From an uncultured Gemmataceae bacterium (GTDB lineage: Bacteria > Planctomycetota > Planctomycetia > Gemmatales > Gemmataceae), in assembly GCA_963750165.1 (NCBI GenBank), contig CAVVPN010000001.1, forward strand, positions 160,001 through 224,000: a stretch of DNA of 64,000 bases. Reading direction: 5' to 3'. The notes below the pieces were generated by a model, which made no database searches, was not told where the DNA came from, and was given only the letters and a program-made list of their open reading frames with translations. Below, piece after piece: positions 1-64,000 of this stretch. Position 1 is the first letter of the stretch, and every line of letters begins with the position of its first letter. The translations under genes and the position numbers were made by a program.

Positions 1-144
1 CCGTTCTACACGACGAAGCCGCGCGGCACCGGGCTGGGCATGGCGATCGTCAAACGCATCGTGGAGGCCCACGGCGGCCGCATCGGCGTGGGCGCGGCCC
101 CCGGCGCGGGGGCGGAAATCCTGATCACGCTTCCCCGGAGTTAA
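1..144 (+). CDS. Sensor histidine kinase, C-terminal HATPase end (partial)
   Basis: Frame 1 reads [28 protein letters not shown]...ITLPRS*, containing the F and G2 boxes; stop at 142-144. Confidence 0.9.
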
Positions 145-146
145 CG

Positions 147-743
147 ATGAACCGCATGCTGCGCGTGGTGGTCGCGGACGACGAGCCGGAGATGCGCGAG
201 TTCCTGCGCGGGGTGCTGGAGCGGCTGGGCCACCAGGTGGTGGCGGCAGGCACCGGCAAGCAGCTGGTGGAGCTGTGCCGGGTCGGCGAGCCGGACCTGG
301 TGCTGACCGACATCAAGATGCCGGAGCTGGACGGCATCGAGGCGGCGCACCAGTTGAACCAGCTGCGCGAGACGCCGGTGATCTTGATCTCGGGCCACCA
401 CGACGCCGAGTTGCTACAGCGGGCGCTGGTGGATCATGTGATGGCGTACCTGGTCAAGCCGGTGAACGAGGCGGCGGTGGAGGCGGCGGTGCCGGTGGCG
501 ATGGCGCGGTTCGCGCAGTACAAGCTGGTGCGCAAGGAGGCGCAGGACCTGCGGCAGGCGCTGGAGGACCGCAAGGTGATCGAGCGGGCCAAGGGGGCGG
601 TGATGCGGCGGCTGGCGCTCGACGAGCAGGAGGCGTTCCGCCGGCTGCAGCGCATGGCCAGCGACAGCAACCGCAAGCTGGTCGAGGTGGCGCAGACGGT
701 GCTGGGGGCGGAGGAAGTGTTTAGCCAGATGAGCAAACGCTAG
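147..743 (+). CDS. ANTAR-domain response regulator (AmiR/NasT/PdtaR-like)
   Basis: Receiver domain (VADDE, DIKMP, YLVKP) plus ANTAR motif RKVIERAKGAVM...EQEAFRRLQRMA. Confidence 0.92.
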   Translation: MNRMLRVVVADDEPEMREFLRGVLERLGHQVVAAGTGKQLVELCRVGEPDLVLTDIKMPELDGIEAAHQLNQLRETPVILISGHHDAELLQRALVDHVMAYLVKPVNEAAVEAAVPVAMARFAQYKLVRKEAQDLRQALEDRKVIERAKGAVMRRLALDEQEAFRRLQRMASDSNRKLVEVAQTVLGAEEVFSQMSKR

Positions 744-756
744 AGCGGCTTGCGGT

Positions 757-826
757 TGGGTGTAGCGGAAGTCGCCAGACTTCCGTCCGGTGCTGCTCGG
801 AAGTCTGGCGACTTCCGCTACACCCA
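757..826. repeat. REP-like palindrome of the GTAG type (two inverted copies)
   Basis: 29-bp perfect arms TGGGTGTAGCGGAAGTCGCCAGACTTCCG (757-785) and its reverse complement (798-826). Confidence 0.85.
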
Positions 827-1013
827 TTCGCAATCTGCAATAAGCCGCCAGCGGCAGACAAGAAGCAAGGAGCGCCTCCGAGCCGCGCACGGAGTAAGTG
901 ACTCGCGGAGTAAGTGACTCGGGCGAAGCGTCTTTGTTTCCGAACGCACTTGGCGGACTGCACCCCGTCCAGCGCTGGAAGACAACCCTTACCGCTCCGA
1001 AGGACAGGACCGC

Positions 1014-1763
1014 ATGGACTGGGACGCCGCCCTGTACGACGACAAGCACGCCTTCGTCTGGCGGCACGGCGCCTCGCTGGTCGAACTGCTGGCGCCGCAA
1101 CCCGGCGAGCGCATCCTGGACCTGGGCTGCGGCACCGGCCACCTGACCGCCGCGCTCGCCGCCGCCGGGGCCGCGGTTGTCGGCCTCGACCACTCCGCCG
1201 ACATGCTCGCCCAGGCCCGCGCCGCCCACCCGCACCTGCATTTCGTCCAGGGCGACGCCCGCGACTTCGCCCTCGACACCCCCTTTGACGCCGTGTTTTC
1301 CAACGCCGCGCTGCACTGGGTCCGTCCCCCGGACGCCGTGGTCCGCTGCGTCCACAACGCCCTGAAACCGGGCGGCCGTTTCGTCGCAGAGTTCGGCGGC
1401 CGCGGCAACGTGCGCGGCATCAGCGCCGCCATGCTCACCGCGGCGAAGCAGCTCGGGGTGCCGGCGCAGCTGCCGTCGTGGTACTTCCCCACCGTCGGTG
1501 AGTACGCGGCGCTGCTGGAGGCATTCGGGCTGGAGGTGCGTTTCGCGACGCTGTTCGACCGGCCGACGCCGCTGGTCGGCCCCGATGGGTTGCGCGATTG
1601 GGTGGCGCAGTTCGGCTGCGTCGCGCTGGAGGCGGTGCCGGCGAAGCGGCGCGCGGACTTCTTGACGGCAGTGGAAGTGGCGGCCCGTGCCGCGCTGTGC
1701 CGCGACGGGGCCTGGGTGGCGGACTACCGCCGGCTGCGCGTCGTGGCGGTGCGGCTGGCGTGA
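1014..1763 (+). CDS. Class I SAM-dependent methyltransferase (trans-aconitate MT-like)
   Basis: ILDLGCGTG motif I; FDAVFSNAALHWV; LKPGGRF. Confidence 0.9.
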   Translation: MDWDAALYDDKHAFVWRHGASLVELLAPQPGERILDLGCGTGHLTAALAAAGAAVVGLDHSADMLAQARAAHPHLHFVQGDARDFALDTPFDAVFSNAALHWVRPPDAVVRCVHNALKPGGRFVAEFGGRGNVRGISAAMLTAAKQLGVPAQLPSWYFPTVGEYAALLEAFGLEVRFATLFDRPTPLVGPDGLRDWVAQFGCVALEAVPAKRRADFLTAVEVAARAALCRDGAWVADYRRLRVVAVRLA

Positions 1764-1768
1764 GCGCG

Positions 1769-2134
1769 TCAGATGCCGAGGTTGGACAGCGTGTCCAGCA
1801 ACCGATGGGCCAGGCCCGCGGTGAACGGCGCCTGGGCCTCGACCGCCGCCACTGCTCGCTGCAACCGCTCGCGCACCGCCCCCAGCTGGCCCGGCTCGTG
1901 CTGCTGGTGCAGCGACTCCGCCAGGTGCGCCGTGGCCTCGGTCAGGTGCGACAGCTCGCCCGGCGGCAGCTGGCCAGACTGCAGCGTCTTGCCCAGCTCG
2001 TCCACCAGTTCCGCGAGGTGCTGCCGGGCGCCCGGGTCAATGGTCTGCGACTCGCGCAGCAGCCGGGCGACGCCGTGCAGCCGATCCTGGAGTTCCGCCA
2101 TCGAGGGCGGCTGCGGCGTGGCGTGGTCGGACAT
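1769..2134 (-). CDS. Small helical protein, DUF4404-like
   Basis: C-terminus LLDTLSNLGI resembles DUF4404; GGAGG ribosome-binding site before ATG at 2134. Confidence 0.65.
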   Translation of the reverse strand: MSDHATPQPPSMAELQDRLHGVARLLRESQTIDPGARQHLAELVDELGKTLQSGQLPPGELSHLTEATAHLAESLHQQHEPGQLGAVRERLQRAVAAVEAQAPFTAGLAHRLLDTLSNLGI

Positions 2135-2451
2135 GGTCGTTCCTCCGCGGGCAAGGGTGGTGCTGGGTTGCAGTGATTCTATCCAAATCATTCACCACGG
2201 AGAACGCGGAGCGCGCGGAGAAGTGATCCACAGATGGCACAGATGAACCCAGATAAAGACAAATCAATTTTCCCTGCTTCCGGGCTTCGACCCGAAAAAA
2301 TCTCCCCACCGATTGCCTCTGGTTTTAAGGTAGAATATGCTCGACTTTTCAGGAGCGGACATACGCCGACAGGGCCCGCGGTCGAGGCGGCCGCCGCCCG
2401 GCGCTTTCCCCAGAAGATTTGGCCGGTTGACTTTCCCTGCCGGAGGCGGTC

Positions 2452-4127
2452 GTGAAATTGACGATCTCCCGAAAAGGCCTGATCCTGGTCAGCATTCCGT
2501 TGCTGTTCCAGCTGCTGTTCATTCTCCTGGTGGCGCGGATGCAGCAGCGCAACGCCGAGGCGCAGCAGTTATCGGCCCACTCCCAGGAGGTCATCGACCA
2601 GGTCCACACCATGCTGGCGGACCTGCTGGCGGCCGAGAGCAGCCTGCACGGCTACCTGCTGACGGGCAAGCGGCACTTCTACCAGGAGTACCGCGGCGCC
2701 GCCGGCGCTGTGCCCGACCAGACACAGCGCCTGGCGGCGCTGGTGGAGGACAACCCCGATCAGCATGCATTGGCGGCGCAGATCCGGGCACAGGCAGCGC
2801 GGCTGCTGAAGTGGTTCGAGGGCTCGGCGGCCCTGGTCCCGGGCATGGGCCCCAAAACCATCAAGGCACGCGTCAACGACCCGGCCGGCCGGGCGCTGCT
2901 GGAGGGGCTGCGGGCAGACACGGCGCGCTTCCTGGCCGCGGAGGAGCGGCTGGAGCACCAGCGGGCCCTGGACCTGGAGGAGACGCGCGGCCAGTTGTAC
3001 GCCGTGCTGCTGGCGGGCGGCCTGGCCCTTTGCCTGAGCGCCGCCGTGCTGGCCGGCATGTTCGCGCAGCATCACCCGCCGTGTCGCCGTCCTGACCGAC
3101 AACGCCCGCCGGCTGGCGCGGGGCGACCAGCTGGCCCCGCGCCTGGGCGCCGGCGACGAGCTGGATGACCTGGACCGCACCTTCCACGAGATGGCCGCGG
3201 CGCTGGCGGCGGCGCAGCAGCGCGAGCGCGAGCACCTCGACACCCTGGAGCGCCGCGTCGCCGAGCGCACCGCCGAATTGACCGAGGTCAACCGTCAGGT
3301 GCTGGAGAAGAACGCCGAGAACGAGATGTTCGTTTACAGCGTCTCGCACGACCTGCGTTCACCGCTGGTCAACCTGCAAGGCTTCAGCAAGGAACTGCTG
3401 CTGACCGCCGAGGATCTGCGTGCCCTGTTCGCCGACGAGGCCACGCCCGAGGCGATCCGGCGCCGCGGTCTGGAGCTGCTCGACGACGGCGTGGCGGAAT
3501 CGACGCACTTCATCCTGTCGGCGGTGCAGCGCCTGGGCCACATTATCGACGCGCTGTTGCGGCTGTCGCGGGCGGGGCGCGTGGACTATCAGTGGCAGTG
3601 GGTGGAGGTCGCCGACCTGGTGGGCCGCACCGTCGAGGCCATGACCAACACCATCGAGCAGCGCGGCGCCGCGGTGGCGATCGGGCCGCTGCCGCTGGCC
3701 TGGGGCGACCCGGGCGTCTGGAGCAGGTCTTCGCCAACCTGCTGGGCAACGCCCTGAACTACCTGGACCCGGCCCGGGCGGGGCGGATCGAGGTGGGCAG
3801 CGAGCCCACGGCGGCGCGGACGCCGGGGCAGCTGGTCTACTTCGTCCGCGACAACGGCCAGGGCATTCCGGAGGCCTACCAGGCCAAGATTTTCCAGGTG
3901 TTTCAGCGGCTGCACACGCACGCGGCGCCCGGCGAGGGCATGGGCCTGGCCATCGTCCGCCGCATTGTGGAGCGGCACCGCGGCGAGTTGTGGGTGGTGT
4001 CGCGCGAGGGGGAAGGCAGCACGTTTTACGTCGCTCTGCCGGGGGCGCCGCCGCCCTCGCTGATGATTAACCGGGAGGCCATCCGCGAGGCCCTGGCCGA
4101 GCGGGCCGCGAAAGGGGCGCGAAATGA
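2452..4127 (+). CDS. CHASE3/HAMP sensor histidine kinase, split by apparent frameshifts (~3070, ~3715, ~4110)
   Basis: TM + CHASE3-like region (AESSLHGYLLTG); HAMP in the next frame; H-box YSVSHDLRSPL; N-box QVFANLLGNA; DNGQG; FQRLH; GMGLAIVRRIVERH. Confidence 0.85.
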
Positions 4128-4573
4128 GCACGGAATCCGTGGTCGTGCTGCTGGCCGAGGACGACGACGGCCACGCCAGCCTGATCCGTCGCAACCTGCA
4201 GCGGGCCGGCTGCGCCAACACCGTGGTCCACGTCAAGGACGGCCAGGCGGCGCTGGACTACATCCACTGCACGGGGGACTACATCGGCCGGATGCCCGAC
4301 GGGCCGTTGCTGCTGTTGCTGGACATCAACATGCCGCGCGTTGACGGCGTCGAGGTGCTGCGGCGGCTCAAGGCGGACCCACGCACTGCCCTGGTGCCGG
4401 TCATCATGGTGACCACGACCGACGACCCGCGCGAGGTGCAGCGCTGCTACGACCTGGGTTGCAGCGTCTACGTCACCAAGCCGGTGGCCTATGACCAGTT
4501 CGTCGAGGCCATCAAGCGCCTCGGCCTGTTTTTGTCCATCGTCCAGGTGCCGCGCGAGGACCAGCGCGTGTAG
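4124..4573 (+). CDS. Single-domain response regulator (Rcp1-like)
   Basis: LLAEDD, LLDINMPRVDG, YVTKPV. Confidence 0.92.
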   Translation: MSTESVVVLLAEDDDGHASLIRRNLQRAGCANTVVHVKDGQAALDYIHCTGDYIGRMPDGPLLLLLDINMPRVDGVEVLRRLKADPRTALVPVIMVTTTDDPREVQRCYDLGCSVYVTKPVAYDQFVEAIKRLGLFLSIVQVPREDQRV

Positions 4574-4580
4574 CCGCCTG

Positions 4581-4638
4581 CGTGGGGTAGACATTCCTGT
4601 CTGCCGGTCCCCTGGCAGACAGGAATGTCTGCCCCACG
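4581..4638. repeat. REP-like palindrome
   Basis: CGTGGGGTAGACATTCCTGTCTGCC ... GGCAGACAGGAATGTCTGCCCCACG, 25-bp arms with one mismatch. Confidence 0.85.
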
Positions 4639-4709
4639 TCCGCCTCGGCCGGGTTATCATGAACGCATACATTCGAGGCGCCGCCGCCTCGGCCTGGGGA
4701 GAGAACGCC

Positions 4710-5825
4710 ATGACACCACCACCATCCGCCCGCAGGCACCGGGTACTACTCGTGGACGACGAGGCCAACATACGCCGCTTCTACCGCATCTTGCTGGAGG
4801 CTGACGGGCTGGTCTGTGAGGAGGTCGGCGACGGCCCGGCGGCACTGGCGGCGCTGGCGGCGCAGCCGTTCGACCTGGTCTTGCTGGATGTGGACCTGCC
4901 GGGACTGAGCGGCGCCGAGGTGTGCCGCCAACTGCGCGAACAGCCGCCGGGGCCCCATCTGAAAATCATCATGTGCTCGGGGCGGGCCGGCGGCGACGAA
5001 CTGGCGCAAATCCTGCTGGCCGGGGCCGACGACTTTTTGACCAAGCCGCCCAGCCTGATCCAGCTACGGGCGCGGGTCAAGGCGGCGCTGCGGCTCAAGG
5101 ACGCCCAGGAGCGCTCCGACCGCGTGGCCGGCCAGCTGCTGGCGGTCAACCGCGAGCTGGAGGAGGGCCTGAACGCCCGCGACAGCGACCTGGTCCACGC
5201 CCGCAACGCGCTGGTGCTGGCTCTGGCCACGCTGGTGACGCACCGCGACAACGAGACGGGGGAGCACCTGAAACGGCTGCAGGACTTCAGCCGGCTGCTG
5301 GCCGAGGCGGCGGCGACGCTGCCGGCCTTCGCGGGGCAAATCACGCCGGACTTCATCGAGATGCTGTCGTGCTGTGCGCCGCTGCACGACATCGGCAAGG
5401 TCGGTCTGCCGGATCACATTCTGCTCAAGCCGGGCAAGCTCAACGACGACGAGCGCGTGCTGATGCAGACGCACACGGTCATCGGCGCCAACACGCTGGA
5501 CGAGGTGGCGCAGCGGCACAACTTCGCGCTGGCGTTCCTGGAGATGGCGGCGGACATCGCCCGCCATCACCACGAGCGCTGGGATGGCACCGGCTACCCC
5601 GACGGCCTGGCGGGCACCGACATCCCACTGGCGGCGCGGGTCGTGGCCATCGCCGACGTGTACGACGCGCTGCGGTCGCGGCGTGTCTACAAACCGGCGC
5701 TGTCACACGCCGCCACGCTGCAGGTGATGCTTGAGAAGTGCCCGGGCCACTTCGACCCGACGCTGCTGCAGGTGTTTCAGCGCTGCGCCGACCGCTTCGA
5801 GGTGATCTTCCGCGAGCTGGAGTAG
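4710..5825 (+). CDS. Response regulator with HD-GYP c-di-GMP phosphodiesterase domain
   Basis: Receiver domain followed by LHDIGK, HHERWDGTGYP and ADVYDAL. Confidence 0.93.
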   Translation: MTPPPSARRHRVLLVDDEANIRRFYRILLEADGLVCEEVGDGPAALAALAAQPFDLVLLDVDLPGLSGAEVCRQLREQPPGPHLKIIMCSGRAGGDELAQILLAGADDFLTKPPSLIQLRARVKAALRLKDAQERSDRVAGQLLAVNRELEEGLNARDSDLVHARNALVLALATLVTHRDNETGEHLKRLQDFSRLLAEAAATLPAFAGQITPDFIEMLSCCAPLHDIGKVGLPDHILLKPGKLNDDERVLMQTHTVIGANTLDEVAQRHNFALAFLEMAADIARHHHERWDGTGYPDGLAGTDIPLAARVVAIADVYDALRSRRVYKPALSHAATLQVMLEKCPGHFDPTLLQVFQRCADRFEVIFRELE

Positions 5826-5828
5826 CGT

Positions 5829-5914
5829 TTTTTCTGCCGCTGGCGGCTGGGCGCTCTGCATCCCTTCTGGCGTTAGAAGGATCGCAGAGCGCTCAGCCGC
5901 CAGCGGCAGAAAAA
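5829..5914. repeat. REP-like palindrome, possibly also a terminator
   Basis: 31-bp arms TTTTTCTGCCGCTGGCGGCTG(G/A)GCGCTCTGC with one mismatch; partial copy AGCCGCCAGCGGCAGA at about 843-858. Confidence 0.8.
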
Positions 5915-6000
5915 TCTGTATCAATTCGACCGTCTGCCGGTAATCATGGGTAGAGGCCGACCGACGGCGGTCTCGCCCCCAGTGTCAGGCGACCAGCCTC

Positions 6001-8351
6001 ATGTACCACGATCTGCGGCAACTGCACAGGGCCGTCCTCGCGCCGGCCGGAGGCGCCCTGTCGGACGGGCAACTGCTGGGCGCTTCCTCGAACAGCGCGA
6101 CGAGGAAGCGTTCGCGGCTCTGGTGCGCCGCCACGGTCCGATGGTCTGGGGCGTGTGCCGCCGCGTCCTGGGCCACGACCACGACGCCGACGACGCCTTC
6201 CAGGCGACGTTCCTGGTGCTGATTCGCAAGGCCGCGGTCATTCTGCCGCGCGAACTGGTCGCCGCCTGGCTGTACGGGGTGGCGCAACAGACCGCCCGCA
6301 AGGCCCGGCAGACGGTCGCCAAGCGCCGGCAGCGCGAACGGCCGGAGCCGCCCGAGGTGGCGGAGCCGGCGCCGCGGCCGGTGCCCGACTGGCAACCGCT
6401 GCTCGACCAGGAGGTGAGCCGGCTGGCGGAGAAATATCGGTTGCCGCTAATCCTCTGCGACCTGGAGGGCCGGACGCGCAAGGAGGCGGCGCAGCAGCTG
6501 GGCTGGCCGGAGGGCACCGTGGCGGGCCGGCTGGCGCGGGCGCGAGCGCTGCTGGCGCGGCGACTGGCCCGACACGGCGTCGCGCTGCCGGCAGCGGGGC
6601 TGACGGCGGTGCTGGCGCCGGCGGCGGTGATGTCGGCGACAGTCAAGGCCGCCAGCCTGGTGTCAACGGGCCAGGCGGCGGGGGTTTCGGCCAACGTCTT
6701 CGCCCTGACGGAAGGAGTGTTGAGCGCCATGATGCTGACCAAGATCAAGACGGCGGGTGTGCTGCTGACGGTGCTGGGGCTGGCGGCTTTCACCTGCGCC
6801 GTGCTGGTGGCGGGGCAGGCGGGCGAGCCTGTGCAGGGGCCGGAAAAGACTGCGGCTCCCGCATCGAAGCCGCAGGGCAACGCGCCTGCCGATCCGGGGC
6901 CAGGTCCAGGGAAGGTGCAGCCCAAACAGTCGAACACGGTCTATGGGTTGTCGGCCAAAATTGTGGTGAAGTCGAAGCTCCCGCTGGAGACGGACGAACT
7001 CCAGGCGGAACTGGTGCTGGCCAACGAGAGCGAGAAGCCACTGCGGTTGGGAATGTTGTACAACCATTCCGGCACGTACAAGTTCGGCCACGCCATCATC
7101 ACCTTCCGACCCGATGACAAGCAAACGGCGGAGCAAATCGCCAAGCACGTCATCACGCTGAAGCCGGGCGCGAGCGTGGCCCTGCCGATCAAGCTGAGCA
7201 AGTTGAGCAGCCCCAACGGCAAGGTCCGGGTCAGCGCGGCCTACCAGGTCAGCGAAGCATTCGGCAAGGAGCACAAGACCTGGGCCGGTTTCGTCCGGGC
7301 GGTCGTGGACGTCCAGCAAGCGAAGGGCGTACCGGACAAGGGCGGCGACAAGGGGAAGGACAAGGGCAACGCGCCGAAGCAGGTGAAACTGTCGCTGGCG
7401 ACGGAGGTCGAGCAGCGCGACGGCAGGCCGTTTGTCAAGGTGTATCTGGTCAACCCGAGCAACATTGCGCTGGAGGTGGTGGACTGGAACGAGCCGGCGC
7501 TCACCGTGGAAAAGCTGTGTACCGTCAAGGTGGACGGCCAGTCGGCTGAGTTGCTCGGTCGCGGGGCGTTTCTGATGCCGGGCCGCAAGGCGTCGAAAAG
7601 GACGCTGCCCGCCGAGAGTAAAACGCTGCTCGGCGTCGTCGCCTTCGACCCAAAAACGGCCGCCCAGTTCACGGGGTACACGCCGGTGGTGCGGCGGCTG
7701 GTGGCCACGGGCCCGAACACATACACCCTGCTGCCCCTGACGCCGGCCAAGCATTCCGTGGAGATTCAGGTCAACCGGTCGCTGATGACGCAATTCCCTG
7801 CGGAGGTGAGCCCGGCCACGGTGGAGGTGGACCTGCGCGACAAGCCGGTCAAGGTCGAGGCGGAGCCGAAGCCGGAGCAGGACGACAAAAGCAAGAAGCT
7901 GTCACTGGCGGCGGAGGTCGGGGCCTGGAAGGGCAAGCCGTACATCAAGGTGTATCTGGTGAACCCCAGCAACATCACGTTGCAGCTGGCGGGCCGCAAC
8001 CGGCTGCCCGCCCTCAACGTGGCGTGTGCCGTCAAGCTGGACGGCGCCGAGGCCGGCATTTACTCTCCCGAGGTCGTGGTGCTGAGACCGGGCCTGGTCA
8101 AGCAAGCGTTGCCGGCCGAGAGCAAGACGCTGCTGGGCACGTTCGTCTTCAGCCCCCTGAGCGACCAGCAATTCGCCGGGGCGATGGAGCTACGGGTGCG
8201 TGTACCCGCCCCCGGGCCGCCGGGGAGTTACGCCCTGCTGCGCCTGGCGCCGGGCAAGCACACCGTGGAGATTCGCCCCAGTTCCAACCCGACCGTCCAG
8301 TTTCCGGCGGAGGTGCGCCCCGTCACCGTGCAGGTGGACCTGCCGAAGTAA
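6001..8351 (+). CDS. ECF sigma factor with TM helix and long C-terminal extension (frameshift ~6080)
   Basis: LSDGQLL in one frame continues as RFLEQRDEEAFAALVRRHGPMV, DADDAFQATFLVL, LGWPEGTVAGRLARAR; hydrophobic segment after MMLTKIK. Confidence 0.88.
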
Positions 8352-8400
8352 AAGCGTTCGGAAAGCAGGAACCACGGATCACACGGATAAAACCAGGAGG

Positions 8401-8502
8401 GTTCGGAAGCAAAACCACGGAACACACGGAAAACACGGAAAAAGACAAAAGACCCTGTCTTTTTCCGTGTTTTCCGTGTGTTCCGTGGTTTTGCTTCCGA
8501 AC
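8401..8502. repeat. 47-bp perfect inverted repeat built from ACACGGAA units
   Basis: 8401-8447 is the exact reverse complement of 8456-8502; related units at about 8370-8390 and 2193-2253. Confidence 0.88.
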
Positions 8503-8602
8503 GTTTTAAGCCGCAAGCGGCAGAATTCGTTGTTGGCCGGCGCCGCCGCTGTCGGTTCCTGTCTCGGGTGCTCCGCGAAGCGTTCGCCCCGGAGACTGAG
8601 AC

Positions 8603-9562
8603 ATGAAGATCGTGATCCCCGGCGGCAGCGGTCAGGTCGGCACCGTGCTGGCCCGCGCCTTCGCCGCCGACGGCCATGACGTGGTGGTGCTGAGCCGCAA
8701 CCCCACGTCGGCGCCCTGGCGGGTCGTCCGCTGGGACGCCGAGACGCCCGGCCCCTGGACGGCGGAACTCGACGGCGCCGACGTGGTCATCAACCTGGCC
8801 GGCCGCAGCGTCAACTGCCGCTATCACGCCCGCAACCGCCAGGCCATTCTGGAGTCGCGCGTGCGGTCCACGCGTGCCGTCGGCGCGGCCATCGCCGCGG
8901 CAGCGCGGCCGCCGCGAGTGTGGCTGCAGGCGAGCACCGCCACCATCTACGCCCACCGTTACGACATGGCCAACGACGAAACCACGGGCATCCTTGGCGG
9001 CGCGGAGCCGGGTGCTCCGGAAACCTGGCGGTTCAGCATCGCCGTCGCGAAGGCGTGGGAGGAGGCGACCGCGGCGGCCGTGGTGCCGCGGACGCGCAAG
9101 GTGCTGCTGCGCTCGGCGATGACCATGAGCCCGGATCGCGGCGGCGTCTTCGACGTGCTGCTGGGCCTGGTCCGCTGGAGCCTGGGCGGCACGAACGGCG
9201 ACGGCCGGCAGTACGTGTCGTGGATTCACGACCGCGACTTCATCCGCTCCGTGTACTGGTTGCTCGACCACGACCTGGCCGGGCCGGTCAACCTGGCGGC
9301 GCCGCAGCCGCTGCCGAACGCCGAGTTCATGCGGACGCTGCGGGCCGCCTGGGGCCGCCGCATCGGGCTGCCGGCGACGCGCTGGATGCTGGAACTGGGG
9401 GCGCTGGTGCTGCGAACCGAGACCGAGCTGGTGCTGAAAAGTCGGCGCGTGGTGCCGGGCCGGTTGCTGGCGTCGGGGTTTCAGTTCGAGTACCCTGGCT
9501 GGGCGGAGGCAGCGACGGACCTGTGCCGGCGCTGGCGGGAGCTGTGCGCGAAACGGCCGTGA
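8603..9562 (+). CDS. TIGR01777/YfcH-like NAD-dependent epimerase (DUF1731 C-terminus)
   Basis: GGSGQVG, VINLAGRSV, SWIHDRD, GPVNLAAP, LKSRRVVP. Confidence 0.9.
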   Translation: MKIVIPGGSGQVGTVLARAFAADGHDVVVLSRNPTSAPWRVVRWDAETPGPWTAELDGADVVINLAGRSVNCRYHARNRQAILESRVRSTRAVGAAIAAAARPPRVWLQASTATIYAHRYDMANDETTGILGGAEPGAPETWRFSIAVAKAWEEATAAAVVPRTRKVLLRSAMTMSPDRGGVFDVLLGLVRWSLGGTNGDGRQYVSWIHDRDFIRSVYWLLDHDLAGPVNLAAPQPLPNAEFMRTLRAAWGRRIGLPATRWMLELGALVLRTETELVLKSRRVVPGRLLASGFQFEYPGWAEAATDLCRRWRELCAKRP

Positions 9563-9623
9563 CTTCGGGCCGTGGTTTCAGCTAGAATGCGGCAGTCGCA
9601 CCCCGTTTCTGGGAGGCTTGCCA

Positions 9624-9848
9624 ATGGGCATCACCGTCGAAGCCGTGTACGAGAACGGCACCCTCAAGGCGGAACGCCCCTTGCCGCTTCAGGAGCACGA
9701 AAAAGTACGGGTGACCGTGGATCGCCACCCCAGTCTGGCCGAGCAATGCTACGGAATGTTACCAAGTAGGTTGGCAAAGCAGCAGGGCAAGGACCCCGGT
9801 TTCGCCGTAAGTCCTTGCTCTGCTTTATATGCCGGAGACAGGACTTGA
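9624..9848 (+). CDS. DUF104/AF2212-like antitoxin, probably truncated after ~9760
   Basis: MGITVEAVYENGTLK...PLPLQEHEKVRVTV; the tail runs into the tRNA 3' flank; no toxin follows. Confidence 0.65.
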   Translation: MGITVEAVYENGTLKAERPLPLQEHEKVRVTVDRHPSLAEQCYGMLPSRLAKQQGKDPGFAVSPCSALYAGDRT

Positions 9849-9914
9849 ACCTGCACGACCATTACAGTCACCAGGCCCTCAACCTGGCGCGTCTGCCAAT
9901 TCCGCCACTCCGGC
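9830..9914 (-). tRNA. tRNA-Leu(GAG)
   Basis: GCCGGAG acceptor stem, TGGCGGAATTGGCAGAC D-arm, CCAGG-TTGAGGG-CCTGG anticodon arm, long variable arm, GTTCAAGTC T-loop; CCA not encoded. Confidence 0.97.
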
Positions 9915-10510
9915 TCGTATAGGTTTCGTGTTGCGTTTGCGTTGATGCCGCTTGAAGTTGCGGCGAATTCAGGAGCCACCTTTCTTGCTCTCGTGTTGGG
10001 GTCGCGTGTGGGTCGGTTGGCCAACAATCGCCAACTTTTCGCCAACCTTCCACACCCCGTTATTCTGGCGGCTCAGGGGCAGTCGTCAAGGGCAGATTCT
10101 CGGCGAGGACGTTCTGCTGAACGAAACTGCCGAACAACTCGCTGGCTTTCGCAGAGTTACGGGTGAGTTTCGACTTCGTCGGGGGCGAGGAGCTTTAACG
10201 GGCCGCCCCATGTCGAGATGGCTGAAGTGATTGGAGTGGGCAGTCGTGTGAGGATGGTACTCATGGGCGCCCACACGTCAAAAAGCACGAAAAACACGCT
10301 GTTTTCCGCACTCGGACGTTGTCATTTTATCAAGGATTCCGTGTAGTTCCAGGGATTCTGTGCAGAATTCTGTGCATGCCGGGCTCCTGGCGTTCGGACG
10401 CGCGGAGCCGGCGGACGAACCGTCCTGCGATTGACCCCCCGTGGCCGGGTCAGGATAATCGGTCTGTTGACGAAGACCGCCAAAGCCGCACGCAAGATGG
10501 GAGGGGTAGC

Positions 10511-10948
10511 GTGTCAACCGACCTTGGACAAAGGACCGAACAGCGACCCGCCTCGCGGGCTGACCTGGCCCGTCAGCTCCTGGCGCGGGTGGACCGGCTC
10601 GCGCCGCGTCTGAGTAACGTGTCGCTGGCCGCCGAGGTTCAACTGCTCAGGCGGGAACTCGCACGCAGCCACCCAGTCCTGTCGGCCCGGCCCGAAGACA
10701 ACAACTTCGTTTCCGTCGTCACCCTGGTCGAGGCGGCTCTGGCGTCCTTAACCTGGAAGGGCTACACGCCGGCGGTACTCGATGCCCTGCGGAAGGCTTT
10801 CTCCGCCGGCCTGCGCGAAGGAGAGTTTACCTTCGAGGAGTACGAGGCCATCCGCCGGCACTTCCAGGCGTCGGGAATCTTTACCGGCCCGACCACCGAC
10901 CTGTCCTCGCCCGACCTGGAAGAGGACGAGGATGGCCCGCAAGCGTAG
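10511..10948 (+). CDS. Hypothetical protein
   Basis: GGAGGGG before GTG; coding-like composition; acidic tail overlaps the next start. Confidence 0.55.
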   Translation: MSTDLGQRTEQRPASRADLARQLLARVDRLAPRLSNVSLAAEVQLLRRELARSHPVLSARPEDNNFVSVVTLVEAALASLTWKGYTPAVLDALRKAFSAGLREGEFTFEEYEAIRRHFQASGIFTGPTTDLSSPDLEEDEDGPQA

Positions 10949-11012
10949 CACGGCCAGCCTCCTGCTCGATACGTCGGCTGTTTTCCACCAGCTGCACGGG
11001 CACACCCTTCAG
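10932..11012 (+). pseudogene. Truncated PIN-like protein N-terminus
   Basis: MARKRSTASLLLDTSAVFHQ has a PIN-type hhDTS motif; protein-like sequence ends at the tRNA-Pro fragment. Confidence 0.4.
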
Positions 11013-11055
11013 CGACTGGATTCGTACGAGCGACCTCCTGAACCCCATTCAGGCG
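11013..11055 (-). other. Decayed 3' half of tRNA-Pro(GGG), putative island attachment site
   Basis: Minus strand CGCCTGA-ATGGGGT-TCAGG-AGGTC-GCTCG-TACGAAT-CCAGT-CG: intact anticodon arm, mutated T-arm, no D-arm or 5' acceptor strand. Confidence 0.75.
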
Positions 11056-11142
11056 GTAGCAGGACTGGAAATCGCAAGAGCAAGGCATTTCACGGCTTAC
11101 AAATCGTACACTTCCCATATTTTATAGGAACTTGGCCCTGCG

Positions 11143-11192
11143 CAAGTCCAAATCGCACATTTTCCACGGAGTTTCCTGCCTTTTCCTGCCCT
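11143..11192 (+). repeat. 50-bp exact direct repeat, copy 1
   Basis: CAAGTCCAAATCGCACATTTTCCACGGAGTTTCCTGCCTTTTCCTGCCCT, identical at 21228-21277. Confidence 0.92.
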
Positions 11193-11274
11193 GCTATCCG
11201 CCTTCAGCCACCGTGAATCTGCGGAATCTGTTTCTCCTCGATCGACGTGACCGGAGCGCGCTATGGACATCAGC

Positions 11275-11501
11275 TGCTCTGAAAATCCCCTTCAGGCGGG
11301 TGCCGGTTCGAGGGTAACTCGATGTCCCAACTTCTCCAGGCGGTTGACCAGTTGGCGGGTCAGGAGTTCCGGTTCCAGCCGGTCCAGGAAGTCCGCACCC
11401 AGTTCCTCGTAGCTCGTGCCGCGCTTCGGCAGGTGGTAGACGATCATCAGCAACGAGTGCCCCAAGGCCACCAGCCCAGCGCCTTCTTGCGTCCGCGCCA
11501 T
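11275..11501 (-). pseudogene. IS110-family transposase C-terminal remnant with element end
   Basis: VALGHSLLMIVYHL..RGTSYEELGADFLDRLEPE..TRQLVNRLEKLGHRVTLEPA*, followed by ATTTTCAGAGCAG. Confidence 0.78.
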
Positions 11502-12892
11502 CAGGACCTTGCGGGCACGGCGGCGAAGAGCGCGGCGAGCCCTTCGGCCATCGTCGGGTGAGTCAGGGTCGCATCGCGCAGGGCCACGTAGGGCAGCCCC
11601 GCGGTCATGGCGACCTGGACGATTGTCATGACCGCGCCGGCCTCAAAGCTGAACGCGGTGAAGCCGAGGATACGGTCGCTGTCGGCAGCGACCAGGGCCT
11701 TGAAAAAGCCGCGCGGCTCGGAGAGCGTCCGGGTGCGGAGGATTGCCGTCGCGGACAGTTTCGCCAGCCGGTAGGCGATCCCGCACCCCTTCGCCTCCGA
11801 CTCGTTCAGGCCGACTCTGGCCAGTTCGGGGTCAGTGAACAGGCAGAAGGGAACGAGGCGGCCGGCCGTCGTGCGGTCGATGCCGACGAGGTTGTTGTGG
11901 ACCACGCGGACGTCGTCGTCGGCGACATGCGTGAAGTGGGGGCTGCCGGCGCAGTCTCCCACCGCCCAGACGCCGGGGGCCGTGGTCCGCAGGCGCTCAT
12001 CGACCTTAACGAAACCCCGTTCGTCCCGCTCCACCCCGGCGTACTCCAGGCCGATGCCGTCGGTGTTCGGCGTCCGGCCGCCCGCGACCAGCAGGTCCGA
12101 CCCCTCGATCGTTTCCGCAGTCCCGCCCCGCGTGAGGCGCAGCCTCACGGCGGTGCCGGACTGCCCCTCCACGCGCTCGACGTGCGCGCCCGTGCGGACC
12201 TCAATCCCCTCATCCAGGAAGAGGTCGCGTAGGGCCTCCGAGACGTCGCGATCCTCCCGATGGGCCAGGGTGTCGTTGCGCTCGACGACCGTCACCCGGC
12301 TGCCGAAGCGCCGGAGGGCCTGGGCGAATTCGAGGCCGACGTAGCCGCCACCCAGAACGAGCAGGTGCTCCGGGACTCGGTCCAGTTCGAGCGTCTCGAT
12401 GGGGGTCATCGGCCGGGCCTCGGCCAGACCAGGGATCGGCTCGATCCGCGCCCGGGAACCCGTACTGATCACGACGACATCGCCCCGCAGCCGGCGCGTT
12501 GGGCCGTCGGTGGCCCTCACCTCTATCGTCCTGGGGCCGACGAATCGGCCCTGCCCCATGACCAGTTCCGCGCCGCTCTCCCGATACCTCCGGTGATTCA
12601 GCGCGACCATCCCCTCGACCATCTTCCGCTTTCCTTCGCGGACGGCGGTCATCTCGACCTTCCAGTCTCCGTGGGCGATGCCAAATTCGCAACCCCTGCG
12701 GAAATAGGCGGCGACCTTCGCGCTGTGGATCAAATACTTGCTCGGTAGACAGGCGATGCTAGGGCAGGAGCCCGTGACGTACTGCCGCTCGACGACCGCT
12801 GTGCGTTTGCCCTGCGCGGCCAGCGACCAGGCCAAGAACCTGCCCCTCCCGCTGCCGAGCACCACCAGGTCGTATTCCTCGGGTTGTGACAC
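11501..12892 (-). CDS. Flavin-disulfide oxidoreductase (RclA/MerA-like, lacking the MerA C-terminal Cys pair)
   Basis: GSGRG, redox motif CPSIAC, GGGYVGLE, GDCAG, HPTMAE. Confidence 0.9.
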   Translation of the reverse strand: MSQPEEYDLVVLGSGRGRFLAWSLAAQGKRTAVVERQYVTGSCPSIACLPSKYLIHSAKVAAYFRRGCEFGIAHGDWKVEMTAVREGKRKMVEGMVALNHRRYRESGAELVMGQGRFVGPRTIEVRATDGPTRRLRGDVVVISTGSRARIEPIPGLAEARPMTPIETLELDRVPEHLLVLGGGYVGLEFAQALRRFGSRVTVVERNDTLAHREDRDVSEALRDLFLDEGIEVRTGAHVERVEGQSGTAVRLRLTRGGTAETIEGSDLLVAGGRTPNTDGIGLEYAGVERDERGFVKVDERLRTTAPGVWAVGDCAGSPHFTHVADDDVRVVHNNLVGIDRTTAGRLVPFCLFTDPELARVGLNESEAKGCGIAYRLAKLSATAILRTRTLSEPRGFFKALVAADSDRILGFTAFSFEAGAVMTIVQVAMTAGLPYVALRDATLTHPTMAEGLAALFAAVPARS

Positions 12893-12915
12893 GGTTTTCC
12901 CCTTCGCGTTGATGC

Positions 12916-13317
12916 CTATCGGGGATCCACTGCCATGGCGGCGACAATTTCGACTTCGACCAGGAACTCAGGTCGGACGAGTTGGGGGATGACCAGGAGC
13001 ATGGAGGCGGGCCGCGCGTCGCCCAGGAAGCGCGACCGCACCCTGGCGTAGGCCGGGATGTCCTCGGCGCGCGTCAGATACTGGGTGACCTTGACGATGT
13101 CGCCGACGGTCATGCCGACCCGCTCCAGCAAGCTGATGACATGCTGCCAGGAGCGCTCGGCCTGGCCCGCGACGCCACCGGGAAGTTCGCCGGTCGTCGA
13201 AAGGCCGGGAGTTCCGGACATCAACAACCATCGCAGGCCGGGCTTAACCTCGATGGCGTCGCTGTAGGCCCCGATCTGTTTGGCAACGCCAAGGTCATGG
13301 ACGGCGTGCGTCGTCAT
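12916..13317 (-). CDS. Rid (YjgF/YER057c/UK114) family protein
   Basis: GAYSDA, MSGTPG, IVKVTQYL, RPASMLL, LVEVEIVA. Confidence 0.9.
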   Translation of the reverse strand: MTTHAVHDLGVAKQIGAYSDAIEVKPGLRWLLMSGTPGLSTTGELPGGVAGQAERSWQHVISLLERVGMTVGDIVKVTQYLTRAEDIPAYARVRSRFLGDARPASMLLVIPQLVRPEFLVEVEIVAAMAVDPR

Positions 13318-13380
13318 GGCACCTCCTCTGAGGGAACTGACACCGGGGCGAATTTGTTCTCCAATCGGCCCTCGATTTCT

Positions 13381-13857
13381 CTACCTTGCCTGGTCTTGCG
13401 GTGGCCCCGCGCGGGCTGTCCCCAGTGCCTCGCCCGCCGTGTACAGGGCGGTTCCCAGCAGGACAACGTCCTTGAGCAAGAACTGCCCCGGTAGGGCCGA
13501 CAATGCCGGGAAGCCACCCAGGCTTGCCTCCCAGCCCGGCGTGGTGATCAGGAAGCTCAGCGTGGTCAGGAACATTCCCGCCGCAAGGAGACTGCCTAGC
13601 GCCGAACCCCTCGGCCACACAGGACGCAGCGCGACCAGCACCCCGAGGGCGATCTCGATCACACCCAGCACCGCGGCGAACTGACCCACGCTCAGGACGC
13701 GGTAAACCCAGGCCAGCGGGGGGCTGTTCGCCACCAGCGGTCGGACGCCTCCGGCCTCGTAGGCCGTGAACTTCATTCCGCCGATCCAGAGTAGCACGAC
13801 CACCAGCCCGTAACGGGAGGCGTGTGTGCCGATCATCTTCAGTCGATCACTCAGCAT
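13381..13857 (-). CDS. rclC: DUF417/RclC (YkgB)-like inner-membrane protein
   Basis: LWIGGMKFTAYEA..VRPLVANSP, TTLSFLITTPG, GQFLLKD. Confidence 0.85.
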   Translation of the reverse strand: MLSDRLKMIGTHASRYGLVVVLLWIGGMKFTAYEAGGVRPLVANSPPLAWVYRVLSVGQFAAVLGVIEIALGVLVALRPVWPRGSALGSLLAAGMFLTTLSFLITTPGWEASLGGFPALSALPGQFLLKDVVLLGTALYTAGEALGTARAGPPQDQAR

Positions 13858-13889
13858 CAAACTCGGCTCCGGTTGGGGCAAGGCAGCCG

Positions 13890-14513
13890 TCAGTCGCCAC
13901 GGGATTTCTGCTTCTCAAGCACCGGGTAGCCGCGGACGTACACCCAGTCGTCTTTCTTGGCCGGCACGTGACACACCCGACAGTCGGTCTTGTAGTCCGT
14001 GGTCACGTTGCGCGCGGGCTCCTTGGCCAGGAACAGGGCCCAGCCCCAGCCGTCGCCCCACAGGTCGTTGCCGGGGAAGCGACCCTTGGCGTCCTTGATC
14101 ATCACGAACCAGAGCTTGATGCCCGTGGCTCGGTGCGCCTGCCCCGTGGTGAGCCGCTCCGAATCGACCCCGGTGACTTCCTTCACCAACACCGCGCCGT
14201 CAGGGAACTTGCCGTCCCGTTGATACGCCCGGACGTCCTCCGGCCGCGCGTAGGTGATGTGCAACTCATCGACTGGTTGGTTCGGTTTCGTGGCCACGGC
14301 GTACGTGCCCACATACTGGAACGTCTTGCGGTAATCGGTCGGCCGCGTAATGCCGCCGTCCTTCGTGACGAAGGGCGAGAAGTCGCCGGCCGCCTGGGCG
14401 GGCCGCTTGTCCGGCAGCGCCGACTGTGACTCGCCGGGCGCGATCGTCGCCGCGACGAGCGCCGTCAAGGCCAGGCAGGCGGCGGCCAGCCGGCAGAGAA
14501 TCCTGGTATTCAT
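13890..14513 (-). CDS. Cytochrome P460-family protein (second copy, divergent)
   Basis: Signal peptide; RPTDYR; FPDGAVLVKE; WGDGWGWALF; C-terminal CRVCH; YPVL. Confidence 0.87.
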   Translation of the reverse strand: MNTRILCRLAAACLALTALVAATIAPGESQSALPDKRPAQAAGDFSPFVTKDGGITRPTDYRKTFQYVGTYAVATKPNQPVDELHITYARPEDVRAYQRDGKFPDGAVLVKEVTGVDSERLTTGQAHRATGIKLWFVMIKDAKGRFPGNDLWGDGWGWALFLAKEPARNVTTDYKTDCRVCHVPAKKDDWVYVRGYPVLEKQKSRGD

Positions 14514-14590
14514 GGGGTGCGTCTCCTGGGTTTGGGGCAGGGGACGCGGGGCGGCCCGGACGAGTCGGCCGCACCGCGCTCCGGGCCACC

Positions 14591-15196
14591 TTATTTCGAG
14601 CGCGGGGCCGCCGCACGCAGGACGGGGTAGTACTGACTGAAGACGAAGTCCTTCGCGGCGTTGGTCTGGTGACAACTGTTGCACGCGAAGGCGGCGTTCT
14701 TCGCCACCTCCTTTTTGAGGGGGAGCTTGTGGCCGAAGCTGAAGTAAGCCCAGTTGCCGGGCTCGTCCTTGAAGCGCTTCGAGTCCTTGATGGACGCCTC
14801 CAGGCCGGTGAAGTCGCCCATGAAGTAACCCTTGCCGCTGGTCGCCTTCTTGGTTCCGACGCTGATGAGATCCTTGACGATGACGGTGCCGTCGCGGAAC
14901 TCGCCGGTCTTTTGGTAGTGGGCGTAGCTTTCGGGGTCGATGTAGACCGCGTGGAACTCGGGGAACGGGGCCTCGCCTCCGTTGAGTTCGTTGGGGGTCA
15001 AAGGCGTGCCGATGTACACCCATTGGCGATAGCCGACCGGCTGTTTGAGCTTCCCGTCAGGGGTGTATTCGACCAGCGCCTTCTTCTGGCCGCCGCCGGA
15101 CTGCGGGGCAGCCCCGGCCAGCACATACGACAGTCCGGCGACCCCGACCAGGATCGCGACGCCCGCGATCACTCGTGACCTGTTCGATCCGAGCAT
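14591..15196 (-). CDS. cytL: Cytochrome P460 (CytL-like)
   Basis: Signal peptide; YRQWVYIGTPLTPNELNGGEAPF; FRDGTVIVK; GLEASIKDSKRF; GNWAYF; CNSCH; FSQYYPVLRAA. Confidence 0.92.
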   Translation of the reverse strand: MLGSNRSRVIAGVAILVGVAGLSYVLAGAAPQSGGGQKKALVEYTPDGKLKQPVGYRQWVYIGTPLTPNELNGGEAPFPEFHAVYIDPESYAHYQKTGEFRDGTVIVKDLISVGTKKATSGKGYFMGDFTGLEASIKDSKRFKDEPGNWAYFSFGHKLPLKKEVAKNAAFACNSCHQTNAAKDFVFSQYYPVLRAAAPRSK

Positions 15197-15457
15197 GGTG
15201 CTACCTCCTCGCTTTCGGGAAAAGAGATGGTTGTGCCGTCGTCCGGTTGCGTCAGGGGAGGGGCCGCGTGCCCGGACACGAAGTCGCCCCTGCGGAGGTC
15301 CGCGCCCCCGATGGCGTGGACGCGGCTCGACACCGCGCCCGCCTGTGGTCGCGGCCACCCGTTCATGCCCTCTTCGTCTACAATAAAAAGCGTGGAGAAG
15401 GTATCACCTGGCCGCGATCTTGTTGCCCTGGTGTCGCGGCGACGTCGGGGAGTTACC

Positions 15458-16093
15458 ATGCACGACGAACCCACCTCAGCCGTCGTCAAGCGCTACCTGG
15501 ATGAGCTTGCCGACGGTTCGCCCGCCGAGCCAATCATCCGGGCCCTGCTGGCCCGGGCCGTTCACCGGTTGCAGCAGTTGTGCAGTTCGCTGCTCTTCCG
15601 GAGTTACCCGCGGCTGACGCAGCCGCCGCTGAACCTGCAGGCGGACGAGATGCTCGGCGCCTTGGTGGAGCGCCTGCTCAAGGCCCTGCGTGAAGCACGC
15701 CCCGCGACCGTCCGACAATTCCTCGCTTTGGCCTCCCAACACGTGCGCTGGGAGTTGAATGACCTGGCCCGCCGCCTAGATGAACAGCCCGCCGCCGTGG
15801 AACTGCTCGACGGGGGCGTACCGGCGCCGGCCAGTAGCGACTCGGGCCTCACCCCGGTGGCCCGCCGTATGATCGAGGCGATCGACCGCCTGCCGGAGGG
15901 CGAGCGCGAGGCGTTCGACCTGGTGCGCATTCAGGGGATGACGCAGGCTGAGGCCGCCCAGGTCCTCGGCGTCACGGTGTTGACCGTCAAGCGGCGCCTG
16001 AACCGCTGCATGCGCGTGCTGACCGCAACGCTCCGAGACCTCGCGCCGGGCGGCGCGTCTGCCCCGGCCGTGCGTGGAGGGTCTGCATCATGA
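15458..16093 (+). CDS. ECF sigma factor associated with a Ser/Thr kinase
   Basis: Region 4 LPEGEREAFDLVRIQGMTQAEAAQVLGV..VKRRL; ATGA overlap with the kinase. Confidence 0.88.
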   Translation: MHDEPTSAVVKRYLDELADGSPAEPIIRALLARAVHRLQQLCSSLLFRSYPRLTQPPLNLQADEMLGALVERLLKALREARPATVRQFLALASQHVRWELNDLARRLDEQPAAVELLDGGVPAPASSDSGLTPVARRMIEAIDRLPEGEREAFDLVRIQGMTQAEAAQVLGVTVLTVKRRLNRCMRVLTATLRDLAPGGASAPAVRGGSAS

Positions 16094-19000
16094 CCGACGA
16101 CCCGCGCGTGCAACAGCTACTCGACGAATTGTTCGATTCCCACGTCACGCCGGAAGAAGTCTGCGGCTCCTGCCCCGAGTTGCTGCCCGAGGTCCGCGAC
16201 CAATGGCGGCAGATGTGTCGCGTCCGGGACGAACTCGACGCGCTGCTCCCGCCGCCCGACGCGGAGTTGGACCCGACGGAGGCACCGCCGGGCGGCGGCG
16301 CCCTGCCCCAGATCCCTGGCTATGAAGTCCAGGAGGTGTTGGGCCACGGCGGAATGGGCATCGTCTACAAAGCCCGACACCTGCACCTCAACCGCGCGGT
16401 CGCCCTGAAGATGCTGCTCGCCGGCGCGGGCCCCCAACCGGAGTACCGGCAACGCTTCTTGCGGGAAGCGGAAGCGGTGGCGTGCTTGCGGCATCCGAAC
16501 ATCGTCCAGGTCCACGACATCGGCAACCAGAACGGCCAACCCTACTTCACGATGGAGTTTGTCGAGGGCGGCAACCTGGCCCAGAAATTGGCGGGCGCGC
16601 CCCAACCTCCCAAACAAGCCGCCGCGCTGCTGGCGACCCTGGCCGAGGCCGTGCAGGCGGCCCACCAGAGCGGTATCGTGCATCGGGATCTGAAGCCGGC
16701 GAACGTCCTCCTTACCGCCGACGGCACGCCCAAGATCAGCGACTTCGGGCTGGCCCGGCGGTTGGACGGCGCGGCCGGCCTCACTCGGACCGGCACCGCG
16801 CTGGGGACGCCGAGCTACATGGCCCCCGAGCAAGCCGAAGCCAGGCCGCTCACGGTGGGGCCTGCCGTCGATATTTATGCTTTGGGGGCCATCCTGTACG
16901 AACTGCTGACCGGCCGACCGCCGTTCCGGGCGGAAACGGCGGTGGAAACCGTCCGTCAGTTGACCTCCCAGGACCCGGTGCCGCCGTCGCGGCTCAACGG
17001 TAAGGTGCCCCGCGACCTGGAGACCGTCTGCCTCAAGTGCCTCCACAAGATCCCCGCCCGCCGCTACGCCAGCGCCCGGGATTTGGCCGACGACCTCCAT
17101 CGCTTCCTGGAGGGCAAGCCAGTCCGCGCCCGTCCGGTCGGGGCCGCCGAGCGCACCGTGAAGTGGGCAAGGCGGCGGCCGGCGGCGGCGGCGCTGCTGA
17201 GCGCGGCGCTGCTGGTCATGATCGGGTCGGCGGCCGAGACCGGCCTTTGGCTGCGACAGCAGGAAGCCGACCGCAATGAGGCGAAGGCTCAACGAGAGGG
17301 GAAGGCGCGTGAGGTTATCGAGAATGCACTGCGGCGAGCGGACGACCTCCGGCGGGAGGAGCGGTGGGCAGAGGCGCTACACGTCTTGACGGAGGCATCG
17401 ACCCAGTTCCCGGAAACCGGCTCGCCGCCGTTAGAGGTCCGGCTCCGGCAGGCGCAGTCGGACCTCCGAATCGCCGCCGACCTTGAGCGCGTTCGGGAGA
17501 ACAGTCCGCTCCAGCCCGACGGCGGAATCGACTACTCGCAGTGGGCGAAGGCATACCAGGAGGCGTTTGATCGGGTGGGGCTCCGGACCGGCGACGACCC
17601 GGAAACGGTCGCGGCTTACATGCGGGCCTCTGCGATCCGCAACCAACTCGTGGCCGCCGCCGACAACCGGGCGGTCGTGGAGTTCATGGTGAACGACGGG
17701 CCGCTGGTGGAGCGACTCTTGCGGATCGCCCGACTGGCCGATCCGGAGCCGCGCTGGCGGGGCCGATTCCGCGACCCGGCCGTCTGGCGCGGCCGGGAGC
17801 GACTCCTTCAGCTCGCCGCCGACGCATTCAACACCTCGCCGCCCCCGCCGGGGCATCAACTGTCGTTGCTCGGACTGTTGCTGATGAGGGCGAAGGCTTT
17901 TAGCCAGAGCGCTGAGTTGCTGGGCGAGGCGTGTCGTCGCCAACCGAACAACTTCTGGCTCAACCGCGAGATGGGCACTGCGCTGTTCAGGCAAGCCCGG
18001 TTCCTGGAGTCGGCCGCCTACCGCCGCGCCGCGTTGGCGTTGCGGCCGGACAACGCCGGGGCCCATGAGGCGCTCGGCATGACCTTGTTCCGCACCGGCC
18101 AGACCGATGCCGCCCTTGCCGCGTACCGCCGTGCTGTTGAGTTGTCCCCCACCGGTCGTTCGTCCCGTACGCGCCTCGTGGGCGCCCTGGCGGAAGCCGG
18201 CTACTGGAAGGAGGCGGAGGCCGAGTGTCGCCGCGCCCTCGAGATCGACCCTGCCAACTACCTCGCGCCCAGCCGTCTGGCCTTGGTTCTTTGGGAACAC
18301 CGACGGCATGAGGACGCGATCGTCCTGTCTCGCAAGGTGATCGAGATCAACCCCGCCGTCGTCGAAGCGTACACTTATCTCGGCTATTCCTTGATGCGGA
18401 TGGGCCGACACGACGACGCCGTGACGGCCTTGCGCAAAGTGACGGAGTTGACCCCGAAGAACGCCAATGTTCGCCAGCAGTTGGCCCATGGACTGGCCGA
18501 GATCGGATGTCCTGAGGAAGCCATCACCCAGCTGCAAAGCGCGAGCGCCCTGATGCCCAACATCTCGTTCTACAGGGAATTGGGCACGCTGCTCCGGGCG
18601 CAGGGCCGGCCGGAGGCGGCGGCCGCTGCCTACCGGAAGGCTGCGAACCTCGACCCTCAAATCGGCGTGGTCTGGGACGAACTGGCGGCGTCGTTGCTCG
18701 ACCTGGGTCGCTTCGCCGAAGCCCGCGCGGCGACGCAACGTTCGCTAGATCTGCCCGCGACAGCAGCGGACCGCCGAGCGCAGCAGCGACAACGGGACCT
18801 CTGCGACGCGCTGCTCTCCGTCGATGCCGACCTCCCTGCAATCCTCGCAGGTAAAGAGCGGCCGAGGAAGGTATCCACCCAGCTGGCTCTGGCAGAGTGG
18901 TGCCTGAAGCACAGGCGCCTGCCGGCCACGGCCGTGGGTTTTTATGACGCGGCCCTCGCGGCGAAACCGTCCCTCATCGACGACCTGGAGGCCGGCCATC

Positions 19001-19956
19001 GGTTTGACGCCGCCTGTGCGGCCGCCGCCGGCAGTGGAGTCGGCAAGGACGTCGCCGAATTTGACGGCCAGCGGCGGGCGGCGCTGCGCCGGCAGGCGCT
19101 CAACTGGTTGACGGCCGAGTACGACGCCTGGGCGGCACGACACCGCGTCGGCAAACGAGGCGACCGGACGGTCGTGGCGACGGCCATGCGCTCCTGGCGG
19201 CAGAACAAGGACCTGGCCGGGGTTCGCGAAGAGCAAGCGTTGGCCAAATTGCCCCTGGAGGAGCGACGATCCTGGCAAACGCTTTGGGCCAACGTGGCGA
19301 CGCTCGCGGCGCGTGACCCGGTCGCCTTGTTCGACCAGGCCCGAGTGCATGTCAGCCGGCGGGAGTGGGGGAAGGCGGCCGAGTGTTACGCCGCGGCGTT
19401 CGATCTGGAGCCTACGGAAAACGGCGAACTCTGGTTCGAGTATGCCGCGGCGCAACTGCTCGCAGGGGACCGGCCGGGCTACCGCCGAACGTGCGCTCAG
19501 ATGCTGGCCCGCTGTCAACCGAAGGGGCCGATGCGTCCCTACCTCGTCGCCCGCGCCTGTACGCTGGCGCCCGATTCGGCCGATGACCCGGAACTGCCGG
19601 GCCGGCTGTCTTCCCGCGAACTGCTGCAAAGTCGGAATGCGTATTGGTCGCTCACCGAACAGGCCGCCCTGGCTTTCCGGGCGGGTCAGTTTCAGGAGGC
19701 CGTGCCGCTGCTGGAAGGCAGCATCACGGCCGACGGGCGGCCCGGCCGGGCGGTGGTGAACTGGTTGTGGCTGGCGCTCGTCTACCACAGGACGGGCAAG
19801 AACGACGAAGCACTGCGGCAGTTGGACAAGGCCGCCGGTTGGTTGGACCAACAGGGCGGTCGGATGCCGCTCGAAACCTCCGCCATGGGAATGCACCGGC
19901 ACAACTGGCTCGAAGCCAACGTACTGCTACAGGAGGCGGAGGGGCTGCTTCGATAG
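16090..19956 (+). CDS. Ser/Thr protein kinase with TPR repeats
   Basis: LGHGGMG, VALK, HRDLKPAN, DFG, GTPSYMAPE; multiple TPR-like repeats in the C-terminal half. Confidence 0.95.
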   Translation: MTDDPRVQQLLDELFDSHVTPEEVCGSCPELLPEVRDQWRQMCRVRDELDALLPPPDAELDPTEAPPGGGALPQIPGYEVQEVLGHGGMGIVYKARHLHLNRAVALKMLLAGAGPQPEYRQRFLREAEAVACLRHPNIVQVHDIGNQNGQPYFTMEFVEGGNLAQKLAGAPQPPKQAAALLATLAEAVQAAHQSGIVHRDLKPANVLLTADGTPKISDFGLARRLDGAAGLTRTGTALGTPSYMAPEQAEARPLTVGPAVDIYALGAILYELLTGRPPFRAETAVETVRQLTSQDPVPPSRLNGKVPRDLETVCLKCLHKIPARRYASARDLADDLHRFLEGKPVRARPVGAAERTVKWARRRPAAAALLSAALLVMIGSAAETGLWLRQQEADRNEAKAQREGKAREVIENALRRADDLRREERWAEALHVLTEASTQFPETGSPPLEVRLRQAQSDLRIAADLERVRENSPLQPDGGIDYSQWAKAYQEAFDRVGLRTGDDPETVAAYMRASAIRNQLVAAADNRAVVEFMVNDGPLVERLLRIARLADPEPRWRGRFRDPAVWRGRERLLQLAADAFNTSPPPPGHQLSLLGLLLMRAKAFSQSAELLGEACRRQPNNFWLNREMGTALFRQARFLESAAYRRAALALRPDNAGAHEALGMTLFRTGQTDAALAAYRRAVELSPTGRSSRTRLVGALAEAGYWKEAEAECRRALEIDPANYLAPSRLALVLWEHRRHEDAIVLSRKVIEINPAVVEAYTYLGYSLMRMGRHDDAVTALRKVTELTPKNANVRQQLAHGLAEIGCPEEAITQLQSASALMPNISFYRELGTLLRAQGRPEAAAAAYRKAANLDPQIGVVWDELAASLLDLGRFAEARAATQRSLDLPATAADRRAQQRQRDLCDALLSVDADLPAILAGKERPRKVSTQLALAEWCLKHRRLPATAVGFYDAALAAKPSLIDDLEAGHRFDAACAAAAGSGVGKDVAEFDGQRRAALRRQALNWLTAEYDAWAARHRVGKRGDRTVVATAMRSWRQNKDLAGVREEQALAKLPLEERRSWQTLWANVATLAARDPVALFDQARVHVSRREWGKAAECYAAAFDLEPTENGELWFEYAAAQLLAGDRPGYRRTCAQMLARCQPKGPMRPYLVARACTLAPDSADDPELPGRLSSRELLQSRNAYWSLTEQAALAFRAGQFQEAVPLLEGSITADGRPGRAVVNWLWLALVYHRTGKNDEALRQLDKAAGWLDQQGGRMPLETSAMGMHRHNWLEANVLLQEAEGLLR

Positions 19957-19986
19957 TCGCGGCGTTTTCCAAAGTGTCCCGTTTTA

Positions 19987-20853
19987 TCATCCGCCCCGGT
20001 CGCCCGGCGAGAATTTTACCGAGCCGGGGCTGATGAGCGACTGAGTCTCTTTGATCAGCGCGGAGAGTTTCAGGACGGTCAGCGTGAACTCCGTCAGTTG
20101 CTCGCAACCGTCGGGACAGACCCAGACGTAGCAATCCCCGCTCCTCCCGACGTAGCAGGCGTCTCTCGGGACATCCCGGCAGCGACCAACACGGAACCAG
20201 CCGGGCCGGACCCGGGCCAGGTCGCGTTGGATGGACTCGATCTTGCGGCAAACAACCCTTGCCAGTGGGGAGCGGTCACCCGGGGCACATGCCTGCGTAC
20301 AGACGGATTCGTCGTTCGTCGTGACGATACGGGCCTCCAGGTCGCGGGCGTTCTTGCTGGCTCCGCCCTGGAACTCGTAGAACCAGGCAGACTCGTTCCT
20401 GAGATCGGCGTTGGGGGCGAACTGATCCTTCAACTCGTGAGCCAGTTCATCGAGGAAATCGGGCGACGGCATGTCGGGGAAGCCGTGGGCGCGGCGATAG
20501 GCGATGAGGAGGAGCCGCAACTCAGTGGCGTCAATAACAGGCTCCATCCCCCATTGGGCGACGGCGGTCCGCGAGCCGAACAGTTGGGGTTGGGTCGAAG
20601 CCGGGGGGCCGAGGTCTACCAACGCCCCTCCCGAGATCGAATCGGTGAGCTGGGAAGTCCCTTCCTTGAGATGTACGTGCCAGGGGAGGGCCGATGGGTT
20701 GACGGCGGACTGGGCGAGGTTGTTGAGAACCTGCTGGTATTGCAACTCGGGCAGGGTACTCGCCTGGTGGATCGTCCGCTGTCGGAGTCGCGTCGTCGTA
20801 CAGCCGACCGCACACCACAAACAGGCGGCGAGGAGGAGCCAGGTGAGGCGCAT
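19987..20853 (-). CDS. Hypothetical lipoprotein
   Basis: MRLTWLLLAACLWCAVGC lipobox; open 288-codon frame. Confidence 0.7.
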   Translation of the reverse strand: MRLTWLLLAACLWCAVGCTTTRLRQRTIHQASTLPELQYQQVLNNLAQSAVNPSALPWHVHLKEGTSQLTDSISGGALVDLGPPASTQPQLFGSRTAVAQWGMEPVIDATELRLLLIAYRRAHGFPDMPSPDFLDELAHELKDQFAPNADLRNESAWFYEFQGGASKNARDLEARIVTTNDESVCTQACAPGDRSPLARVVCRKIESIQRDLARVRPGWFRVGRCRDVPRDACYVGRSGDCYVWVCPDGCEQLTEFTLTVLKLSALIKETQSLISPGSVKFSPGDRGG

Positions 20854-20953
20854 GGTCACTCTACAACTCCCACTTTTGGGGTAATGTAGTGGTTGTATCG
20901 GCAAACGCTGGTCTAAACATGAAGGAGATGGGTGCGAACACTGCAACGCGAGT

Positions 20954-21102
20954 CGGTTCGACACGCTGACATCAATTTGGCTCTTGGTGTTGCGTGCTTC
21001 GGTCTTATCGTCCGAAGTAACCAAGGTGATTCGCACAACCCACTCCGGTCCGACACACCGACTGCAATTTGGCTCTTGGCGTTGCGCGCTTCGGGCTGAT
21101 CG
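20954..21102. repeat. Two imperfect 57-bp direct repeats (20954-21010 and 21046-21102)
   Basis: Ungapped alignment with about 9 mismatches; shared core CAATTTGGCTCTTGG(T/C)GTTGCG(T/C)GCTTCGG. Confidence 0.85.
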
Positions 21103-21227
21103 ACATGCGCGCCCAAGTCGAAGTCTTTAGCGCGCGGAGGACCGGCACGCAGGCGCAAGTCTTGAAGTGGAACGGCAGCCGGTGCCCTTACCTTCAAAGC
21201 CGCGTCTCAGACCGAGCGCGCCTGCCT

Positions 21228-21277
21228 CAAGTCCAAATCGCACATTTTCCACGGAGTTTCCTGCCTTTTCCTGCCCT
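21228..21277 (+). repeat. 50-bp exact direct repeat, copy 2
   Basis: Identical to 11143-11192; similarity continues through GCCTTCAGCC. Confidence 0.92.
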
Positions 21278-21678
21278 TGTTTCCTGCCTTCAGCCGCCGA
21301 GATGCGGATTTTCCGCATGCCTTCCCCTGCCTTGCTCTCCCGTCGCCGTCGCCTCGCCGTATGGGGTGGTCAGAAAGGCCGCACCGGCAGGACGCCGGTA
21401 CAATCGCGGCCTGGCCACCCCAGAAGGCGGGGCAAAGGCGGCGGTGTGGCATGGCATTTGCGCCATCCTTGAGCCTGAGCTGAGCCGGTGGGGTCGGTCT
21501 GACTTGTGGCCTGCTACGTGCGGGCTATTCGTGTGCCCAGTAGTCTCCCAGCAACTACCCGTCACAGCATAGGCAGAACAGATGTTCATGCCTTCGGGCA
21601 TTGCCGCTTGCTGCTTGCCAGGAGTTGTTTTCGACGCTGGCGAACGAATTTTTCCGCGAACGGCAACAGTCCTGCCTG

Positions 21679-22059
21679 TCAGGCAAACAACTCAAGGAGC
21701 GTGGCGACGACCCGGTCAGCCTCCTTTGGGCTGATCGCCCCCAGTTTCTTCAGCAGGCGCTCCTTGTCGAGGGTGCGGATTTGGTCGAGGGCGACTTGCC
21801 CCGCCCGCTTGTGAAATTGGACATTTACGCGGGAGGGGTATGGACGTGGCACGGTGGTCATGGGCGCGACGATGACGGTGCGCAGGAAGTCGTTCAGCTC
21901 GTCGGGCGACACGATGAGACATGGTCTCGTCTTGCGGATTTCAGCCCCCAATGTAGGATCGAGCGAGACCAGATAGACCTCGAAGCGTTTGGGGGAAACG
22001 GCCGAGATGCCTCGCCTGGCTCGCCGTTCCCTTGCGGCGGCTTTCACTCCGCCTGCCAT
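21679..22059 (-). CDS. mazF: PemK/MazF toxin
   Basis: LDPTLGAEIRKTRPCLIVSPDELN, VAPMTT, LDQIRTLDKERL. Confidence 0.92.
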   Translation of the reverse strand: MAGGVKAAARERRARRGISAVSPKRFEVYLVSLDPTLGAEIRKTRPCLIVSPDELNDFLRTVIVAPMTTVPRPYPSRVNVQFHKRAGQVALDQIRTLDKERLLKKLGAISPKEADRVVATLLELFA

Positions 22060-22298
22060 TGCCACTCGTCCGCGTCCCAGATGTTAGCAAGGGTGCTGGG
22101 TATCAACGGGGTCTCGTCCTGGCTGGCCTGGGAAAAGGCCCTTGCCCATCCTTCACGGGACCTGCGGGCTGGGGCGATCAGCAGCCCCTCGGGCCGCACT
22201 GTGATTTCGACAGTTCGGGTCAGGCCGGACTGCTCGATGAGGGCCTTGGGGATGCGGACGCCTCGGGAGTTGCCGATAGGGATAAGCTCAGATTTCAT
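22044..22298 (-). CDS. mazE: AbrB/MazE antitoxin
   Basis: IGNSRGVRIPKALIEQ; REGW; ends EWQW; overlaps the toxin. Confidence 0.92.
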   Translation of the reverse strand: MKSELIPIGNSRGVRIPKALIEQSGLTRTVEITVRPEGLLIAPARRSREGWARAFSQASQDETPLIPSTLANIWDADEWQWQAE

Positions 22299-22323
22299 AC
22301 CGCCAGCTCAAGCTATTTCAGAG

Positions 22324-22335
22324 ATGTAATTACAT
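22324..22335. promoter_or_regulatory. Putative MazEF operator
   Basis: Perfect palindrome ATGTAATTACAT about 25 bp upstream of the antitoxin start. Confidence 0.55.
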
Positions 22336-22432
22336 TATAATTACTTTTACGCGGCTTGTCAAAGAAAGGGTGTATCCTTTCCCGAACAGGCACCCGGCGG
22401 CAGGGCCACCGACTATCGCGAACCTGCGGGAT

Positions 22433-23950
22433 CTGAACTGTCGCACGCTTCCATGAACAGACGAACACCGATAGTGTCACGGGGCTGTCGCAGAAAGAGA
22501 GAGGGGTTCCTCCTAAGTTTGTGCATAGGTTCTCAAGCCATGCACTCGCCGGAAGGAGCCCCTCATGTGGCTGATGATAGCTTCTCTCCAGCCCATCGTC
22601 CAAGCCCTCGCCCCGGCCTTCACCCTGCCCTCGTTCCACACCCACTGCCAACTCGTGCTCGGCTGGGTGATGTGCCTGGGCCAGCACCGCCTCTGTCGCG
22701 TCGCCGACACCGCCCAACCCCAAGACTTGCGGGACCATTCCCGGCGCCACGGCCTGGACACCACCTACAACTTCTTTGCGCGCTCCGCCTGGACCGTGAC
22801 CGGGTTGGCCTACCACGTCGCCGTCCTCATCCTGACGCGCCTCCACCTGGGCGGCACCATCACGCTGTTGGTGGACGACACCCTGGCCCACAAGCGCGGC
22901 AAGCACGTCTGGGGCCTCGGCTGGTTCCGCGATGCCGTCGCCTCGACCCGCAAACGCACCGCCACGGCCGCGGGGCACAACTGGGTGGTCGTCGCCGTCG
23001 CCGTCTGCCTGCCCTTCGCGAACGCCCCGATCCTGGCGTTGCCCTTGCTGGCCCGGTTGCACCGGCCCGGCCAGGCGCAGCCGTCCTGCCCACTGCTGGC
23101 GCGCGCCTGCTCGCCGAAGTGCTGGCCTGGTTCCCCGGCCGGCGCTTTACCCTGGTGGCCGACGGCGCTTACGCGGCCCAAGCGCTGCTGGCGGACCTGG
23201 ACGAGCGCGTGACCTTCGTCGGCCGGTTGCGCGGCGACGCGGCCGTGTACGACCCGCGTCTGCCTCAGGCCAAGCCCGGCCGGCGCGGCCGCAAGGCGCA
23301 GAAGGGGCCGCGTCTGCCCAACCCCAAAGCAGCCGCCGCCAAGGCCGACCGTAAGCGCGTGGCCACCGGGGACTGGGTGTGGCAGGCGGTGACGGTGACC
23401 GTCTACGGGGAGCAGCGCGTCCTGCGGGCGTTCGCCTACCGGGCGGTGTGGCCGCGGGTGTTGGGGTTGCGGCCGGTGCAGGTGGTGGTGGTGCGCGACC
23501 CGGACGGGAAGTTGGACGATGCCTACCTGTTCACGACCGACGTGCGTGCGGACGTGGGGTGGGTGATTACGCAGTTCGCCTGGCGCTGGTCCATTGAGGT
23601 ACTGTTCCGGGCGAGCAAACAGGTGCTGGACCTCGAGGCGCCACAACACTACAGTCGGGAAGCGGTGGAGAAGGTGGCGCCGTGGGTGTGGTCGTTGCAG
23701 AGCGTCGTGATGGTGTGGTATCTTACCGCCGGTCGGCAGTTGCCGGAGGCGGAGGAATTGCGCAAGTGATGGGACCCTGGGAGAGTGAATGGTCGTTGCG
23801 TCATATGGTTGCCGTGTTGCGGCGGGCGACTTTGAACGCCCTAATTAAACCCAAGTCGGCCGATGCAACGGAACTCCTGAAACTCATCGAAGCGCTGAAA
23901 AACTGCGTAAATCTCGCGGTTTGAGCACTCGGAAAAGTGCGACTGCCAAG
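22433..23950 (+). mobile_element. IS701-family insertion sequence
   Basis: Imperfect IRs CTGAACTGTCGCACGCTTCC / CTTGGCAGTCGCACTTTTCC; 4-bp target duplication GGAT on both sides. Confidence 0.88.
22565..23924 (+). CDS. IS701-family transposase (frameshifts ~23105 and ~23765)
   Basis: LVDDTLAHKRGK, VADGAYA, RWSIEVLFRASKQ. Confidence 0.85.
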
Positions 23951-23978
23951 GGATGGTCTATGCAGGAAAGAGTACGCC

Positions 23979-24993
23979 CTATCCGTTCCGGACATGGTTG
24001 ATGCGATTTTCAAGGTCTGTCAAGGCCGCAAGTATGTCCTCAAACGGGGTGGGATCGGCGAGATACATGTCCCGCATCGCCTGGTAATCGCCGTGCAGCG
24101 CCAGCAGCCGCCCGGGCGGTGGGAGAAGGCGGAACGTCCCCGGTTTCGCCCGGTCGTAGTTCGCCCACGAACTGCCAAAGAACTGGCTCTTCCATGCCAC
24201 GACCCGATCTCGGAGGTCGTGTTGGTCGATGGCCCCGCTCGCGGTGGGGTGCTTTGCCAGAGCCGCCGTATCCGCATAATGGCGGGAGAACCGGTCGGGC
24301 ATTGGTTTCTCGGCCGGCCGGTGGTATTCCATATGAAGGATCGTAGCCTTCTCCCAGAAACTGCGCTCGACTTCCAGGGCTACGACTTCGCACTGCCAGT
24401 CGGAAAATGCGGCAGGCAGGACATCGGCAACCCACGGCCGTATTGGGTGGCGGCCGACCGGCTGTTGGTCGGTAAGAGAACCGAACTCCAGTTTTACCGA
24501 GCGTTTGAGGTACTCGAATCCCGCCGCCTGCGACGACGGGTAGTGGAACAGGAGCACCGGCGAGTTCGTGTGGGCGTCCGTCAGGAACTCGAACCATCCG
24601 CCATCCCGCTTCCCAAGCACTGCCTCCACGACCGCTTCCAGAGCGGGCGCGATCTGCGTCTTCACCGCTTGCGCAGGCGGTCTCCGCCCTTGTCATCCAC
24701 TTGTTTGCCTGGTTCCGGCTCGTCCCCGCCTCCGGCAGGTTCAGAAACTCAGGCGACAGCGACAGGTCGATGTCTTCTGAGAACCGCTCGATGACGCCGA
24801 ACACCTTCGAGAGCGATGTGCCGCCCTTGAACACCAGGCTGCCGGCGAACTCTGACCCGAACAGCAGACCGAGAATCCAGCACACCCAGAAGTCTTTTTC
24901 CAGGAGCACCGGGGATAAGTTCCGGCGTGTCGCTGCCTGCTCGATGTAAAGGCGGCGCTCGTCGGCAGGTAGTCCAAGGAATCCCAGCCTCAT
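23979..24993 (-). CDS. AbiEii/AbiGii nucleotidyltransferase toxin (frameshift ~24670)
   Basis: LEKDFWV, FKGGTSLSKVF..IERFSEDIDL, VKLEFG, RSFWEKATILH, SRHYAD. Confidence 0.9.
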
Positions 24994-25616
24994 GCCTCCT
25001 CCTCGGCGAGTTCGCGAAAGATCGGGTGCATCCAGGCGGGGGCCAGCCGCAAGTCCTTGACGAGTTCGCGGCGCTTGTCGGCGGGGAGCGTCCGCTTCAA
25101 ATGTTCTCGGCGCTCCGAGGTCACGTGCTCCTCGCCCAACTCGCGGAGTGCTTGCATCAGCAGGCCGCTGAGCCGCCCTGCCGCCTCCATGTTCCGCGGG
25201 GTCGTCCGCCGGAGCTGGATCGTCGTCGGGCCGATCTTGACCGTTCGGCTCGGGCCGTCAGTCAGGAAGACTGCTCTCGCCGGCACCTGTTCGGATAGGC
25301 CGAGGATGTTGGCCGCGTAGGCTCCGGCGGGCTGGAGCCGAGTGCGGTCGCGTCCAGCCAGCGCACGGGCCACGACGTCAGCGGGCGGGGAGAGCAGACC
25401 GAGTACCGGGTGCTCTTTCGGGAAGTCGTACACCCCGCGGGCCAAGCGGCGGATCGTGCCTTTTCGGGCGAACCGGTACAGGGCAAGATCGACGGCCTCA
25501 CGGCTGCCGAGGTCCAGGAAGTCTCCTGGAACGAACACAGAGCCACGGCCCCACTTCTGAATGCGGGCAAGTATTCGTGAGTCAATACTTTGTGTCTTTT
25601 TTCTCGCGTTAAGCAT
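24990..25616 (-). CDS. DUF6088 / AbiEi-like antitoxin
   Basis: DFLDLGSREAVD, IRRLARGVY, AANILGLSEQVP, APAWM; ATGA overlap with the toxin. Confidence 0.88.
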   Translation of the reverse strand: MLNARKKTQSIDSRILARIQKWGRGSVFVPGDFLDLGSREAVDLALYRFARKGTIRRLARGVYDFPKEHPVLGLLSPPADVVARALAGRDRTRLQPAGAYAANILGLSEQVPARAVFLTDGPSRTVKIGPTTIQLRRTTPRNMEAAGRLSGLLMQALRELGEEHVTSERREHLKRTLPADKRRELVKDLRLAPAWMHPIFRELAEEEA

Positions 25617-25645
25617 GTAAGGAATTTTAGCCAGTTTTCCTTACA
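25616..25645. promoter_or_regulatory. Inverted repeat, putative AbiE autoregulatory operator
   Basis: TGTAAGGAA-N12-TTCCTTACA directly at the antitoxin start. Confidence 0.6.
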
Positions 25646-25724
25646 AAATCAAGAGGCATCTGAGCCGAATGCCCGGACACGGCTGTCTCCGCAAGGAAAA
25701 ACCCGGCAACGAGGAGGGGTCCAC

Positions 25725-25754
25725 TTGACAGGAAACCCGGGAATGGTGTAAGCT
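25725..25754 (+). promoter_or_regulatory. Sigma70-type promoter for the HTH gene
   Basis: TTGACA-N18-TAAGCT, 11 bp before ATG 25766. Confidence 0.55.
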
Positions 25755-25765
25755 AAACGGCGAAC

Positions 25766-26134
25766 ATGGCGAACACAAGCAAAACCTTGGGTGAAGTCAT
25801 TCGGAACGCACGAGTCGCGACCGGGCGAAGCCTGCGTGAATTTGCCCGCGCGCTGGAGATTACGCCTTCGTACCAGAGCGACATTGAAAACGATCGCCGC
25901 GTCCCTTCCGAAGAGGTACTCAAGAAAATCGCCGGACTGCTCAGCCTGAATTACGAGGAATTGATGGCGCTGGCCGGCCGGTTCGGCGAGGACGCAGAGC
26001 GCTATCTTCGCCGCCACCCGACCGCGGGCGCTCTGTTCCGCAAACTCTCGGAGACGAATGCGCCCGAGGATGTGCTTCGCAAAATGCTTCGGGAAGCCGA
26101 GGAATTCGATCGCAAGAAGGAGGAGGACCAGTGA
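25766..26134 (+). CDS. XRE-family HTH regulator (CapH-like position)
   Basis: SLREFARALEITPSYQSDIENDRRVPS. Confidence 0.9.
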   Translation: MANTSKTLGEVIRNARVATGRSLREFARALEITPSYQSDIENDRRVPSEEVLKKIAGLLSLNYEELMALAGRFGEDAERYLRRHPTAGALFRKLSETNAPEDVLRKMLREAEEFDRKKEEDQ

Positions 26135-26859
26135 AGCGATTCCGGGACTCCAAAACGGGAGTTGAGCGGTTGTGGATTGAACCCGACGAGATCGAGGCAC
26201 GAACCGAAGCTGAACTGGTCAAGGCGGGACTGATGCCGGCGGTCGATGCTCCGGTTGTTGATGTGGAGGCGTTCGTTGAACAGCACCTGGGCGCCCAGTT
26301 CGATCAGTACGCTTCGCTCCCCGCAGACGTGCTTGGACAGACCGACTTTCGCGTCGGTGTTCCTCCGCTCGTCATGGTGAATGCCGACCTGACCGGGGCG
26401 GCGCTCGACGATGATGACAGCCCGCTTGGCCTAAAAGGGCGCTGGCGGGCAACGGTTGCCCATGAAGCGTGTCACGTGCTTTTTCATCGCTGCCTTTTCA
26501 ACCTGAGTTCGGAGCAAGGATCGTTATTCGGTGAGGACGGCGATTCCCACGAACCGGTCCAGCGGTTGCAACGCTGCCTGAAGCGTGATGTCGTGTACGG
26601 CCGGAGGGGGGCGGACTGGCGGGAAGTGCAGGCGAACATGGGCATGGCGGCGCTGCTCATGCCGCGGCCACTGTTCGTCGCGGTCTGCCAGCGGGAGTTA
26701 TTGCGGTTGGGTAAGGAACGTGTCTACTCCGAGACGCCGGAGGCTGACGCCGTTGCCGGCCATATCGCCAAGGCATTCAAGGTGTCTCGTCAGGCAGCGA
26801 TGATCCGCCTGAAAACGCTGGACCTGCTGGCCAGTCGTGGTCAGGAGTACCTGCTATGA
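26131..26859 (+). CDS. ImmA/IrrE-family Zn metallopeptidase (CapP-like)
   Basis: RWRATVAHEACH (HExxH), EVQANMGMAALLMP, FKVSRQA. Confidence 0.88.
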   Translation: MKRFRDSKTGVERLWIEPDEIEARTEAELVKAGLMPAVDAPVVDVEAFVEQHLGAQFDQYASLPADVLGQTDFRVGVPPLVMVNADLTGAALDDDDSPLGLKGRWRATVAHEACHVLFHRCLFNLSSEQGSLFGEDGDSHEPVQRLQRCLKRDVVYGRRGADWREVQANMGMAALLMPRPLFVAVCQRELLRLGKERVYSETPEADAVAGHIAKAFKVSRQAAMIRLKTLDLLASRGQEYLL

Positions 26860-27089
26860 TCGGTGGCTGTTTTTTTGCACGCAGTGTCCGCATATCGGCG
26901 TACAAGGCGTATGCGGCGAGCGCAGCGAATAGTGCAGGAGGCTTATGGCAGAGGATGAGGCTCGAACTTGCACCAGGGTTGAACGAACCTGCCGGCACAC
27001 TTTCCATGTCGGGATCATGTCCGCGAAGACCAGCGCCAGCGATGGGCCAGCGGGGAAAACCTCACCATCATCACACGAAAGGGTTAGCC

Positions 27090-27557
27090 ATGTCTGAAAA
27101 ACAGCCGGAATCGAAACACGAGGTACGGATTCACATCGACCAGCACAGATACGAGTCGCCCAACCCCACGACCGGCGCGGCGCTGTACGCCCTCGGCAAG
27201 GTCGCAGCGGGGCTCGAACTCTACCGGGAAGTGAGCGGAGATAAAGAGGACCAGCCAGTCGAAAATGGCCCGGAAACCGTCCATCTGCGTGAGGATGAGC
27301 ACTTCCACAGCGGCCCGCCCAAGGCGTACACGATTTTCGTGAACGGGCAAAAGAAAGTGGTCACGACGAAAACCCTGACCTTTGATGCGATCGTCAAACT
27401 CGCCTATCCAACGCCTCCGACCGGCGAGAACATCCTGTACACGGTGTCGTACGAGGACGGTCCGCCCTCCAACCCGCAAGGGTCATTGAAGGAGGGCGGA
27501 ACCGTCAAGGTGAAGAACGGGATGATTTTCAATGTCACAGCAACCGATAAGTCGTAG
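27090..27557 (+). CDS. Multi-ubiquitin (two beta-grasp domains) protein
   Basis: Two units starting IHIDQ and IFVNGQ; YTVSY..GP..NPQGSL..GGTVKVKNGMIFNVTATDKS. Confidence 0.82.
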   Translation: MSEKQPESKHEVRIHIDQHRYESPNPTTGAALYALGKVAAGLELYREVSGDKEDQPVENGPETVHLREDEHFHSGPPKAYTIFVNGQKKVVTTKTLTFDAIVKLAYPTPPTGENILYTVSYEDGPPSNPQGSLKEGGTVKVKNGMIFNVTATDKS

Positions 27558-27902
27558 CGCCGACTTGAAAAAGCTGCGCGACGAAGGGTATGACCTGGAA
27601 ATCCGGTCGGGCTTCCTTTTGGTGAAGGACGTTCCATACGTGAATTCGCGCAAGGAGGTCAAGAGCGGGATCCTGGTCATGAAACTGGTTCTCGCGGGCG
27701 ACGAAACATCGCGTCCTGACGATCACGTCGCCCATTTTTCAGGGGAGCACCCCTGCAACGAGGACGGCGCCGAGATCGCGAAAATCAAGAATGCGAGTGG
27801 TGAGCGGTCGCTTGCTGACGGCGTGGTCATTCAGCACAGTTTTTCGGCGAAACCAAAGCCGAAGGATCAGTTCGACGATTACTACGCCAAGGTGACGACC
27901 TA
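27532..27902 (+). pseudogene. DUF6791-type N-terminus of an E2/E1(ThiF)-like protein, truncated by IS3
   Basis: SADLKKLRDEGY, LLVKDVPYVN, PDDHVAHFSGEHPC, HSFSAKP, YYAKVTTY, then the IS end. Confidence 0.72.
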
Positions 27903-29150
27903 TGAACCTCCCCACGAATGGTGGACACCCAGTTAAGAGTGTAAACTCTCCTGAGGAGGTCCATCATGGCCAGAACCCGACGTACCTACACCCCGGAGTT
28001 CAAGCTCGAGGCCGTCAAGCTCGTCACTGAGCAGGGCTACTCCGTCGCCGAGGCCGCACGCTCCCTCGGCATCCACGAGACCCTGCTCCGCTCCTGGAAG
28101 CAGGCGCTGGAGGCCAAGGGCGGCCAGGCCTTCCCCGGCCAGGGCAAGCTCTCCCCCTTCGAGGAAGAGAACCGCCGCCTCCGGGCCGAGAACCAGCGGC
28201 TCCTGGCGGAGCGCGACATCCTAAAAAAAGCGACGGCGTTCTTCGCCAGGGAGGCGACATGACCTTCCGCTTCATCGAGGAACACCGCGGCCAGTGGCCC
28301 GTGCGCCTGCTCTGCGAAACCCTGGAGGTCTCGACCGCCGGCTACTACGCCTGGCGCGACCGCCCCGCCAGCGACCGCGCCCGGCGCCGCGACACCCTCC
28401 TCGTGGAAATCCGCGCCATCCACGCCGAGGTCAAGGCCCGCTACGGCAGCCCGCGCATCCACGCCGAGCTGGTCGCCCGGGGCCAGGACTGCTGCGTCAA
28501 CACCGTGGCCCGGCTCATGCACGACCACGACCTCCGGGCCAAGACGGCCCGCAAGTTCCGCTGCACGACCGACTCCAACCACGACCTGCCCGTGGCCGCG
28601 AACCTCCTGGATCGGCAGTTCAACCCCGCCGCGGCCAACGAGGCGTGGGTGGCGGACATCACCTACATCCCGACCCGGGAGGGTTGGCTGTACCTGGCTG
28701 TCGTCGAGGACCTGTACTCGCGGCGGGTGGTGGGCTGGTCGATGGCCGACCACCTGGAGAGCCGGCTGGTCGTCGATGCCCTGGAGCTGGCGGTGCAGCG
28801 CCGGCTGCCGGGGGAGGGGTTGCTGGCCCACTCCGACCGGGGCAGCCAGTACGCCAGCGACCACTACCAACGCCTCCTGGGCAAGCACGGCATCACCTGC
28901 AGCATGAGCCGCCGGGCCGACTGCTGGGACAATGCCCCGATGGAGAGCTTCTTCGCCTCCTTGAAGAAGGAACTGGTGCACGACGCCGACTTCGCCACCC
29001 GGGCGGAGGCGCGGGCGGCGCTCGTCGAGTACATCGAGGTCTTCTACAACAGCCAGCGCCGGCACTCGTCGCTGGGGTACGTGTCCCCGGCCGAGTATGA
29101 ACAGTCCGAATAACCGTTAACCCCGTGTCCACTTTTCGTGGGGAACTCCA
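27903..29150 (+). mobile_element. IS3-family element, copy 1 (1248 bp)
   Basis: TG...CA ends with IRs TGAACCTCCCCACGAATGGTGGACAC / GTGTCCACTTTTCGTGGGGAACTCCA; no target duplication. Confidence 0.95.
27966..29113 (+). CDS. IS3 transposase OrfA (27966-28262) and OrfB (28259-29113)
   Basis: YTPEFKLEAVKL; A7G slippery site; WVADITY, HSDRGSQY, DNAPMESFF. Confidence 0.95.
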
Positions 29151-30872
29151 AAGTCAACAAGTTGCCGTCCCCCGGAGGCTCGAGCGGTTCGGGATCATAC
29201 GTCACCGACCCGGAAACTAACCCGCACTCACAGGTGTGGCAAACTCCGGTCCGGCAAGACCAGCGCACGGGGACATCGCAGGCTTCTGCGAGCTCCAGTA
29301 GGCTCTGGAACTTGGGGTCCCAGGAGACCGTGAGGCCCGCGCGAGCAAAGGAAATCCTTGGCCCCTTGCCGGGCGACCCGGCAGGCGCGTGCGGCGGCCG
29401 GCGCGCCTCCTCCTTCACGCCCGGCGTGATGGGCTTGCCCGAACCGAAAATCTCCGTGTGGACGCGATCACGGGCCACGCCCCAACCGCCGAGGCCGGCG
29501 GTGAAGTCCTCCAGGAAGGTAGCAGGGCCGCACAGATAAAAATCGGATTCGCGGGGTACGCCCAGCTTTTCGAGGGCCGTAACGGTCAGCCGGCCGTCAG
29601 CATCGAAGTCAACGCCCACCCGGTCAGTCGCCTCGGGGCGGCTGTACCGGATATGGCTCCGGGCCTGGGGCAGTTTGGCCAGCAACTCGCGTCCTTCTCG
29701 GGCGAAGGGATGATCCAGACTGTTGCGCGCTGCATAGATCCACCAGATCGGGCGCGGCGAGGCGTGTGCTGCCAGCGCGTGGAGCATGGCCAGCACCGGG
29801 GTCACCCCCACGCCAGCACTCAACAGCACCACAGGACGATCGCCGCGCTGCAGGGTGAACGCGCCGCGGGCGCGCTAACGTCCAGAACGTCGCCTGTCCG
29901 AAGCTGCGTACTCAGGTAAGTGCTGGCGATTCCGTGCGGTTCCTCCTTGATGGTGATGCGATAACGGGCGGCGTCCGGCACACCCGACAGCGAGTAGCTG
30001 CGCAAGACCGGAGGCGCGTCGGCTCGAAGACGGAGTCGCAACACGACGAACTGCCCGGGCAGGGGGACGGTCAGAGGGCGACCGTCCACCGGTTCCAGCA
30101 CCAGCGAGACCACGCTGCGGCTCTCGCGATCCATTCTGGCCACGAGTAGCGGCCGGAATCCCGGAGTGGCCGTGACCATCTGCTCCGGTGAAGCCAGTCC
30201 GGGATTCCCTGTGTGTGGCCCGGACTGTGCCGTCTGCCGGAGTAGAGCTTCAAAAGAACCTTTCCAGCCGGGGCTCAGGGCCGGGATGCGCAGAGCGCAC
30301 TCAATGTCCCCCTTGGCGGGCCCGGGAAGATAGAGCAGCGCGTTGATCGCCGTGACAGTCATGCGCTCCGGGTCCTGTGCCACTCTGATGATTTCGTCGC
30401 CGGTGCCCACCTCGCCCTCTTCGAGCACACGGAAATAGAACCCCGGGCGCTGGTGCGCGACCAACAAGGCCGCCATTCTGGGTTCATCCATGCGTATGCC
30501 GACGCGGTAGCAGGTCACGCGCGGCTGCGTCACCTCGAACAGCGCCCCGCCGATCCGGTACCGGTCGCCGACGCAGACCTCGCTGTCGGCCAGGCCCTCC
30601 ACGGTGAAGTTTTCTCCGAATTGCCCGAAGGTGAAATCACTTCGCTTCAGCTCACGCTCCCAGTACTGATAAGAATCCATCTGGTAGACAAAAACAGCGC
30701 GGTGTTCTCCGCCATGACCATGCAGATCGCCTTGTGCGTCGCCATCGACGTTGAGCCGCTCGACCAGGCGGCGTCCCTGCACTGGAGCCTTCCACACGGA
30801 CGTGTAGACGGTCTTCCCGCGCCACGCGATCTCGTGGGGACGCCCGACGTTGACTGACAACAACCGCGCCAT
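29151..30872 (-). pseudogene. MOSC (YiiM-like) + FAD/NAD reductase + 2Fe-2S fusion; frameshift ~29865, C-terminus cut by IS3
   Basis: HGGEHRAV, FGENFT, QPRVTC, RSYSLS, GVGVTP, YLCGP, CRTGVCHTC; ends GNLL at the IS boundary. Confidence 0.85.
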
Positions 30873-30911
30873 ACGCACCCCCTTACTTCTTCCTGACCCC
30901 CTTCCAGCCCG

Positions 30912-31208
30912 TCAGGAACCCGAGGCATCCTGCCCGAGGCGCCTCTCCGCCTCGTGGACGTAGCACCACGTCCACGTAGCCCCGGGCATCACAGTTCGCA
31001 TCACGGGATGGCCCGCCTCGTGGAAGTGTCTTGTCGCGTGCTTGCCGGGCGAGGAGTCGCAGCAGCCGACATGGCCGCACGCCTGGCACTCCCGGAGTTC
31101 GACCCAGCGCGTGCCTTCTTTCAGGCACTCCTCACAGGCGCCAGGCGTTCGCGGCGGCGGGAAGTCGGCCGCGGTCAGGTCTTGCAGGTGTTCACACGGC
31201 TTCGCCAT
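30912..31208 (-). CDS. UBP-type zinc-finger protein
   Basis: CEEC, CQACGHVGCCDSS..KHATRH, WCYVH. Confidence 0.88.
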   Translation of the reverse strand: MAKPCEHLQDLTAADFPPPRTPGACEECLKEGTRWVELRECQACGHVGCCDSSPGKHATRHFHEAGHPVMRTVMPGATWTWCYVHEAERRLGQDASGS

Positions 31209-31276
31209 GGCGTTCTCCCTTGGATGTTGGCAGTCAACAGCAGGCACTTTGGTGGTCATGGCGAACGCTCCTCTCA

Positions 31277-32005
31277 TTACCAGCGGCCGAAATGAGCGCC
31301 GCCATCGACGTACAAGATGTGACCCGTCACCGTCGCGGCGTCGGTCAGGAACAGGATCGCGTCCACAATGTCCTTGACCGTCGAGGGCCGACCCATCGGC
31401 GAGAGACTCTCCATCACCTCCTTCGGAGTCCCCCGGTGCATCGGCGTATCGACGACGCCGGGCGCGACGGCGTTGACGCGGATGCCGTCCTTCGCGTACT
31501 CCATGGCCAGGTGCTGCGTGACCGTTTCCAGGCCGCCTTTGGTGATCATCGGCACCGCCGCCGTTACACCCCGGATCGGGTTGCGGGCAAGCGCCGCCGA
31601 GATCGTGACGATGCTCCCGCCGGTCTGCTGCGCCAGCATCTGCTTGACGGCGAGCTGGGTGACGTACAGAAAGCCCTCGAGGTTCGTCGAGACGAGCGAC
31701 CTGAAGTCCTCGCCCGTGTAGTCCGTGAACGGCTTGGTGAAGAAGATGCCGGCGTTATTGACCAGCACCTCGATCGACCCGAAGCGCGACAGCGCCGTCT
31801 CGACGACCCTGGCGGCAGTCGTCGGCTCGCCGATGTCGCCGTCCACCAGGGCGACGCGGTCGGAAGCCGCGACCTCGGTGGATTGCGTCACTTTCCGCGA
31901 AGTAGCAACGACGTTGTTGCCCCGTGCGACGAACGCTTGCACGATTCCCGCGCCGATCCCTTGCGAGGCCCCGGTCACGATGACTGTCTTCCGCGTGTTG
32001 CTCAT
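31277..32005 (-). CDS. Short-chain dehydrogenase/reductase
   Basis: TGASQGIG, NNAG, VNAVAPG. Confidence 0.92.
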   Translation of the reverse strand: MSNTRKTVIVTGASQGIGAGIVQAFVARGNNVVATSRKVTQSTEVAASDRVALVDGDIGEPTTAARVVETALSRFGSIEVLVNNAGIFFTKPFTDYTGEDFRSLVSTNLEGFLYVTQLAVKQMLAQQTGGSIVTISAALARNPIRGVTAAVPMITKGGLETVTQHLAMEYAKDGIRVNAVAPGVVDTPMHRGTPKEVMESLSPMGRPSTVKDIVDAILFLTDAATVTGHILYVDGGAHFGRW

Positions 32006-32059
32006 GGTTTTCCCCAGGTCACCGGCCTCATTACGGGAGTGGGACGGCGGGCCGTCGGT

Positions 32060-33040
<981 letters not shown>

Positions 33041-33109
33041 GTGCTTTCTCCTCGTGAACTTGTTTGCAATCGTCTCTGTGTCGCCGCGACCGGGTCGTCG
33101 TGGCAGCGG

Positions 33110-33985
33110 TCACACGGTGGGCTGGTACATCTGGGCAACGGAGACCGTAGGGACGCCGAGTTCGGTGGCGATCGCATCGACCGCGCGCTGGGCTACCTCG
33201 AGGTCTACCCAACCGTCGGAGGTGAAGTAGGGGCCGATGTAGCGCTCGTAGTATCGTTGAGCTTCATCACGGGTCAGCCGGCCGAGGAATGAGGCGATGT
33301 AGTCGATGGCCAACTGGGGACGTTGGGCGATCGTGAGAAGGGCTCGCCGGTTGGCCCGCACCAGCGCCTGTAGCGCCGGGTTGTCGAGCGGGATATGAGC
33401 GGGGTCCACGGCGATTCCCACGGTGGGGATCTGGAAGTGGTCGCCGACCCAGGACAGGACCGAAAAGCCCTCCTCGCGGGCAACCTGTTCGGGCGCTAAT
33501 GTGCTGCCCACGTAGGCCGCATCGATCGAACCTTCGCGAAGGCGCCGCAGATCCATCTGGTAGTCACCCGGGGCTCGTGCGACGCACTGCAGGTCGCGGT
33601 CGGGGTCCAGACCATGCTTGCGCAGTACGATCCGCGCGAAACAACCGGGTGCGGTGCGGGGTGCGTGGACCGCCAGTCGGCGCCCGCGAAGATCCCCCAT
33701 GGATTTCACGTCGCCACGCCCGAGGAACCAGAACAGCGGACGATGCGTGTTGACGGCCAGCACAGTCCATTGGATGCCCTCGGTCAGCCGTGTCAACAAG
33801 GCCCGCCCCAAACCGATGGTTGCGCCACCGCGCAGGCGCTCGTTCGACCACCTGATTCCGTCGCGGACGGCGACGTGGACACCTTCATCCTCGAAATATC
33901 CCTCCTGATCGGCCACGTAGGCGATCAGTTCTTCGTGGATACCGCGTCCAACGTAGGTCAGGTCGATCGTGTGCATCGTCGGCAT
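33110..33985 (-). CDS. NMT1/SsuA-like substrate-binding-fold protein without a signal peptide
   Basis: YVADQEGYFEDEGVHV, DLRGRRLAV, LREGSIDAA. Confidence 0.75.
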   Translation of the reverse strand: MPTMHTIDLTYVGRGIHEELIAYVADQEGYFEDEGVHVAVRDGIRWSNERLRGGATIGLGRALLTRLTEGIQWTVLAVNTHRPLFWFLGRGDVKSMGDLRGRRLAVHAPRTAPGCFARIVLRKHGLDPDRDLQCVARAPGDYQMDLRRLREGSIDAAYVGSTLAPEQVAREEGFSVLSWVGDHFQIPTVGIAVDPAHIPLDNPALQALVRANRRALLTIAQRPQLAIDYIASFLGRLTRDEAQRYYERYIGPYFTSDGWVDLEVAQRAVDAIATELGVPTVSVAQMYQPTV

Positions 33986-34027
33986 AGCCTTTCTCCCAAT
34001 CTCGGACAGGGCGCTCGCGCCCTGCCT

Positions 34028-34771
34028 TCAGTCCATTGCAAGGCCGCCGTTGACCGGAAGGTAGTGGCCGGTGGTGAAACCGGAATCCTCACTTGCCACG
34101 AACGCTATCACCTTGGCGATATCGTCAGGACGGACCAGTCGCCCCATCGGCGTGGCCGCGGCGAGTTGGCGCAGCTTCTCAGATGTCAATTGCTCGGTCA
34201 CCCTGGTCCCCTCCACCGTGGCCGGTGCGACGAGGTTGGCCGTGATCCCGTGCGGCGCCAGTTCCAAGGCGACGTAGCAGACGAACTGATTCAGGGCTGC
34301 CTTGGCGGTGCCCATCGTGATCATTCCCTCACGAGGATGACGCGACGGGTTGGCACTGAGATAGATCAGCCGACCATATTTGCGCGAAACCATTCCTGGC
34401 ACAACAGCCTTCGTCATCAGGAACGCGGAGTGCAGTTCGTTGTTTAGCTTGCCGCCAAGCTGCTCCCAGGTCAGCTTCTCGAACGAGGTGATGGCAAACG
34501 GGATCAGCGCGTTATGCACGAGTACGTCCGTCCCACCCCATCGCCGTTTGACTTGATCGGCCATGGCGGCGACGTTGTCAGGCACGGTGACGTCGGCTTT
34601 GATCGCCACGGCTTCGCCGCCAACCGCGGCGATGGTCGCCACCACCTCCTCGGCCTGTGATGCACTGTCGCGGTGGTTGACGACCACCCGGTAGCCGTTT
34701 TTGGCCAGTAACAATGCGCTTGCCGCACCGATTCCCCGGCTAGCTCCCGTGATCAGGGCAACTCGTACCAT
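34028..34771 (-). CDS. Short-chain dehydrogenase/reductase
   Basis: TGASRGIG, HNA, TPMGRL, VNGG. Confidence 0.9.
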   Translation of the reverse strand: MVRVALITGASRGIGAASALLLAKNGYRVVVNHRDSASQAEEVVATIAAVGGEAVAIKADVTVPDNVAAMADQVKRRWGGTDVLVHNALIPFAITSFEKLTWEQLGGKLNNELHSAFLMTKAVVPGMVSRKYGRLIYLSANPSRHPREGMITMGTAKAALNQFVCYVALELAPHGITANLVAPATVEGTRVTEQLTSEKLRQLAAATPMGRLVRPDDIAKVIAFVASEDSGFTTGHYLPVNGGLAMD

Positions 34772-34832
34772 TGTCCTTACCTCCTCTTTGGCGGAGATTG
34801 AAAGAACCGACGCTCCCGGCTTGCCTGTTCGT

Positions 34833-36475
34833 TCAAACCCATCCATCCTTCGGCGCCTCGGCACCGAACCAGTGTTCCGAGATCACTTTCTTTCGCGTGT
34901 AGAAAGCAACGGCGTCGGCACCCTGTGCAAAGAGATCGCCGTACATCGAATTCTTCCAGCCGCCGAACGGAAAGAACGCCATCGGCGCCGGCACGCCGAG
35001 ATTGATGCCGAGCATGCCGGCCTGGATGCGCTCGCGGAAGGTGCGAGCCGCAGCGCCGGATTGCGTGAAGAGAGAGGCCGTGTTGCCGTAGCGGCTGCGG
35101 TTTGTCAACGTGATCGCCGCGTCCAGGTCCGGGGCGCGCATCACACTCACCACCGGGCCGAAAATCTCCTCCCGGCCGACGAACGTCTCCGGTGTCACAT
35201 CGTCGAAGACCGTCGGCCCGATGAAGCAGCCGCGCGGCCTGTGGGGAACGGTTTGGGCACGGCCGTCGAGGCGAAGCCGGGCTCCTTCGGCCACCCCGCG
35301 CTCGATCGCAGCCCGGATCCGCTTTTCCTCCTTTGGGTTCACCACGGGACCGAGCGTCGCGGTGTCGCCCAGGCCGTCTCCCAGTTTGAGTTCACGCGCC
35401 GAGCGGATGAAGGCATCGACGACGGAGTCCTGTCGCACTCGATCGCCGACCACCACCAGCACGCTCCCGGCAAGACAGCGCTGTCCCGCAGAGCCGAAGC
35501 ACGACCCAATCAGGGCGGGCAGGGTGCGTTCCAGGTCGGCATCGGGCAGGACGATCAGATGGTTTTTCGCTCCGCCGTGGGGCTTTGCTACGCAACTCGT
35601 TTTTCGCGGTACGCCTCGGTAACGTTCCGTGACGAACGGGACCAACCGCGGGACGAAATTACATTACGTATCAAAGCCCCGCCGTGTGCCTGAACGCGCT
35701 TGCCGTGAGCCGCCGCGGTGCGGTAGACCGACTCCGCCACTGCCGACGTGCCGACGAAGGAAACTGCCTGTACGTGCGGGTTAGTGATGAGCCGTTCGCT
35801 TACTTCCTTGCTCCCCTGCACCACGCCGACGACACCCGGCGGCAAGCCGGCATCAGCGAACAGCTCGATGAGTCGGGTGCCGGTGAGCGGTGCCTTTTCG
35901 GCAGGCTTGAGGAGGAACGTGTTCCCGCAGGCGACGGCGATCGACATCATCCATAGCGGAATCAAGGCCGGGAAATTAAACGGCGGAATGCCGACCACCA
36001 CACCCACAGGTTCGCGGATGGCCTGGCAGTCGACGTCCCGCGAAATGTCGGTCAGCGTCTGTCCCATCAGTTGGGAGGGAATCCCGCAGGCAAATTCGAC
36101 GACGTCAAGCCCGCGCCGCAGCGAACCGCGCGCCTCGCTCAACAGCTTGCCGTTCTCGCGGACGATGCTGTGTGCCACGTCCGAGAAGTACTTTTCCAGC
36201 AGGTCCCGGAACTTGAACAGGACGTGAGCCCGATCCGGCGCCGGAGCGGCGCGCCAGCCAGGGAAGGCGCGGGCGGCCGCAGCGCATGCCTCGTCCACCT
36301 GCTCCGGCGCGGCCTCGCGCACCGGCGCCAGCACCTCGGCCGTGTCCGCCGGATCGCAGACGTCGCGGCTCGTGTTCCCCCGGCCCTCAACCCAGGTTCC
36401 GCCGATCAGGTTCAGCTCGGAAGTCGAACGCGAGGATGTTGCAGGCGACCGATCAGGGGCAGTAATGGTGCTCAT
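34833..36475 (-). pseudogene. mmsA: (Methyl)malonate-semialdehyde dehydrogenase interrupted by a MITE
   Basis: PPFNFP, SFVGTS, QAHG|GAKNH split by the insertion, AGQRCLA, EEIFGP, FPFGGWK. Confidence 0.88.
35579..35680. mobile_element. 102-bp MITE
   Basis: Ends GGGGCTTTG(C/A)TACG(C/T)AA inverted; 5-bp target duplication GCCGT (35574-35578 and 35681-35685). Confidence 0.9.
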
Positions 36476-36559
36476 GAAGTCCTCCGATCCATTGTTGAGG
36501 GCCATTTTGGACGGGTCAACGATCCGCACCACCGGGCTTAGGCTTGTCCGCGCCAAGCG

Positions 36560-37705
36560 TTAACCGTACGTGAGATCGGTGCTCTGTCCGACCTCGATGA
36601 TATAACCGTCAGGATCGCGGATGTAGCAGCGAATCTCGCCGTACTTGGCAATCGGTTCCGTGATGAATTCGGCGCCTCGACTCGTCCACAATCTGTAGCA
36701 CGATTGAATATCTGCAACGCGGAAATTCATAAAGCTGTTGATGTGATTGGGGTCGGGGACGCTGAGCGTTACCGTTGGCTTGTCGTGGGTGGGTCCGCCG
36801 CCGACGTTGAGGATGAGCCACGTATTGGCGATCTGAACGTAACCAGGTGCGTTGCCGTCGCCTAAGCTCAGAATGCGGGCGCCGAAAATCTTTTCGTAGT
36901 AGCGAGCCGATCGCTCGATATCGGCGACGGTGAGAAAATACGCGATGCTGATCCCCTCCCGCGGGGGCATCTCATAGCTTTTCTGTTCGACTTGTACGGC
37001 CTTCATTGATGGCCCCTTTCGAGGTTCTCCTTCAACCAGAAGTTTCAGCAGCGTCTCGGCCCCCGCTTTGGACGAGGCCGGATTCTGACCGGTGACAAGC
37101 CTCCCGTCGGTGACGACGAAGGGAACCCAGTTCGCTACCTTTTCGTAAATCCCACCGAGGCGCAGCAGCTCATCTTCCACGAGAAACGGCACGACCTTCG
37201 TGAGGTGGACCGCTTCTTCCTCGCCGTTGGTGAAGCCCGTCACCCGCTTGCCCTTCACGAGCGGCTGGCCCTGGAACTGGACGCGATGGAGCACGCCGGG
37301 CGCGTGGCAGACCGCGGCGACCGGTTTGCCGGAACTGTAGAATTCCTCGATGAGGGCGATGGAACGCGGGTCCTCGGCCAGGTCCCACATCGGGCCGTGG
37401 CCGCCGGGATAGAAGACCGCGTCGTAATCCGAGGCCTTGACGTCGGAGAGCCGCACGGTGTTCGCCAGCACCGCCTGGGCTGCGGGATCTTGCTTGAAAC
37501 GCCGCGTCAACTCGGTCTGCCCCTCGGGCGTGTCGCTGACCGGGTCGAGGGGCGGTTGCCCCCCTTTGGGTGAAGCGACGGTCACGGTCGCTCCGGCGTC
37601 GAGAAAAGTGAAATAGGGCGCGGCGAACTCCTCGAGCCAGAAGCCGGTCTTGCGGCCCGTATCGCCGAGCTTGTCGTGGGAAGTCAGAACCATGAGGATC
37701 TTCAT
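36560..37705 (-). CDS. DJ-1/PfpI (Hsp31-like) domain in frame with a VOC/glyoxalase domain
   Basis: TGFWLEE, PGGHG, AVCHAP, TGQNPASS; then LTVADIERSARYY...IRDPDGYIIEVGQ. Confidence 0.85.
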   Translation of the reverse strand: MKILMVLTSHDKLGDTGRKTGFWLEEFAAPYFTFLDAGATVTVASPKGGQPPLDPVSDTPEGQTELTRRFKQDPAAQAVLANTVRLSDVKASDYDAVFYPGGHGPMWDLAEDPRSIALIEEFYSSGKPVAAVCHAPGVLHRVQFQGQPLVKGKRVTGFTNGEEEAVHLTKVVPFLVEDELLRLGGIYEKVANWVPFVVTDGRLVTGQNPASSKAGAETLLKLLVEGEPRKGPSMKAVQVEQKSYEMPPREGISIAYFLTVADIERSARYYEKIFGARILSLGDGNAPGYVQIANTWLILNVGGGPTHDKPTVTLSVPDPNHINSFMNFRVADIQSCYRLWTSRGAEFITEPIAKYGEIRCYIRDPDGYIIEVGQSTDLTYG

Positions 37706-37863
37706 CGTAAGTCTCCTTGTGTTTGTGTCACGAGGTTAAGGCGACTTTCAGTCCGGACGCGGCGCCCGCGGATCCCATAGCGCGAATCTCTTGAACTCGC
37801 TGAATTGAGACCTCGCGTGCAGCTCGAAACTTCAAATCTACAAGCGCCTGGCCCACCAATATG

Positions 37864-37889
37864 AATGCCGTTTGGAGGACGACCGCACA
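37864..37889 (-). promoter_or_regulatory. Putative ECF promoter, copy 1
   Basis: TGTGCG-GTCGTCC-TCCAAACGGCATT, upstream of the DJ-1 gene. Confidence 0.65.
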
Positions 37890-37952
37890 GAAAATCGGAT
37901 CAATTGCCATATGATCGCACCGCTTTTGTGGCCGCTCTTTCTCGGCCGGTCG

Positions 37953-39321
37953 TCAAACTGCCGTAACCGCTTCCATCAAGGTCCAGAGCCCTTCGGCCAG
38001 TGTCGGGTGGATATAGATCGCCCCCTTCAGAAGCGTGTAAGGGGCGCCCGCGAGCATGACCGCGCCGAGGATCTGCACGACCTCACCCCCCTCCGTGGAC
38101 AGGATGGCCGCGCCGAGGATCCGGTCCGTTTCAGCATCGACCACGAGCTTCATCAGCCCGGCCGTCTCGTCGATCTCGACGGCGCGGGCGACCCACGCCA
38201 TCGGGATCTTGCCGACCTTGAGCCGGCGCCCCCCGCCCGCGCCTCCTTCTCGGTCAGCCCGACACGTCCCAGCTGGGGGTCGGTGAAGACGGCGTAGGGG
38301 ACCGGGCGGTTGTCGGTGGTGAGAGCTTTGCCATCCACCAGGTTGGCATACACGATCTGGTAATCGTTGAAGGAGATGTGTGTGAACGCCGGGCCGCCCT
38401 TCACGTCCCCCAGGGCCCAGACGCCCGGCACGCTCGTCTCCAACCGGTTGTTCACGTGGATGAATCCCCGTTGATCGGTCTGCACGCCGGCCTCTTGCAA
38501 TCCCAGGTCGTCCGTATTGGGTTTGCGGCCGGTGGCGACCAGTAAGTGCGACCCGTGCACCGTCTCCGTGATTCCCGCCGCTACCACACTCACGGCGACC
38601 CCACCCTGCTCCTTCTCGACGCGGGTGGTCGTGGCACTCAGGAGAAAACGGAGGCCCTCGCCCTCCAGGGCTTGTTGCAAGGCTCCGGCGACATCGGCGT
38701 CCTCGTGGGCGAGGATTTGCTGTCCCCGCTCGACGACGGTCACGCGGCTGCCGAACCGGCGGAACATCTGCCCGAATTCCATGCCAATGTAGCCACCGCC
38801 GAGGATGAGCAAGTGCTCCGGCACCTCGGTCAATCGCATGATGCTGGCGTTGTCCAGGAAGTCGATGCCACCCAGGCCTTCCAGGGGCGGAATAACCGGC
38901 CTCGCGCCCGTGTTAATAAAGATGCGCTCGCTCTCGAGCTGTTCTTCGCCGACGCGGACCACATGCGGGCCGATGAAGCGGGCATGCCCGCGGTAGAGGT
39001 GCAGACTCTGCCGCTCCTCGACCTTCCGGTTCAACCCGGCGCGCGACTGTCCCACAACCCGATCCTTGCGGGCGACCACCTTGGGCAGGTCCACACTGAC
39101 CGCGCCGCGCGGACCCCCCATCGGTCGGAGTTGCGCGCGTAATGGGCGACCTGGGCCGAGGCGATCATCGTCTTGGTCGGCGTGCAGCCCGTGTTAATAC
39201 AGGTTCCGCCAAAGTCTCCCTTCTCGACCAGCGCCACGGTCCAGCCGCGGTCGGCCAGTTTCTCCGCCAGCGGGACCCCGGCCTGGCCGGAGCCAATCAC
39301 GATGGCATCATAGTGCGGCAT
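37953..39321 (-). CDS. Flavin-disulfide oxidoreductase (RclA/MerA-like; frameshifts ~39110 and ~38235)
   Basis: GSGQAG, GGTCINTGCTPTK, GGGYIGME, GDVKGG, HPTLAE. Confidence 0.88.
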
Positions 39322-39335
39322 GAGCAACACTCCTT

Positions 39336-40394
39336 TCAAAGGCTCGCAGGAATGGCTTCGTGCGCCGGCAGCATCGCACGGCACCCAGCCCGACCAGGAA
39401 GCACCCTGTCGTTCCCCGAGTGACGCGGTGTGAGATAGGCCACGCTGAAGTACTGGTGTTCGTCCGTCCAGACACGCTCCGCGGCAAAGCCACTTGCCCG
39501 GCCCAGGTCTGCCAGGGCGGGGAGGCTGTATTTGTAGGAGTTCTCGGTGTGGATCGACTCGCCCGCGGCGAACAAGAACGGCACGCCGCCAACACGAACG
39601 ACCTGGTCGCGGCGGCTGACGAGGTGCATTTCGATTCGCCCCTGGGCGGCGTTGTAGAAGGCCCGGTGGGCGAACTGCTCGATGTCGAAGTCGGCGCCCA
39701 GCTCGCGATTGATCCGCACCAGGATGTTGCGGTTGAACGCGGCCGTGACGCCCCGTCGGTCGTTGTAGGCGGCCTCGATCGCGCGCGGATCCTTCCGCAA
39801 ATCGATGCCGAGCAGGAGCCCGCCGCCGCGACCACACAGCCCCATCGTCTGTCGCAGCAAGGCGAGCGCTGCCTCCGGCGTGAAGTTGCCGAGTGTCGAG
39901 CCGGGGAAGTAGACCACCCGTCGGGCGGCACCCTTCCGGCACGCGGGCAGGCCCAACGGGCGCGTGAAGTCGGCGCACAGCGGTAGCACTTCGATGTCCG
40001 GGTATTCTTCGCCCAGCGCCCGGGCCGAGCGGCGCAGGTGCTCGCCCGATACGTCGATGGGCACATAGCCAGCCGGGTCGCGCAACTGGTCGAGGAGGCG
40101 GCGGGTTTTGACGCTGCTGCCACTGCCATACTCGATGAGCAGGCAACGTGGACCCAGCAGCCCGGCCATCTCCGCCGCGTACTGCTCCATGATGGCCAGT
40201 TCGGTGCGCGTCGGGTAATACTCGTCCAGCTCCGTGATCTGCTCGAACAGGGCCGAGCCGACCTCGTCGTAGAAGTACTTGCACGGCAGGTTTTTCTCCG
40301 GGGTAAACAACCCCCGGAGCACGTCGGCACGGAACTGCCCCACGGCATCATTGAAGACATCGACAGGAGGCAATTGCGGGATGGTGTCGATCAT
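39336..40394 (-). CDS. egtD: L-histidine N-alpha-methyltransferase
   Basis: KYFYDEVGS, EYYPTRTE, EYGSGSSVKT, FPGSTLGNF, IHTENSYKY. Confidence 0.95.
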   Translation of the reverse strand: MIDTIPQLPPVDVFNDAVGQFRADVLRGLFTPEKNLPCKYFYDEVGSALFEQITELDEYYPTRTELAIMEQYAAEMAGLLGPRCLLIEYGSGSSVKTRRLLDQLRDPAGYVPIDVSGEHLRRSARALGEEYPDIEVLPLCADFTRPLGLPACRKGAARRVVYFPGSTLGNFTPEAALALLRQTMGLCGRGGGLLLGIDLRKDPRAIEAAYNDRRGVTAAFNRNILVRINRELGADFDIEQFAHRAFYNAAQGRIEMHLVSRRDQVVRVGGVPFLFAAGESIHTENSYKYSLPALADLGRASGFAAERVWTDEHQYFSVAYLTPRHSGNDRVLPGRAGCRAMLPAHEAIPASL

Positions 40395-41749
40395 GCGAGC
40401 TCCTTGGCCAGGCGGATGCCGCTGAACTGCCAGCGCGCGTCCGGAGGGAAGAAATTGCGGTAGGTCTGGCGGGCGTGGCTCCGGGGCGTGGCGCAGGACG
40501 CGCCCCGCAGGACGAACTGGTTGCACATGAATTTGCCGTTGTACTCGCCCAGTGCGCCCGTAAGCGGGCGGTAGCCGGGGTAGCCGGCGTAGGGACTCGC
40601 GGTCCATTGCCACACGTCGCCGTAAAGCTGGTAAAGCGGTCCGGGGTCGTCCGCCGCACTCGATGCCGCGGGGTGAAAGTGGCCCCCCTCCACGAAGTGC
40701 CCTCCGAGTGGCACGCCGGAGGCGGCCGTTTCCCACTCCGCCTCGGTGGGCAGCCGGGCGCCGGCCCAGCGCGCAAAGGCGTCCGCCTCGTAGTAACTGA
40801 CGTGACAGACCGGCTCGTCCGGACGGATACGCCGTGGCCCTGCCAGCGTGGTCATGGACCACTCCCCGCCCTGCTCCGCCCAGTAGAGCGGAGCCTCCAA
40901 CCCCTGGGCCTGCCGGGCGGCCCAGCCGTCGGACAGCCACAACTCGGGCCGGTCGTATCCGCCGTCGTTGATGAAGGCCAGGTACTCGGCGTTGGTCACC
41001 AACCGGCTTGCCAGTTGAAAGCCGTTCAGCCAGGTCCGGTGGCGCGGCGACTCGTTGTCGAACGCAAAGCCGCTGCCGTCGTGCCCGATCCAGGCCAGCC
41101 CCGCGGGAAAGGCCAGCCAGTTCTGGCGGGGAGGCGCGCCAATCTCCAAGAGTGCCTCCCGGTAGACAGGATGGAGCGGGTTGGCGGCCCAGGCGTGTTT
41201 GAGGTCGGTGAGGACCAACTCCTGGTGCTGCTGTTCGTGATGGAGGCCCAGCAAGACCGTCGTTGCGATTTTCCCCAGGGTCTCAGTACCCGCCGCCCGG
41301 AGGAGCTGAGCCATGTGCTTGTCCACGTAAGCACGGTACCCGAACACTTCCACCACCGTGGGGCGGGACAGTAGCCCCCGCTGCGAGCGCGGCCAGCGCG
41401 GCCCCACGCTCTGGTAATATGAGTTGAAAAGGGATCGAAACCGGGGATGGAAAAGCCGATAACCCGGCAGGTGCGGCACAAGCAAGAACGTTTCAAAAAA
41501 CCACGTCGTATGGGCCAGGTGCCACTTCACCGGGCTTGCATCCGGCATGGACTGGATGACATAGTCGTCCGACGCCAACGGCTCGCACAGTGCTTCCGTA
41601 CAGTGGCGGACGGTTCGATAGGATTCCGCCAGGGCGGCGCTGTCCGCCGTGGCTGAGACGGCCTGCGACACCACAGGCTTTGGTGGAGAGACCGCCAGCC
41701 TGGTGTCGGGGCCTGCTTCCGCCTCATGGATCGAGGACAAGCTATTCAT
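40391..41749 (-). CDS. egtB: Ergothioneine sulfoxide synthase
   Basis: QSMPDASPVKWHLAHTTWFFE, FNSYY, HHEQQHQE, FDNE, RLPTEAEWE, EYNGKFM, YRNFF. Confidence 0.95.
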   Translation of the reverse strand: MNSLSSIHEAEAGPDTRLAVSPPKPVVSQAVSATADSAALAESYRTVRHCTEALCEPLASDDYVIQSMPDASPVKWHLAHTTWFFETFLLVPHLPGYRLFHPRFRSLFNSYYQSVGPRWPRSQRGLLSRPTVVEVFGYRAYVDKHMAQLLRAAGTETLGKIATTVLLGLHHEQQHQELVLTDLKHAWAANPLHPVYREALLEIGAPPRQNWLAFPAGLAWIGHDGSGFAFDNESPRHRTWLNGFQLASRLVTNAEYLAFINDGGYDRPELWLSDGWAARQAQGLEAPLYWAEQGGEWSMTTLAGPRRIRPDEPVCHVSYYEADAFARWAGARLPTEAEWETAASGVPLGGHFVEGGHFHPAASSAADDPGPLYQLYGDVWQWTASPYAGYPGYRPLTGALGEYNGKFMCNQFVLRGASCATPRSHARQTYRNFFPPDARWQFSGIRLAKELA

Positions 41750-42207
41750 TGGCAATCCCCTCCTGTTTCTGCTTTCACCATTCGACTCAGAACCACATTC
41801 AAGGCCTCGGCCTCGCCGTCGCTCAGGTAGCTTCCGAAGTGCTCCGCGATGGCTCGGACGAACACTGCTCTCGCCCGCCTCAACTCGTCCCGCCCCCGAT
41901 CCGTCAGGACGGCGCACGATCCTCGCCGGTCCCGAGCCTCCCCCTCCCGACGCAACACCCCCGCCCTCTCCAGCCGGTTCGCCAACCGGGTCACCCCACT
42001 CCGGGTGAGGTGCACGGCTTTGGCCAGCTCGCTCAGCCGGAGGCGGTTGCCGGGGGCCTCGTGGAGCAAGCGCAACACGTTGTAAGAGTCGAGAGGCAGA
42101 GAAGTCGCCGCCGCCAGTTCGCGGCCGACCCGCTGCACCAGGAGCGCATGAGCGGCCATGAACGTCCACCACCCCGCCAGCCTGGCGTCCTCGGCTTCTG
42201 TGGTCAC
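41746..42207 (-). CDS. MarR-family regulator
   Basis: LRLSELA..VHLTRSGVTRL.NRLE, DRRG; overlaps the egtB start. Confidence 0.9.
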   Translation of the reverse strand: MTTEAEDARLAGWWTFMAAHALLVQRVGRELAAATSLPLDSYNVLRLLHEAPGNRLRLSELAKAVHLTRSGVTRLANRLERAGVLRREGEARDRRGSCAVLTDRGRDELRRARAVFVRAIAEHFGSYLSDGEAEALNVVLSRMVKAETGGDCQ

Positions 42208-42448
42208 GGTTCGCCCCTCAAGAGGCTTCGCGAAATGGTTGACTGGGCAACTACCGCGCCTACACTACCTATGCTCGCCCGCGGCCCGGAATTCCCCACC
42301 GGGCGAACTGGGACGTTAAATCCACAGGCGATGGGGCCATCCATCGGGGCGAGAAGCGCCGGTCCCCAGCCTACCTCTCCTTCGTCCATCCAGTTGACGG
42401 CCGTTGCCACCACCGAGCCACGGGCAAGGAAAGCCGCCCACTACCTTC

Positions 42449-42474
42449 AATGCCGTTTGGCCGGCGGACGCACA
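42449..42474 (-). promoter_or_regulatory. Putative ECF promoter, copy 2
   Basis: TGTGCG-TCCGCCG-GCCAAACGGCATT, upstream of marR-egtBD. Confidence 0.65.
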
Positions 42475-42560
42475 GAAAACTCAAGAAAATGGCCGAAGTT
42501 CTGGCGCGGCGGGCCTGAGCGGCAGGGCAGCCGGTCGCGATGAAGGCAGGGGATCGATAG

Positions 42561-43140
42561 ATGCCACCAGACCCCTCATTTGACGAACTCATCCGCCGGG
42601 TGGGCAGCGGCGATGAACAGGCGGCAGCCCGGCTCGTGCGGGACTTCGAGCCGGTCGTTCGCCGGGTACTGCGCGCCCGTCTCCGGGCCCCCCGCGCGGC
42701 ACGAATTCGATTCCCTGGATATTTGTCAGTCGGTGTTCGCCATCTTCTTCGTGCGCGTAGCCGCTGGCCAGTACGACCTGAAAGAGCCCGACGACCTGAT
42801 CAAGTTGCTGCTGACCATGACCCGCAACAAGGTGGCCGAAAAAATGCGGCGGCAGCACCGCCTGCGCCGCGACAGTCGCCGCACCGTAGGCGGGGTCGAA
42901 GAGCTGGCCCTGGCGAGCCAGGATCCGACTCCGAGCAGTGTGGTTGCGGGCAAGGAGTTGCTCGAACAGGTGCGGCAGCGCCTGAGCGAAGAAGAGCGCC
43001 ATCTGGTTGAGCTGCGCGGCCAGGGCCTCAGCTGGGAAGAAGTCGCTGCTTCCCAGGGCGGCACGGCCGGGGCGCGGCGCAACCAGTTGGCCCGTGCCCT
43101 CGACCGGGTCACCGTGGAGTTGCGAATCGACGAGATCTGA
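42561..43140 (+). CDS. ECF sigma factor, kinase-associated (frameshift ~42690)
   Basis: LIRRVGSGDEQAAARLVRDFEP, then FDSLDICQSVF, DPTPS, GLSWEEVA. Confidence 0.87.
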
Positions 43141-43213
43141 TTGGAGAGTTCCGAAATCCCAAGAGGGTACATGCCGTCCGTTGCGGGTTTCGGCTTTTCA
43201 AAGGGGGAAAGCG

Positions 43214-46200
43214 ATGTCCGACACGCCGGATCGTCCTTCTGATTTGTCCCGCATCTTCGACGAGTTTCTCGTCAGGCGCCAGCGCGGCGAGTCGCCGAGC
43301 CTGGATGAGTACTGCCAGCGCTTCCCCGATCTCGCGGGGCAGCTGCGGCTGCATGTCGGACTCTACGACGCCCTGGACCCGGTCGGGCCGGCAAGGGACG
43401 ATCCCGCCTCCGGGCCTGGAGAGGATGCGCCTGGCGTCGCCCTGCTCTCGGGGCTGAAAACGGGCCCGCCGGACGACGCGCTCCCAGGGCCGCATACTGC
43501 CGGCCTGCCGCATGTCCCGGGCTACGAGGTGGAGACAGTGCTCGGTTGCGGTGGCATGGGCGTCGTCTACAAGGCCCGGCACCTGGCCCTCAAGCGCACC
43601 GTCGCTCTCAAGATGGTCGCGAGGGGCCATCCCCACCCTGCCGAGCAGGCACGCTTCCGGGCGGAGGCTGAAGCCGTCGCCCGACTACAGCATCCGAATA
43701 TCGTTCAGATTCACGAAATTGGCGAAGCGGACGGACGGCCGTTTTTCGCACTGGAATACGTCGCGGGCGGCTCGCTGGCCGAGCGGTTGGCTGGGCAGTT
43801 CATGCCTCCGTTGGCTGCGGCACGGTTGGTGGCGACGCTGGCTGAGGCCATGCACCTGGCCCACAGCCGCAACCTGGTTCACCGCGACCTGAAGCCCGCG
43901 AACGTGCTTCTGGTCGGCGGGGGCGACAGGCCGGTCGATCAGTGCCAGCCGAAAGTGACCGACTTCGGCCTGGTGCGGCAGCTGGACGCCGACTCCGGTC
44001 AGACCTGTGATGGCATGGTGCTGGGGACGCCCAGCTACATGGCGCCTGAGCAGGCCGAGGGTCGGGCTGGTTCCGCCGGTCCCGCCGCTGATGTGTATGC
44101 GTTAGGTGCCATCCTCTACGAATGCCTGACCGGGCGGCCACCCTTCAAGGGAGCGACAGCGCAGGAGACCCTGGAGCAGGTCCGTAGCCGAGAGCCTGCC
44201 CCCTTGACCTCCCTGAATCCGCAGACGCCGCGCGACCTGGAGACAATCTGCCTGAAATGCCTGCGGAAGGAACCTGAGCGGCGTTACGCCAGTGCCCGGG
44301 AATTGGCCGACGACCTGGGACGCTTCGTGCGCGGTGAGCCAGTGGCGGCGCGTCCGGTCGGGCGCCTGGAGAGAGTCGCCAAGTGGATACGCCGCAACCC
44401 GACGGTCGCCAGCCTCTCGGCCGTGGCGGCGCTGGCGCTCGTGGCAGGCACTGTCGTGTCCCTGGTGTTCGGCGTCGAGGCGAGCCGACAGGCGGATGAT
44501 GCACGCCAAAAGGCGGATGAACTGGGGCAGCAGACGATCCAACTCCAGGCCCAGACCCATGCGGCACAGGAGAACGCTCGGCTTGCCAAGGAGAACGAGA
44601 AAAAAATAGGCCAGGTGCTGGTGTCGGGGCTGTTGATCCCTATCGGCCGCAACCCGCACCAACTCACATTCCCCCTTGATGTCATCGAGGGGAGCGCCCT
44701 GCGCGAGCTCAGGGCGATTTCTCCCGAGCTTCGCGTGCAGTTCCTGGAGACAGCACTGCGTGACCGCGACAGGGCGCGGCGTGTCGGGCGCCGGGCGGAC
44801 TGGATTGTTCAGGCGATCGTCGGGGGCGACCGCGCCTTGCGCGGCAACGTGGCATCTCTGGTCGTCCGGCGTATTCAGGAGCCGGACGCGCCGCCGGAAG
44901 CGCGGTTCGCCTGTGCCCGCCTCGGAGTGGCAGTGAACGTCACGGATCGCGTGTGGGCGGAGCATGCAGCGGACGCACTCCTGGTTGTGCTGCGCGACCC
45001 GCAGACCGATAAAGCCGATTTCCCCTTGTTGGCCGAAGCGCTCGCTGCCGTGTGCGAACACCTGGCGCCCAATCAGGCCGCCGACCGTGCGGCGGCTGGG
45101 CTGGACATCTTCCTCGGACCGCTGCGAAACTCCCAGGGCAAGGTGGAGGACGACAAGGCACTCGGTCGAGCCATCGTGGCGATTAGCCCGCGGTTGGACA
45201 CGGCGACGGCAGCCCGTGCGGCCGAAACGCTGACGGGCCTCCTTTGCCACCCCAAGAGCGTCCCGTTCAAGTCGCCTCCCCTCGCCACCGCACTGGTTGC
45301 GGTCTGCCAGCGATTGCCCGCCGCGGATGCCGCCGCCCACATCAACCGGTCGGTGGATTTCCTCATCGCCGGGCGCAAGACCACAAAAGCAATCGAGAGA
45401 TCGAACTACATCTTCCTAACGATGGCCCTGGACCCGATGTGCGAAGGCCTTGATGCGCCCCGGGCGTCTCGCGTGGCTAACGCGATCGTCGCCATTCTCG
45501 GCGACCGTCAAATGGTCGGCGACTACAAGCTCGAATACATTCGTTCGGGCCACATCACCGTTCTCACCAAGGCGGCCAAGTGCCTGGATCCGCCCGGCGG
45601 CCTGCAAGCGGCCGAGGATTTGGTTCTCGTCCTGCGCAAGGCAAACAGCATCGTAATGACCAAGGACGAACTAAGAGCGGCTATGGTGACGCTGTGCGGG
45701 CGTTTGGATACGGCCGGCTCGGCGCGTGTGGCGGAAGCCATGACCGCTGCCGTTCGAGATCCGAAGACCACCATGCTGGCGCGTACCGTTTATGCCGATG
45801 CCTTTGCGGTAATTGCCGTCAAGCTCACGCCAGCGCAGGTTGCTTCGCTCGAAAGAACGCTGGTTGATTCACTGTTGGCCGACATGAACGATGCGAAGTC
45901 GCTGCCCTTCTCGGGACTTACGGTAAAAGCACTGGGGACGACCAGCGGCCGCCCCGGCGCGACAAGTGCCCCCCGCGTCGCCGAAGCCCTTGGCGCGGCC
46001 ATTAGCGATTCACTGACTCCGCTTTCAACCCTCGACACGCTAGCGGCGGCTCTCACGGAGGTCTGCGCCCAACTGCCGCCACGGGAAGCCTCGACTCGCG
46101 TGAACCGGACCCTGGACGTGCTAGAATCCCTCTGGAAAGCCAGGACGGCGCCCAGGGACCGGGCGTCGATCGCCGCGGCACAGATGGCCCTGTGGAAGCA

Positions 46201-46771
46201 CCTCGACCGTGCCGACGCCGATGCCCGGGCACTGCAGGCGGCGGCGTACCTCGTTGGCGCGCTGCGGGATCCCAAAACCCCAACACAGGATATCTTCGCC
46301 CTCGCACTCGCGCTGTCAGCCGTCTATGACCACATCGATCCTTCCGAGCGGTGCCGGCATGCAACCGCCGGCGCGGACGCCCTCGTCGCTGCGCTCCGAA
46401 ATGCCAAGAACGAAACGGTCTCATCCGTTCGCCTGTCGCAAGTGCTCGCCACGATATCGGTCCATCTGGACCAACCCGGCGTCGTCCGGATCGTCGACGC
46501 GATGATCGCCCTTATGGACGATCCCAGTGTTCAACCCAGCCCTTCGGGACTGGTTCCGTCGACGCGTTTGGACCGATTCGTGCCGTATGAGCCGCTGCTC
46601 AAGAAAGTTGCCGTTCGTCTCGACGAACGCGACCTTCAGCGGCTGCTGGCCCATCCGATCGCGGTAGGTGATCTGCAGCGCACCTTCCTTGACGCTTTGC
46701 CCGGAGCGCAGAAGCACTCCTTCCGAAACGCCTGGCACTACCTCGATTGGACCAAATCGAACGGAAACTGA
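43214..46771 (+). CDS. Ser/Thr protein kinase with TM helix and helical-repeat C-terminus
   Basis: LGCGGMG, HRDLKPAN, DFG, GTPSYMAPE; TM after IRRNP; recurring LRDP(K/Q)T...LA.AL motifs. Confidence 0.93.
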   Translation: MSDTPDRPSDLSRIFDEFLVRRQRGESPSLDEYCQRFPDLAGQLRLHVGLYDALDPVGPARDDPASGPGEDAPGVALLSGLKTGPPDDALPGPHTAGLPHVPGYEVETVLGCGGMGVVYKARHLALKRTVALKMVARGHPHPAEQARFRAEAEAVARLQHPNIVQIHEIGEADGRPFFALEYVAGGSLAERLAGQFMPPLAAARLVATLAEAMHLAHSRNLVHRDLKPANVLLVGGGDRPVDQCQPKVTDFGLVRQLDADSGQTCDGMVLGTPSYMAPEQAEGRAGSAGPAADVYALGAILYECLTGRPPFKGATAQETLEQVRSREPAPLTSLNPQTPRDLETICLKCLRKEPERRYASARELADDLGRFVRGEPVAARPVGRLERVAKWIRRNPTVASLSAVAALALVAGTVVSLVFGVEASRQADDARQKADELGQQTIQLQAQTHAAQENARLAKENEKKIGQVLVSGLLIPIGRNPHQLTFPLDVIEGSALRELRAISPELRVQFLETALRDRDRARRVGRRADWIVQAIVGGDRALRGNVASLVVRRIQEPDAPPEARFACARLGVAVNVTDRVWAEHAADALLVVLRDPQTDKADFPLLAEALAAVCEHLAPNQAADRAAAGLDIFLGPLRNSQGKVEDDKALGRAIVAISPRLDTATAARAAETLTGLLCHPKSVPFKSPPLATALVAVCQRLPAADAAAHINRSVDFLIAGRKTTKAIERSNYIFLTMALDPMCEGLDAPRASRVANAIVAILGDRQMVGDYKLEYIRSGHITVLTKAAKCLDPPGGLQAAEDLVLVLRKANSIVMTKDELRAAMVTLCGRLDTAGSARVAEAMTAAVRDPKTTMLARTVYADAFAVIAVKLTPAQVASLERTLVDSLLADMNDAKSLPFSGLTVKALGTTSGRPGATSAPRVAEALGAAISDSLTPLSTLDTLAAALTEVCAQLPPREASTRVNRTLDVLESLWKARTAPRDRASIAAAQMALWKHLDRADADARALQAAAYLVGALRDPKTPTQDIFALALALSAVYDHIDPSERCRHATAGADALVAALRNAKNETVSSVRLSQVLATISVHLDQPGVVRIVDAMIALMDDPSVQPSPSGLVPSTRLDRFVPYEPLLKKVAVRLDERDLQRLLAHPIAVGDLQRTFLDALPGAQKHSFRNAWHYLDWTKSNGN

Positions 46772-46891
46772 ACCGACGCGCCGCTGCCGGGGTCGAACCG
46801 CTGACTTTCGGCAACAGTCGAGTAGCTTGTGATGATAATCTGTGGCATCACCATCCTGTTTCGAGTGTCGCCTTTTCCGGGGAGGATAGCC

Positions 46892-49500
46892 ATGTCCGAC
46901 ACGCCGGGCGATTTGTGCCGAAGTCCGGAATCTTCGGCGGAGGGCCCCGTGGCGTGGTTGTCCGCCCTGTGGCGACAGGGTCAGGAGCCTGACCTGAAGG
47001 AGTTCCTGGCCGGAGCCGGTCTGCTCAACGCCGCAGAACTGACGGACGTGCTCTGCACCGACCAGCGCCAGCGGTGGTTGTACGGCCAGCGCCCCGAGGT
47101 CGAGGCCTACCTCGCGCTCCACGGCTCCTTCCACCCCGGTGCGGAACCCGCCATTGACCTGGTCTTTGGCGAGTTTCTGGCGCGACGCGAGCTGGGCGAG
47201 TCCCCGACCCTGGACGAGTATTGCCGGCGCTTCCCGAAACTCGCGGGGCAGCTTCGTCTACACATCGATCTCTTCGACGCCCTGGGGTCGGTCGGGCAGG
47301 CAAGGGACGACCCCGCCTCCGGGTTTGGGGAGGATTCCTCCAAAGCCTCCCACGCGGCTCAAACGCCTGCCGTCGCTGCGGAAGGCGGGGGGCAGAGCAC
47401 GGATGTCGGAGAACGGTTGGCGGCCGGTCTCTCTCCCCTCTCTCGGTTTTCTCCTGCCGTTTTCCCGGAGTTGCCGGGCTACGAAATCCTGGGCGAGGCT
47501 GGCCGCGGTGGCATGGGCATCGTCTACAAGGCGCGCCAGCTCAGCTTGCAGCGTCTGGTAGCAATCAAGATGGTTCTTTTTGGGGGGGAGGGGACGAGCA
47601 GATCGCAGCACGATTTCACCAGGAGTTCCTCCTGGCTGGCCGGCTGGCCCACCCAAATCTGGTGGTGGCCTACGACGCGGGCGCAGTCACCGGGCTTCCC
47701 TACTTCGTCATGGAATTCGTCGATGTTGCCGGCCTTGACGGACTCGTGAGGCAGCGGGGGCCGTTACCCGTGGCGGAGGCTTGCGAGGTAGTTCGGCAGG
47801 CGGCCCTCGGGTTGCAGCACATCCATGAGCACGGCCTGGTCCACCGCGATGTCAAGCCGTCCAACCTGATGCTCACGCCCTCCGGTCAGGTGAAGCTGCT
47901 CGACCTGGGCCTGGCGCGGCTGGTGAACGAGCAGGGTCGGGAAGGACAGATCACCACGTCCGGGCAGTTCCTGGGCACTCTCGACTACATTGCCCCCGAA
48001 CAGTGCGACAACAGCCACGCGGTCGATATTCGCGCGGACATTTATAGTTTGGGCTGCACGCTGTACCACCTCCTGGAGGGAAGGCCGCCCTTCGCCGCCC
48101 CGGACTTTTCATCTCCTTATCAGAAGCTTAAGGCCCATGCCGAGGTATCGGCGCCGCCGATCCGCCAACGCCGGCTGGACGTCCCAGAGCAACTGGCAAC
48201 GGTCCTGGCGCGGATGCTGGCCAAGGATCGCGATGGCCGGTTCGCCACCCCCGCGGAAATCGTCGCGGCCTTGCATCCATTTGCAGCAGGCGCGGACCTC
48301 CCGAGTCTGTTTCGCACTGAAGGCGCGCGGCTTCCACCGATGGCCCTGACCGTTCGCACGAGCAGTCTGCCACTATCTGTGGGAGTGTTGCATTCATTCT
48401 CGGGGACGATGGTCCTCAGCGAGGGCCCCGTAGCCGATGCCACGCTCCTGGCAATCGAGGAAGTCAATCAGCGAGGGGGAATCCGGGGAAAGAAACTCGA
48501 GGCCTTCGTTTGCGATTGCCGGTCGGATGAGCCAACGTTTGCGCGCGAGGCCGAGCGGTTGATCACCCAGGAGAAGGTCTGCGCCCTGTTCGGTTGCTGG
48601 ACCTCCGCCAGCCGAAAGGCGCTCCTCCCCGTCCTCGAGCGACACGACCATCTACTTGTTTACCCGGTGCAGTACGAGGGCCTCGAACAATCCCCTAACG
48701 TCGTTTACACCGGCGCTACCCCCAATCAGCAGATGCACCCGGCCGTTCGCTGGGCCTTCGACTCCCTGGGTGCCCGCCGGTTCTTCCTCCTGGGATGGGA
48801 TTCCGTCTACTCGCACGCGGCGCACGCCGTTATTCGGGAGGAGCTCACGGCACTCGGCGGCCAGATCGCCGGGGAGGAGTACCTCCTGCCCGCGAGCCCC
48901 GAAGTCTCCGGGGTGGTACGGCGAATCCTCGAAACCCAGCCGGACGTGATCCTGAACACCGTGGTCGGCGATCGCAACATCCCGCTCTGCCGCACACTGC
49001 GAGCGGCCGGGGCGACGCCTGGCAAGCTGCCAACGATTTACTTCAGCGTGGGCGAGGTCGAACTGCGGCATTTCGCGGATCGGGAGATAGTCGGGGACTA
49101 CGCCGCCTGGAATTACTTTCAGAGCCTTGACCGGCCGCAGAACAAGAGGTTTGTCAGCCGCTTCCGACAGCGATACGGCCCGCAGCGTGTCCTCTCCGAC
49201 CCGATGGAAGCGGCCTATCTGGGGGTCCACCTCTGGGCGCAGGCTGCAGAGTCGGCGGGCGGCGGCGACGCACGTGCGATTCGGGAGGCCCTCCGGAACC
49301 AAAGTTTCGACGCGCCGGGGGGAGTCGTGCGGATCGATCCCGACAACCAGCACACCTGGAAGACCGCCCGGATTGGCCGGGTGGTCGATGGAGGGCAATT
49401 CGAGTCAATCTGGACTTCGGAGACCACAATACGACCGGTTCCTTTTCCCAACTCTCGGCCCGCCGCCGCGTGGCACGTCCTGCTGGCCGAACTTTTCTAG
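46892..49500 (+). CDS. Ser/Thr kinase fused to a UrtA/AmiC-type ligand-binding domain (frameshift ~47585)
   Basis: GRGGMG, HRDVKPSN, DLG, APE; then VGVLHSFSGTM, FGCWTSASRK, YPVQYEGLE, GATPNQQ, AWNYFQSL, DPMEAAY. Confidence 0.88.
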
Positions 49501-49547
49501 AGATGGGACGGGAACTGGTCCAATCCTCATGCCGAAGGGATGTCGTT

Positions 49548-50389
49548 ATGAACCGCTTCGTGGGTAATCTCACTGAGATCTGGCGCTATCCCGTCAAGTC
49601 CATGCTCGGCGAGCAGATGAGCGAGTTGGCGATCGGAGTCGGTGGCGGAATCGGCGACCGCGCCTGGGCGCTCCGCGACCTTGAAAGCGGTCGGATCGCG
49701 AGCGCCAAGAAATACGCCCGGCTGCTCGAATTCCGCGCGACCTACGAAGTCGCACCGACCAATGATGGTCCCGGCCGCGTGCGGATCGAGGCCCCGGGTG
49801 GTCGGGTCATTTACCCCGACGAGGCCGGGGCGTCCGAGGAGATCTCCGCCGAGATCGGCAAGCCTTTGCGTCTGGAGCGCGCCCGAGCGCATCGTCGCGA
49901 AAAGACGGGGATCGACCCGGCCACGGTCTTCGGCGACGTGCCCGTCGAGAATCTGAAACCCGAATACACGGCCCAAACTCTCCCAGACTACTTCGAATTG
50001 ATGGAGGGCACGTTCTTCGAGGTGGCCGCGGTTCACGTGCTTGCGAGCGGCTCGGTCGAACACCTGCGCCAACTGCAACCGGGGGCAGCGATCGACCGGC
50101 GCCGCTTTCGGCCAAGCCTCTACATCGAGACCGGGGCCGAGTGGACTGGCTTCGTCGAAGACGAGTGGCTGGGGGCACTCTTGCGGTCGGTGCGACTTTG
50201 CGGATCGACAGCATGCAGCCCGCCCTCGGGTGCGTGACAACGACCCTGGCACAAGGTGACCTTCCCCGGGATCTCAGCGTGCTCCGGACCAGCGCGAGAC
50301 ACCATGGGGGCTGCGTGGGCGTCTTCGGCGCGGTCCAGGCCCCCGGTGGTTTGGTCCGAATTGGCGACTCCGTATCGCTGAGCAAGTAA
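49548..50389 (+). CDS. MOSC-domain protein with MOSC_N (frameshift ~50175)
   Basis: IWRYPVKSMLGE, GDRAWAL, RRFRP, EDEW, GCVTTT. Confidence 0.87.
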
Positions 50390-50419
50390 AACGCGTGTGT
50401 ACGGAGTTTTTCAATTCCG

Positions 50420-50445
50420 TGTGCGGTCTACAGCCAAACGGCATT
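50420..50445 (+). promoter_or_regulatory. Putative ECF promoter, copy 3
   Basis: TGTGCG-GTCTACA-GCCAAACGGCATT, 65 bp upstream of ATG 50511. Confidence 0.65.
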
Positions 50446-50510
50446 CAGGAAGGTGAAAAGCAACTCAGGGCAGATGTCCGGCAGCGCAGCCCAAACGAAG
50501 GGAGGCTGAG

Positions 50511-50894
50511 ATGAATGATCCGCAAATCCGCGCAGCCCTGGAACGACACTGGACCGCCTCCGCTGCGGGCAATCAGGACGCGGAACACGAGATCTATAAC
50601 GACGATGCGGTCCTCGAGTATCCACAGTCCGGGGAGCGGATCCGCGGACGGCACAACGTGCAAGCCCAACGCAGCCAGCATCCGGCCAGACCGTCGGGCT
50701 TTGTCGTCCGGCGGATCGTCGGTGGGGGTGACCTCTGGGTCACCGAGTTGGTGATCGCCTATGACGGGCGTCCCTTCAACACGGTGAGCATCATGGAGTT
50801 CCAGGCAGGCAAGGTAGTGCGCGAGACGCAGTACTTCGCAGAGCCGTTCGAGCCCCCGGCGTGGCGGGCGCGGTGGGTGGAACGGATGACGTGA
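50511..50894 (+). CDS. SnoaL/NTF2-like protein
   Basis: DAVLEYPQSGERIRGR, ETQYFAEPF. Confidence 0.88.
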   Translation: MNDPQIRAALERHWTASAAGNQDAEHEIYNDDAVLEYPQSGERIRGRHNVQAQRSQHPARPSGFVVRRIVGGGDLWVTELVIAYDGRPFNTVSIMEFQAGKVVRETQYFAEPFEPPAWRARWVERMT

Positions 50895-51113
50895 GCCCCC
50901 CTTCGAGTACAAGTTGGACCAGTTTCGTAACCGGGTTGAACGTTCCAGCTGCTCGACGGATGTAGTGACCGGACGGCCAGTAAGCTGGGTATCAACACAC
51001 GCGCACTCCAGCATAAGATTCGCGAGTACGGGTTGGATGACCCCCTGCACCAGGCGCCTCGGTCGCGAGAAGTCCAGTGATTTAGCACCTCGCCCGGTGG
51101 GGAGTAGTCAACT

Positions 51114-51710
51114 GTGAAAGACGCAATTTCAAGGAGGTCAAGATCGTCCTTCAAGAAACTCCCTCGGTCGTTTTTCCGGCGACCCGCGACGGGAGTGGCC
51201 CACGCGTTGATCGGAAAGATCCTCGTGCGCCATATTCACGGGAAGGCATTTCAGGCGCGTGTGGTGGAGACTGAAGCGTATCTCGGCCCTCACGATCTGG
51301 CATCGCACGCCTCCAAAGGGCGGACGCGGCGAACCGAAGTCTTGTTTGGCCCCGCAGGACGGGCCTACGTGTACTTGATCTACGGGATGTATGAGATGCT
51401 GAACGTCGTGGCCGGACGTGTGGGAGAAGCCCAAGCGGTCCTCATCCGCGCCGCCAAGCCGCTTAACGGTTGGAAGGCCGATCTCTCGGGGCCCGGTCGG
51501 CTTACTCGGGCATTTCAGATCACCCGCTCGGAGTACGGCCTGGACTTGACTGGAGACGAACTTTATTTCCTGGACGACCCAGCGTATCAGGCGCGGGTGG
51601 TTTCCGCGAAACGGGTCGGAATCGACTACGCCAGAGAATGGAAGGATGCTCCACTTCGCTTTCTCGATGCAGAGCACTTGGCGCGATTGTCTTGCAAAGG
51701 AACGGCATGA
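51114..51710 (+). CDS. mpg: DNA-3-methyladenine glycosylase (MPG/AAG family)
   Basis: VETEAYLG..DLASH, YVYLIYGM, AVLIRA, GPGRL, RVGI. Confidence 0.92.
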   Translation: MKDAISRRSRSSFKKLPRSFFRRPATGVAHALIGKILVRHIHGKAFQARVVETEAYLGPHDLASHASKGRTRRTEVLFGPAGRAYVYLIYGMYEMLNVVAGRVGEAQAVLIRAAKPLNGWKADLSGPGRLTRAFQITRSEYGLDLTGDELYFLDDPAYQARVVSAKRVGIDYAREWKDAPLRFLDAEHLARLSCKGTA

Positions 51711-52123
51711 CAGAGAGACCTAATGATGTGCTGGCGCAGATCGGCCCGGACACCTCTTTGCACGGTCCTTCGTGCCGCAAGCATGATTATGTGGTAATCG
51801 GCAAGCAAAACGGACCCGCATCGGCGAGCAAAATGGACCCACCTGGGTTCAGGGGTTCACTGCCGAGAGCAGGGGTTGTGAACCAGCCCCCGGGCATTGC
51901 TCTTGTTCTGTCTGAGCGCGGTTGCTACCTTTCGGCCGCCGGGTGAAACGGAGTCGGGCTCTGCGGGGACGCAACCCGACAAGGGATAGCCCGGCCGATG
52001 GTGTGCCGATGGCACTGGGCCCCTCGCTCCACGTTGGTGGGCGAGCGGGCCGCCACCGTCATCGGACACCGGAGTTATGCCTCCCAAAATCCACCTCCCC
52101 ATCTCCGGCGGCTGCATGGTTGC

Positions 52124-52897
52124 TCACTCGCCCTTCCTGCTCTTCTTGCTTTTCATCGACTCCCGGAAGCGGAAGCTTTCGCCATTCATCTCGAAGATGT
52201 GGCAGCGGTGCGTCAGCCGGTCCAGCAGCGCCGCCGTCATGCGCTCCCCCTGGAATACCTGGCCCCAGTCGCTGAACGCCAGGTTGCTCGTCACCAACAG
52301 GCTCTTGCGCTCGTAGCGGTCGGCGAACACCTGGAACAGCAGCTCGGCGCCCACGCGACTGAACGACAGGTAACCCAGCTCATCGCAGATCAGCAGGTCG
52401 GTGCGGTCCAGCTGGGCCAGCACGCGGTCGAGCTGGTACTGCTTCTGCGCCTCCTCCAGGCGCGTCACCAGCGCCGCCGCCGTGCAGAAGCGCACGCGCT
52501 TGCACTGCCGACACGCGGCCAGGCCCAGGGCGATGGCGCAGTGCGTCTTGCCGGTGCCGGGGCTGCCGATGAGGCAGACGTTGGCCCGCTGCTCGATCCA
52601 CTCGCCGCGCGCCAGCTCCAGCACCTTGGGCTTGCTCAGGGCCGGCACGGCGGTGAAGTCGAAGGTGTCGAAGTCCTTGTGGACCGGGAAGTCGGCCTGG
52701 CGGATGCGTGCCTGCACGGCGTTGCTGGCGCGGGCCGCGACCTCCAGTTCCGTCAGGCGCAGCAGGTATTGCTCGTAGCCCTCATTGGCCTGGGCCGCCT
52801 CGCGGGCCAGCTTCTCGAACTCGGCGTGCATCGTGGGCAGCCGCAGTTGCTTGAGGTTGCTCTTGAGCAGCAGTTGGGTGTTGGCGTTCGCGGTCAT
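52124..52897 (-). CDS. istB: IS21 helper ATPase
   Basis: GSPGTGKTH, LICDELGY, LVTSN, LLDRLTH, GESFR. Confidence 0.95.
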   Translation of the reverse strand: MTANANTQLLLKSNLKQLRLPTMHAEFEKLAREAAQANEGYEQYLLRLTELEVAARASNAVQARIRQADFPVHKDFDTFDFTAVPALSKPKVLELARGEWIEQRANVCLIGSPGTGKTHCAIALGLAACRQCKRVRFCTAAALVTRLEEAQKQYQLDRVLAQLDRTDLLICDELGYLSFSRVGAELLFQVFADRYERKSLLVTSNLAFSDWGQVFQGERMTAALLDRLTHRCHIFEMNGESFRFRESMKSKKSRKGE

Positions 52898-54414
52898 TGT
52901 CCTCTTCTCCTCGGGTAAGTAGTTGGTCGAACCGGCCCAGGTCGGGCCGGGGGACCTGGTACTGACGTAGGGGTGTCACTGACGAGTGACAGTGGGCTGT
53001 CACTGTTTCCGCGGCCGGGCGTGCCTCGGCCAGCCGCGCCACCGCGGCGATGATGCGTTCGGCCTGCACGGGCTCTTGCAGCAGGCCCTGCTCCACGGCC
53101 TGTTGCACGCGCCCCAGCGGGTGGTCGGCCAGCAGTTGCAGCACGCGGATGTAGTGGCGCGCCCCGGCCCGCGCGCCGTGCCGCTTCTCCAGGGCCTCGC
53201 GCAGCGCGCGAACGACGCGGGCAAGACCCAGTCCTTCAGGACCGGGGCGTGATCCAGCGCCGCCGGCCGCCGCCCCAGCGCGGCCAGGTAGTGCAACGGG
53301 TCCAGCAGTTGCTCGTCCCGACCGTAACTGCGCGGGTGCCGCGCCACGACCCGGCCGCCGGCTACCACCTCGACGCGCTCGACGTAGCCCTTGACGGTCA
53401 CCGCCTGGTAGGCGCAGGTGCGCGGCACGCTGTAGCGGTTGTGGTCGAAGCGCACCGTCTGGTACTTGTCCACCTGGGCCGGCTGCGTGATGCAGGCGTC
53501 GAAGGGCCGGGGCGGCAGCGGCAGCGCCTCGGCCCGGTCGCGCCCGAAGCGCTGGCCGATGGAGTCGGCGCGGCCGGCCACGGTGCGGCTGGCCTCGCGC
53601 AGGCAGCGCTCGCGCAGGGTGAGGTTGAGCGCCGCCAGGTCGGCGACCTGCGGCACCGGCGTGGCCCACTGCCGTTGCAGCACGCGCACCCGGGTCTCGG
53701 CGTAGGGCTTCTCGTTGCCGCGCGCCGGCATGCAGAACAGCGGGTCGAAGGTGTAGTGGCTGGCCAGGGCGGCGTAGCGCTCGTTGGGCCGGCGCTCGCG
53801 GCCCCGGAAGATCTGGCGGACCACGGTGGTCGGGTTGTCCCACCAGACTTCGTGGGGCACACAGCCGAAGAAGGCGAAGGCTTCGACCAGGCCGGCCAGG
53901 ATGGCCTCGGTGCGCTCGGTGGGCATGGCCATCACGAACGGGTAGTTGGAGTAGGCCCAAGCGGTGACGAGCACGGGCACGAGGCGGCGACCGTCGGGAA
54001 AATCGACGTGGATGTGCCCGAAGTCACACTCCAGGCGCTGCCCGGGATCGTGTGCCAGTGGGATGAAGGTCTCGCGGCGGTCGCGGCGCTGTTGGCCGAC
54101 GTAGCGGCGGACCTGGTCGTATCCGCCCTGGTAGCCGTGCTCGGCGCCCAAACGGCGGAAGATCTGCATGGCGGTGTGGCGCTGCTTGGGAGGCGCTTCC
54201 TCATCGGCGGCGAGGATGGCGTCGATGGCAGCGCGAAAGGGGCCGAGGACGGGGGCCGCAGGGGGCCGGGTGCGCGTGTAGGGCCTGGGCTGGGCCTCGC
54301 GGAGGATCTGCCGCACCTTGCGCGCGAGTGGTGGAAGGTGCGGGCGATGTCTCGGATACTCATGCCGTCGCGGAAGGCGCGGCGAATCTGGCCGTAGTCG
54401 TCCACCGTCAGCAT
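52894..54414 (-). CDS. istA: IS21 transposase (frameshifts ~54320 and ~53205)
   Basis: ECDFG, WWDN, GNEKPYAE, FDHNRYSVP, HYL..L.RRP.AL. Confidence 0.88.
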
Positions 54415-54672
54415 CCTTGCCTCCGTTCTCCAAAAGCTCGGCTCTTCCGTTTTTAGGTGCGAAACACTGGATTTTCTGTGAACGGACGATCACGTGCCCC
54501 ACGATTTTTCCAGGGAAAATTGAGAATCGGGCCGATAACCCGCACCTAAAAACGGAAGAGCCAAAAGCTCCAGGTTGTGGAGCCTCCAGTAGAACGGCAG
54601 CGGCTGGGGTGGGTCCATTTTACTCGCCGATCTCGGGCTTACAGGTGGGTCCATTTTGCGCGCCGATAACCA

Positions 54673-55478
54673 CTCGACGACAGCCAGGTACAGCCAACCC
54701 TCCCGGGTCGGGATGTAGGTGATGTCCGCCACCCACGCCTCGTTGGCCGCGGCGGGGTTGAACTGCCGATCCAGGAGGTTCGCGGCCACGGGCAGGTCGT
54801 GGTTGGAGTCGGTCGTGCAGCGGAACTTGCGGGCCGTCTTGGCCCGGAGGTCGTGGTCGTGCATGAGCCGGGCCACGGTGTTGACGCAGCAGTCCTGGCC
54901 CCGGGCGACCAGCTCGGCGTGGATGCGCGGGCTGCCGTAGCGGGCCTTGACCTCGGCGTGGATGGCGCGGATTTCCACGAGGAGGGTGTCGCGGCGCCGG
55001 GCGCGGTCGCTGGCGGGGCGGTCGCGCCAGGCGTAGTAGCCGGCGGTCGAGACCTCCAGGGTTTCGCAGAGCAGGCGCACGGGCCACTGGCCGCGGTGTT
55101 CCTCGATGAAGCGGAAGGTCATGTCGCCTCCCTGGCGAAGAACGCCGTCGCTTTTTTTAGGATGTCGCGCTCCGCCAGGAGCCGCTGGTTCTCGGCCCGG
55201 AGGCGGCGGTTCTCTTCCTCGAAGGGGGAGAGCTTGCCCTGGCCGGGGAAGGCCTGGCCGCCCTTGGCCTCCAGCGCCTGCTTCCAGGAGCGGAGCAGGG
55301 TCTCGTGGATGCCGAGGGAGCGTGCGGCCTCGGCGACGGAGTAGCCCTGCTCAGTGACGAGCTTGACGGCCTCGAGCTTGAACTCCGGGGTGTAGGTACG
55401 TCGGGTTCTGGCCATGATGGACCTCCTCAGGAGAGTTTACACTCTTAACTGGGTGTCCACCATTCGTGGGGAGGTTCA
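54673..55478 (-). mobile_element. IS3-family element, copy 2, truncated at the IS21 end
   Basis: Matches copy 1 from the left IR to ...YLAVVE; the remainder is absent. Confidence 0.93.
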
Positions 55479-55510
55479 ACGATCCGATGCAAGGTAATAG
55501 GAGGATCTCG

Positions 55511-55927
55511 ATGAGCATCGAAAAGAATGTCGAGATTGTGAAGAGTTTTCTCGCGGCAATCGGCCGCCGCGATAAGCAAGGGTTGCTGGCGTTGTCTGCC
55601 GAAGATATTGAGTGGATCATTCCGGGCGAGGACTGGCCGCTGGCCGGCACGCACCGCGGGCACGCGGGATTGGCGGCTGTGCTTCAGAAGGCTAACGAGA
55701 CGGTGGAAACGTCGTTCCCGGAGCCCCCCGAGTTCATCGCGCAGGGAGACCGGGTTCTGGTCGTCGGCTTCGCTACGGGGAGAGTCAAAGCCACGAATAA
55801 GCCGTTCAAGGACGATTGGGTCTTCGACGTTACCGTTCGAGATGGGAAAGTGACGAAGATCCGGGAGTATATCGACACGCAGGCACTGGCGCGGGCCTCC
55901 AAGATGGACGCGAGCCACCAGCCCTGA
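55511..55927 (+). CDS. SnoaL/NTF2-like protein
   Basis: EDIEWIIPG..PLAGTHRG, IAQGDRV, IREYIDT. Confidence 0.88.
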   Translation: MSIEKNVEIVKSFLAAIGRRDKQGLLALSAEDIEWIIPGEDWPLAGTHRGHAGLAAVLQKANETVETSFPEPPEFIAQGDRVLVVGFATGRVKATNKPFKDDWVFDVTVRDGKVTKIREYIDTQALARASKMDASHQP

Positions 55928-56233
55928 CCCATCGAGACCAAGCCCTCGACTCGAGCCCGAAATAGTTCGCTTCGCCTTGCACCCGGGTAGGCGGCCGCCG
56001 ACCTAGAACAGGCAGGCTGATCGGCCTGCATCTCGGGGCCAGCCACCAGAAGGAGCTGGACAACCCTTTTCACTCGGCTGAATGGAAGAGTGTGCGCGGG
56101 CCTGCGCTGGCAGCACACATGTCAAACAACAGAGTTGATCCATAAGAACGACTGATCGCCTTAGCGATAAAAGCGGAAAGCCGGCCGCAGAATGCGTCCG
56201 TTGAGCTAAACAATCCCCTCTGGAGATTAGACA

Positions 56234-58252
56234 ATGTCAACGACCAGCATCGCAAAGGCGCTGACCGTGCTTCAAGGCATCGGAAACAGGGACCAGGACC
56301 TTGCAGTCAAGTACATGCACCCAACGAAATTCACTCAACACAACCCGCTCGTGTCCGACGGCATTGCCGGAGTGAAGGAGTGGATTCGTCGGCTTCCGCG
56401 TGAGAAGAGCCCTCTCAAGACGGTTCGAGCCTTTCAGGATGGGTCCTACGTCATCGCCAATACGGAGGGAGACATCCTCGGTCAGAATGTCTTCTTCGAC
56501 ATCTTCAGGCTGGAGGACGACTTGATCGTCGAGCAGTGGACCTTTTCGACAAAAGCCGCCCCTCCCAATAAAAGCGGGCACACTCAGACCGATGGGCCAA
56601 CGGAAGCAAACCACGAACAGGATACAGAAAAGAGCAAGTCGATCATTCGGGATTACTACGAGACGGTTCACGTCTCTGGAGACCATAGCAAAATCCCGCA
56701 ATTCAGTGCCGAGCACTGCATCCGCCACGAGCCCGGCGTCAGCGACGGACTCGCGGTGTTTTTACGTGACCTCAAGGCTGCCACTGAACACGGAAAGGCC
56801 TCCAGAAGCATCGATGAGATCAAGCTCCTGTTGGGACAGGGAGACTTCGTTTTTGTAGCCGCCAAGGGAACGGTTAAGGGTGCGCCTTGCGCCTATATCG
56901 ACCTATACCGAGTTGAAGGCGACAAGATCGCTGAGCACTGGGGATTTCTGAACCTCCCCACGAATGGTGGACACCCAGTTAAGAGTGTAAACTCTCCTGA
57001 GGAGGTCCATCATGGCCAGAACCCGACGTACCTACACCCCGGAGTTCAAGCTCGAGGCCGTCAAGCTCGTCACTGAGCAGGGCTACTCCGTCGCCGAGGC
57101 CGCACGCTCCCTCGGCATCCACGAGACCCTGCTCCGCTCCTGGAAGCAGGCGCTGGAGGCCAAGGGCGGCCAGGCCTTCCCCGGCCAGGGCAAGCTCTCC
57201 CCCTTCGAGGAAGAGAACCGCCGCCTCCGGGCCGAGAACCAGCGGCTCCTGGCGGAGCGCGACATCCTAAAAAAAGCGACGGCGTTCTTCGCCAGGGAGG
57301 CGACATGACCTTCCGCTTCATCGAGGAACACCGCGGCCAGTGGCCCGTGCGCCTGCTCTGCGAAACCCTGGAGGTCTCGACCGCCGGCTACTACGCCTGG
57401 CGCGACCGCCCCGCCAGCGACCGCGCCCGGCGCCGCGACACCCTCCTCGTGGAAATCCGCGCCATCCACGCCGAGGTCAAGGCCCGCTACGGCAGCCCGC
57501 GCATCCACGCCGAGCTGGTCGCCCGGGGCCAGGACTGCTGCGTCAACACCGTGGCCCGGCTCATGCACGACCACGACCTCCGGGCCAAGACGGCCCGCAA
57601 GTTCCGCTGCACGACCGACTCCAACCACGACCTGCCCGTGGCCGCGAACCTCCTGGATCGGCAGTTCAACCCCGCCGCGGCCAACGAGGCGTGGGTGGCG
57701 GACATCACCTACATCCCGACCCGGGAGGGTTGGCTGTACCTGGCTGTCGTCGAGGACCTGTACTCGCGGCGGGTGGTGGGCTGGTCGATGGCCGACCACC
57801 TGGAGAGCCGGCTGGTCGTCGATGCCCTGGAGCTGGCGGTGCAGCGCCGGCTGCCGGGGGAGGGGTTGCTGGCCCACTCCGACCGGGGCAGCCAGTACGC
57901 CAGCGACCACTACCAACGCCTCCTGGGCAAGCACGGCATCACCTGCAGCATGAGCCGCCGGGCCGACTGCTGGGACAATGCCCCAATGGAGAGCTTCTTC
58001 GCCTCCTTGAAGAAGGAACTGGTGCACGACGCCGACTTCGCCACCCGGGCGGAGGCGCGGGCGGCGCTCGTCGAGTACATCGAGGTCTTCTACAACACGC
58101 GGCGCCGGCACTCGTCGCTGGGGTACGTGTCCCCGGCCGAGTATGAACAGTCCGAATAACCGTTAACCCCGTGTCCACTTTTCGTGGGGAACTCCATTCA
58201 CGAAGAGATTCCCCCGCCCGAGCAACGGAGAAACACAAACGGAGTGCTTTAA
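56234..58252 (+). pseudogene. Double SnoaL-domain protein interrupted near its 3' end by IS3 copy 3
   Basis: TQHNP, DIFRL, IRHEP, DLYRV..KIAEHWG; removing the IS and one TTC restores HWGFHEEIPPPEQRRNTNGVL*. Confidence 0.85.
56949..58196 (+). mobile_element. IS3-family element, copy 3 (1248 bp), orfA 57012-57308 and orfB 57305-58159
   Basis: Same IRs as copy 1; 3-bp target duplication TTC. Confidence 0.96.
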
Positions 58253-58346
58253 CTTGGATCTGGCGCGTCGCCTTTAAGAGCAATGTTTGGCAGTTAAATA
58301 GCAGGAGGACTGACATTGTTGGGGATTTCAAAAGGAGAGTATTCAT

Positions 58347-59087
58347 ATGGCGAAGCTGGGCGGTAAGGTGGCGCTGGTAACGGGCGCGGCACGGGGCATC
58401 GGGGCGGCCATCGCTCGGCGACTGGCCGCCGACGGAGCCAAGGTCGTCGTCAACTACTCGAAGAGTGAAGGCCCGGCCAAGGAGGTGGTCACGGCCATTA
58501 CGAAGGCCGGCGGTGAGGCGATCGCGATCAAGGCGGATGTGAGCAGGCCGGGCGAGATCCCCGGCCTGTTCGCCGAGGTCAAGAAGGCGTTCGGCCGGCT
58601 CGATATCCTGGTCAACAATGCCGGCATCATGGAGCGGGGGCCGATCACGGAGGTGACGGCCGAGCACGTCGATAAGCACTTCGGGCTGAACGTCCGAGGC
58701 CTGGTGCTGTGTACGGTCGAGGCGATCAAGCTGCTGCGCAAGGGCGGCCGGATCATCAACGTGTCGAGCAACATCACCCGGATGGCCGTCCCTGGGTCGA
58801 GCGTGTACACGGCCACCAAGGGGGCGATCGACATGCTGACCCAGGTGTGGGCCACCGAACTCGGCCCGCGAGAGATCACGGTGAACGCCATCAGCCCGGG
58901 GGCGACCGACACCGACATGAACGCCGGCATGAGCCCGGCCGAGAAGGAGCAGACGGTGCGGATGACCCCGCTCGGCCGGCTGGGCACCGCCGAGGAGGTC
59001 GCCGACGCGGCCGCGTTCCTGGCGAGCGACGACGCCCGGTGGGTGACCGGCGAGCGGCTCGCAGCCTCCGGCGGGCTGCGGGGCTGA
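58347..59087 (+). CDS. Short-chain dehydrogenase/reductase (FabG-like)
   Basis: [17 protein letters not shown]. Confidence 0.93.
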
Positions 59088-59121
59088 GGTCGTCCCCGTG
59101 AGCTCTCGACGGGAGAACTTG

Positions 59122-59496
59122 ATGGCCCACGAACCCACGGCCGAAGCCCGGCGACTGGCCGAGGACGCCCGCCGCGACCAGAACTGGAAGCGGTGGGGGC
59201 CGTACCTGAGCGAGCGGCAGTGGGCCACCGTCCGCGAGGACTACTCCCCGGACGGAAGCCTGTGGGACAGCTTCCCGTACGAGCACTCGCTCGGCCGGGC
59301 GTACCGCTGGGGCGAGGACGGGCTGCTCGGGGTCACCGACCGGGAGTGCCGGCTGTGCTTCGCCGTGGCCCTGTGGAACGGGACCGACCCGCACCTGAAG
59401 GAGCGGCTGTTCGGGCTGACCAGCCCGGAGGGCAACCACTCCGAGGACGTGAAAGAGGTGTACTTCTACGAGGACGCGGTCCCGACCCACAGCTAG
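59122..59496 (+). pseudogene. N-terminal fragment of a GH63/MGH1-like glucosidase
   Basis: [42 protein letters not shown] then stop; family members are much longer. Confidence 0.82.
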
Positions 59497-59592
59497 CTTT
59501 CGTCAGAAAGTGCAGAATAGGGTGTCAACCGCAATCCATCGGTTCCGGATGCATCATGCTTGGACCGCGGCGGTGGTCAAGGGCCATTAGCG

Positions 59593-60186
59593 ATGAGAAA
59601 GTCGAGAGTCGAAGCGGCGAAGACGCGGGAGCGGATCGTGGCCGCAGCGGCGGCGGAGTTTCGCCGTCACGGGATCGCGGCGACCGGCCTCATCGACCTG
59701 ATGAAGGCTGCCGGCCTGACCCACGGCGGGTTCTACAAGCACTTCGCCTCTAAGGGCCAGCTCGTCGCCGAGGCGTGTGCGGCCGCCCTTACGCCGTCCG
59801 AGCTGGCCGCCCTTTTGCCGCCAAAGGCGGCCGCGACGAAGAAGGGTCGGGAGGGCCTCAAGGCCAGGGCCGCTGCATACCTGTCGGCCGGCCACCGAGA
59901 CAACCCACAAGCCGGATGCCCGTTCGCCGCGCTCGGGAGCGAGCTGGCCCGCGCCGACGACGAGACCCGGGCGACGCTGACGGCCGGGCTTCTGCGGGGG
60001 ATCGACGTGTTCGCCGGGCACTTCGACAACGTCCGGCCCGACGAGGCGAGGCGGCGGGCGATCGTTATGGCGTCGCTCATGACCGGGGCTCTGACACTGG
60101 CTCGAGTGGTGGACGATCCGGAGCTCTCGAACACGATCCTGCGCACCGCCGTGGAAGCCGTCACCCGCTTATACGCCGAGGAGTGA
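59593..60186 (+). CDS. TetR/AcrR-family regulator
   Basis: LMKAAGLTHGGFYKHFASK, GCPFAALGSE. Confidence 0.92.
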   Translation: MRKSRVEAAKTRERIVAAAAAEFRRHGIAATGLIDLMKAAGLTHGGFYKHFASKGQLVAEACAAALTPSELAALLPPKAAATKKGREGLKARAAAYLSAGHRDNPQAGCPFAALGSELARADDETRATLTAGLLRGIDVFAGHFDNVRPDEARRRAIVMASLMTGALTLARVVDDPELSNTILRTAVEAVTRLYAEE

Positions 60187-60655
60187 CCCGCCGCCGAATC
60201 CCCCCAGCCGCGGGCAGTCCGATGAGGTGGTCCTTGACCGTTTCCTCGAAGGCCGTCTCGCTCAGGGAGCGTGTGCCGGCTCGCTCCTCCAGCAGCACCA
60301 GCCGCTTTTCCCCTGCCTCCGGGTGAAGCCGTAGTCGCCCGCCCCGCGGAGTTACGCAAGAGAATCGGCTAGGCGCGGTGGGGCACAGCGCCTCCCTCTG
60401 GCGGGCGGCCCGCGACCGAAAAACCACACTGCGGCTGTCCGGGCCTTGCGCGCTCCGGTCCGCAACACCGAAGTAAGTTTCCGTCGTAGCGCTGGGTGCT
60501 GAGGTCACATCGACACGCGCAGGCAAGCCGATCCCGATTGCGTGCGTCGGGCCGCAACACCGGAGCATCGAGCACGCGATTGGGCGCGTGGCTACAGCAG
60601 GTTTTTTAGGTGGTGGACCACATAAGAAGTCGAATGAAGAAGTGCTGTCACGGGG

Positions 60656-60964
60656 TCAGCGCGTACACCGCCGTGGGTTTCGCCACCGCTGGGATGAAGG
60701 CGTCCCGGTGCCGACCGCGATCCTTGACAGCGCCCAGTGGACGGCCTCTCGGACGGCCGAATTACCGTCCCCTCCAAGTGCGTTCAGGGCAGGGACGGCG
60801 GCCGCGGCGGCCGGTCCCATCGATCCCAGGCCCCTGGCCGCCTTTTTGCGGATGCGGGGGTTGCTGTTCTCCAGGCCGGCGAGATAGGCGCGCAGCAGCT
60901 TCTCTTGGAGGGCCTCGATGCTCGGGGAAAGCTCGGGGGGCGGTCGGACATGGTTGGGCTTCAT
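60656..60964 (-). CDS. Small HEAT-repeat protein
   Basis: IRKKAARGLGSMGPAAAAAVPAL...VREAVHWALSRI. Confidence 0.7.
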   Translation of the reverse strand: MKPNHVRPPPELSPSIEALQEKLLRAYLAGLENSNPRIRKKAARGLGSMGPAAAAAVPALNALGGDGNSAVREAVHWALSRIAVGTGTPSSQRWRNPRRCTR

Positions 60965-61189
60965 GGCAGCACCGTAGCACGGTGCGCCAGGCTTGTGAAA
61001 GGCTCCGCCGACGACCAAGGGGACCCGGATGCTATCGCTGTTTCCCTGTGGGTTTCACCCGGAGTGGGCTGTAAACATGGGTTGCGACAAGGAGGCCCGG
61101 CGGGCACCGGAGCCGATACCTTCGCGGTCGCCTTGCTATTGCCCGAGACTTGCGTTAAGCAGAACGGGCGTCATAACAAGGAGGTGTTC

Positions 61190-61465
61190 TTGAGCAAGAA
61201 CAAACCGGTCCATGAAATCCGCCTGGGTCGGGTCCGGGCTGCCATCTGGCAGAATGAGACCGAGGCCGGCGTCCGCCATAACGTCACCTTCACGAGGCTG
61301 TACAAAGACGGCGACCAGTGGAAGGACTCAGCCAGCTTCGGCCGCGACGACCTGCCGCTCCTGGAAAAGCTTGCGGACGCGGCCCACACCTGGCTGTACC
61401 GTGGCGGGGCCGATCCCCAGCCCCAGGAAGAATGCACCGAGCAAACCGGCCCCTTGGCCGGGTAA
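61190..61465 (+). CDS. Small conserved protein typical of mobile elements (possibly ssDNA-binding)
   Basis: AGGAGGT before TTG; KPVHEIRLGRVRAAIWQN...TRLYKDGDQWKDSASFGRDDL. Confidence 0.7.
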   Translation: MSKNKPVHEIRLGRVRAAIWQNETEAGVRHNVTFTRLYKDGDQWKDSASFGRDDLPLLEKLADAAHTWLYRGGADPQPQEECTEQTGPLAG

Positions 61466-61475
61466 GAGGCCCGGC

Positions 61476-61661
61476 CTACTGGTCGCCGTTGCTCCCGTCC
61501 CCGTTCCTCTTCTGGCTGATGAGCTTTGCCCCGCGTTCGGAGTAGAGCCGCTTCCGGAACTCCTCGCGCAGCTCGTCCAGGTCGTTCGTCGCCTTTTCCT
61601 CGTCCTCCCAGTTCGCCGGCGGGGCAGACTGGGCCAGGATGAGTTCGGTGTTCTTGTCCAT
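61476..61661 (-). CDS. Small hypothetical protein
   Basis: GAGGAAGG ribosome-binding site; coding-like composition. Confidence 0.45.
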   Translation of the reverse strand: MDKNTELILAQSAPPANWEDEEKATNDLDELREEFRKRLYSERGAKLISQKRNGDGSNGDQ

Positions 61662-61755
61662 CGCGATCCTTCCTCTTACTTCACGCCTCACTTGCATGGT
61701 AAGCCGCGGCGCTATCTAACTTCATGGTAGGATACAAGTTTTTTGAGGGTGCAGA

Positions 61756-62403
61756 TCACGTCTGCCCCTTGAGCCGGCGGATTGCCGCCCCCACAATCGC
61801 GTCGCGGCGCTTCCGGCTCCTCCAGTCGTTGGAACGCTCGAAGGAGCGGTCGGAGGGCCGGGCTTCGTACACCACACGACAGCCGTTCACTATCCCGGCC
61901 AGATGGCCGTCTTCGGTCAGAAACTCGGGCGGGAACGGCGCGATGATCGGCATGGGCAGCACGATGTCGTGCTGCGGCCGGTCGGCCTGGTCCAGTGTCA
62001 GGTCGATCAGCACCTGGTCGGCCAGGTTCACCACCAGGTGCCCCGGCCACTTCCCGGGTTCCGGGTCACCGAAACCCACGGCGAGGGAGTAGCAGCCGTT
62101 GGGGAACCAGTCCCGTTCGGCCTCCTCGAGCGTGGGCATCCCTTCGCGCTCGATCCGCTCGGTCATGGCCGGGTTGAACACGGTGGCGATGACACTCAAG
62201 GGCCGGGCGGTCAGGCGGAAGTAGTCCAGCACGTCGATCAGGATGGCGGTGGCCGCGATGCAGCAATCGGGCCGGTAGAGTGTGCCGATGCGCATCTCGT
62301 CGCGAACGACTTCGCAGAGGTGAGCCAGGAACGGTCGGGCAGGGCCGGTGACCTTTCCCAGGTGGGTCAACGGGACGTGTTCATGAGTCTTCTCCGGCTC
62401 CAC
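61756..62403 (-). CDS. Hypothetical protein
   Basis: 215-aa ORF with DCCIAAT, GHLVV and LIDLT, a possible Cys-His-Asp triad. Confidence 0.65.
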   Translation of the reverse strand: MEPEKTHEHVPLTHLGKVTGPARPFLAHLCEVVRDEMRIGTLYRPDCCIAATAILIDVLDYFRLTARPLSVIATVFNPAMTERIEREGMPTLEEAERDWFPNGCYSLAVGFGDPEPGKWPGHLVVNLADQVLIDLTLDQADRPQHDIVLPMPIIAPFPPEFLTEDGHLAGIVNGCRVVYEARPSDRSFERSNDWRSRKRRDAIVGAAIRRLKGQT

Positions 62404-62562
62404 GCCGTTACCCTAGCACCTCGGAGCAGGTGTCACTAGCCGTCATTGACGTCGTGTCACTCATGGTTGCGAATCGGAACAATTACAATCTGGCCCGAAA
62501 GCCGGAGCCCAATTCCGCCGTTGACGTCCGCCGTACGGTCGCAGGAGGCGGTTGTGGCCGAC

Positions 62563-63453
62563 TCAGTAACCTCTTGCCTTTGGCCACCCGTACTGCTCGC
62601 AGCGATCCTGCCTACGGACGACCGCCGGGATCGGGCTGCCGTCGCGATACGACAACGGGAAGTCCTCGCGCCAGCGATTCAGCTCATCGCCGCCCAAGTC
62701 GTTGGACTCGAATAGCGGTTTGATGTTGCCCTTGTAGAACGCCGGCGTGCCGCTGGCGTCCATCACCTCCAGCAGTTTGCGGATATGCGTGACGTCGGGC
62801 TGGAAGTACTTCTTGCCGCTGCTGGCGGCGCCGATCACGATCCAGTCCAGTGGGTGATCCGTCCCGATCACGGCCGTCAGGTCCCACGACACCGGCTCGG
62901 CGCTCATCCAGACGATGTTGCCCGTTCGCTTCTTCACCTCCCACAGCACGTCCAGGCTCCGCCGCAGCATGGCCTCCTGCTGGCTCCGCGACAGCTGGTT
63001 GCCCATGAAGAAATCGGGCGGCGAGCTGACACCGACCCACTGGTTAGGCGGCATGTCGTCGGTGTACTTCAGCAGCTGCGGCGCGGCCTTCGTCAGCGAC
63101 TGGTACGTGTGGTGCGGGGCCTTCTTCATCTCGCCTAAGACGGCTCTGACATGCTCGGCGGGCACGTTGACCTCGAACAGGTCCGACATCGAGTCGCAGA
63201 AGATCAGTAGCGGCGTCTTGCCGGCCGCCAGCTTCGGCAACTCCTCCGGCCGCCAATAATGGTGCTCGAAGCCGTGCGGGTAAGCACGCTTGGCGACACC
63301 GTGCTCGGCCAGCATCTTCGCGTAGCAGCCGGCCACCGTGCCGTCGGGCATCTTCCACTTGCACTCGTGCATGCAGCCGCCCAGCACGTTGCGCGTTTCG
63401 TCGCACCACTCGATGCCGCGGCCGTCGGTCGCGGGCTTGAATTGCACGGTCAT
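62563..63453 (-). CDS. DUF5131 (phage Gp37/Gp68) family protein
   Basis: IEWCDETRN..GGC...C...CYA, IFCDSMSDLF, YQSLTK, WVGVS, SAEP, DWIVIG. Confidence 0.88.
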   Translation of the reverse strand: MTVQFKPATDGRGIEWCDETRNVLGGCMHECKWKMPDGTVAGCYAKMLAEHGVAKRAYPHGFEHHYWRPEELPKLAAGKTPLLIFCDSMSDLFEVNVPAEHVRAVLGEMKKAPHHTYQSLTKAAPQLLKYTDDMPPNQWVGVSSPPDFFMGNQLSRSQQEAMLRRSLDVLWEVKKRTGNIVWMSAEPVSWDLTAVIGTDHPLDWIVIGAASSGKKYFQPDVTHIRKLLEVMDASGTPAFYKGNIKPLFESNDLGGDELNRWREDFPLSYRDGSPIPAVVRRQDRCEQYGWPKARGY

Positions 63454-64000
63454 GGTTACACTCCTTATGTGAAAATCCAAGGCTGTTTTGATTACTGTCG
63501 TCAACCACGCTCGTCCACATAGATCGTGGTTAGTATCGCGCACACCGTATCCCTGCCCACACCAAGGTCCGTCACGCCGCATTCTGGCGCCGGCGCCGTA
63601 CGCATGGGCCGCGACATCCTCCCCAGCATCTCCTCCACGTCCGCACGTCCAGCGTCCGGCCCATCGCCTGCTTGCTCTTCCCACCGCATTGCTTGCAGAA
63701 GAAGGCGACCATCTGGACCTGTCAAGGGTCGCGGACGGAGCTGAACCAATGCTACTCTGCCCGCTGGGCGGCAGGACCGCTCTCGCCGCAGGCGGTGCCC
63801 CGGTAGATACGCGCTAGGGTGCAAGCCGCTCGGTGCGTCGCGTTGGCATCAAGCTGTCCTCATCATACTTCTCGTGACTCCTGGTCGTGGCGTTGGTCCT
63901 GGCTCCCGCTTCCGTTGGCCGTCACCGCTCGACCGCGCCGCCCGAAGCCGCCGCCGTTGAAACCGTCCTTGCCGACCAGCACCAGACCCGCGCTTGCCCC

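Follow-up and report, generated by a model that had tools for sequence, protein, structure and literature searches.

We found that two cytochrome P460-fold proteins encoded in tandem in the window, the whole 64,000-nucleotide stretch analyzed from an uncultured Gemmataceae bacterium, are different ancient subfamilies to judge from their sequences, a distinction that the earlier note missed. They open a run of five minus-strand ORFs in the order P460a, P460b, DUF417, Rid, and flavin-disulfide reductase (Table 1). With slightly less than even confidence, we read this run as a mobile operon against oxidant stress, in which a conserved pair of P460 types would serve as the periplasmic arm and act on hydroxylamine-like compounds. 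Cytochrome P460 is a hydroxylamine oxidase and an N2O source of nitrifiers and methanotrophs; this locus and its relatives offer a way to probe its role in heterotrophs.

Table 1. Features of the P460 locus and its flanks, with positions counted from the start of the window
Feature	Position	Strand	Description
Transposase C-terminal remnant	11292..11480	-	Just after the reductase; intact copy on contig C3
Flavoprotein disulfide reductase, Group I	11501..12892	-	463 aa; PF07992 + PF02852
Rid-family protein	12916..13317	-	133 aa; PF01042; Ser where RidA has Arg105
DUF417 membrane protein	13381..13857	-	158 aa; PF04224, 111 bits; RclC/RcrB relative
P460b	13890..14513	-	207 aa; predicted exported P460-fold paralogue
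P460a	14591..15196	-	201 aa; predicted exported cytochrome P460, N. europaea type
Candidate promoter element	15389..15407	-	Degenerate version of the 18-19 nt motif, positioned by eye
ECF sigma factor	15458..16093	+	Divergent; candidate regulator
Ser/Thr kinase with TPR repeats	16090..19956	+	Overlaps ECF stop; candidate ECF activator
Planctomycetota lipoprotein-like gene	19987..20853	-	Outside the region described in the earlier note

The layout described in the earlier note held up: ORF calls and Pfam returned five close-set minus-strand genes at 11501..15196, PF16694 matched twice in tandem, and the ECF-kinase pair was divergent from the run by coordinates and Pfam. Judging from intergenic gaps of 77, 32, 63, and 23 nt, the five genes are likely one operon. 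No sigma-70 promoter was found for the run, and one of the three terminator-like sites in the region (2.5 expected by chance) falls inside DUF417 on the coding strand. We consider the divergent ECF-kinase pair a likely switch for these genes. The same ECF subtype sits beside P460a in 9 of 77 P460a genome loci, and all nine related loci (9/9) have an 18-19 nt motif at a distance of ~60 nt from the start of the ECF gene, although the window copy missed the 6-mismatch search threshold. The ECF-kinase cassette also has four close paralogues elsewhere in the genome, each divergent from other cargo, which leaves the proposal that it takes the place of RclR without support. The lipoprotein-like gene beyond the kinase had no family match in Pfam, NCBIfam, or Atlas; its relatives occur in 11/77 P460a loci and lie directly upstream of P460a in two of them (L020 and L022).

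P460a matched PF16694 at 105.6 bits (cut-off 27) and has a C-terminal CxxCH (172-176) and a hydrophobic N-terminal stretch that is a putative export signal. Its capping Phe78, cross-link site Lys108, and distal base Glu133 together form the residue set of hydroxylamine-oxidizing P460. P460b scored 87.1 bits against the same family (cut-off 27) and keeps Lys111 and CxxCH (178-182), with Val81 at the cap and Phe136 at the distal-base position, so it lacks the distal carboxylate of catalytic cytochrome P460. All 41 P460b sequences have the cross-link Lys, and all 41 have Phe at the catalytic-base position. We regard P460b as a widespread P460 subfamily with no solved member, defined by this locus and its relatives; a 2025 review lists base-less P460s as an open question.

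The two proteins are 34% identical, and each type forms a clade of its own (SH-aLRT 94 and 92) whose subtrees mirror those of the other, which rules out a recent tandem duplication. P460b was present in 41/77 P460a loci and directly adjacent in 35, while P460a stood alone in 36/77. A predicted a-b complex scored 0.60, compared to 0.01 for the best control, with contacts agreeing across runs by at least 90% and a partner pLDDT of at least 77. Of 157 solved pairs, 116 reached the calibration mark for this score, as did 2 of 215 mismatched pairs; among the pairs reaching it, 18 solved pairs and both mismatches scored 0.60 or lower. We graded this model as weak support for a complex; solved P460 homodimers could account for the pass. 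An obligate heterodimer was dropped, given that P460b occurs alone in a plasmid cassette and at three other loci (L098, L189, and L191) and P460a often lacks a partner. We also think it distinctly unlikely that, beyond nitrifiers, P460 is an oxidant-matured a-b heterodimer (catalytic a, base-less b) that destroys periplasmic monochloramine or hydroxylamine. If it were, this would be the first heme enzyme of reactive-chlorine regulons, already plasmid-borne under RclR-like control.

The other three genes bear mainly on the strict form of the reading in the earlier note, a true Rcl system for HOSCN/HOCl with P460 replacing RclB and the ECF-kinase replacing RclR, which we now judge highly improbable. 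In its favor, DUF417 and an RclA-sister reductase occur in one run, and periplasmic proteins lie between the regulator and DUF417, as in rclR/rclABC. However, both proteins missed the NCBIfam equivalog cut-offs. The DUF417 protein scored 90 bits against RclC (cut-off 275), and what survives of the claimed RclC is a DUF417 relative that keeps lysines matching RcrB Lys43 and Lys128 and has no Cys. In RcrB, Lys43, Trp44, and Lys128 are essential, and Trp60 is partly so; the protein here is 22% identical to UPEC RcrB, with Phe in place of Trp44 and Trp60 absent, both as in RclC. A genome search for a glutathione supply for an RcrB-like mechanism gave two PF02955 hits, which may be other ATP-grasp enzymes.

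The reductase retains Cys43/Cys48 (CxxxxC) and His445/Glu450 (HxxxxE), as do the HOSCN reductases RclA/Har/MerA, but it lacks their Lys13/Lys16 pair. Its clade is sister to E. coli RclA (support 99/98) in a 25-row tree in which RclA is a long branch, so the kinship claimed earlier stands; the name RclA does not, with 335 bits against a cut-off of 740 and both lysines lost. It is 35% identical to E. coli RclA, with one residue deleted; the deletion is common to L006, L021, and L111, which rules out a sequencing error in the FAD loop. Arg at both lysine sites preserves the positive charge, yet in the wider clade the Lys13 site is occupied by Glu, Val, Ala, or Gln.

Rid has Ser at the RidA Arg105 position in ungapped HMMER alignments to 2B33, 2DYY, and 6IZH; a three-row MAFFT alignment placed another Arg at site 105, at a gap cost. 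Because RidA requires Arg105 for deaminase and full chaperone activity, Rid here is predicted to lack imine deaminase activity, and the earlier argument from N-chlorinated RidA as a chaperone is weakened along with the name. Nor did we find evidence for P460 as a substitute for RclB, which is a small DUF1471 protein lacking Cys and shares nothing with a heme enzyme. Neither the RclR nor the RclB family matched any of the seven locus proteins scanned with Pfam and NCBIfam. On these sequence comparisons, the strict label of an Rcl system fails.

The neighborhood itself, whose conservation the earlier note had made one of its tests, does recur in other genomes. The complete five-gene set was found in 3/77 genome loci (L006, L020, and L021) and in metagenome locus L111. 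DUF417 was present in 17 of the 77 loci and a reductase at least 54% identical in 9, in a tally that is circular because the marker queries were drawn from those loci. In Pseudomonadota, RclR-like AraC regulators often adjoin P460 genes. RclR was the best NCBIfam match in 7/8 of those tested, at 69-138 bits, far under the cut-off of 400, and Cys89 was retained in 7/7 aligned. Independent lineages show related contexts: a Cupin_6 AraC gene is divergent from P460 in Thiodiazotropha (five loci) and Colwellia (three loci), with MsrB, Grx-TrxR, MsrA, and OsmC nearby, and the L097 island reads Grx/AhpD/AraC/DUF417/GST/P460a/P460b. An AraC-AhpD-P460b cassette occurred in 5/9 plasmid records examined, largely as one mobile element that is broken in some copies. 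Distinct subclades of the RclA-sister reductase also adjoin P460 genes. Among cultured bacteria, Singulisphaera sp. GP187 carries P460a together with the reductase, Paludisphaera mucosa carries P460b, and Nitrosospira multiformis carries both P460 types. Oxidant markers lay within 4 kb of 5/20 P460 loci vs. 5/80 control windows and, at blind-picked loci, 4/15 vs. 4/60 (P = 0.046), leaving 11/15 without a marker; these loci were not independent of one another. Oxidant-defense neighbors are thus modestly enriched around P460. No such P460 gene context was found in the literature searched.

The five genes could also be cargo of a mobile stress island without a common pathway, a reading we consider improbable. 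The b-type gene is patchy, occurring in 1/36 same-family genomes and 2/401 in a phylum sample (the present genome included), close loci differ in gene content, copies of the ECF-kinase cassette precede unrelated cargo at other sites in this genome, and a transposase remnant, presumably IS110-like, lies at the 3' end of the run. However, the a-b pair is kept across Planctomycetota, Pseudomonadota, and Acidobacteriota, in both gene orders, and unrelated lineages repeatedly combine it with DUF417, AhpD, and RclA-sister genes. Purifying selection acts on each of the five genes, with dN/dS of 0.09-0.31 in 15/15 pairwise comparisons with three other genomes.

A more serious alternative, though still unlikely in our view, is that the pair is purely a hydroxylamine/NO-handling unit and the other three genes are general stress cargo, with chlorine uninvolved. 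Hydroxylamine would come from neighboring nitrifiers or from urease and amidase chemistry. The full residue set of P460a fits this reading, as do the P460 pairs ahead of a beta-propeller gene and urease operons, which the earlier note missed. The order P460b-P460a-propeller-ureD-ureA occurs in 15/80 metagenome loci, although mostly in one group of similar soil contigs, and the proteobacterial genome locus L190 reads amidase-amidase-P460a-P460b-propeller-urease. The L190 pair clusters with the oxidant-island pair of L097 in both gene trees; therefore, one chemistry may serve both contexts. Hydroxylamine inhibits urease, according to the title of a cited paper, and the globin (4), UDG-family (8), and Crp-type (10) neighbors of P460a among the 77 loci point to nitrogen stress. 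By contrast, the present genome (93% complete) gave no urease match, and P460 in several proteobacterial lineages is flanked by RclR-like regulators, a type reported to be unresponsive to NO or peroxynitrite (PMC7464077).

In the oxidant-stress operon that we favor, small reactive oxidants would be countered in three compartments. Stress would activate the kinase and the ECF factor, after which DUF417 would quench hypohalous oxidants at the inner membrane, like RcrB, and the cytoplasmic reductase would reduce an oxidant or an oxidized thiol by means of NAD(P)H and Cys43/Cys48. P460a may mature under the same stress, as the Lys-heme cross-link of N. europaea P460 needs peroxide to form (PMC11928373), and would then act in the periplasm, oxidizing hydroxylamine or another NH2-X compound of this kind, such as monochloramine. 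P460b probably cannot perform hydroxylamine chemistry alone because its base is missing; it may be a partner subunit, electron relay, or NO sink. Rid would be a non-catalytic binder. Against this reading, a search of the genome for chlorite dismutase found none, the published literature gave no report of a P460 acting on chlorine species, and the cross-linked wild-type form of NeP460 lacks peroxidase activity. The locus and its relatives caution against taking metagenomic P460 genes as nitrification markers, and should P460a prove active, soil bacteria that do not nitrify could be a source of N2O linked to stress.

Among known systems, P460a is closest to the P460s of N. europaea (2JE2/2JE3, E 8e-59) and Nitrosomonas sp. 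AL212 (6AMG, E 2e-55), with His, as in AL212, where N. europaea has Arg44. Unlike the N. europaea gene, it stands in tandem with a second subfamily, and a nitrifier host was rejected with no AMO match in the 93% complete genome, a search whose positive control was also silent. P460b has the N. europaea fold (Foldseek TM ~0.64) and the cross-link Lys, but its Phe departs from the Glu, Asp, Ala, or Gly found at the base position of six solved types (table in PMC11928373). Its fold and hydrophobic, carboxylate-less distal pocket are common to cytochrome c'-beta (6HIH, 7EAD, and 7S5O), which lacks the cross-link Lys that P460b keeps. The plasmid AraC-AhpD-P460b cassette resembles the Pseudomonas aeruginosa RclR-RclX / RcsA layout (AraC + AhpD-like), which is absent from the window and beside which no P460 is described in the accessible portions of that literature. 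Compared with E. coli rclR-rclABC, our locus has an ECF factor and a kinase instead of RclR, has no RclB, and adds heme proteins and Rid, but it shares a DUF417 membrane protein, a related flavin reductase, small exported proteins, and a divergent regulator.

The five closely spaced minus-strand genes reported in the earlier note were borne out in position, with gaps of 77, 32, 63 and 23 nt. Pfam assigned them, in order, to P460 (P460a), P460 (P460b), DUF417, Rid and the group I flavoprotein disulfide reductases. Genes for an ECF sigma factor and a TPR-bearing kinase are transcribed in the opposite direction. The spacing of the five genes suggests a single transcript. All five genes had dN/dS values of 0.09-0.31 (15/15 comparisons with L006, L020 and L021, the genome loci that hold all five), and the closest relatives were in Planctomycetota. 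In the source genome, which is 93% complete and contains cytochrome c assembly genes, we found no match to chlorite dismutase or urease; there was none to AMO, for which the positive control gave no signal either. A tRNA-Leu gene followed by toxin-antitoxin-like genes lies 1.6 kb past the reductase, possibly marking an island boundary. Past a lipoprotein-like gene are what we take, by sequence, to be a MazE/MazF-like pair and a transposase gene with a frameshift. The window also has a second flavin-disulfide reductase, which is broken across three frames, and a DUF417 paralogue on contig C3 of the source genome is likewise split, both possibly through long-read errors.

The two P460 genes represent distinct types. 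P460a matched N. europaea P460 at E 8e-59, and three residues required for hydroxylamine oxidation by P460 have been named (PMC11928373). We compared residues in 132 sequences (the window plus matches in 77 P460a genome loci, restricted to those longer than 120 residues and free of stops). The Lys was present in all 91 a-type and all 41 b-type sequences. The a-type also had the capping Phe throughout, with Glu in 86 and Ala in 5, whereas every b-type sequence had Phe in the Glu position and a smaller aliphatic cap; a profile alignment gave concordant residues. The predicted structure of P460b (pLDDT 84.8) had the P460 fold. These residue patterns and this model predict an active P460a; P460b belongs with neither the catalytic P460s nor the cytochromes c'-beta.

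A b-type gene was present in 41 of the 77 P460a loci, 35 times immediately downstream of the a-type gene. In the metagenomes, where many of the 80 loci with a b-type gene are short, an a-type gene was present in 52 of them, frequently in b-a order. In a quick tree of 34 rows, the two types formed separate clades with mirrored subtrees. All 14 long a-type ORFs chosen for inspection were fused to a second, divergent P460-like domain with the Lys but without the distal carboxylate, and five of them had three CxxCH domains. In Aquincola, a b-type P460 was fused to a cytochrome c domain, with msrB and ergothioneine genes nearby. The predicted a-b complex scored 0.60 vs. 0.01 for the best control, a hint that P460a and P460b may associate, although the homodimers seen in solved P460s could account for this score. 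Five loci had a third, Ala-type P460 adjoining both genes; it resembles the inactive AL212 P460.

The reductase carries Cys43/Cys48 and His445/Glu450. Among solved structures it matched 6KGY best, which is named RclA and aligns as RclA does. In a 25-row tree, the reductase clade was sister to E. coli RclA (support 99/98, with RclA a long branch) and distinct from MerA, lipoamide dehydrogenase and glutathione reductase. Two lysines are the hallmark of HOSCN reductases (PMC11107202, PMC9335216); at both sites, our reductase has Arg, with one residue missing, a form common to L006, L021 and L111 (the metagenome locus with all five genes), and more widely in the clade the Lys13 position is taken by other residues. 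The lysines reported as essential in RcrB (bioRxiv 10.64898/2026.03.12.711259) are kept in the DUF417 protein, but the tryptophans are not (alignment numbering offset by 10). RidA Arg105 is required for deaminase activity (PMC4433059) and for full chaperone activation (PMC9126958), and the Rid protein has Ser in its place, with one other alignment disagreeing. All three proteins fell short of their NCBIfam cut-offs, and the names RclA, RclC and RidA were not supported.

The neighborhood did recur in other genomes, with all five genes in 3/77 genome loci and 1/80 metagenome loci. Flanks were taken to at most 6 kb, and longer versions of the run are therefore undercounted. Among the genome loci, DUF417 was found in 17, Rid in 8, a same-subtype ECF in 9 and the reductase family in 11 (9 of these ≥54% identical). 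The P460b-bearing unit was rare, occurring in 1/36 same-family genomes and 2/401 genomes of a phylum sample that included the source genome. The ECF-kinase pair, which had been suggested to take the place of RclR, is not its counterpart: four close paralogues in the source genome front different cargo, with the upstream motif (18-19 nt, ~60 nt from the ECF start) partly copied at three. The cargo of one is another reductase of the same RclA-sister clade, together with what its sequence leads us to presume is a Dps-like gene. A role for the pair as local regulator of the run is plausible. An ECF with a small Cys-bearing partner occurred in 14/77 P460a loci.

Oxidant-defense genes accompanied P460 in several other lineages. 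A Cupin_6 AraC gene was divergent from P460a-P460b-MsrB-Grx/TrxR in Thiodiazotropha (five loci) and from P460a in Colwellia (three loci, with MsrA and OsmC), and three Nitrosomonadaceae loci had DUF692 genes and Grx/TrxR with P460. P460b matched 42 plasmid records; five of nine examined had an AraC-AhpD-P460b layout, largely one mobile cassette, in Ralstonia, Sphingobium, Alicycliphilus, Pseudomonas and E. coli, often adjoined by mercury-resistance or transposon genes. Another locus, L097, was an entire thiol-stress island, DUF417 included. RclR was the best NCBIfam match for 7/8 AraC proteins near P460, all far under the cut-off; Cys89 was present in 7/7, and 6/7 had a Cys within 3 columns of Cys21. 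A functional role has been reported for the RclR Cys residues (PMC7464077).

Features and their locations in the window, the source genome (G000) and related P460 loci
Feature	Location	Remark
tRNA-Leu	window 9830-9914	
MazE/MazF-like pair and frameshifted transposase (presumed)	window 21679-22298 and 22453-23769	
Second flavin-disulfide reductase	window, about 37959-39315	
Further ECF-kinase cassettes	G000 C11:857172, C3:486174, C4:461954, C4:635121	each divergent from a different operon
P460a fusion ORFs	L036, L037, L042, L043, L048, L049, L053, L055, L061, L062, L064, L069, L070, L072	
Aquincola b-type fusion	L096:7863-8825	
Third P460, Ala-type	L011, L012, L013, L016, L019	
AraC-AhpD-P460b cassettes	L094, L099, L100, L101, L102	P460b broken in L099, L101, L102
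P460b + P460a directly upstream of beta-propeller and ureD-ureA(-ureB-ureC)	L142, L143, L149, L150, L153, L155, L159, L161, L164, L168, L174, L176, L178, L182, L183; L190:1480-10972	
Urease-linked beta-propeller family between or after P460a and P460b	L023, L024, L026, L028, L201	
UDG-family gene adjoining P460a	L024, L031, L038, L041, L049, L052, L070	

With a marker set fixed ahead of the test and author-set thresholds, an oxidant marker lay within 4 kb in 5/20 new P460 loci (hand-picked from the matches, some sharing a genome) vs. 5/80 same-genome windows (p 0.025). Without five loci whose near flanks had been seen before, the counts were 4/15 vs. 4/60 (p 0.046). In the source genome, 12/1039 windows had such a marker. 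A Pfam scan of 108/144 flanking ORFs, with no matched control, added Hsp33, AhpD and AhpC-domain neighbors at three more loci. Other contexts counted against oxidant defense. The P460 pair lay upstream of a beta-propeller and urease genes in 15/80 metagenome loci and in L190, where two amidases precede it, and P460a was flanked by UDG-family (8/77), globin (4/77) and Crp (10/77) genes. Beta-propellers of the urease-linked family also occurred among the paired genes at five loci. The link between P460 and oxidant defense is real but partial.

Urease can free hydroxylamine from hydroxyurea; one study reportedly describes inhibition of urease by hydroxylamine. We infer every functional step: acting in the periplasm, the P460 pair would process a small NH2-X compound, which would fit both the oxidant and urease contexts, and the pair would have been recruited by operons meeting such a compound. 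In the window, reactive-chlorine-type partners, a quencher in the membrane and a reductase in the cytoplasm, would accompany the pair. Peroxide-dependent maturation of P460 could be the reason for oxidant-linked expression. Simple peroxide removal is unlikely because wild-type NeP460 is reported to have no peroxidase activity (PMC11928373).

Our literature search, which covered sources outside subscription journals, found no P460 together with RclA, with carboxymuconolactone and AraC, or with upregulation, oxidative stress and plasmid; P460 with methionine sulfoxide returned only unrelated work. The words "operon" and "adjacent" are absent from the P460 review text (PMC11928373). The accessible main text of bioRxiv 10.1101/2021.12.08.471835 does not mention P460, which its neighbor table or supplements may list. 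Transposon-borne P460 genes have been noted in Nitrospira as nitrogen-cycle cargo (PMC8649781). The P460a/P460b pair therefore appears to be undescribed, and the locus is of the Rcl-like oxidant-defense type, novel in being built around this pair.
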